Below, one piece after another: positions 1 through 64,000 of a stretch of DNA of 64,000 bases. Below the pieces are notes generated by a model. The model was not told where the DNA came from, did not search any database, and saw only the letters and a program-made list of their open reading frames with translations. Source of the stretch: the human T2T-CHM13v2.0 reference genome, Homo sapiens. Both the position numbers and the translations under genes were made by a program. Position 1 is the first letter of the stretch, and every line of letters begins with the position of its first letter. The stretch is taken from assembly GCF_009914755.1 (NCBI RefSeq), contig NC_060934.1; one strand, written 5' to 3'.

Positions 1-369
1 ATTCTCTGTCTCCTTGTGAAGATTTGCATCAGCTCTCTTTGAGGTTAGAGAAGGCAGCTGCTGGAAGAGGAAAGGGGTTTATCTGGACCAACTCTTCTGC
101 CAAATCCATGTGCTGGAGTTTGTTGTATGATCACTCTCCTGAGTTTCCAGCTGTCCCTTTTCATGAGTCTCCTGGTCAGTGGCTGGGAAGGAAGGGGAGC
201 GGGAGACTCGTGGATTGTCTTGAAAATCACTGGCCAAGTCAGGAAATGCATGCCTTCCTCTTGGCCTGTTTCTGGTATTGACTCTTTGGTTACCAAGAAA
301 CACAAACCCAGCTAGCTCAAGAAAGCATGTATATTATAATAAAGGCTATCTCAAAAAAAAAAAAACTAT

Positions 370-1540
<1,171 letters not shown>

Positions 1541-1896
1541 TCCAGGGGCAACTCACAGACCCCACGAGTGGGAGGTTCTCCTGAGCCTCATGAGCCCTGG
1601 GTGGTGGCAGCCATTTCGCCACCTGTTCAGAGGCCACATAGTCTTGCCTCTCCACTTCTCTTCATGGTCCTGGCTTGGCATAGTGCAACCTGGTACAGTT
1701 TTTCCTATCACTACCTGGCATTTCTTATGGAGGAGAACCCTTCCTGGGCTCTTCTCAGGCATTTGACAGTCTTCATCCCATACCATCCCATACCATCCCA
1801 CACATGGTAAGTGGGGCTGTCCCTTTCCAGCACCTTTGAGCCTCAGTGCTTTGCACTGCCTCATGTGGTCCTCAGTGCATCAGTATTGGCTTCTAA

Positions 1897-2139
<243 letters not shown>

Positions 2140-2256
2140 TGAGTCTGCCCTTTGCTATCATTGGCACTCTGTACCCATTGTGGGTAGGGACCTTCTCCAG
2201 AGATCAGACTTTTGTACCCGGTAAACGTTTTTCGGCAGACAAGACAATGGTGGTCG

Positions 2257-2390
2257 GGGGCTGTGGCTCATGCCTGTAATCTTAGCACTTTGAGAGGCCG
2301 AGGCAGGAGGAAGGAGTTTGAGAACAGCCTGGGCAACATAGTAAGACCTCATCTTTACGAAAAATTGAAAATAAATAAATAGATAAATAA
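2257..2390 (+). mobile_element. Alu monomer (FLAM)
   Basis: Alu left-arm consensus plus A-rich tail. Confidence 0.8.
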
Positions 2391-3063
2391 CATGCTTAGT
2401 TCTGGGCATAAGGTCAGCGTCGCCCCCTTGGGAAGTATCGCCCTTAGTCGATTCTTGCTGGTATTGCTTCTGCACTCTGTCGTTACCTCGCCCTGTCAAA
2501 AGTCGAGATGGAGATTTCTGTAGCTGTCGGCTCCTCTGGGTGGAATGTGTCTGTCTCTCGTCCGCATTTCATCAGGAGGACCTTGGGTCATAGGTGTGGT
2601 ACCCACATTCTTGTTTCAGAAGCTCCTGTTAAAACCCCCCAAACCCTCAGACTTTACTTTTTTAAATGGGCAGCTTGTCTGTGCTTGGCCTCTGAGAGCT
2701 GGAGCTGCAGGAGCTGTAAGTTGTCCCCATTGGCAAGGAGGTGCTTTGTTCCCCACACAGCCTTCTGGTCTGTCAGTGGCCCCAGCCAGTCCTCATGCCA
2801 TCTCACCTTAGTTTTAGAAGCCATGTTGTCCTGTGAGAACGTGGCTTATACTTTTTTTAAAAGGCTAAAGGGAAATTCTAAGTCATTATTTAATAAGTTT
2901 TAATGCTAGCCTGTGACATGATTGTTTTGCACAGGACCTCAGAGTTGTTTCCCACTGTACATATAAATACAATGTGCATGTGAAGCACCCATGTCAGTAC
3001 TGCACCTTCACACCCAGTTCTGTTGATGGCTCAAAGAATGTCGACTTCAATTGAAATAGTTCT

Positions 3064-3345
3064 GGCCTGGCATGGCAGCTCACACTTGTAATCCCAGCAC
3101 TTTGGGAGGCTGAGGCAGGTGGATTGCTTGAGCCCAGGAGTTCGAGACCAGCCTGGGCAATGTGGCTCTACAAAAAATCATACACAGCTGGGTGTGGTGG
3201 TGTGCCTATAATCCCAGTTACTTGGGAGGCTGAGGTGGGAGGATCACTTGAGCATGGGGGTGCAGAGGTTGCAGTGACCTGATGTGCCTCTACACTCCAG
3301 CCTGGGGGACAGAATGAGCTCCTGTCTCAAAAAAAGAAAGAGAGA
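3064..3345 (+). mobile_element. Alu (AluJ-like)
   Basis: Alu consensus with poly(A). Confidence 0.9.
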
Positions 3346-3567
3346 GAAATAGTTTTGTGTTGCTGAGGGGATAGGGTTTGAGCCAAGGACGTAATTGTAT
3401 TTTTAAAATATTTTTAAAGTATTTGCAAAAATCTTGATAATGAAACTTTTATTAGCCATTTCTTTCTTTTTTCTTTGTAATTTCTTGGCTAATTTTTTGG
3501 ACAAGAAAGCCTAGGGATTTGCAGCATCACATTAGAATTTTTTTAGATTGTGGTAAAATACACATAA

Positions 3568-3903
<336 letters not shown>

Positions 3904-4149
3904 TGACTTTTGAACACCGTGCTTTTGACCACTGTGCTGTATTATCTTCCTGTCATGGTGGAGGGCAAAATCTTTTTAGACCTGGAATTTTTTGTATGTG
4001 ATACTCATGTAATAATGAGAGTCTTCTCTTTTTATGTGTGATTATGAACGATTTCATTTTTCCTTTTTACCTCTCTGCATTTGCTAACTTTTCTACAGTG
4101 GATGTATATGATTTGTGTAATGAAAAAAGCAGGTGCAGAAAATGGAATT

Positions 4150-4995
<846 letters not shown>

Positions 4996-5099
4996 TGATT
5001 TGTCATGTGTGTGACTCAGGGCAGTTTAATTTTCCTGGTCAGACCTCCCAGGCAAGTGCTATCTCTAAAACCACAGCCCTGCTCAGAACAGTGCTCTTA

Positions 5100-5225
5100 G
5101 CTGGGCAAGGTGACACACGCCTGTCATCCAGCTACTTAAGAGGCTGAGGTGGGAGGACTGCTTGAGCCCAGGAGTTCAAGACCAGTCTGGGCAACATAGC
5201 AAGACCCTGTCTCAAAAAAAATTAA
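5100..5225 (+). mobile_element. Alu monomer (FLAM)
   Basis: Alu monomer with A tail. Confidence 0.8.
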
Positions 5226-5530
5226 ATGAATAAAAAAGAAGTGTTCTTAAAAGCTGGGCAAATCCCACAGCACTGATTAGGTTTTCCCAAAGCCAAGGAA
5301 AGCCAGCAGAAGGATAAACACTCAGTGTACCCTTCTTAAATCTTGATAGAGTATGCATGAGGCATTCAGGGCCTGGGGAGTTTCGCATTCAGGCAAATTG
5401 TAGAACAAAATCCAACCCTTTATGCTAACCTTGGTAGTTTTCACTGGAGCTGATCATTATGGGGAATCTGAAGAGCTTTTCAGGTGGGTCCTTGGAGTAA
5501 CGAATGTTTGTGACAGGAATGTGTCCTATG

Positions 5531-6070
5531 TGTAAGTTACCTAATACCACATTATAAGCCACCCTCACACTTAGTGGCTTAAAACAACCACGCTTTATTA
5601 TTGTTCATGCATCTGTGGGTCAGTTGGACAGTTCTGCTCATCAGGGCCAGGATTGGCTGACCTCTGCCGGCCTCATTCCTGCATCTGCAGTCAGCTGTTG
5701 AGTCAGCTGGGAGGCAGATCTCAGACGCCCTTCCCCACATGTCCAGCAGTTGGCTGTCAGCTGGGGTGCAGGGGCCCCTGGCCCTGTGTCTCATCCTTCA
5801 GTGGGCCACCTGGCTGTTCAAGTGGTGGCAGCAAGGGCTGCGAGGGAGAGGGGAAGACTTCAAAGCCTCCTGGAAGCCCAGGCTGGGGATAGGTTCAGCT
5901 TTGCCTCTGCCACACTCTGTTGGCCTGAACAATCCTAGGGCTGGGCTAGATCCCAGGGGAGGAGAAATTGACTCCATGTTTCAGTGGGAGGAACTGCAGT
6001 CATGTTGCAAAGAAGGATTTTGCACATGCAGGGAAGGGAATGATGCAGCTGTTTTTGCAAATACCCCACA
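5531..6070 (-). mobile_element. MLT1-type MaLR LTR
   Basis: ACTTAGTGGCTTAAAACAAC...CATCTGCAGTCAGCTG motifs. Confidence 0.6.
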
Positions 6071-6338
6071 CCTTGACATAAATTATTATTTTTTGTAGGA
6101 GATTTTCATTGTTGCAGCCCTGGTGAAGTCTGTGTATTGTGACAGGTGGTTTACTCACATGCTCTCCTCCCAGTGTGGCTCCAAGTCTGTGGTGGTCAGA
6201 GATGTGGTGCCCACTCTTCCTCTGAGTCTGTGCTGTGTCCTAAAGGGAGGAGTTGCAGCTTCTCCTCTATGTTTGCTATGGGGTTCTCCCCTTGAAAGTC
6301 TGGAGTCTTGGGGTTACTGGCTGCCAAGAGGCACTTAG

Positions 6339-6587
<249 letters not shown>

Positions 6588-6694
6588 TGATGACCAAAAT
6601 CCGCCACGGGGTGCCCACATGGATTTGTGTCCTTGTGGCCCAGAAGCACCAGATGCTTTTTGCCATGCCTGGCTTGTGACACTCTGGTGGCTGA

Positions 6695-6973
<279 letters not shown>

Positions 6974-8365
6974 TAGGGCTCAGTGATCAGGCAGCACTGA
7001 GTCCCCTGTGGCCTGGGTGGGCTGGCCCTTGAGGCCTTCTCCAGCCTCAGTGTCATTCCTAGATGACAGTCACAGTCACAGTGGGTTGAGCCAGGCTTTA
7101 TTTCACAGCCTGCAGGGCATACTGAGACTCTTCTCTCTTCTTTTCTCTTTGAAAGTGTCACCTTTTCTGGGAAACCTTCTGGTCCTCCAAGCAAAAAAAG
7201 AACCTCATCCTCTTCTGTGCCCCCTGTTCATTTGATTGTTGCCTTGCTTATAACACTTCTTACACAGTTAGTTCTTAGTGTCTTTTGTTTCTGCTAGTGG
7301 TAGACTCCGTGAGCAAGGACCTGTATCCCTGCACGCCCTAGCACAGTGTCCAATCAGAGGAGATAATAAATGTTTGTTCAATATATGAGATGAATCAGGG
7401 TCCAGGATCAGAGCTTGAGCACCTGCTGACTACTGATTGGCTGGGCTCAGAGCTGAAGGTTACAGCTCCTGTCCTTTGGAAGGCCACAGTCTAGTGGGGG
7501 AGCCGAGTCCCTAACACCAGCAGCTCCAGCTCCATGCTGTCAGGGCTGGGGAGTGGATTCTGGGCAGAAGGAACCAATGGTGCAGAGTCACGGAGGCAAG
7601 ACCCAGCCTGTCACGCTGGAAGAGCTGTAGGTAGCTCTGGGTGTCACAGGTGGAGACGTGACCAGGCAGGAGTTCTGGAGGTGGGTCTTAGGCCAGGGTT
7701 TAAGGCTTAATGAGCAGCCCTAGGAGAGTTAGGTAGGGTCACCTACCTCTGTAAACCAGTTAATCCAGTTACATCGCTGACTTGGGACTTTTTTCTTCTG
7801 AAACCCTTTTAGAGCTCAGGAGTTAGATCTGTTTGTTTGTTTTTAAAGCATTTCACTTATACCTTCACCTTGGATTCATCATAGTCAACACACACCCAGT
7901 GTACTTTCTTCCCCAGGAAGTGTTTTAACTTCAATCCAGTGAAAGCTAAAATGTACTTTAGGTAGACACAGTATTACTAAACTCTTAGGATCCTTCAGTT
8001 ATAGTGTCAGTAGACTCTTCTGTACAGCTGGTTATGCCAGTGGCAGCACCAGGCTTGGAATCGGGTGATCTGGGCTCTTGTCCAGTATTGAGTGCCGTCT
8101 TTGCCGTCTGCTGAGTGAACTTAGACATTGCTATTTACCTAATGTGCCTCATGCTCCATCTGTGAAGTGGGATTATTTCAAACCCCTATGAGGATGGTGA
8201 GGAGGGTCTATTCATATTTTATTGGTTTGTCCTCAGATGTTTGAACTCCGTCTCCGATGTTGTAAGCCCTCAGCAGTTGTTGACTCAGGAGGGAGGGTTG
8301 GAATTTTGTGTTCTCCCCTTCCAGGTTAATTACACAGGACTCTCCTGGTGCTTTTTATGTTGTAG

Positions 8366-8533
<168 letters not shown>

Positions 8534-8545
8534 TAAAGAATTCAG

Positions 8546-8905
<360 letters not shown>

Positions 8906-8999
8906 CTATTTCCTGACTCCACTGCCCGCAATAAAATAAGGGCTCATAGGTTTGTGTTGTTAAAAGATTATTATTATTTTTTTTTTAGAAAGGCAAATC

Positions 9000-9910
<911 letters not shown>

Positions 9911-10192
9911 TTTTAAATTTTTTTTTTGACTTTTTTTCAAATCCCATTACACTGAGCAAAGTAAGAACTTTAAAAAACAAAACAAAACAAAACAGAACAC
10001 TTCAAATAACAGTCTAAAGAGCAGACAGATACCTGGGCACTAGGCTGTCAGGGAAGCTGAAATGAGTGTCTGAAAGAGGGCTGATTTGTCTGCTGTCTTT
10101 TGCAGTTAAATAGAAAAAAAACAAAAAGGGCTGAGTTGCATCTGGAAGGGTATGCTACACAACTTACAATATTTCATTGAAAATATAGCTGC

Positions 10193-10500
10193 GGGTTGGG
10201 TGCAGTGACTCACACCTGTAGCCAAGGCAGGAGGAACTTTGGGAGGCCAAGGCAGGAGGAACGCTTGAGCCCAGGAGTTGGAGACCAGCCTGGGTAACGT
10301 AGTAAGACCCCGTCTCTATAAGAAATTAAAAAATAAAAAATTAGCCGTCATAGTGGTGCACAACCTGTGGTCCCACCTACTGAGGAGGCTGAGGTGGGCG
10401 GATTACTTGAGCTTAGGAGGTTGAGTCTGCAGTGAGCCGTGGTTGCGGTAGTACACTCCAGCCTGGGTGACAGAGCAAGACTCTGTCTCTTAAATAAGAA
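10193..10500 (+). mobile_element. Alu (AluJ-like)
   Basis: Alu consensus with internal duplication of GCCAAGGCAGGAGGAAC. Confidence 0.88.
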
Positions 10501-11215
10501 AGGATACCTGCTGATCTATTTTTGCCTGCTTCACAACTATTAGTGTTAATTCTTCTAGCTTGCTTTCCATGCATATGCCAACACACACACACACACTCAC
10601 TTAAAAATAGGAATTATACCATATATACAACATGACAAATTGCTTTTTTGATTTAATATGAAACAGGTATCCTTCCTCATCATTGCATTTAGATCAACCT
10701 CATTCTTTTTCCTGGCTGCGTAGGATTCCAGCATGTGTCTGAATTGCCTTTTACATAGCCCATTTGATCTTCACTTGGATTGTTTCCTCTTTCTGACTAT
10801 TGCATGTCATGCAGTAAATATCCTTGTATGTGTGCGTTTGTGCACCTGCAGACTATTTCTCAAGGACAGATTCTGAGCAGTGAGTTTAATATTTTCCATT
10901 TTGCCCTCTGAAAGGCCATAATGCTTTAAACTCCAAAGGGAAGAAGCTATTTGACCATTGCCCCTTGTCTCTCCTATTCTATGATTCCTCTAATAGTATC
11001 ATCATCTGTAAAATGGGTAGAATACTTTCCCTTCCTTAGATCTCATGTTTCAGATATATCCTTAATAGCAGGGGTTTAGTCTGTGAAGGAACATTCATTA
11101 CCTTTTTGTAGGCTGGTAAGAAAACCATCTTAGATGATGACCAGTGGCTCTCTGACTGCAGTGCAACAGACAGAACCGGCAGCATTCAAGCCAGGCATAG
11201 TGATCCTATTCCTAA

Positions 11216-11437
<222 letters not shown>

Positions 11438-12769
11438 TAGTCTTATCTGTCAGTATCATTTCTTGACCAGCTCCAGAGTTCAGGGCTGGACGAAGGCAGC
11501 AGAGTCTCTGGCGGGGGGAGGTGGGGGGGCCTTTCTTAAGACACCCATAATGCTACACATTGCTTATGATCAGACTGTCAAGAACTGAACTCTTCAGGAA
11601 TGAGGACCCAAAAGGCTCACTTGGCTTGAGTGGAGACAGGTACCTGGAGCGGGCCTGGCAAACATGGCAGCTCTATGGGCCTTGTATGGAGGGGCTCTGG
11701 TCAGGTATTGCAGGGGGATGGGGTGGGGAGGGAGTCTGCGGCTGGAAAGGAAGTAGAGAGCACCTCCCATGCTGACCACACTTAGAGCATGGAAAGGGGC
11801 AGGATGGTCTTGGGCACCATTTTGCCTTTAGCAGCCACTGTGTGCGCATGGTCCCAGCCACTGAAGGGGGTTGCAGAGGGGTTGTCTCTGCAGCTCGTTG
11901 CCTTGTAATCCAAAACACATTAGGGGTCTGGGCCTCGAGCACATAATTCCTGAAGCATATTGATTTGGGCTATGAGGAAACCATTTGTCCTGCTGGCCCT
12001 GCTCCTCGCGTCAGGGGATGCTGGGAAAGACCCCAGGGAGTTTCTTAGCCAACATCTGCGGACTCTGCCTGGTGAGTGAGCAGTGGCACCCCTGCTACTG
12101 GATCAGTTGCTGAGTGTCTAGAGCTTGGGAAGAGGCCCCAGCAGGCTGCCTTCCAGGTGCCAGGAAGAACTTTTCATTCATTGTTAAGCCACTTTTCGCT
12201 TCTGTTGAAATTTTAAAAAACCTAGGGAGCAGCTGCTGGTGAAAAGGTTGTTTGGGGCCTGGCTTTCTCCACCCAGCCCCTCCCTTTCTTTCCATGAATG
12301 GGCTTGGGTATGAAATGCAAAGCTAGAGTGACACAGCAGCTCTCCTCCTCCTGCAGGCCCCACCTTCCCTCCTGGGAGGTCAGGCCCGCCCGTTTCCTGG
12401 CACCAGGCTCCAGCTACATTTCATAGCTACTTCATAGCTACTTTTTCTTTCCTCCATCAATTGATCTCTTTGCTCAGGACTCCCATAGGCAAGATGTATG
12501 GTTTCCATGTTTTGGCTTTCTTTGCATCTCCCACTCCCATCATCTTCCGTTTCTGGAGCTCCTCTTCTCTCAGTTTTAACCTTGGGTGAAAAGGGGGCTG
12601 AGAAAACAAAGAACAAAAATCATCCAACTGTACAGTCTTTGAACTCTACTTAAGTTTCTTCAAAGGGGATGAAAACTACCAAAGCCCTTTTGGTCTGGCC
12701 AGGGGGTGTGTCTTGTGCCCTCCCGATGAAAGTTCACCTACATCCCACCCTGGATGGGTGGATGGTGCT

Positions 12770-12912
12770 CCTGGGCGCATCATTAGCATCATCCTGGGAG
12801 CTTGTTAGAGATGCAGGCTCTCAGGTCCTGGCCCTAGCCTCTTGAATCTGGATCTGCTTCTTAGGGTCCCCAGGTGATCCAGGTGCATATTAAAGTATGT
12901 GTGTGAAGCACT
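12770..12912. mobile_element. MER5A-like DNA transposon
   Basis: AGCATCATCCTGGGAGCTTGTTAGAGATGCAG...CCCCAGGTGAT. Confidence 0.65.
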
Positions 12913-13402
12913 CTTCCTGGGTTAGTTGATTGGTTTTTAAATGTCCAGTCTATTCAGTGAGGCAAGTTCAGTGACCACAAGCTTGGATATCATGGCAATT
13001 AAAATTGCTGTGAAAGTTGCAGGATGCTTGCCTTCAGTTTCTTAGCTCCTCATGGGCTGGAACAGCAAACAGTCGGTGGTCCTTCTATTTTGAGTGACTC
13101 TGCTCTAGGGAGTTCAGGAATGGAAGTCAGAGATTCCTGAGCCCCTGGCAAGCATATGTCAGGTTGCATGTGTGCGGTGTGTGGGTCCACCCAGAGAAAG
13201 GTGCCTTTTTCACAGAAGAATCCTCTGATCTTCAAAGGTCTGATACAAAAATGATGAAAAACCATTGCTTTTGAAAGCCCCCCTTGAAATGCTGAAGACA
13301 CTGTCCTGCCCTGAACTGTGGGCTTCATCCCAAGGTATGTAGGAAAGCTTATTGAGCAGGCATAGTCCACGACCAACCATCCTTGTCGAGAAAAGATAAG
13401 TG

Positions 13403-14352
<950 letters not shown>

Positions 14353-14994
14353 TAACCCCGCCTGGTGGAGAGGACACTCACAGTCAGGGTGGGGGCAGCA
14401 CTTGGCTGCATTCTGCCACTTGCAGTGGAAGAAGTTTCTAGGAGGAGAGGTCTGAACAGAGGTTTCAAGACTGGACCCCCTGGCTCACTCCTGACCTTTG
14501 TCTTTTGGACAGCAGAGAACCAGGGAGGACAGACCCCCAACATGGTACAAGATGGCCCAGGGTTGATGCCTGTCTAGGGGCTGCCTGTGACTGTTTTTTA
14601 GCCTGGAGGATTCTGGCCTTCCGGTCCCCTTGCTGTGTTCCTTTCCCATCAGAATAACAAGGGGGTGGGGTGAGGGTGGCTGGGCGGCAGGTTGGTGTGA
14701 AGCAGAGGCCCTGTCGCAATCGTCCTTTCCTCCGTGAGCCTCCTGCACCACCTAGTGGCCTTGTGGAGCTTTGCAGCTCAGGTCTCAGGTACCATGTCTG
14801 AAATGGCAGTGTCTGCCCTTTGTCTCAAGCCCCCAGGAATCAGGCCATCCTCTGCCACGGCCAGGATGAGTTGGTCCAAGTTGTCTCCCTAGGAGCAGAA
14901 AGAAGGGCTGGAGCAGCACCCAGCATGAGTCACTCCCTAGCCCCCTCAAGGTTTTTGCCTTTTCTAAATACCACCCATGCTGTTATTTACTTAG

Positions 14995-15712
<718 letters not shown>

Positions 15713-16939
15713 TAACTAAAAAATGAGTATAGTGAAGAACCGTGCTATTCAAGTCTAGCTGATGCTGTCGCCTACCAAATGACCTGAACTAAGACCCCCT
15801 TTGGGCTGAGTGCAGTCTATCATCAAAGTAATCCCAGCACTTTGGGAGGCCAAGGTGGGAGGATTGCTTGAGCTCAGGAGGTTGAGACCACCCTGGGCAA
15901 CATAGGGTTGAGACCCTGTCTCTACTAAAAATTAATAACAATAATAACAACAATAATAGTAAGACCCCCTTGGTTAAAAAGCGGGGGGATCAGCAAGTGT
16001 TGGAAGGGGTTAAGGACATGTCAGCACCAAACTGGGGTGGTCTTTGTGGTGGAATGAGAAGGACTGGGTGGGACTTCGTAGTGGTGGCCCACCCCTCTGT
16101 GATTCCATTCTGTTTCATGTTCTTCCATGGACCACATGAAATAGGAGGAATCCTGGAGTTCCAAATTCCAGGGGACTCTTCTCAGCTTTGGGACACTGGG
16201 CTTGGGCATGTGCCATGGAAATGAATCAATCCTTTGTTATTTCTTGAGATCCTTGAGCATGGAGAGGGCAGGAAATTTGAAGTCCCAAGAACAGGTTGAC
16301 CTCCAGTGTGTTGTGGTCACTGAATTCTCCCTCCTGTGTGGCCTCATCACTCTGCTGTGGGCTTGACCAGTACTCTGGGTATTTGCAAAACCTTTAGAAA
16401 AATCTAGAAACTTTCCTTTTTTTTGTCTTCTTGTTCCTTTAAGACTTAGCCCAGTCATTTGCTTATTCTGCAGATAGTTTTTGGGCACTTTCCTGAGGGC
16501 CCAGTGCTATGCTATGCTGTGCTGTGCCCTGGGGACTCAGAGCTGAAAAAGACACACATGCCCTGTCCTCTTGGGGCTGTCACTACAGCAGTGGTGGTGG
16601 GAGGCAGTGAGCTCAGGTGTGTTGTGAAGGAGGAGAATGGTGAGGTGTGTGGGAACCTGAAACAGGCAGGTAGAACCCAGGATCAGGAGGAGGACAGGCT
16701 CTCGGGGAAGTGACCTTGGGGCTGAGAGCTATCAGGCAGCTGAGGAGGGAGACCAGTCTAGCAGGTAGACATGAATGCTGGTGGTTTTGTTTCTGATGTG
16801 AGAGAGTGGAGGACTCCCTGGTCCTTCCTGGTCCTCCCACTCTGCCTCTGCGGCAGAGCACAGGGCTGGGCACATGGCTGTTGATGATGCGCTTGAGGGG
16901 CAGTAGGAGACGCGGAGTGACCGTGAGACCGAGGGGTGA

Positions 16940-17149
<210 letters not shown>

Positions 17150-17338
17150 TGAGTGGGCAGTGTCTTCCCTGCCAGCGCCCACCCTTCAGAGGTCGCCTGG
17201 CTGGTGGATTGTGATGGGGGTGGTAGGGACCCTAGGGGACATTTTGGCCATTTTTGAGGATTTTTTTTCCTCTGGAATAGCAGACCCTGGGCATTTGCAT
17301 AGTGAAATCTTATAATTTTATTATAAATTACTTTTCTT

Positions 17339-17630
<292 letters not shown>

Positions 17631-18032
17631 TAAGTAAATTACTTACTTTCCTTTTATCCATCCTTTATGTTGGGGCATTATATTGATTTATTTGAAATTA
17701 TGTGTGTAAGAGGGCCATATGGATTCCATTTCAGATGGTAAAGATGCACTACACATACTTGTATTGGGGGTGCATAGGGCCCACCTGGATTTATCTGAAA
17801 GGCAGCCTGGGGTTCAGTGCCAGGCCACCCAGGAGCTGATGCCCCTCAGCAAGTTGTTCCACCTTCTTTCTACTTTTCTCCTGTCCAGGGTACATTTCTT
17901 CCTGGCCTTTGCTGTCTTCTAAGGCACGCTGTGTGAGAAGGAGGAAAAAAGGGTCAGAAAAAACAAAAGCAATTGTGCAAATACTGTGTTCTTCTTAGAA
18001 TGGTCATAATAACCTAACGTAGGCTCTGTGTA

Positions 18033-18350
18033 GGCTGGGCACGGTGGCTCATGCCTGTAATCTCAACACTTTAGGAGGCCAAAGCAGGTGAATCACTTGA
18101 GTTCAGGTGTTCGAGACCAGCCTGGTTAACATGGCAAGACCCCATTTCTACAAAAAGTGCAAAAACTAGCCGGGCGTGGTGGCACATTCCTGTGGTCCCA
18201 GCTATTTGGGAGGCTGAGGTGGGAGGATGGCTTGAGCCCGGTGGCGGAGGTTGCAATGAGCTGAGGTTGCACCACTGCACTCCATCCTGGGCGACAGAGA
18301 CAGACTCTGTCTCAAAAAAAAAAAAAAAAGAGAAAGAAAAGAAAAAAAAT
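18033..18350 (+). mobile_element. Alu
   Basis: Alu consensus with poly(A). Confidence 0.9.
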
Positions 18351-18409
18351 ATTAAACCTTAAACAAAAAAAAACCTAACAAGCCTATACACTGCTCTTAC
18401 CCAGGCAAA

Positions 18410-19405
18410 ATGGTTTTTAAGTATACAGTTCGGTGACATTAAGTACATTCACATAGTCGCACAGCTATCACCACCATCCATTTCCGGAACTCTTTTCATC
18501 TTCTCAGCTGAAACTCTGTACGCAGCAAACACTAACTCCACATTCCTCCCTCCCCCCACCCCAGCAACCACCATTCTACTCTCTGTCTCTATGGATTTGA
18601 CAACTCTGGATACTTCATATAAATAGAATCATACAGCATTTGTCCTTTGTGACTGGCTTAATTCACTTAGCATAATGTCTTAAGGTTCATCCGTATTGTG
18701 GCATGTGTTAGAATTTCCTTATTTTTTTATTTTTATTTTTTGAGACGGAGTTTCACTCTTGTTGGCCAGGCTGGGGTGCAATGGTGCAAACTTGGCTCGC
18801 CATAACCTCTGCCTCCTGGGTTCAAGCGATTCTCCTGCCTCAGCCTCCTGAGTAGCTGGGATTACAGGCGTGCGTCACCATGCACGCCCGGCTAATTTTG
18901 TATTTTTAGTAGAGATGGGGTTTCCCCATGTTGATCAGGGTGGTCTCAAACTCCCGACCTCAGGTAATCTGCCCACCTTGGCCTCCCAGAGTGCTGGGAT
19001 TACAGGCATGAGCCACCACGCCCGGCCATAATTTCCTTATTTTTAAGGCTGAGTGATATTCCATTGCATGCACACACTGCATTTTGTTTATTCATTCATC
19101 CATCCATGGACACTTGGCTTGCTTCCACCTTTTGGATATTGTGACAAATGCTGCTGTGAACACGGGTGACCAGTATCTCCTTTCAGTTTGTGTGTGTGTG
19201 TGTACGCACCCCAAGTGGACTTGCGGGATCATATGGTAATTCCCTGTTCAGTTGTTTGTGGAACCACCATGTTGTTTTCCACAGTGGCTGTAACATTTTA
19301 CATTCCCACCAGCAGCCCGTGAAAGTTCTAGTTTCTCCACATCCTCGCCAACACTTGTTATTTTCTGAGTTGAGAATAGCCATCCTAATGGGTATGAAGT
19401 GGTAT
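18410..19405 (-). mobile_element. L1M 3'-end fragment split by an antisense Alu (~18722-19028)
   Basis: L1 3' UTR motifs; AATTTCCTTATTTTT duplicated on both sides of the Alu. Confidence 0.8.
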
Positions 19406-20509
19406 GGAAAGTCTTTTCAAGCATAATAGCAAAGAAAGAAATCATAAAGAAAAATGGCCAAATATAGCTACATAGTGTCTGTAAGTAAAAAAAAAAAGTA
19501 ATCAAACTTAAAAGGCAACGGTAAACTGAGGAAGACATTTGTACTGTGTATGACAAGACGCCTAGCAGGGCATGGTGGGCTTTGGCAGGTCTGGTCTACA
19601 CCTGCTCTTCTCCACCGGCTGTGTGCTTTGCAATACTCAATTTCTCCCAGCCTCAGTTGCCTTATCTTTAAAATGGGAATAATCATACATTCATTGGTTG
19701 TTTGAGGAGTAAGTAAGGTAATGTATGTAAAATATATGTTACATGGTAAGTCCTCCAAGAAGCCTGGCTGGTCTTCATTGTACCATCCCAGTTATCGTCT
19801 CTTTCAATTTAATATAAATAAGACAAATATATCAGGAGAAAAGTCTTGAGACGTAAGAAGTAGTTTATATGGCCAAAAAACAAATGGAAAAAAAAGAGAT
19901 CATCCTCACTAATAGAGAATAATATAAATTGAACTACAGTCTTGTGATGCCTTCTTATAAAACTGTCAAAAGTTGTAAAAAAATGCTCTTTTCCAGTGAG
20001 GATAAGTGTGGCCAAATACTCTGCTGAAGAGTAAATGGATACAATTTTCTGTAAGGCATCTGGCAATGTGTAGCAAAAGCTCGTTGACCCAGAAATTTAT
20101 CCTAAGGAAAAACATCAGAATTGCACACAAAGATTTATAAACAAACCTTATCAAAATGTTTCTTTATAATAGCAGAAAATTGCAATTAACTTGAATTTCT
20201 CCAAGCTGGCTAAAGAAATCATGGTGCATCCCTAGAGGGAATACTGCAGCAGCTGTTTCCAATCCTGTTCTCAGATAAGGCTGTGGGAAATTGCTCAATG
20301 CATGAAACAGGAAAGAGAAAGAAAATCACATATCAAGGATAATCCCATTTTGCATATCATGAGAAGCATACCAGCTAGGAAAAATAAACTGGAAGGAAAT
20401 ATATTAAAATGTTAATAGCATTTTCCTAGATGTTGAGATAGTGAATGGTTTAGATTTTCCAATTTTTATTTTGCTAGATTTGCCAAATTCTCCACAGTTT
20501 AACATGTAA

Positions 20510-20872
<363 letters not shown>

Positions 20873-21259
20873 TGAGTGGGCCTTCCAGTTGGGATGCGCA
20901 GAGCTTGCTGGGATCCCTTTGGGTTAGGGGGTATCAGGGTGTGGTTTACGCTGGGGAAATGCCCTGCGGGAGCCCAGCCAGGCTGAAGGCTGTGCGTTCA
21001 GGAGCTGGGGATTGTCTAGGACAAGGTAATGAACAGTTTGTAGGGTTTGACTGGGATCCTTAGGGAGACAGAGAAGTGGCTTCACTTGGCCAGCTCACAC
21101 CAGTGGCATGATGTGACCCTCACCCCACTCCTCCTGGTCCCCCTTAGGTGGGGGCTAGGCAGTGGGAGAGGAGGTGAGGGTGGGCGTGGGCTCACTCATA
21201 AGCCTGGTGAGCTGTAGCCAGGCCAGAGGCTCTGTTGGGTAAGTGGGGAGAGGATATTA

Positions 21260-21593
<334 letters not shown>

Positions 21594-21777
21594 TCATCTG
21601 CTGAATCAGTTTGCTAAGACTTGGAAGGGCGGGAGCGGTTTGGGCCCTGGGCTTCATGGCAGGGAGGGGTAGGGAGTGGCCTCCCTCTGGTCAGGCATCT
21701 GACCCCCCATGCCAGAGAAGGACATGTGATTGCACTTGCTGTGTGATTGTGATCCACCGCATGTCTCACCTTATGAA

Positions 21778-21910
21778 TAGGGTGACCATATTATTTATTT
21801 ATTGTCTACACTAGGGTACTCTTGCCAGTCAAGAGTGCTAATAATTATTACTCTGGGACTGTAGGCAAACTAGGACCATCCCAGATAAATGAGGCCATAG
21901 TGTCACCCTA
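21778..21910. mobile_element. hAT-Blackjack MITE (MER81/MER94-like)
   Basis: Terminal inverted repeats TAGGGTGAC...GTCACCCTA; degenerate 8-bp TSD CTTATGAA/CTTATAAG. Confidence 0.7.
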
Positions 21911-22818
21911 CTTATAAGCAACCTCACCCGACTCAGTGTAGACATTACCTGCTTACCTCATGGCCGTGGCTTGGGGTGGAACCATCTGTCTTGCTCCATC
22001 CTCACCTCTGTCTCTCCCCCTTAATAGCTGTCCTTGCCATCAGCTGAGGCAGCACACAGGAGTGGTTTAGAGCTAGGCTTTGGAGCCACATACTCTTGGA
22101 TTTAACCCTGGCACCGTCACTTAGAATCTGTGTGCAATTGCTTAATCCCTGCAAAATCTCATCTTCCTCATGAGGTGGCAGCCACTGGCAGGACTAGAAA
22201 TTAGAGCTGTAAAATATGGGGCACCTAGTAGGTCCTCAAACTCCTTGGCTCAAGTGATCCTCCCACCTTGGCCTCCCAAAGTGCTGGCATGAGCCACCGC
22301 ACTCCGCCCACCTAATAGGTCCCCAACCAAGGACAGTGACTACTTTTGAGAGCCCCTCACCACAAGCATCTTCAGCCTGGCCCTGCCCTTCATTTTGAGC
22401 CCAACTTACAAGCATGTAGATTCAGCCTTTGTTCAGATACTATCTTCACTGGAAGGCATTCCTGTCTTTGGGGGCCAGGCTGTTGATGGTGGGGCGCTGG
22501 GGGTCTCAGGGTTGCAGCTGGAGATGGGTGATATTCATTCCTGCATAGCCTCCTGAACCGATCCAGTGCTTGGCTGGCTTGCACCTGCCTTAATGATCCA
22601 TGTCAGCCCCTAACATCCTCCTTGGTTTTGAGGTCCCCCTGGAGCCTCAAGCTCCGATGTGGGTGTGTGTGTTATTCATGTCCTAGCCTTCATAAGCCAT
22701 ACAGAGCAGTTGTGTTTGGATTCGCAGTTGGGCCTCCCTGCTGAAAACTGTGACAATGGGATTGACCGTGGGCCCACTTTCCTCCCAGCCATTCTCAACT
22801 GGCCACAGCTGCTTCTAA

Positions 22819-23178
<360 letters not shown>

Positions 23179-23925
23179 GAGTCCGGGATCCCCAGCCTAC
23201 TGCCTCTCCAGCACTTCTCTCTTCAAGCGGCGACCCCCTACCCTCCCAGCGAGTTGCGCTGGGAGACGCTGGCGCCAGGGCCTGCCGGCGCGGGGAGGAA
23301 AGCAAAATCCAACTAATGGTATATATTGTAGGGTACAGAATAGAGCGTGTGCTGTTGATAATATCTCTCACCCGGATCCCTCCTCACTTGCCCTGCCACT
23401 TTGCATGGTTTGATTTTGACCTGGTCCCCCACGTGTGAAGTGTAGTGGCATCCATTTCTAATGTATGCATTCATCCAACAGAGTTATTTATTGGCTGGAG
23501 ATGGAAAATCACACCACCTGACAGGCCTTCTGGGCCTCCAAAGCCCATCCTTGGGGTTCCCCCTCCCTGTGTGAAATGTATTATCACCAGCAGACACTGC
23601 CGGGCCTCCCTCCCGGGGGCACTGCCTGAAGGCGAGTGTGGGCATAGCATTAGCTGCTTCCTCCCCTCCTGGCACCCACTGTGGCCTGGCATCGCATCGT
23701 GGTGTGTCAATGCCACAAAATCGTGTGTCCGTGGAACCAGTCCTAGCCGCGTGTGACAGTCTTGCATTCTGTTTGTCTCGTGGGGGGAGGTGGACAGTCC
23801 TGCGGAAATGTGTCTTGTCTCCATTTGGATAAAAGGAACCAACCAACAAACAATGCCATCACTGGAATTTCCCACCGCTTTGTGAGCCGTGTCGTATGAC
23901 CTAGTAAACTTTGTACCAATTCAAA
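23179..23925 (+). other. HK1: HK1 3' UTR (end approximate)
   Basis: Non-repetitive, CpG-containing sequence after the stop codon, ending shortly after the AGTAAA hexamer. Confidence 0.8.
23903..23908 (+). terminator. HK1: HK1 variant poly(A) signal AGTAAA
   Basis: AGTAAA about 14 nt before a CA; no AATAAA seen in this UTR. Confidence 0.7.
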
Positions 23926-24044
23926 GACCCGAGTGATGCTTAATGGCTGGGGACGGGGGGACAGGCAGAGGGGGGTGCAGTTTCTTGGGATGTGGCAAAG
24001 ACCAAACACTGGGGAGTTTTGTGGCCTTCTGGGCGGAGGAGTTT

Positions 24045-24685
<641 letters not shown>

Positions 24686-25252
24686 ACCCCTTCTGGATCT
24701 TAGATTGACCTCATCCCTAGGAAATTAACCCTTGTCTGACCTTTTACTCTCCCTTCCCACCCCCACCTCAAGAGATTCCTGGTCTATCCCCAGGCTACCA
24801 TTTTGGATTCTCCCCCAGCCTTGGTGGGTTCCATGTCACTCTGCACCCAAGCACCTTGTGATGTCCCAAGCCACAGCTGCGGCTCTAAGTGGCTTCCTGC
24901 GAGACCGATTGCCAGACCACCTGGTTTGGTGAGATCAGAGTCCCTTTATTAGGGGCATGGTGCTGGTGTCTACGGAGCAGTGATTTTTTGGAGAACACAG
25001 ATAACATTACACCTTCCAGTGTGCATTGACAATGTTACATGGCTCTTCTGCAGGGGAACCAGGGCGTGGAGGCTGAGTTGGCAAGCAGGAGGTGTGCCCC
25101 TGGGATGGGCTGGGCCAGACCGGGAGCTTTCTGGGAGTTGGGACAGTTGCTGCTTTCTGCCCTCTAGCTTCTTGCTGCAGAAGTGGGAGTGGGAGCTGTG
25201 CTGCTGCTTTGTAGGTGGCTTTTGTGTGAAATAGTTAAAAGTCATGGCTAAC

Positions 25253-25565
<313 letters not shown>

Positions 25566-25849
25566 TCCTGGCTACCATGTATTGGGCACTTAATCTGGTC
25601 TGGCCTGCTAGTTTATAGGCATTACTCCCATTGTTCCTCACAGCATCCCTGTGAAGTAGTTTTGATACTGGGCAGAGGTCAAAGTGACTTGCCTGAGGAA
25701 ACACAGCTGATTTTTTTGGCTCTTAATCACCATCTACGTGGGCTGTATCTGACTTCTTAAATACTGAGACAGAGAAGCCCTCAGCTGACTCAGTCACTGG
25801 GCTTTGTGAAATAAGAAGTTTCCTCCTTTGTATCCACAGCCTGATGGCG

Positions 25850-26220
25850 AATCAGGGTCATGGTTGCATTGCCCACAGATACGTTTTGTTTAACTTATGC
25901 AAAGTTTATGAAAATTTGGGTCAAATTCAACAAATCTGGAAGACTCACATACAAATGTGGATTTATAGCTTCTCTTGAAAGATTTAGAAGATCTAGCAAC
26001 AGTGGGCTCCCATTATCATGTGGCAACGTTTGTCCAGAGCTGAGTAGTTCTTGTCCCCTTTGAATGCCTGTCCTCTCCAGGTTGCCATGGCCCCCACCAT
26101 TCCCTATTAGCTCAAACTGAGGGTGGAAGTCAGTTGCCTTTTATCATCACATTTGCAGTTTTTCTTTTATACATATTCTTGTATGCCCCAGGAAGGCATT
26201 TGAGCTTGCATCTCTTAAAT
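25850..26220. mobile_element. hAT-Charlie remnant (Charlie4-like) between HK1 and TACR2
   Basis: GCTTCTCTTGAAAGATTTAGAAGATCTAGCAACAGTGGGC motif. Confidence 0.5.
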
Positions 26221-26477
26221 TAGATAAATATCAGCTTACACTGTCTTTTCTGACCCTTACTGGATCCTCTGAAGTGCTCTCTGAGATGGGTGGCTGAGTC
26301 CTCTTAAAGTCAGCATCCTTTCTGGAGTTCTGGCCCCATGTTGTCTTTGTATTGGTATACTGAAGGATGGGGCATGAGCTGAACTTTCAGATGTGGTCTT
26401 CTCGATTGGCTACTTCTCAAAGGGTGCTACACCTCATTCTGCAGCCAGGCACAAGGCTTCAGGGTTCAATAGGCACC

Positions 26478-26924
26478 TATCTCAGTCCATTTGTGTTGCT
26501 TTCATGGAATACCTGAGACTAGGTAATTTATAAAGAAAAGAGGTTTATTTGGCTCATGATTCTGGTGGCTGGAATATCCAAGATTGGGCAGCTGCATCTG
26601 GTGAAGGCCTCAGGCTGCTTCTTGTCATGGTGGAAAGTGGAAGGGAAGTGTTGTGTGCAAAGAGATCACATGGTGAGAGAGGAAGCAAGACAGGGAAACT
26701 GAGGACACCACACTCTTTCTAACAACTTGTTATTTTGGGAACTAGTCCATTCCCACAAGAGTGATGATTCACTTCAACTGGAAGGCATTAATCTATTCAT
26801 AAGGGATCCATCCCCAATACCCAAACACCTCCCACTAACCCCTACCTCCCAACACTGCCACATTGGGATCAAATTTCAACATGAGTTTTGGTGGGGGCAA
26901 GCAAACCATACCCAAACCATAGCC
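26478..26924 (-). mobile_element. MaLR solo LTR (MST type), overlapping the TACR2 C-terminus and 3' UTR
   Basis: Co-linear with the MST LTR at 56490-56873 (TAATTTATAAAGAAAAG near one end; CATGAG...CCAAACCATA at the other). Confidence 0.88.
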
Positions 26925-27127
26925 CTGATCCATCCTGGGGACGCCCCGCCTCCCCACTGGTAGCCTCGGAGGGGGCTGTGTCCCCAGCCATGAACAAAGT
27001 CTCCTTAGTGTGACACCTGTTGACTCTCGTGGAGAGGGAGGTCGTGGGAGTCAGCTCGAGCTTATCTTCCTTGGTGGGTGTGACCCATGGGCAGCAGCGG
27101 AAGGCAAGCCGGAATCCAGAGCGAAAC
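26869..27127 (-). CDS. TACR2: TACR2 exon 5 coding part (259 nt to TGA; C-terminal tail)
   Basis: ccccag|G TTT CGC; [14 protein letters not shown]...[24 protein letters not shown]. The five exons total 1197 nt = 398 aa + stop. Confidence 0.97.
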
Positions 27128-29126
27128 CTGGGGGAGCGAGGGGCACCTTGAGCCAGGGAGTTAGGGGCTCAGGAGCTGTGATGTGACTGCCCCCACCCCC
27201 AGGAAACTGACTCCCTTCCAGAGGAAAGTCACTGTCTCTCTCCAAGAGCCTCCCATGGCTCAGGGGCTCTTGAGAGATGCCTTCGTGGGTGAGTTTGATT
27301 TTTGGAAACTGCCAGAGTGTTCTGGAGCTGGGTCTAGTGAATGAAGTGGGTGACTAAGCTGATTTAGGTCATCTGTTATTACGAACAAAAAATGACCCCA
27401 GCATAATTACTAAAAAAACCAACCAACCAACAAACAAACAAAAAAACCAGCAGATGTTCTTGTCTGACTTGTTAACTGGCTTCTAAGGGATGAGTCAAAG
27501 AAGAACCTGCTAAAACACAATGGAGGCTTTGGCAACTTGGGAGAACAAGGATGCTTTTCCCAAGGGGACTACATTGAAAAACCCACACTCGGAGCCACCA
27601 AGTTCTGATGCATTTGCTTGAAAACAAACAGCTCTCCCCATGGCAGCACTGAACGGGAGTTCAGAGGAAGCACACACGGTGAGTGGAAGAAATCAGACGG
27701 CAGAAAGGGAACGCTGGCTGCTCAGAGAAGGGAATGATCCAGAAGTGATGTCAGGATCTTGTAGAGCCTGGGGTGTTGTTTAGACTCCCAGGGACTGTAT
27801 CTCCCTTGGGTAGCAGGAGAGTGATCAACCCACAGACACAGTGGGCTGGTGGCCCCTCCCAGATGTCAGAGTCCCTGTCTCCAGGTTTTCAATCCCACAA
27901 GTCTTTAAAAGAGAAATGCGTGGTGTGGGGATAAGATGACAGGCCTTGGAGACCCATGGAGTCCTGGCTTTACTGTTTGTTGTATGAATTTGGGAGCATC
28001 TTACTTTCTGAAGCTCAGTTTCCCCATCTGTAGAGTGGGGGTGACACCTGCTTCTCTCCTATTATCTACTTCCCTCTCAGGAGATAGAGAGTTCTGGCCT
28101 CCTGCAAAAAATCATAGCTCCTTATTTCCTTTTGGCCTGCCCCAGGCGGGTGAAATGTCTGAGCCACAAAGATCCCAATGGCATTATGAGTAGCCTGGCT
28201 ACCTGGCCAGGGAGGTGACAAAAAACATGAACAAAGAGGTCCAAGGCCAACTTCGCCCACATCATTGTCTCACTGAGGTGAGACTGTGTCCACCTCTTGC
28301 CGCCCCTTATTTGCCCCACCTTCAGGGTTTCCTGCCACTGAAAGGCCTGCTCTGCAGAACTCCTGGGGCTGGGTTCCTCCCTGACTCACCACCCCCCACC
28401 TCTCCAGGTGCCCCAGAGCAAGTGCAGGCCCCTCTCTGGGACTCATTTCCTCAGAATCACGAGGCGTAGGGAAACTGGATGATGCCAGGAGAGTGAGATT
28501 CTGGCCCCCTCCTTCCTGGCTGTCTCTGACAGGGTCACTTCCCAGCTGCCCTGAAAGTCCCTGGAGGACAGGGCATGCACTGTGAGCTTTCCAGGGAGCA
28601 GCCTGCCCCACCCCTGTGCTGGCCCCAGCCCCCATCCACTGCTTCCACTGCCGGATGGGTGCCATTCACTTGGCTCCAGGAAAGCCCTCAGTAGGAAGCT
28701 TGTGAAAATACTAAAACAGAAGTCAGTCCCTCCCTCCCGCTACTTAGCTTTTCTTTCCTTCGTCTGTCTGTCCCACCCCCTCTCTGTGACTCTCCCCTCC
28801 CCTTCATCTCTCTGGCCCTCCCTTCTCTCTTCTCTTGCCCCAGACACAGAACCCAGAAGAGCCAGCAGGAACAGACAGACAGTGAGAGCTACAGCCTGGG
28901 AGACGGTGAGGATTTGGGGAGGAAGGGGGCTCAAGCTAGGCCCAGGCCAGAGGGATTATTGTGCTGGGGGCTGAGTGTGAGGACGGCTTTCTCATGTAGG
29001 CTGGGGGCACAGGGCCACAGGTTCCGGCAGGAATGAGGATGGATGCTTGAGCTGTGCAGGGGAGCCCACCTGGGGCTGGGCAGTGGGGCCCTGAGGGCAG
29101 AGGGTGGGGCTGGAGTGGGGGCTCAC

Positions 29127-29323
29127 CTGTGGTTGAGACAGCAGTAGATGATGGGATTGTACATGGTAGAGCTCATGGCCAACCAGAAGAGTGCCAGGTA
29201 GACTTGCTGGATGAACTTGTGGCAGTAGATGTCCTCCTGGAAGCTGCCCAGGATGAAGTAGAGGTGGTAGGGCAGCCAGCAGATGGCAAACGTCAGCACC
29301 ACCAGCACCATGGTCTTCACAAA
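29127..29323 (-). CDS. TACR2: TACR2 exon 4 (197 nt; TM6-7)
   Basis: accag|TTT GTG AAG; CWLP and NPIIY motifs; donor AG|gtgagc. Confidence 0.97.
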
Positions 29324-30497
29324 CTGGTCCAGGAGAGGCTCAAGTTACTTCTTAGTGCCCAAGCCCCAGCCCCAGCCCTCCGAGGGCAGACACAGAGGAC
29401 CCCTTGCACCCACCTGGGAACTGCTCCACACACAGACCCCGTTAGCTCTATTACTCAGGCCTCTGAGCATGTTTTGCCCAGACCTTCCTGAGCCCCCAAC
29501 CTCAGAGGCCTGTGCTCAGGCAGGTCCCTCTGCCCATACTGCCATCCTTCCTTTGAAGTCCTCACTCCTTGAAGCCCAGCTCAATGGCCACTTCCTACAA
29601 AAGGTGTCTGGGACCCCTTCATTCACTGCAGCTCCCCCTCCCTGGAGAGTGGCTGAGCTCTCTCTCCTAACCCCATCCCTGGGGGAGCCCCTGTGTCAGC
29701 TATGCGTTCCCAGGACGCCCCCTCTCTGGGATCCGTATCGGCACAGCCCTTCTCTCTGTGGGCTGTAAGGTTCCAACCAGGGACCCCTGCCTCTGCCCAC
29801 GGGTCAGCTCCTGGACCTCCCCCTCCTCAGAGCCTGGCCCCTGCAGGCACACTCCTGCTCCGTTTGGCAGCCCAGCATGCCAATTACAAAAGGTCTGGGG
29901 GCTCCTGGGCACCCTGATCCTCACGTAGGATCTGGGTTGAGACCCCTAGTGTGGAGCAGATGGAGGCCAGTGCTCCATGAGGGGCACCAGATGGCGCCCA
30001 TGTGCAGCTATCTCCCCGAACCACCCTGTGAAAGATGCCTACTTTTGGGTGAGAAGCATGGCTTTGACCTGGCTACATGATGTGGTTAACCCATTACCTC
30101 CCCTGTTGCCTGGTAGGAAGGGGGCAAGGACAAGCTTGGACTGAAGGAGGGTGAAGGGGGTCTTGGGCACAGAGGGCTACATCAGGACCTTCGGGGGACC
30201 CTGGATGGCAGGGAGTAGGGGGACACTGCCACTTCCGGAAGAAACTGGAGACAGATTTGATGAAGCTGGACAACTATCTGGTCTCCACGACCTCCGGGGT
30301 CCGCAGTTCCAGCCTTTGAGGGCTCTCCTGTGACTGTCAGGCACCTTCTATAGTTCTGTGGGGCTTCTCAATTTCAACATTCTGATTATTCAAAAAGTCT
30401 AAGATTTTAATATTTTATCATTCTAAGATTCTTGGGGGTATCTGAATTCTACGGGGCTTTAGGAGTCCCTGACTCCCCTAACATTCTGGGAAGTTAA

Positions 30498-30650
30498 TTT
30501 TTTTTTGTCTTTTTTTTTTCTTCCTTTTTGTGGAGAACGGGGTCTCGCTATGTTGCCCAGGCAGGTCTCGAACTCCTGGGCTCAAGCTATCCTCCCGCCT
30601 CTGCCTCCCTGAGAGCTGGGATTACAGGCGTGAGCCGCCGCGCCCGGCAA
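30498..30650 (-). mobile_element. Alu monomer (FLAM), CpG-retaining, at the CpG island edge
   Basis: Antisense Alu left-arm consensus. Confidence 0.8.
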
Positions 30651-31250
30651 GTTTCTTTAATTTTGTATTTGGCCAAAGACCAAAGGCAAATCCGCCCGGC
30701 TGGGAGGAACGCGGTCAGGCTCTGGCCCCAGACTTCGCGCGAAGGCAGCTTCCGCAAGCTTCTCCCGGGCGCCCTCTTGCGGACCGGCCTTGAGACCGTA
30801 AGGGCGGCTCCCCAGGGCGGGGTCAGGCCCCGTCCCGCCCCCGTCCCACCCCCGTCCCACCCCCGTCCCACCCCGTCCGGCCCCGCCCCCATGAGGCCTC
30901 GCCCCCGCCAGCCCCCCGCCCCCTCCAGGCCCCGCCCCCTCCAGGCCCCCGCCCCCGCGCCCACCTTCTTCTTGGCCTGCAGGTGGCGCAGGTTGGCACC
31001 GTGCGCCTGATGTCCGGGCACTGCGCGCCTCCAGAGCGTGAGGCCGATGACGCTGTAGGCTACAAACATCACCGCGAGCGGCAGGAAGTAGATGAGGGCG
31101 ATCACCACGAGGTGGTACCTGCAGGGAGAGCCGAGGCCTGGGCAGCGGAGGGCCCGGGGGCGACTCCGAAGTCTGCCAGCGCCTGGTCCTGGGACCCCGC
31201 GGGCACTGTGGAGCCGCCCCTGCGGGCCCACCCTGGGCGCCTCCCAGGGA
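30620..31250. promoter_or_regulatory. Intragenic CpG island over TACR2 exon 3 / intron 3
   Basis: Very GC-rich with dense CpGs and many GGGCGG boxes, against CpG-depleted flanks. Confidence 0.8.
30965..31118 (-). CDS. TACR2: TACR2 exon 3 (154 nt; TM5, ICL3)
   Basis: ctgcag|G TAC CAC; [22 protein letters not shown]...LQAKKK|gtgggc. Confidence 0.97.
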
Positions 31251-31544
31251 CTTGGTTTGATTTAAACAAAAATAAAGGTGGCATTGGGTAGCCTGTGTGC
31301 CAGGAGACGGCTTCCCTGCAAAAGGGACGCCAGCAGTAGCCCTGCGTCCTTCCATATCACATCCTTCCACGTGATAGACACGTGTCAAAAAAAGGAAAAG
31401 TGAATGAAACAAATTAAGAAATAATTTGTTTGCAATTTAAAATGCCATTAAGCACAAAGGAGGCAGTAAAATTATCCCACTCCCACCACTATTAACATTA
31501 ACTATTAATATCTGGCATATTTTTTCCAGAATCATATGTATGAA

Positions 31545-31865
31545 TAGTAGTCACCCCTGATGGGAGTTTCACTTTCCCGGGTTTCAGTAACCCCTCCCAA
31601 CTGCGGATCCAAAATAGGGGAGGAGAGTACAACAAGATATTTTGAGAGGGAGAGACCTCATTCACAGAAGTTTAATTACAGTATATTGTTATACTTGTTC
31701 TGTTTTATTACTAGTTACTGTTAATCTCTTACTGTGCCTAATTTATAAATTAAACTTTATCATAGGTATGTTGAGGAAAAAAACAGTATATATCTATATA
31801 GAGAGAATTCAGTGCTATCTGAAGTTTCAAGCATCCACCGGGTGTCTTGGAGTGTATCCTACAGT
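31545..31865 (+). mobile_element. MER44A (Tigger7) DNA transposon remnant
   Basis: TTAATCTCTTACTGTGCCTAATTTATAAATTAAACTTTATCATAGGTATG core. Confidence 0.8.
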
Positions 31866-31871
31866 ATAGCC

Positions 31872-31933
31872 ATATATGTATACGTATACGTATATGTATA
31901 TGTATATGTATATATATATATATACATATATAC

Positions 31934-31990
<57 letters not shown>
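31872..31990. repeat. (TA)n / (TATG)n microsatellite, ~120 bp
   Basis: Read directly from sequence. Confidence 0.95.
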
Positions 31991-31992
<2 letters not shown>

Positions 31993-32281
31993 CTGTATCT
32001 GTCTGGATGGATAGAATGACTGGTGTTAATAAGGCTCCATCTGCACCAACATCGCTATGGAGGCATGGGACAGTGGAAAAGCGCCATATATCACATGCTG
32101 CTGTGTCATCTGCTTATGGTTTATCAGCATTTGGCTGGGAACCTCGTTTGTGTCAGCAAATGCTCTTTCATACCACCTTTGAGGAAGTGATGCAGAGTAC
32201 CATTGCGTGGCTTCCTACCCCGTCCCCAGGGAGGACACTGGGTTGTGTTGAGGCTTTTCATTTCCTTTTGGAAACAGTGTA

Positions 32282-32585
32282 GGCCAGGCGTGGTGGCTCA
32301 TGCCTGTAATCCCTAAACTTTGGGAGACCAGGATGGGAGGACTGCTTGAGCCCAGGAATTTGAGACCAACCTGGGCAAGATAGTGAGACCCTATCTCTAT
32401 TAAAAAAAATTAAAAAAATTAGCCAGGCGTAATGGGGCACACCTGTAATTCCAGCTACTCAGGAGGCTGAGGCAAGAGGTTCACTTGAGCCCAGGAGATC
32501 GAGGCTGTAATGAGCTATGATTGGGCCACTGCACCCTAGCCTGGGCGATAGAGTGAGACCCTGTCAAAAAAAAAAAACAAAAAAA
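32282..32585 (+). mobile_element. Alu (AluJ-like)
   Basis: Alu consensus. Confidence 0.9.
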
Positions 32586-32694
32586 CGACAGTGTCCCCAG
32601 TTCTCAGATCTCTGGTTTATGAGTGACGCTGCAGCCTCTCTCTGATGAGCTGCAGGCTGGGGACTGACTCCTCGGCAGGTCTGCAGTGGGAACC

Positions 32695-33111
32695 TGTGGA
32701 GACAAAAGTGACTCCATCTTGGATGCCACTCCCCTGTGTTGACTTCCGATTCGCCCCAGTCTTGTGAATGCCTTCTGATTTCTACTTTATTTACTGCCCC
32801 TAGTGTAAGAACATGTCAACCTTGATGTTACTCCACAAATCGTAGGCTGTGACTCACGTAGCGTTCTTGCCTGTTCTGGAGGGCTGCCTTTGGTTGTCTT
32901 GCTGGAGCACGAATACCCTTTCCCTATGGTATCTAAGCCTTGCATCTGGGGTGTGAGAATGCAGAGCTCCACCTGTCTTGTGGCCACCCAAGATCCCACT
33001 TCGGTCTGTAAATTCCCTCAATAAATCACCCAATATTGACAAACTGGATTTGTTCTGCCTCCTTCTTTGGGTCTGGGCTCCTTTGGCATTTGGGGGTCCC
33101 TTTCATGGAAC
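32695..33111 (+). mobile_element. Solo LTR, LTR47A-like
   Basis: TGTGGAGACAAAAGTGACTCCATCTTGGATGC start; internal AATAAA near 33020. Confidence 0.7.
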
Positions 33112-33288
33112 AGAGTCCTTAGAGCATTCCACCAATGGGCCTGAGACCCCTGGTCCCGTCATTTGACTTTTTCTTTCTTACTGGGAGGACTGAGGTGTTC
33201 CCAAACCTCCTGCTTCTACCTGCCACATGCTAGGCTTGCTGCGCCCCTTTCTAGAGGTGCTGCTACCCCAAGGGAAGGGGACCCATGG

Positions 33289-34305
<1,017 letters not shown>

Positions 34306-34800
34306 ATGGCTCCAGTAAATCTCTCTCCTAAAGTCTTGTGTTTAGAATTCTGCTTGGGTTCTTTTGGCAAGCATGCCAATTACAAGAGGTTCAGGCGCTC
34401 CTAGACTCCCTGATCCTCAAGTAGGCTTTGGGTTGAGAACCCCAGTGTGGAGCAGATAAGAGGGGAGGAGGGGCAACGAGGGCCAGGGCCCATCACCTTA
34501 CAGAGTGAGGATCTACAGGGCCACCTATCTCAGTGTCCAGATAGGAAACTGAGGCCCAGAGAGGCACAGGAAGTCTGTGTCATACCCGTCTACAGATTTA
34601 ATCATGACCAAATTTCCCCTTTTCTGAGGGTCAGCACTGTGGGAGTCAGTACAGGGCTCTTGTCCAGCCTCTTGTTTAAAGCATGATCTTAGGCAAGTCA
34701 GGGCTTTCCCTCAGCCTCAGTTTCCCCATCTGTAAAAGGAGGAGGCCATCTCTAAGTCCTTCCTTAGCAGGAGCCACACTCCTCTGTTGCTTGCTCCTAG

Positions 34801-35142
<342 letters not shown>

Positions 35143-36991
35143 TAGTCTTTTTGTATTTTGATTTTGGGGGTGTGTGCGCATGTTCCTGAAGAGGGCATCT
35201 TTAATTTCATCAGATTCCTAATTACACACAGTTACATGAGCCTGTGTGGATGGAGCCCTCATCCTAAATTAGGCTCTCCCCCAAGAAAAACAATAACACA
35301 TTCTCACACTTAAAACCAGGCTTTCCCCAAATCCTTTCGGAATTTTAAGCAACACCAAAGTATGGCTTTCCTAGCCCACCCCTGCCCGCCTGTTTTTCCC
35401 AGTCGCCTGAATCTGGGATGGAACTCGCTGTTCTCAGAGAGCTGGCACGCACAGTGGTCCTGTATGAAGATGGAGAAATACCGACCCCAAGTGGCCGGTC
35501 TCAATATGTTCTGCTCTCCACCCTTTGCTGAGCCAGAAAGCCGGGCATTCCCCATATATGGATATCGCCCTCCGTGAGAGGGTGGGGTGCAGGGAGGGGG
35601 CAGAGACCCTGGGCAGGGCCTGCCCTCGAGACTCGCCAGTCCCCAGGAACGGCTTCTCAGAAGAATGGCACCTTCCCTATCCCTGAAGCCCACAAGAGCA
35701 GCCTTCTCCTGGCAGGTGCTCAGGACAGATGGAGACCAGGCAGGGAGGATGTTGGAGGAGAGGTGTGTTGCCATGGCTACCTGGCAGCCCTCACCTCAGA
35801 CCATGCACACCCTCATGCTTGGGGCAGCTGGGACTTTGTGGGAAGGATCTGCCACCCCCAGGTGTGTTTTCATGTGTCCCCTATTTAAGCTGCCACATAC
35901 TGGGTACCAGTTCTGTGCCAGGCATGGTGCTAAGGGCTTCAGGTACACTATCTCATTTATGCTCACAGAGCGAGGTACTATTATGAATCCTCATTTTAGA
36001 GAGAGAAAGCCAGAGGTTCAGAGGTTACGTGAGTGTGAGGCATCCTCCGGCCACGTGGGACCAGGCCACGACTTGGGCCTGACTGAGCCCAGAACCCCAG
36101 TCGGTTCTTTAGCCTCTACCAAGCAATGGCTCAGTGCCTGGGGACCACAAAGACACATCGTGAGATCCTCAGAAACTGAGGCCGGAATGGAGAAAGGACT
36201 CACCCAGGGTCACACAGCAGCTGGGCCATGCCTGAATTCCTCTAACCCTGCCCTCCCTGCCTCCAGCCCGTGATGCCCACCTCAGCAGCCTGAAAATGTC
36301 CCAGGCTCCATCATGGACTCGTTCTGCCTCAGTCTCCTGCCGCTTTGTGGCCTGAGCATATAGAGAGTCTCCCCCAGACACACGCCTACACATGTCCCTA
36401 ACACGTGCCTGTGTGCAAACACATCTACAAATATGCCCACACACTTGCACGTGTACACACAGGCAGAAATGGGTGCCGCATGTTCACGTGACATGTACAG
36501 TCACATACACGTGTGCATGCATGCATATCCTTATCTAAGGATGCAAGGGTGCATATTTGAGTAGCAGAGTGGTGAGGAGATTGGGCCCTGGGCAGGATTG
36601 CTTAGATTTGAATCCATAGCTGGATTCAAATGACTAGCTGGATTTGAATTACTAGCTGTGTGGTTTTGGGCATGTTACTTAGTTTTTCAGTGCCTCAGTT
36701 TCTTCATCTAAAAAATGGTAAGAATAATAATATAATATATATCCCACATAGTTAGGAGAATTAAATGGGTCAATATATGTAAAGTGTGAAAAACAGATCG
36801 GCTACATCGTGTGTGTTGCTTACTAAGCATATAGGTATATTCACACAATCCCGTGTACACTCACTCATGTGTACACCCATGCATGCACACCACACATGCA
36901 TGGACATGGATGCATGCACGCGTGTGTACACACACACACACAGACTCACACACACACACTGTTGCCCTCCACAATCCCCCAGAGGCCTTAC

Positions 36992-37186
36992 AGGAGGAGC
37001 GTCTTGCCCCCGCTGTCTTCGGGCCAGGCCACCACGCACTTGGTGGCACCCTGGTCCATGGTGACGGTGGAGTAGAAGCACTGAGGGGAGGCCAGGGCGA
37101 GAGCCACCAGCCAGATGCCAGCAATAACCGCCTTGGTGCTGGGAGCTGAAAGCCGAGGCTGGAAGGGGTGGACGATGGCCATGTAC
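36992..37186 (-). CDS. TACR2: TACR2 exon 2 (195 nt; TM4, ECL2)
   Basis: cacag|G TAC ATG completes the DRY motif; donor CT|gtaagg. Confidence 0.97.
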
Positions 37187-37978
37187 CTGTGAGCAGAGGG
37201 CAGCTTGAGCGGCAGGGGCCCTCCTGTTAGCCCAGCTCCCTTTCCCCTGTCTCCCTCTCTCCCAACCCAGGCCCACGCCTTCTAGCCATTCCCCGCACTG
37301 CTGCCATCTGCTGATATCATAGTATCAGCCGACCTGCAGAGAGCCCGCTGGGTGACTCTCCCACAGCCACACAGCACACTGATGCCTTGGAACCCCGGCC
37401 CAGGCACCTCGGCCCACCATTTCCCTCTGGGCATGGACATGCCCGTGGACGGCCACAAGAAAGCCACACTGGAAGCCCATCTCAGGGCAAGATCAAGCAT
37501 CCAACATTAGCCTGAAGCTCAGCCCTGAGCAGCGTTGGGAAAATAATTGGCCCTATTAGATTGTAACTGCAAGCAAACTTAACATTTTCCCCTCGTGTAA
37601 TCTATCCGGAATAATAAAAAAAAAACTGTATAAGACATATCTTTGGAGTGAAATAAAGACAACAAAACAAAGATCAACTCCAGGAAAGAACACTTCAGAA
37701 GGTCGCTAAAACATTGCCCACTTCCCCTACAGACTTGAACAACCTGTCTAGTGCATCTAGTGCAAAGTCCTTCTCTGTGTCTAACCCTCAGTCTACCTTC
37801 TTCAGCTCCACAGTCCCCCTGCCTTCCAGATTCATAGTTTTGGACCATGACCAGATTTGGGAAGCCATTCCCATGGTTCTACCCAAACTTGCTGTGTAAT
37901 CACAGGCATGTCACCACCCTTATCTGAGCCCCGGCTCAGTGGGGAGGCTCCCCCCAGCTTCCCCAAGGACCCTCTTGC

Positions 37979-38370
37979 CTGTCGGCAGCAATGGCGGTCA
38001 TGGAGTAGATGCTGACAAACATGGCTGTGATGGGGAAGAGGTTCTGGAAGTAGCAGAAGGCACGGCCAAAGTACCAGATGTTGTGGCTGGCATAGACAAA
38101 GTTGAAGGCGGCATTGAAGGCAGCCATGCAGAGGTCAGCCAGCGCCAGATTGACGATGAAGTAGTTGGTGACTGTGCGCATCCTCCGATGGGCCAGGATG
38201 ATCCAGATGACGATGGCATTACCCGTCACGGCCACCAGCACCAGGGCCAGGTAGGCTGTGGCCCACAGTGCCAGTTGCCAGCTGGGCATGGAGAAGGCTG
38301 TGATGCCCGTGGTGTTGCTCTCAGGGCCAGATGAGATATTGGCTTCAGTCACAATGTCACAGGTCCCCAT
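37979..38370 (-). CDS. TACR2: Tachykinin receptor 2 (NK2R) coding exon 1 (392 nt; N-terminus, TM1-3)
   Basis: [26 protein letters not shown]...SMTAIAAD; ends GAC AG|gcaaga (GC donor). Confidence 0.97.
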
Positions 38371-38670
38371 GGCTGCTTCTGGGTCTGGAACAAAGGACCT
38401 GGCTCCTCGGCTCCTCTCGGATTTGCTATGAAAGAGAACTCCCCTTCAGAGCATGGGAATATGGGGGCAGGGAGAGGAGCAGATGCCAAGCGTGGTGGCA
38501 CATCAGGAGAGCCTGGGGCCACTCCTAGGTCTCAGGCAAAGATGAGCTGGGCTGAGCACAAAGCCCAGTCCAGAACCATTGTCATTTCAGATTCCATCCT
38601 TCCGGCCAGACTTCTCGAATATCATGTGGAAACACAGAATTCAAATCACAGTGTCAGAGCAGAAAACACC

Positions 38671-38800
38671 CTTATAAATCAACCCCTTCGCTGAAGAGAT
38701 GGAAGACAGAGATTCCAAGAGGGGACGGGACCAGCCCAGGTCACTCAGGAAGTTGGTGACAAGTTAGGACTCGAACCCAGGTTTCTCGTCACGTAATTCA
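38671..38800 (-). promoter_or_regulatory. TACR2: Candidate TACR2 proximal promoter elements
   Basis: TATA-like TTTATAA on - strand near 38672-38678; bZIP/CRE-like TTACGTGACG at 38787-38796. The TSS cannot be fixed from sequence alone. Confidence 0.35.
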
Positions 38801-40826
38801 GGAAACCTTCCAGATCAGAGGAATGCACAGCGGGAGTCTCTGGAGTCCACAGGTCAATGGCGCAGCAGCCTCTCTCCAGGCTTTGGGCTGCAAGCCGGGC
38901 TGGGTGCTGGGTGCTCAGGGCTCTGCCAGCTGCCAGCCCTCGCTGCAGCTTCCCTGCCGTTCTCTGGGGCAGGGCCAGTGGGGGCCTTGGCAGAGGTGCT
39001 GCCTGCTCACGAGGGGGGGCTTTGGCTCCCGCCCCTGGTCCCACCCCCTGCTTGGCCTTGTCTCTTGAAAGATTTAGGACTGGCTGCAGAGGCAGGGAGA
39101 GACTTGGGGGAGATGGGGCTGGTACAGAGGGCCCAGCTCTCGGCGGATGTTGACTTTCAGCCCAGGACAGGAGCTACGTCTGAAGAGTGATTCTGAATAC
39201 AGAAGGAGTTCGAGCCTGGTTTGGTGACTCCAGGCAAGTCTCTTAACCTTTCTGAGCTCTGTCTACCCCATCTGAAAAATATAGAAAAATGGTGTGCATC
39301 TTACAGTACATTTGTGAATTTTAAATGGAGATAATGTGCACAAAGTCTACTTAGCACAGGGGTTGGTACATAAAAACTATGATTGGAGTTTCTGGCCCGA
39401 AGGGAGGACCCCACAGCTCTGGGCGCTCTAGGAGGAGAAGCCAGAACCCGGAGCGTTTCCAGCGAGTTCCCAGGTGATACTGATGCTGCTGGAGCCAGCA
39501 CTTCACTTTGAGAACCACTGTCTTAGGACAAAGTCAGGGCTCTTCCGGGAACCACAGCAAAGCTGGAGTTTTAACTCCTGAGAAGCTGCTCTAGGTTTGC
39601 CCCAAGATCCCTGCTCCTGGTCATTGACTGTGTGCACGTGTGTGAAGCAGTGAAGATGTTTCTGAGCAACTGTATGTGCGGCTGACGTGTTAAGCTCACA
39701 CACACGCATGAACCTGTGCACACCTGTGGTGTGTGGACCATGAAGGCAGGGCAGGATTAGCGGGAGTCGGGGGGGCATGTTCTTCATTAAAGCAGAGGAG
39801 GCTTCTCATTCACCAGCAACCCACGGCACAGCAGCCTCTGTGCTCCCAGGGCTCTGCCTTGCACCGCCTGGGTTTCTCGTGGCTGGGCCTCGGCCCCCAC
39901 ACTCCCAGTCCATTTTCTGCTTCTCCCTGTGTGTCACTTTCCTGACACCCAGCCCTTGTCTCCCGGGGTGAGCTGAGAAAGACCTTTAAAGGTCTCTAGT
40001 GCTGAAAAGATTATGCCACCCATGGAATCCAATATAAAAACAACACTAAACCATAAGTCATGAAACTTAAACATGCTGAAATTGAAAGAGCTTCTTTATG
40101 GATTTTTCTGATTATGAACTTCTGGGTAAGTTCATCGACAATCAACACTGAAATTGTATCTATTGTTTGGTCTCCCTGCTGTGCAGATGTGAGGAGCATG
40201 TGCTGGGTCGAATGGGAACCCCATCCTTGCCCTTGGGGAGGGAGTGCTTCCTGGGCCCCTACTCCTCCCGTGGGTGTGTGCCTGTGTGCCTGTTTCCTCT
40301 CTGGAGTGGCCTGTTTGGACTTTGGACCCTAGCAGAAGGGTCTCTGCCTTTGATCTCTGTTGGTGGCGGCAACAGTAGCAGTACTTTAGGGTTTGCTTCT
40401 GTCTCATGCCCATCTGGCCAGGGTCCTAAAGAGCAGAATGTGTAGAAATAAGAATGGAAGCCCAAGACAGCCTGCTCTTTTTGCTGTCCTCCTGCTCCCA
40501 GGCAGTGGGAATTTGTTGAGCTTCAGGTGCAAACCCAGTGCAGGGCTGGGATGCCTGAGCGCCTGTCACCAGTCACAGAAGCCCAGCAGAGTTCAAGTTC
40601 CTTCCTCCCCACAACATCCCGCCACCTCCACTGTTTATGTAAAGGGGATTATGTTTTGGAGCTTGTACATCTGAGTTTTTATTTTCCCCTTAAATTATCT
40701 GCTCTTGCAGCCTTCCAACTATGTGCTATGGTTTGAAGCCTCGTGAAAGGGGAAGATGCGGGCCACCCAGGATGAAGGGGTTCCTGATCAGCTTTGCTGC
40801 TTGGCACTGGCCTTCTGAGTCCATAG

Positions 40827-41151
<325 letters not shown>

Positions 41152-41299
41152 GAAGGCCAGTCCTTTTAAAGGAGAAAAAAAAATGCCGGGCACGGTGGCT
41201 CACACCTGTAATCGCACACCTGAGCTGATGGTGCCAGTTGCGTGCATCCAGGAAGCAGACCCTGCTGTGTAAGAAACACACCAGCTGTTTCTCAGGGAG

Positions 41300-41650
41300 C
41301 TACCACTGGGGTCAACACTTGGGGCAGCAGACAAGGCAGGAAGCAAGTGTGGCTGAAGCACGGCATCGTGCTGTGGTCCAGGCCTACAATAGCCTTGGTA
41401 ACCCCATGGGTAATTGGAACTGGGATAGCTTCAGAGTTGCCCCGTGTGGGGCAAAGTTAACCAGGCCTTTATATTTCCACATTGGTCACTGGACGTGGGC
41501 CACCCCAAGAAATCATGTGATTGTTGTCAAGGCAGTTGAGGCGAGGCCTGCAGTCGGGGACGCTAAACATGGTGCTGGTACTATATGCCTGCCCGGCAGC
41601 TTGAAGGGGGCCTGGGAAGCGCAGGGCAACGTCCACACAGCTAGACAGCA
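41300..41650. mobile_element. Old ERVL LTR fragment (LTR16-like)
   Basis: GGCCTTTATATTTCCACATTGGTCACTGGACGTGGGCCACCC resembles the LTR16 family. Confidence 0.4.
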
Positions 41651-42320
41651 GCCACTCCTTCAGACGGGCGTGCGCTGGCAACTGTGCCTTGCTGGTTGGT
41701 GTAATTGTGACCTCTGGGCTAGAGGCTTAAAGACCAGAGTTGGGAGAGGAATGATCTTCCAGGGAGTTTGAGGAAGAAAAGGTGGGAGAGCTGTGGTGTG
41801 TGAGAGAAGTGGGTGGGAGAGGAAAGGCGGCTCCAGAAAGCACTGTGGATGAGGCGTTGCTATCAGCGCCTGGGGGATGCTCTTGAGAGTGGCCTATCTC
41901 TGTTTGGGAGGCTGCTCTGGGCCCTAGCTTCAGAGGTCACAGACAGCATCGCGGGACACTAGCGCTGAGGGTCACCCTGTCACCAGGGCAATGCTGGGGG
42001 TGCCAGGAGGTGGCCGAAGTGAGAGGAGGACGTGGGGTTGGCAAAGGGTCAGCCCCTCTGCTGAAAGGCTCCAGTCCTGTGCCCGGTGGTGGGTCTGACC
42101 CTGAGCCGCTGCTCCAGTGATCATCCCAGAGACAGGAGGAAGGATCACATCTGTATTTGCGGGAGCTCCTGGTGGGGCCAAATGAGGACAAGAAGAAGAA
42201 CACTTTTCATTCTGCTAGATGAATCTGGTTCCATGGACTGTCCTTCATTCCGAGACCATGCCCTTCCTGCTGTTTGAGTTCTTTCATGAAATAATGGGGA
42301 TGGCGGATGGTAGTTGTTGA

Positions 42321-42732
<412 letters not shown>

Positions 42733-42748
42733 TAGGTTTTTAATATTA

Positions 42749-43438
<690 letters not shown>

Positions 43439-46334
43439 TTATTTATATCTATGTCTTTGTGATACAGATATGAAAGTTCTAAGTTAATGGTGGGATTTCA
43501 AGTGGGCAGGGCCGTATAATGCCTGGCACACTGGTACATGGTAGATGCTCAATAAACATCAAATGAATAAATGAATAACAAATGATGAGTAAAGTCTAAA
43601 TTATCACCTTGTTAGGGGTGAATGGGTAGCATTTTTATTTTTACAGGCCCTAAAGCTTAAAGTAAGAGAATATTTCTCCATACGTCCTGCAGGGATTTTG
43701 TAGCAGGACATCAGAGTCTATAGCACTCCTGGATTTATTTCTCATAGATAGTCCCCTCTTAGTCTGTAAACCAGAGGGCCCCAGGCCGGCCCCTTTAGAA
43801 GGTGCGCTCTGTGCCCCCTGCCCCTTGGCCTGGGCATCAGTGGCCCAGAATTTGGGACTTCAGCTGGGAGAGGGAGAGTCGGCCTCTGCCAAAACACGGG
43901 CTGCAGCTGACATCTTCTTTAAACACTGAGAGTGTGCTGGGGGCAGCGCCTTGCCCTGAAAGCCTGAAGTTTATCTAGCTGGAGAAGAGAGGCTGGAGTG
44001 TTTACATCTGCTGTGGTCCTGGTGTACACAGAGCTCTTAACACAAAACGTGCTCATTTCTCAACATCGGGCTCCAGCAGAATCTGTCCATCTATGGCAGG
44101 TGGAGGAGGAAGTGGGTGAGGCTTGTCTTAGGAGAGGACGCCCTGACACCCACTGGCTGGTTGGGTCACGGGGGAGTCATCCCAGAGCCAGCCTGGATAT
44201 TGCAGACAGAAGGAACTTGGCGTCTGCTCTGGGTGCTGGCGGATGTGGCAACACGTGCTGTGGCATGGCTGAGGTGAGGACAGGAGTTGGAAAAGGGCCT
44301 GCCTGCTGAAAGGCTCCAGTCCTGTGTGTTGTGGTTGGGTCTGTCACTGAGCAGCTGCTCCGAGGCTCAGCCCAGAATTAGAAGAAAGGGTCACATCTCC
44401 TCCTTCAGGAGGCTCCTGGACAAGCTGGGTAGCCAAGACCCAGCCTTGCAGAGAGAACTCACCATACCCTTCTGTCAAATGGGTGATGCGTGAGCTTCAA
44501 GCTTCAGAGGAGGGAGGAAGAGGTCTTTAGGGGTGGCGGAGAGTGAGCTTGAGTGGCTCTGGGAGGTCATGAGGGAGGGGACATGGGAATGAGCCCCAAT
44601 CCTGAGAGAAAGGTCAGAGTAGCCTGGGGGAGCCAAGGGTTCCTTCAGGAGGGTAATGAGAGTTGCAGCAAGTATAAATCTTGTCACAACCCCAGGAGTG
44701 CAAGAAACATCCTCTTTCTTTATACCCTGAAAAGCAACTTGATCTTGACTCTGAGTCCTCATCTCGTCCAGCTGGCAGGGAAATCCAACTTATTACTCCT
44801 GGGCTCCCACTATCCCCCTCCTGGTGCCGTCCATAGTGCCAGGGCATCTGGGGTGTGCCTTTACTGGTCATTAATCTACACAGGTCACTTTGGAGATGCC
44901 TGCTGTCCATTTCTGCAGGGTTCTTGAGGAAGGGGGTGGGGGCTGTTGTTTCTGAGACAATCCTGGGCCCTGGGAGTTTGGCGCTTAGTTGGGCATTGGG
45001 TCCTGGAGGCCCAACTTCCCAGAGCTCCTCTCCTTCTCCCATCTTGGCCATTCCTCTCAGGGCATTGCTAGGGGGAGGAACTGAACACCCACTTCTCCTG
45101 GCCCCACGGTCCTCTCTTCTCCCAGCCCTCTCTGGAAGTCCTGCTTCGTTAAAAATTCAGCTTCTTCCCCCAAATCCCACCATCCTTCATGCTCTTTCAT
45201 GATGTCTTTGATAAGACCGAGAATACTGGCAACCAAAAAAACCATTCTGCTTTCCTCCAGGACATGCAGACCTTTCATCTTCAGACCTTACTAAGAAGGG
45301 AGAAAAATATTTGCCTTCCATCCCTGGAGCATGGCAAAGAAAGGCAGGAAAAACTAAAGCTAGGTTTCCATATTAAAGCTTTGGAATATCCATTTCCTGC
45401 CCAGAGATGAGCCTGGAGAGGGAGAGTGAAGGCTGATGGAGAGAACCTTGAATGCCCTTTCTGGGGCCCCTTGTCTGAGGCCATCTTACCAGTCCTTCAA
45501 GGACCCCTCAGATGCTACCTCCTCGAGGATGCATGTGACCTTTGGGTCAAACGACTTTCTTTTTTTAATTATTATTATTATAAAATTAGATACAGGGTCT
45601 CCCTGTGTTGCCCAGGCTGATCTTGTACTCCTGGGCTCAAGGTCCTCCTGCCTCGGCCTCCCAAAGTGCTAGGATTACAAGTGTGACCCACTGCGCCAGT
45701 CCCCATATGGCCTTCTTGACCACTGATGTTGCCCCTGGGGTGGTACACTTGGGGTAATTTGCAAAACATTTTTTCCCTGCCCATATCATAGTAGGGGAGC
45801 TGACAAGAGCCCATCCCAGGCTTGGCTGTGTTTGAAATTACAGTTAACTAGTTCTCATGATATCAATTTAGGTTGCTCCAGTTCAATTCCAGTAAAATGA
45901 CATCATAAAGCTGGGGGATTTGGAAGACTCCCTGACCAATGGAATACAGCCATAAAGTAAGGTGTTACATGCCTTCAATTCATGTTGGAATACCACCTAG
46001 TCTTTGCCATACTTTGTATAACATTTTTTCACTCAGCCAAAAATGTGTCTGGACCCATATAGGCTTTTCCTTCTATCCCCACTGGTCCAGGTCACCATTA
46101 CAACCAGATTTGCTGCAATAGCCTCCTCACTACCTTCTGCATTCACTCGCTCTCCTCTACTCCATTCTCCACGTCTGCTCACAGTGATCTCTCCAAAAAC
46201 ACAACCTGACCAGGTACTTCCTGCTTTGAGCTCTTCAAAGACTCATTGTTCTCATGGTTAAGAGGAAATAGCCCTGCTCCTTCACCAGCTGGGACGGCTC
46301 ACGCTCCCTCAGGAACCACTTCCCCTTCTTTCCT

Positions 46335-46990
<656 letters not shown>

Positions 46991-47253
46991 TAATAAAGGA
47001 AACAAAACAAAACAAACTTCTCTCTTGTTTGAGGCACTGCATTTTACATCTTGGGGACCCTTTATGATGGCATGTAACTCTAAATAAACACTAGCCTTCA
47101 AGAACTTCTTTGATGCTTCCACAGGTTAACTATTTTTGTTCTACATTCTAATAGCATTCCTGTGCTTTTTTTCTTGTTAACATCCTGATCCATCACATGT
47201 ATTCAAAGTGTGTTTTCCCTACCATACTAGGAAATCCACAAAGCCAGGAATGA

Positions 47254-47300
47254 TGATGACAGCCTTGATGACAGCCTTGATGACAGCCTTGATGACAGCC
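47254..47300. repeat. 12-bp tandem repeat (TGATGACAGCCT) x ~3.9
   Basis: Perfect copies read directly. Confidence 0.9.
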
Positions 47301-49027
47301 ATATCCTCCCTGTCCTCCACTGTGATTGGCTCAATGATAACTTCTAATTAAATGAATGAATGGTGCGCCGATGAATGAACACACTGGAACAACTTGGATA
47401 TGATACCATGCATACTTTTTGCTGTAAGTAACAGTAACTTAAACAAATATCTTTCTCACATAACCAGGCATCTGGAAATAGGTGATTCTGTGAGAAACAG
47501 CTCAGTGATGTCAAAAGCTCTTTGGGAACTTTGATTTTTCTTGGCCTTCCCCTCATAGCTGCAAGAGGGCTGCAACAGCTCCAACAATCTTTTTATCTAA
47601 CTGCACTCTCATCCCAGGAAAGGAGCAGGAAGGAAAATAAGTCTCCTTCTAGGCTTCTCTCTTTTGGTCAGGGAGGAAAGCCTTCCCCAGGATTCCCCCC
47701 AGCAGATGCCCCTCACATCTAATTGGCCAGAACTAGGTCACATGACCACCCCAGGCCACATGGGAAGCTGAGAAAGGGAACTTCTTCCTTCTTCAGGACC
47801 CAGTGGGAATAAACCAGTTCTAACAGCCCTTGCCCCTCCTTGCCCAGGTGGTCCCATTTGGGAAGCCCCAGGGACAATGGGGTATCACGATCTGGTCACA
47901 AATAAAAAGCCATGCCTTGTGCTTGATGCTTGCTGGAGGATATCACATTCTGTCTCTTGAAATTCTCTCCCTTGACACTGGCCCACCCAGCCTTTCCCTT
48001 GACTCTGCCCATAAGCTCACCTGTTTCAGTGCAATCAGTGATTGTTATCTCTGTGGTTACAGCGTCGCTACTATTTACTGAGCACCAGCCACGTGCCTGG
48101 TGACTGAACAAGTTGCATAACCTCTTTGTGCTTCCTTTTCCTCACCTGTAAAATTTGTACTACCTCATGGGATTGTTATGAGATTAAATTAGTTAATACA
48201 GACAAAGTGCTTACAACAGTACCTGACACAAAGGGCTAAATAAGCATTTGCTGTTGTGAATTGTTTATATCCTCATTTCACAGATGGAATAAATAACATG
48301 TCCAAGGTCACACAGTCGGGGGAACCAACAGTGAAAGCCTGGTTTCTCTGACTCTAGAGCCCACAGCCTTTCTTCTCTTGCTGCCAGGCCTTGCTGTGTC
48401 TGCAAGTTTCTCCTCAGTGTCTCAAAGGTGGGATGTCTTGCCACAGACACTATTTACTAATTCATTAATCCACCTCCTCCTGGAAGCCTTCCAGGGCACT
48501 TGCTCTCTGCCCCTTGCTGGCTCTGGGAAGGCCCTTCTGGAGAACATGAGAAGCTTCCTCTTGTCTCTTCTGGAGGGCTGGGAAATGTAGGTCCTGCCCG
48601 CTATTGTGGTCAGCTGCAAAGACACAACGTCATCCTCCAGAGATGCCCAGCCCTGATGAGGACACTGAAGTCCAGGAAAGGCACTCCCTCCAGGTCAGAC
48701 AGCCAAGTACTAGGGGAGCCGCAACTGGATCTTAGGCCTCCAGGATGACTGCCCAGCACCCATTCCCTGCTCCGGGCTTCCTCCGTGTGAGCATTTTGCA
48801 GAGACAGCGACTCATCCAAAGGAGACCCTTACTCACAGTAGGGCCAAGAATGGGGCTTGCCTGGGAGATCCTGGCCTGAGCATTACAGGGGAGACCATGC
48901 CTTACTCATCCCTGACCCTCCACTCCCACTCTGGCTCCTACGTGGGCCCAGCCTCATCCCCTGCAGAGATATGCAGACTGTAGCCTAAGTGCAGGAGTGC
49001 CTGTAATACACAGATTATGACACTAGA

Positions 49028-49346
<319 letters not shown>

Positions 49347-49412
49347 CTAGAGGGCAGCCTCACTGCTTTAATCCTGGTGACCACAAAGGCTTTTAAGAAG
49401 CCTCCACCAGAT

Positions 49413-49443
<31 letters not shown>

Positions 49444-49479
49444 AATGATCGTGGTGGTGGTGGTGGCGGCGGTGGCGGT
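49413..49479. repeat. Compound trinucleotide repeat (TGA)n(TGG)n(CGG)
   Basis: Read directly from sequence. Confidence 0.9.
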
Positions 49480-49789
49480 TGAGGCTACTATGTATTGAGC
49501 CAAGATGATATATCATCTCTAACCAGCAGGTCTTCTGTGCATACCATGTTCTGCTGTGTTCTGAATTGCAGAAAATGTACCACCTCCATCCAGTTACCCA
49601 AGCCTGAAACCTGGGCATCACCATCAGCTTCTTCCTCCTTCCCTCTCTCCACTCTACCACCTACTCCCATCCATTCTATATCCTAAATCTTGTCGCATCC
49701 CCATCTCTCCAGGCCCACAGTTTGTCCTTCTCCTCCAACTTTCCATTCGATTTACAGAAAGCCCCAGTCTCCTGCCTCAGGCCCTCATG

Positions 49790-50285
<496 letters not shown>

Positions 50286-51150
50286 GCTCTCTCTCTGAGA
50301 CCCTCTTCCACGTCCTTTTAGCTGGGCAACTCGATAATCAGGCGGGTCTCTAACATTGCTGCCGAGCCTGAACAGCACAGAGCCATCGACTGCTCCTCCC
50401 CACAGCCACACTTAGTACGCTGCATTGTGACTGCTTCTTCAAACACCTGCCTCCCTACCCGTCACCACCAACTGCCCTCCCTCCACTGAGAGAAAGGATT
50501 GGGCTCCCTGATGCATGTGTGTGCAAACACGGGAATGGAACAAATCTTTATAAGAACACAAGAAGTGAGTTTTATTATTCTTAGCAATTTTGAATTTTGC
50601 CCCAGGTTTTTGTTTTTGCAGTGATCTGTTTACAGTGTTTAAAGCATAAAGAGATACATTTTCTTTTCAAATACAGATGTAGATATAAAAACACCTGTAC
50701 TTAATACTCTCAAAGCCATTTTGTTCTATTTTCTACTTGAAATTTCCAAGCTGTGGCTAATCCTTACCCACGGACCTTGACACTGTGGAAAATACCCCCC
50801 AATGCTTATGATGTACGGAAAACCAAAACCAAAACAACAATTTTAACCAGGAGGTGAAAGCAGGGGCAGATGGGCTGAGTTAACCCACAAGTGTCTGTGG
50901 CTGGGGGGTCCTGCCTGTGCTGGGGTAGGGGTGGGCAGTGGATACAGGGTTTATCTCAAGGGGCTGGAGCCCAGTATTGTCTCTCCTATAGGGGCTGTAC
51001 AGGTCAGTGTCCCATTTTACAAAGGAAGAAACCCAGACAAAAGGCTAAATGAATTGTCCAAGATCCTATTACTAATAAGTAAGACAGGGAAAATTCAAAC
51101 TTGGCTTTAACTGACTATCCATATTCTTTCTACTATATCAGGATGGATCA

Positions 51151-51814
<664 letters not shown>

Positions 51815-52042
51815 TTAATTTAATCTTTATCAAATTGATATATTTATATAGTTTAAGAAGTCAAATAATACCATAAGACTAATAGCAATAGAAAGTTTTC
51901 TCCTCTAATACTTCCCTAATCTTGATTCCTGTCCCCAGAGGCAATTGATTTCAATTCTTTTAGTCATTTTTTCTGGAATTTATATCTATATGTCTTAACA
52001 TAATAACATGATTATTTAATTTTTCTTTAATAGTTAAAAATG

Positions 52043-54013
<1,971 letters not shown>

Positions 54014-54566
54014 CCTTTTCATGCATTTTATCTTGTCACATTGATACTAATGTTGTGATTCTGATTTTTTTTCGTAGGCTGCTTTTGCTTGGTATCTCTT
54101 TGCCTATTCCTTTATTTTCAACTTTCCTTTTTCACTTTGTTTTTGGTACATCTTACATTAACCACATATAGCTAGATTATTTTTCAATGCAACTGACAAT
54201 CTCTTGAATAGGTGCATAAACCCATTCATATTTGTTGTAGTAACTGAAATACTTTTCTTCCTTTCATCATGTTTTACATTTATGCTTTATTTTGTGCAAC
54301 ATGGTTCTTTTCTCTTTATCTCATTCTTTCCTTTTTTTTTCTTGGTCAAATTCTAGAATACCTGCTTTTGAGTTTCTAACCACCTTAAAGTTTTAGTTCT
54401 CTAATAATACATAAAAATTAAATAGCTACATTTTCCCCAATAAGATATTTTACTTACTTTTTATTTTTCAAGGTAAGTAAAATTTTTAGAAAGTTTTGTG
54501 TTCCCTATTCTCTCCTCTTCTCCACTTAAGGTCCTGGGTTTCATTGATATCATTTAACTTCTTTAG

Positions 54567-54905
<339 letters not shown>

Positions 54906-54920
54906 TGTTCATTTGTTTTT

Positions 54921-55466
54921 AGGGAAACATTGTGTTTAATGGTAAAGCTTAGCACACCCCAGCACCAGGAATGGCATGGAGTCGCAGCAGCAGGGACAGG
55001 CAGGTGATCCCCACAGAGCCTCACATGGCGAAGAGGATGAGGAAGGTAACCATCAAACGGAACAGCCCCGTGGCCTCAGACAAGGCAAAGCCCAGAATGG
55101 CATAGGAGAAGAGCTGCTGCTTGAGAGGTGGGTTCCTGGCATAGCCAATGATCTAGCTGCCAAACACAGTTCCAATGTCAGCCCCTGAACCAGCCACACC
55201 AACTGTGGCTGCCCCAGCACCAATCAACTTGGCTGCTGTGTCAATGTCCCCAGAGACAACACTGGTCTGGAACTTCTGTCTGGCCCCTGGAGTAGGGAGT
55301 TGCTGTAGGAAGCTGTTTAGATGAATTCTCTGGGCTATTCAAGAAGGAGGCAGACACAGGCCCGATTAGACCCCTGGTACAACAGCAGATCAGAGCTGGA
55401 GAAATGAGTAGTGCCCTGGTGGTCTATATTTTTTCAGTCTCCCAGCTTTAGCCCTTGGTCTCAGCT
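54921..55466 (-). pseudogene. Processed pseudogene of ATP synthase F0 subunit c, ATP5MC1/ATP5G1 (probably the annotated ATP5MC1P7)
   Basis: Intronless subunit-c sequence ([22 protein letters not shown]...[21 protein letters not shown]...FLILFAM*); CDS remnant 55429 to 55021; ATG CAG mutated to ATA TAG; two apparent 1-nt deletions; ATTAAA at 54935-54940; TSD 54566-54580 / 55467-55481. Confidence 0.93.
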
Positions 55467-55483
55467 GTCTTGGAGTATTTTAA

Positions 55484-55759
<276 letters not shown>

Positions 55760-55769
55760 TAGATTTTTT

Positions 55770-56489
55770 TAAAAAAATAAATTTTATTGTGTATATTTAA
55801 GGTATACAAGGTGATATTATGGGATACATATAGATAATAAAAAGGTTACTATTATGGAGCAAGTTAATATATCCATCATCTCAGTTACCTTTTTTTTTGT
55901 TTTTATGGCAAGAACAGCTACATCTACTCATTTAGCATGAATCTCATTGACTGTACAATTTTATTACCTAGAGCTCTAAGTAATAAAATTAGATCTACAT
56001 TTTATTAGATCTACCTACATTTGATCTCTAGACTTCTTCATCCCTCAAGTCTAGTACTTTGTGTTCTCTACCTATGTCTTTCCATTTCTTTCTCCCTCAC
56101 TCCCAGCTCCTGGTAACCACTGTCTGGTTCTCTATCTTTGTATATTTCAGTTTTTAAAATGACTCCATATATAAGTGAGATCATGTAATATTTTTCTTTG
56201 TTTGGCTTATTTCACTTAGTGTAATATTCTCCAGGTTCATCCATGTTGCGGCTAATGGCAAGATCTTGTTCCTTTTTAGGGCTGAATATATGTGTATATA
56301 TGTATGTTGTATACATGTACCAGTTTCTTTCTTCATTCATCTGTGGACAGACACTTGGGTTGTTTCCATATCTTGGCTATGGTGAATAATGACACAATGA
56401 ACATGGGAGTGCAGTTATCTTTATGAGGTGGTGATTTCACTTCCTTTGTGTATATGCCCAGAAGAGGGATTGCTGAGTCCTATGGTAGC
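55770..56489 (-). mobile_element. L1MA-type 3'-end fragment
   Basis: TATAAGTGAGATCATG...TATGCCCAGAAGAGGGATTGCTG. Confidence 0.75.
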
Positions 56490-56873
56490 TGTATTAGTCC
56501 ATTTTCACATTGCTATAAAGAACTTCCAGAGACTCAGTAATTTATAAAGAAAAGACGTTTAGCTGACCCACAGTTCCACAGGCTGTACAGGAAGCATGGC
56601 TGGGGAGGCCTCAGGAAACTTACAATCATGGCAGAAGGCAAAGGGAAAGCAAGCACGTCCTACATGTCTGGAGAAGGAGGAAGAGAATGAAGGGGAGGTA
56701 GTAGACACTTCTAAACAACCAGATCTCATGAGAACTCACTCAGTATCACGCGAACAGCAAGGGGAAAACCCTCCCCCCATGATCCAATCACCTTCCACCA
56801 GGCCCCTCCTCCAATGCTGGGGATTACAATTTGACATGAGATTTGGGGAGGGACACAAATCCAAACCATATCG
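56490..56873 (-). mobile_element. MaLR solo LTR (MSTA/MSTB-like)
   Basis: TGTATTAGTCC...CCAAACCATATCG termini; 5-bp TSD GTAGC (56485-56489 / 56874-56878). Confidence 0.9.
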
Positions 56874-56993
56874 GTAGCATTCATTTAGATTTAACTATAT
56901 CTATTGCTCACTACTGTTTTCTGTTTGTCTTCCCCCATCTTGAAATTTCTGCTCTGATTTAAATTGCCATTTGGGGCCAGACACAGTGGCTCA

Positions 56994-58783
<1,790 letters not shown>

Positions 58784-61737
58784 GCATTTTATATTTTTTA
58801 AAATGCGAAAATCTTATTGGAAGCTTATGTCCCATTGGCCAGAACTGTGTCATCCAGCAAGGGGAGCTGATAACGAGTACATTTTACTTTTCCAGTCTCC
58901 ATAGTGGAGTCAGAGAAGGGAATGGATGGAAATGGGGCTGAGTAGGCAGCCAACAGCAGCTGCTACATTTCTTCATCTTGGATTTCGCCTCCACGTCTCT
59001 TCTCTTTCCTTTCAGATTCCCACTTCTTTGTGTTTTTGCTCTATACTGCAAGATGTCTCTCTCCCAATATCTTCCAGACCACTGATTCAATTCCCAGCAT
59101 TTACTGTCTTCTAATGAATTGCTATATTTGAAAGTCATGTATGTTAGTTTGCAAGAATCTTTTTGAGTGTGCTGTGATCACATCTTGAGAGTTCCCATAC
59201 CCTTTTCCCTCCTTTTTCTTTGAGGTTCTTTTCTGCCTTTCCTACTAGTTCACCTGGGGCTTCCTCCTCCGTGTTACCGAGTCTTCTTAAACAGGTGCGA
59301 TTTTTCTTTACTTGCTCATGTTTTTTTCCTCTTGGTTCCCATAGGGACAAGGCTGTTGATATTTCTAGAGTAGGGCAAAACCAGTAAGTGCTGGAAGATC
59401 ATTTACTTTGTTTTCTCCTGGGCCCATGGCGAGGGAAGGGTCTGGCAAACTGTCACTTCTTCACTCTCTCCATCTCACTTGTCCTCAGAGTCTCACAGCC
59501 AGCTAGGATCCATCAGTCAGCAAGTGCCGTTTCCCCTGCTCCACAGACGTCAGGTGGGTAGGGCAGGCCCCCAAGGACCACGCACAGCCTGCAGCAGAAG
59601 CAGCCCTTCCCCGAGAAGAGTTCTGCTGGTGGGGTCATCTCCAGGCACCAGAAATTCCGTGCCAACTGATGCCTTCTCTCTGCTGGCCTTTCAGCTCTCG
59701 CTCAGGAGACAGAAGCCCCAAACCTGTTCTTGTCCTTGGAGAGGTAGGGGCTCTCCTGGTCTTCAGGTGCACCTCAGGGCTTCCTGATTATGTTACCCAA
59801 AGAGTGAGTGAACTGACAGGGTAAGGGAGGTGAGGAACACTGGCATTTAACGCTTCATCATGGGACTTTCAGGATCACTGGAGCCATATTTATAAAGGTT
59901 TGACTGTTGCTTAATGCCTCCATATTTGCTGTACAAACAGATGTTGTAAATCCAAGTGCATCTTTCCTGTTTCCCAAAACAGGCCTAGCAAGGCTTCTCT
60001 GGAGGCATTCTGTCAGTAGTTTGATTGAATTAGATGAGTGGGTTGTGAATAGAGTTCAGACAAAAGGATGGTATAGGAAATAAAAGAATGCATCACATGG
60101 TAAGGGCGAGTTTGTTTCAGGCTCAGTTGCGTGATTCATATGCACATTGTGCTATAGTATATCATACATTTCCAGGTAATGTTAAAAACATATGAGCAAT
60201 GCTAAGTTAGAGGACGTTCTGGGGGCAGTTGACGTGGTTTCCCGAGAGAGTGAAATTGGAGGGAGTTTAGATCCTTTACTAAAAGAAGTCTATGACCCCT
60301 CTAGCTCCAGCTGACTTTAATTACAAGGTACCCTCACAGCAGTTACACTGCACTATAACTAACCACTAAATAGTAGGTGAAACTGTGCACCCACAGTGAA
60401 TTTTTCAGCAGCCCCCAGCAGTGGTCTTTACCCAGCCCCCTTACTTCTATCCCCCAGGAATTCAAGGCTGACTTGGTTTCTCTGCAGTCGTTGTGAAATG
60501 CTCAGGGCCGTTTGCTCTGGCAGAGTGAGAAACTTTGGGCAAAAAATCTGAGACTGTCTCCTCCTGGGTAAACCTGGGAGAATCCTTCCTGTCTTTTTCT
60601 CCACACAGAGTGATTATGATGACCCATGAGAAAGAAAAACAACGGTTTAGTCGACACATGTTGTAACAGAAGATTATATTTTGTTAATGAAGCGCCATCT
60701 GTTTTTTTCTGAACAAGGCTGAGAGGGATTTGGGTGTGTAAGATAGAAAGTAGGTGCTGCCGCTGAGCTGAGCTCAGTAGACAGGAACGAGGAAGTTAAA
60801 ATGCCCTGAGGGAAAATATAGGAAGTAGGAGAAAGCCAGAAAGTCTGGGAGCAGAGAACTGACGCCTCCAGGAGACCCAACAAGATTGTCATCAAATGGT
60901 GACTGAATTTCAGGGGAAGCCTGGGGAAGGACAGAATTCTGCTGAATTCTGCAGAAGTCTTCAGCTGTCAGAAGTCTGAGGTGTGACTGCCAGAGAGTCA
61001 GCCCTCATGGCTGAGGGGACAGCTGGCTTCCATGTTTAATGAGCATCTACCTGTGTCCAGCACCCCTAGGCACCCAGACACTGGGGTGGCATCTGGAAGT
61101 AAGACGGTTCTTTCCACCCACAGTGCTGACAATCCAGCAAGGAAGGGGGCACTCTCCGAGTAAATCTGCACTTGGAAAGTGCTCTAATATATGAGGTGGA
61201 GGTGCTTTGTCAACTGCAAACTGTGAAATCCACCTTTAAGGGCTGCTGGCGTCCCATAGCAACCAGCACATGGCCAGACGCTGTGGTTCGTTTACTGCTG
61301 CTCATGAACCAGCAGATCCATGTGTGTTTTTGAATGTAAAAGCCTTCCAGCCCTTCTTTTGCCCACCTTCCTCTATAGCCACAGGCTCAAATCCAGACCC
61401 CATTTCAGTGTCCCCTAGTACTCTATCCTTGGTACCCTCAGACTGCCCTGGGAGCACAGCTAACTTCCCTGAGGCTCCCCTCCCCCAGCAGCACCCAACC
61501 TTTCCCAGAGCAGCTGCCCTGCCCTCCTGAATGACAGATGGAGCTGCTCGGGGCATGATGCCCGGGCACCGGGGCATCCAACCTCTTCCAGTGTGAGTCA
61601 GGCAGGCCTGGTCCAACATCCCATCAGCCAGTGCTCCCCAGCTGCTTCCCCGGAATGCCTGGCTGAACCCCAACAAGGCCAGCCCCTGCAGGCAGATGGC
61701 TCTGAGACTCTTCCTCTGTCAAAGCTCTGCAAGATGT

Positions 61738-62056
61738 CCCGGTGCAGTGGCTCATGCCTGTAATCTCAGCACTTTGGGAGTCCAAGGCAGGTGGATCACC
61801 TGAGGTCAGGAGTTTGAGACCAGCCTGGCCAACATGGCAAAACCCCGTCTCTACTAAAAATACAAAAGTTAGCCAGGTGTAGTGGTGGGTGCCTGTAATC
61901 CCAGCTACTTGGAAGGCTGAAGCAGGAGGATTGCTTGAGCCTGGGAGGCGGAGTTTGTGGTGAGGTGAGATTGCACCACTACTGCACTGCAGCCTGGGTG
62001 ACGGACAAGAGACTCTGTCCACATCCCCCCCCGCCCACAAAAAAAAAAAAAAAAAA
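61738..62056 (+). mobile_element. Alu (AluS)
   Basis: Alu consensus; CTGCAAGAT on both flanks. Confidence 0.9.
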
Positions 62057-62807
62057 GCCCTGCAAGATCAGCCTGGAGTCTCCTCATCTGGAAGGGCCCC
62101 TCTCCTGTGGAGATAAGAGGTGTGAATGGCATTTTCTCAGCCTGCCAGCCACCTGGCATTGGCTACTTACAAGAATCTCTCAACTGGAAAACGTGCAAAG
62201 GATAAAAACAGGAAATTTTCAGAACTGTATATCCTCAACCTCACTAATCATCATAGACATGAAAATTAAACAGGATATTTTTCACTTAGAAAACATTTTA
62301 TTGTGCAATACAGCCCATAAATAGAAGAGGACACAAACTTAAATATATAGCCGTGAGCAATACACCACCCTTTTAGCTTGAGTTTCTCTATCCACTCATG
62401 TGGATGTTGGACACAATTATGTCTAAAGATCCTCCCAGCTCTGGGACCTCTTGAATCATCACTACTGTCAGTCTTGGTTTACTGCTAATTCCCTCAATGA
62501 CCTGGGGAAATAGTCTAACCTGTTTTCTCATTTGTAATTGGGCATACAAACAGCTACACACCCTGCCTCACAGCACTGATTTAGGTGGGTCCAAAAAGAT
62601 TAAAAGCTTTTTTTTAGGTATAATAAACTATCAAGCAATCCAAAAAATTTTGACAGAGAAAGCCAGCCAGAAGACAGATACCTTACAACGGCGGATGCCA
62701 AGTACAGGGCCAGCCCTGCACTGTCAGGAAGGGAAGTGGCCCTGGGGGTCTCTGAGGCTTTCCCTCTGAGGGTGAGGGAAGATTTTGCCTCTACTCTCTG
62801 AGGGTTT

Positions 62808-62810
<3 letters not shown>

Positions 62811-62846
<36 letters not shown>
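62811..62846. repeat. (AC)n, ~18 units
   Basis: Read directly from sequence. Confidence 0.95.
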
Positions 62847-62848
<2 letters not shown>

Positions 62849-62933
62849 GAAAAATGAACAAGTCCCAAAAGATGCGCAGTTGCACCTGGGGTCCAGGCTG
62901 GGAAACTAGTCATATGGGAGAAGAATGACTGCA

Positions 62934-63298
<365 letters not shown>

Positions 63299-64000
63299 TG
63301 ACCTCATCCTTACAAATGGAGGTACAATATATTTTGGGAAATAGTTATTATTATATTGAACTTAATGTTGTGTGTGCTGCCCCACATACCCGCCCCACTG
63401 GGAGGGTACATCATATTACATCATGAAATGGCCCAGCACCCCTATGCTTAGTGACCCGCTAGCCTTCCCCAACTCATGCACCCAGCCATTACCCAGGGGC
63501 AGTGCACAATCAGAGCCTGTCGCCTCAAAAAGGCTCACTGGACACAGTAGAACTCTAGCAGGCTCTGCCAGCTCCTGATCGCATTCCCAGCCCTGGGACC
63601 CCAGCCTGGAGTGACCATCTCCTGTAGCATATAACCACTTGCCAGATTCAAGACCCTCTAGTTTGGTTCTGTCATCTGGCCTGGGCCATTGTCCCCAGGA
63701 CTCCCCAGATGTCCCCTTCTAAAGGCTGAAGATAGTTCCTCTGTGGGTTCCATAGGCTTCATACACCTGCTGGTATCACCTCTCTGCTCCCCCGACCACT
63801 GATGGGGATAAAGGCCCAGAAAGCCTGCTGAAGTCTCAGAACTTAAAGAACCTGACTTATGTCCCACTTCCACCCCCAAACACACAGACAGAACCTCAGG
63901 GTATGAAGAGCAGTTCCCACCACACTCAATACCTTTCTACATCACCTTCAATGACTGCACAGGGCTCACAGCATGGTTGTGCCAATCACCCAGTAATAGA

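What the first reader, a model, noticed from the sequence alone, without database searches (positions are those of the whole stretch)
26459..26477. Fossil ancestral TACR2 C-terminus and stop survive beyond the LTR
Seen: immediately past the far end of the LTR the - strand reads G GTG CCT ATT GAA CCC TGA (V-P-I-E-P-stop; stop at 26459-26461). Removing the LTR plus 5 nt (the MaLR TSD length) joins GAT GG|G GTG CCT ATT GAA CCC TGA in frame, giving D378-G379-VPIEP384*, a 384-aa receptor. From memory, not verified here, bovine and mouse NK2R are 384 aa ending ...GVSTEP and ...GEPAGP, which would make this the displaced original end. Caveat: the two 5-nt flanks (ATCAG vs GGTGC) no longer match as a TSD.
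Basis: partly seen in the sequence, partly recalled or inferred. Interest (0 to 1): 0.75.

Follow-up and report, generated by a model that had tools for sequence, protein, structure and literature searches.

The report
Retroelement replaced primate NK2 receptor tail
The last 17 amino acids of the human neurokinin-2 receptor, a drug target, are encoded by a retrovirus-like repeat that likely jumped into the gene in the ancestor of primates, and the original five-residue ending with its stop codon still sits just past the repeat, probably as an unused fossil.

Summary
Confirmed. A 447-bp solo MaLR LTR (26478-26924, sense to TACR2; labelled MSTB1 in a 2007 supplementary table) lies in the last exon and encodes L382-I398 and the present stop. 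Directly behind it the minus strand reads V-P-I-E-P-stop. Removing the LTR plus 5 nt, the duplication length measured on 29 other copies, gives 384 aa. 51 of 69 non-primate eutherian rows end in that register, most often VPTEP. VPIEP is the top scorer of 127,966 six-frame positions against their ends. Degu, guinea pig and armadillo receptors, which run past that stop, match the human DNA beyond it, so the proximal 3' UTR is co-linear too. All 10 primate rows, lemurs and tarsier included, carry the LTR tail; 0 of 72 others do. The fossil's survival is what neutral drift allows, and no good splice route to it was found. The LTR/coding overlap was catalogued before; the displaced end and the pan-primate dating were not found in 10 literature searches. 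Any function of the new tail is untested.

The parts
26930..27127 (-). Host-derived part of TACR2 exon 5 (end of R313 to the first two bases of G379)
   Evidence: Annotation; translation; 66-87% identity of the aligned part to non-primate eutherian orthologs
26925..26929 (-). Upstream 5-nt flank (ATCAG), the position of the 5' copy of the target-site duplication, now diverged; encodes the end of G379, S380 and the first base of G381
   Evidence: Simian rows read S-G at 380-381, lemur rows M-L, tarsier T-L
26478..26924 (-). Solo MaLR LTR, 447 bp, same orientation as TACR2; labelled MSTB1 in PMC2008291 supplement
   Evidence: 39 other places listed at 75-79% identity among 40 scored of 7184 candidates; supplement file 2 row 773
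26869..26922 (-). LTR-encoded C-terminus L382-I398 and the present TGA stop (26871-26869)
   Evidence: present with the same stop position in 10 of 10 primate rows and 0 of 72 non-primate rows
26544..26549 (-). AATAAA inside the LTR, a possible alternative poly(A) signal upstream of the fossil
   Evidence: use not tested
26473..26477 (-). Downstream 5-nt flank (GGTGC), the 3' copy of the target site; start of the displaced codons
26459..26476 (-). Displaced ancestral C-terminus V-P-I-E-P and TGA stop, now in the 3' UTR
26387..26458 (-). Ancestral proximal 3' UTR, co-linear with the read-through extensions of degu (SLVPGCR identical), guinea pig and armadillo; the armadillo stop aligns with the TGA at 26389-26387
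   Evidence: no other match in the genome for this part

Best explanation
A 447-bp MaLR LTR sits inside the last coding exon of TACR2 and encodes the receptor's last 17 residues and its stop, and the five codons plus stop behind it match the ends of non-primate NK2 receptors, so they are most likely the original C-terminus, displaced by an insertion in the primate ancestor and now probably an untranslated fossil. Steps: (1) inferred, the element integrated at codons 379-381 with a 5-nt duplication and was later reduced to a solo LTR; (2) shown, the reading frame runs 17 codons into the LTR and stops there, giving 398 instead of 384 aa; (3) shown, the LTR and the old end lie in the annotated 3' UTR; (4) inferred, the upstream duplicate changed later in the simian stem; (5) inferred, the fossil has drifted neutrally, while the new tail is tolerated under at most mild constraint on length and frame.
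For: Register: 51 of 69 non-primate eutherian rows end at the predicted position (49 by the anchor, plus 2 anteater rows by the anchor). Sequence: the commonest end is VPTEP (7 of 49); 10 of 49 are 4/5 identical to VPIEP; best of 127,966 positions. Beyond the stop: degu score 39 (0 of 2397 control segments reach it), guinea pig 31 (4 of 2397), armadillo 29 (7 of 2397). Duplication length: mean flank identity 0.68 at 5 nt against 0.31, 0.22 and 0.27 at 4, 6 and 7 nt over 29 copies. Dating: LTR tail in 10 of 10 primate rows including three lemurs and tarsier, 0 of 72 others; MSTB1 insertions shared with bushbaby are described in PMC10735291. Neutral survival: about 0.6 chance of keeping the 6-codon frame and about 1.1 expected residue changes at 0.11 substitutions per site; 1 difference from VPTEP is seen.
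Against: No ortholog DNA was seen; junction and UTR homology rest on protein sequences. The human flanks match at 0 of 5 positions, worse than any of the 29 other copies. 18 of 69 non-primate rows end off-register. 3 of 6 longer-tailed rows (tree shrew, P0052, Urocitellus) gave no significant match beyond the stop. Rows are representatives of 90%-identity clusters (one stands for 96 sequences), so primates with a broken tail could be hidden. No colugo, bushbaby or loris row was returned.
Confidence: 0.87

Rival explanations
1. Same history, but the LTR-derived tail was kept because it gave the receptor a new function, for example a C-terminal PDZ-type ligand (-V-E-I) or new phosphorylation sites (Y386, T392, T394) that alter trafficking or desensitisation.
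For: Stop position and frame kept in 10 of 10 primate rows; the chance under neutrality is about 0.003-0.26 depending on assumed tree length and indel rate (branch lengths assumed from recall). -VEI kept in 7 of 7 haplorhine rows and human. The coding part of this LTR differs from 27 other copies by 0.147 against 0.20 +/- 0.035 for copy-versus-copy.
Against: Residue change against lemurs (6-8 of 17) equals the neutral expectation of 7.4. 2 of 27 ordinary copies are as conserved in that segment. VEI-stop came ready-made: copies L003 and L020 read the same. Lemurs end VET, ADT or VDT. H395R was tested for Gq signalling and is not among the four variants named as reducing it (PMC11602716, passages only). 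The PDZ motif definition is recalled, not tested.
Confidence: 0.2
2. The displaced end is still used: splicing to the AG at the LTR's 3' boundary (26478-26477) yields a short isoform ending in V-P-I-E-P.
For: An AG sits directly before the V codon, and the frame is intact.
Against: Pyrimidine fraction upstream is 0.3 against 0.6-0.7 at the four real TACR2 acceptors. The three in-phase GT sites of exon 5 (27084, 27024, 26880) look weak by eye, and the better-looking ones are out of phase (no splice-site model was available). The annotation lists 1 transcript. Intactness is expected without selection.
Confidence: 0.04
3. V-P-I-E-P-stop is a chance string, and the DNA behind the LTR is unrelated to the old coding end.
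For: The motif is only 18 nt and the flanks do not match as a duplication.
Against: Top of 127,966 positions at a position fixed in advance; homology continues about 70 nt past the stop.
Confidence: 0.01

Closest known systems
LTR overlap with TACR2 coding sequence, NM_001057 exon 5/5, MSTB1 (Piriyapongsa et al. 2007, PMC2008291, supplement file 2 row 773)
   Same: Same element, orientation and extent (within 1 base), classed as partial overlap with the coding part of the last CDS exon.
   Different: A table row only: the gene name had 0 hits in the two supplements searched, and parts 1-2 of 4 of the main text do not discuss it. No mention seen of the displaced end, the dating or the ortholog comparison.
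IL22RA2 exon from an MSTB2 LTR (PMC2008291, part 2 of the main text)
   Same: A MaLR LTR in sense orientation contributes protein sequence to a primate receptor.
   Different: That case is exonization: an intronic LTR, alternatively spliced, recruited in apes. Here the LTR landed inside an existing coding exon, needs no new splice site, is in the only annotated transcript and is shared with lemurs.
MSTB1 / ERVL-MaLR solo LTRs (Zuo 2023, PMC10735291)
   Same: Primate-specific family with insertions both before and after the haplorhine-strepsirrhine split; this fits presence in lemurs and tarsier.
   Different: This copy carries 4 nt more in its first 54 bases than 11 of 27 compared copies and aligns without a gap to 3 of 27. 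That variant sets the frame ending in VEI-stop. The present subfamily label could not be checked.
Mobile-element-derived alternative C-termini of receptors (e.g. Alu-derived tails; recalled, from no call)
   Same: A repeat supplies terminal codons and a stop.
   Different: Those recalled cases are alternative isoforms beside the ancestral form; here the ancestral end appears to be replaced outright.

Membership tests
ERVL-MaLR solo LTR | Dispersed repeat of about 350-450 bp with many genomic copies | tested here: met
   447 bp; 39 other places at 75-79% among 40 scored of 7184 candidates
ERVL-MaLR solo LTR | TG...CA termini | tested here: inconclusive
   This copy has GG...TA, one base off at each end; 16 of 29 other copies start TG and 21 of 29 end CA, 5 end TA
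ERVL-MaLR solo LTR | 5-bp target-site duplication | tested here: inconclusive
   Met for the family (8 of 29 perfect at 5 nt, 3 of them near-identical duplicates; 0 of 29 at 4, 6 or 7 nt). Not met in the human copy (0 of 5). Compatible with lemur and tarsier residues and with the 384-aa register
ERVL-MaLR solo LTR | Poly(A) signal near the 3' end and no internal region | tested here: met
   AATAAA at 26549, 72 nt inside the 3' end; unique host DNA follows directly
MSTB1 subfamily | Best match to the MSTB1 model among MST subfamilies | not testable with these tools
   No repeat library is held; the label comes from the 2007 supplement
MSTB1 subfamily | Age: primate-only, can predate the lemur split | tested here: met
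   10 of 10 primate rows, 0 of 72 others; family timing from PMC10735291
Classical TE exonization | Intronic element recruited through new splice sites | tested here: not met
   The LTR is continuous with exon 5 and interrupts a former coding sequence
Exaptation (selected new function) | Purifying selection on the element-derived codons | tested here: inconclusive
   Length and frame kept more than expected under most assumed rates; residue change near neutral against lemurs
Class II PDZ ligand | Binding of the free C-terminus to a PDZ domain | not tested
   Only the pattern -V-E-I is seen (pattern definition recalled); search listed 1 paper, off topic by its title and abstract

The most novel reading that the evidence does not exclude
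An LTR insertion gave tarsiers, monkeys, apes and humans an NK2 receptor with a new functional C-terminal docking motif (-V-E-I, PDZ-type) that rodent receptors lack, so human and mouse NK2R differ in trafficking or desensitisation; the buried original end supplies the exact ancestral control.
Probability: 0.13. Interest if true: 0.75.

Novelty: new member of a known kind. Interest (0 to 1): 0.45.

Why it matters
It is a clean, constitutive case of a retroelement rewriting the end of a human GPCR, with the before-state still readable in the same mRNA. Mobile elements that give constitutive coding sequence are described as uncommon (PMC2008291). NK2R is being pursued for obesity and diabetes (PMC11602716) with mouse and macaque data, and the cytoplasmic tail is where GPCR kinases, arrestins and scaffolds usually act (general knowledge). 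Knowing that residues 380-398 are primate-only points to a simple tail-swap test of whether rodent pharmacology carries over. The fossil itself most likely does nothing; its value is as evidence.

Tried and rejected
Ortholog DNA alignment: not possible, the genome tool holds no relatives of this genome. Searches for colugo, bushbaby or loris orthologs: searches returned no new rows. Tree shrew, P0052 and Urocitellus extensions against the post-LTR DNA: not significant (tree shrew best 20 in another frame, 140 of 2166 controls). In one search the control set still held the locus itself; one search repeats it with the locus excluded, for 5 of the 6 rows (Urocitellus left out). Live splice isoform: rejected on acceptor and phase grounds. 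Simple readthrough of the present stop: the fossil is 452 nt displaced, so out of frame, with stops in between. PDB: five entries (9W1J and four others) list the full tail in their construct and 7XWO stops near residue 345; whether the tail is resolved is not shown. No fold was run, since the question concerns 5-17 probably disordered residues. Literature on NK2R tail function: searches gave nothing usable, PMC9325979 passages do not deal with the tail, and two older papers sought by recalled id were not held.

Full report
Observation. The minus strand at 26477-26459 reads G GTG CCT ATT GAA CCC TGA. The annotated TACR2 frame gives 398 aa, with D378 at 26934-26932, G379 at 26931-26929 and the stop at 26871-26869. 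The stated codons and coordinates are correct.

The element. A search of the genome with 26478-26924 listed 39 other places at 75-79% identity among the 40 best scored of 7184 candidates. I examined 29 of those 39. Of these, 16 start TG and 21 end CA, and this copy starts GG and ends TA. The flanks of the 29 copies agree best over 5 nt: mean identity 0.68 and 8 perfect, against 0.31, 0.22 and 0.27 with none perfect at 4, 6 and 7 nt. Three of the 8 perfect ones are near-identical duplicates (L024, L025, L028). The LTR is in the sense of TACR2 and holds an AATAAA at 26549. The supplement of PMC2008291 lists NM_001057 exon 5/5 with an MSTB1 MaLR element of the same extent and orientation, overlapping the coding part of the last exon. 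So the overlap itself is catalogued. LTR bases supply two bases of codon 381, all of L382-I398 and the stop.

The fossil. Searching with the exon-5 peptide gave 82 proteins among 129 candidates: 10 primate rows, 69 non-primate eutherian rows (6 unnamed, grouped by sequence) and 3 marsupial rows. Removing the LTR plus 5 nt gives 384 aa, and no other removal of 0-8 nt does. 49 of the 69 rows end in exactly that register by a helix-8 anchor. Two anteater rows lacked that anchor and fall in the same register by another, making 51 of 69; 18 end elsewhere. Among 49 same-register rows the commonest end is VPTEP (7), and 10 are 4/5 identical to VPIEP; Molossus ends VPIES. A matrix from the 24 distinct ends scores VPIEP 13.3 bits, and only that site among 127,966 six-frame positions of the window reaches it.

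The 3' UTR test. No ortholog DNA is held, but six non-primate rows run past the usual stop and so translate their proximal UTR. Read in the fossil's frame, the human DNA beyond the TGA gives SLVPGCR, identical to degu residues. With the locus excluded from the controls, degu scores 39 (0 of 2397 segments reach it), guinea pig 31 (4 of 2397) and armadillo 29 (7 of 2397). The armadillo alignment runs to its own stop, which falls on the human TGA at 26389-26387. Tree shrew, P0052 and Urocitellus gave no significant match. The stretch behind the LTR has no other match in the genome except its last 115 nt or so, as expected for host UTR.

Dating and the TSD caveat. All 10 primate rows carry the LTR tail with the stop at the same place: gibbon, colobus (2), langur, baboon, squirrel monkey, tarsier, sifaka, ring-tailed and bamboo lemur. 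None of 72 other rows does. The insertion therefore predates the lemur split and postdates the split from tree shrew and rodents; colugo was not sampled. This fits PMC10735291 (parts 1-2 of 4 read), which reports MSTB1 insertions shared with bushbaby. At 380-381 simians read S-G, lemurs M-L and tarsier T-L. A duplicate of the downstream flank would give V at 380, one base from M, and a codon 381 starting with C; leucine there fits the terminal dinucleotide seen in most other copies. This is inferred from proteins; its mechanism is unknown.

Is the fossil used? Probably not. At about 0.11 substitutions per site (half the copy-to-copy distance of 0.22), six neutral codons keep their frame and stop with probability about 0.6 and take about 1.1 residue changes; one difference from VPTEP is seen. 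An AG sits right before the V codon, but its upstream pyrimidine fraction is 0.3 against 0.6-0.7 at the real acceptors, and the in-phase GT sites look weak. One transcript is annotated. If the LTR's AATAAA is used, the fossil would not even be in that mRNA; this is untested.

Is the new tail functional? Open. For: length and stop are kept in all primate rows, with a neutral probability of 0.003-0.26 over assumed tree lengths of 0.3-0.6 and indel rates of 0-0.1 (assumptions recalled); -VEI is kept in 7 of 7 haplorhine rows; the coding part of this LTR is closer to 27 other copies (0.147) than they are to each other (0.20 +/- 0.035). Against: 6-8 of 17 residues differ from lemurs, equal to the neutral 7.4; 2 of 27 copies are as conserved; VEI-stop is already present in copies L003 and L020; the NK2R end is labile in other mammals (18 of 69 off-register). 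In PMC11602716 (7 passages seen) H395R was assayed and is not among the four variants said to reduce signalling; the figure and the supplements were not seen. The rows are cluster representatives, so the primate sample is thin.

Literature. Ten full-text searches (listings only, unless named above) showed no paper on an LTR-derived NK2R tail or a displaced end. TACR2 with 'transposable element' gave 5 papers and neurokinin with MaLR gave 6, all off topic by title and abstract. The library lacks most subscription papers and does not search supplements, where further catalogue rows may exist. Of PMC2008291 I read parts 1-2 of 4 and searched both supplements; of PMC9325979 10 passages.

Verdict. 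It is a new, well-documented member of a known kind: mobile-element sequence recruited into a protein end. The LTR overlap was already tabulated; the surviving ancestral end and the pan-primate dating appear undescribed in what I could search. Interest 0.45; it would be about 0.75 if the LTR tail proves to change receptor regulation (probability about 0.13).

Noticed in passing
window 26911-26929, minus strand: Simians differ from both lemurs and tarsier at residues 380-381 (S-G against M-L or T-L) and at 384 (F against S), while most other LTR copies read F at that place. Either parallel changes or one local event in the simian stem; unexplained without DNA.
   Followed up: partly
window 26544-26549 and 25962-25967, minus strand: The only canonical AATAAA in the 3' UTR lies inside the LTR; the annotated end at 25946 has only a TATAAA variant about 20 nt upstream. 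The LTR may offer an alternative poly(A) site.
   Followed up: no
window 25953-26066: The last part of the TACR2 3' UTR weakly matches four other genomic places (74-84% over 54-111 nt), probably an old repeat fragment.
   Followed up: no
P0014, P0016, P0018, P0052, P0055, P0072; P0044, P0058, P0062, P0076: The NK2R end has been lengthened or shortened independently in degu, guinea pig, tree shrew, armadillo, ground squirrel, kangaroo rats, pocket mouse and elephant rows, so the extreme C-terminus is labile across mammals.
   Followed up: partly
L017, L020, L021 against L004, L006, L010 and others: The compared LTR copies fall into length variants in their first 54 bases; TACR2's copy belongs to the longer one (3 of 27 align without a gap, 11 of 27 are exactly 4 nt shorter).
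   Followed up: partly
L024, L025, L028: Three near-identical copies near contig ends with the same flanks, apparently subtelomeric duplicates of one insertion.
   Followed up: no
flanks of the 29 LTR copies: The target site starts with G in 13 of 29 downstream flanks and 12 of 29 upstream flanks, as it does at TACR2's downstream flank; a mild site preference is possible.
   Followed up: no
window 26881-26883: The human missense variant H395R assayed in PMC11602716 lies in the LTR-derived segment.
   Followed up: partly
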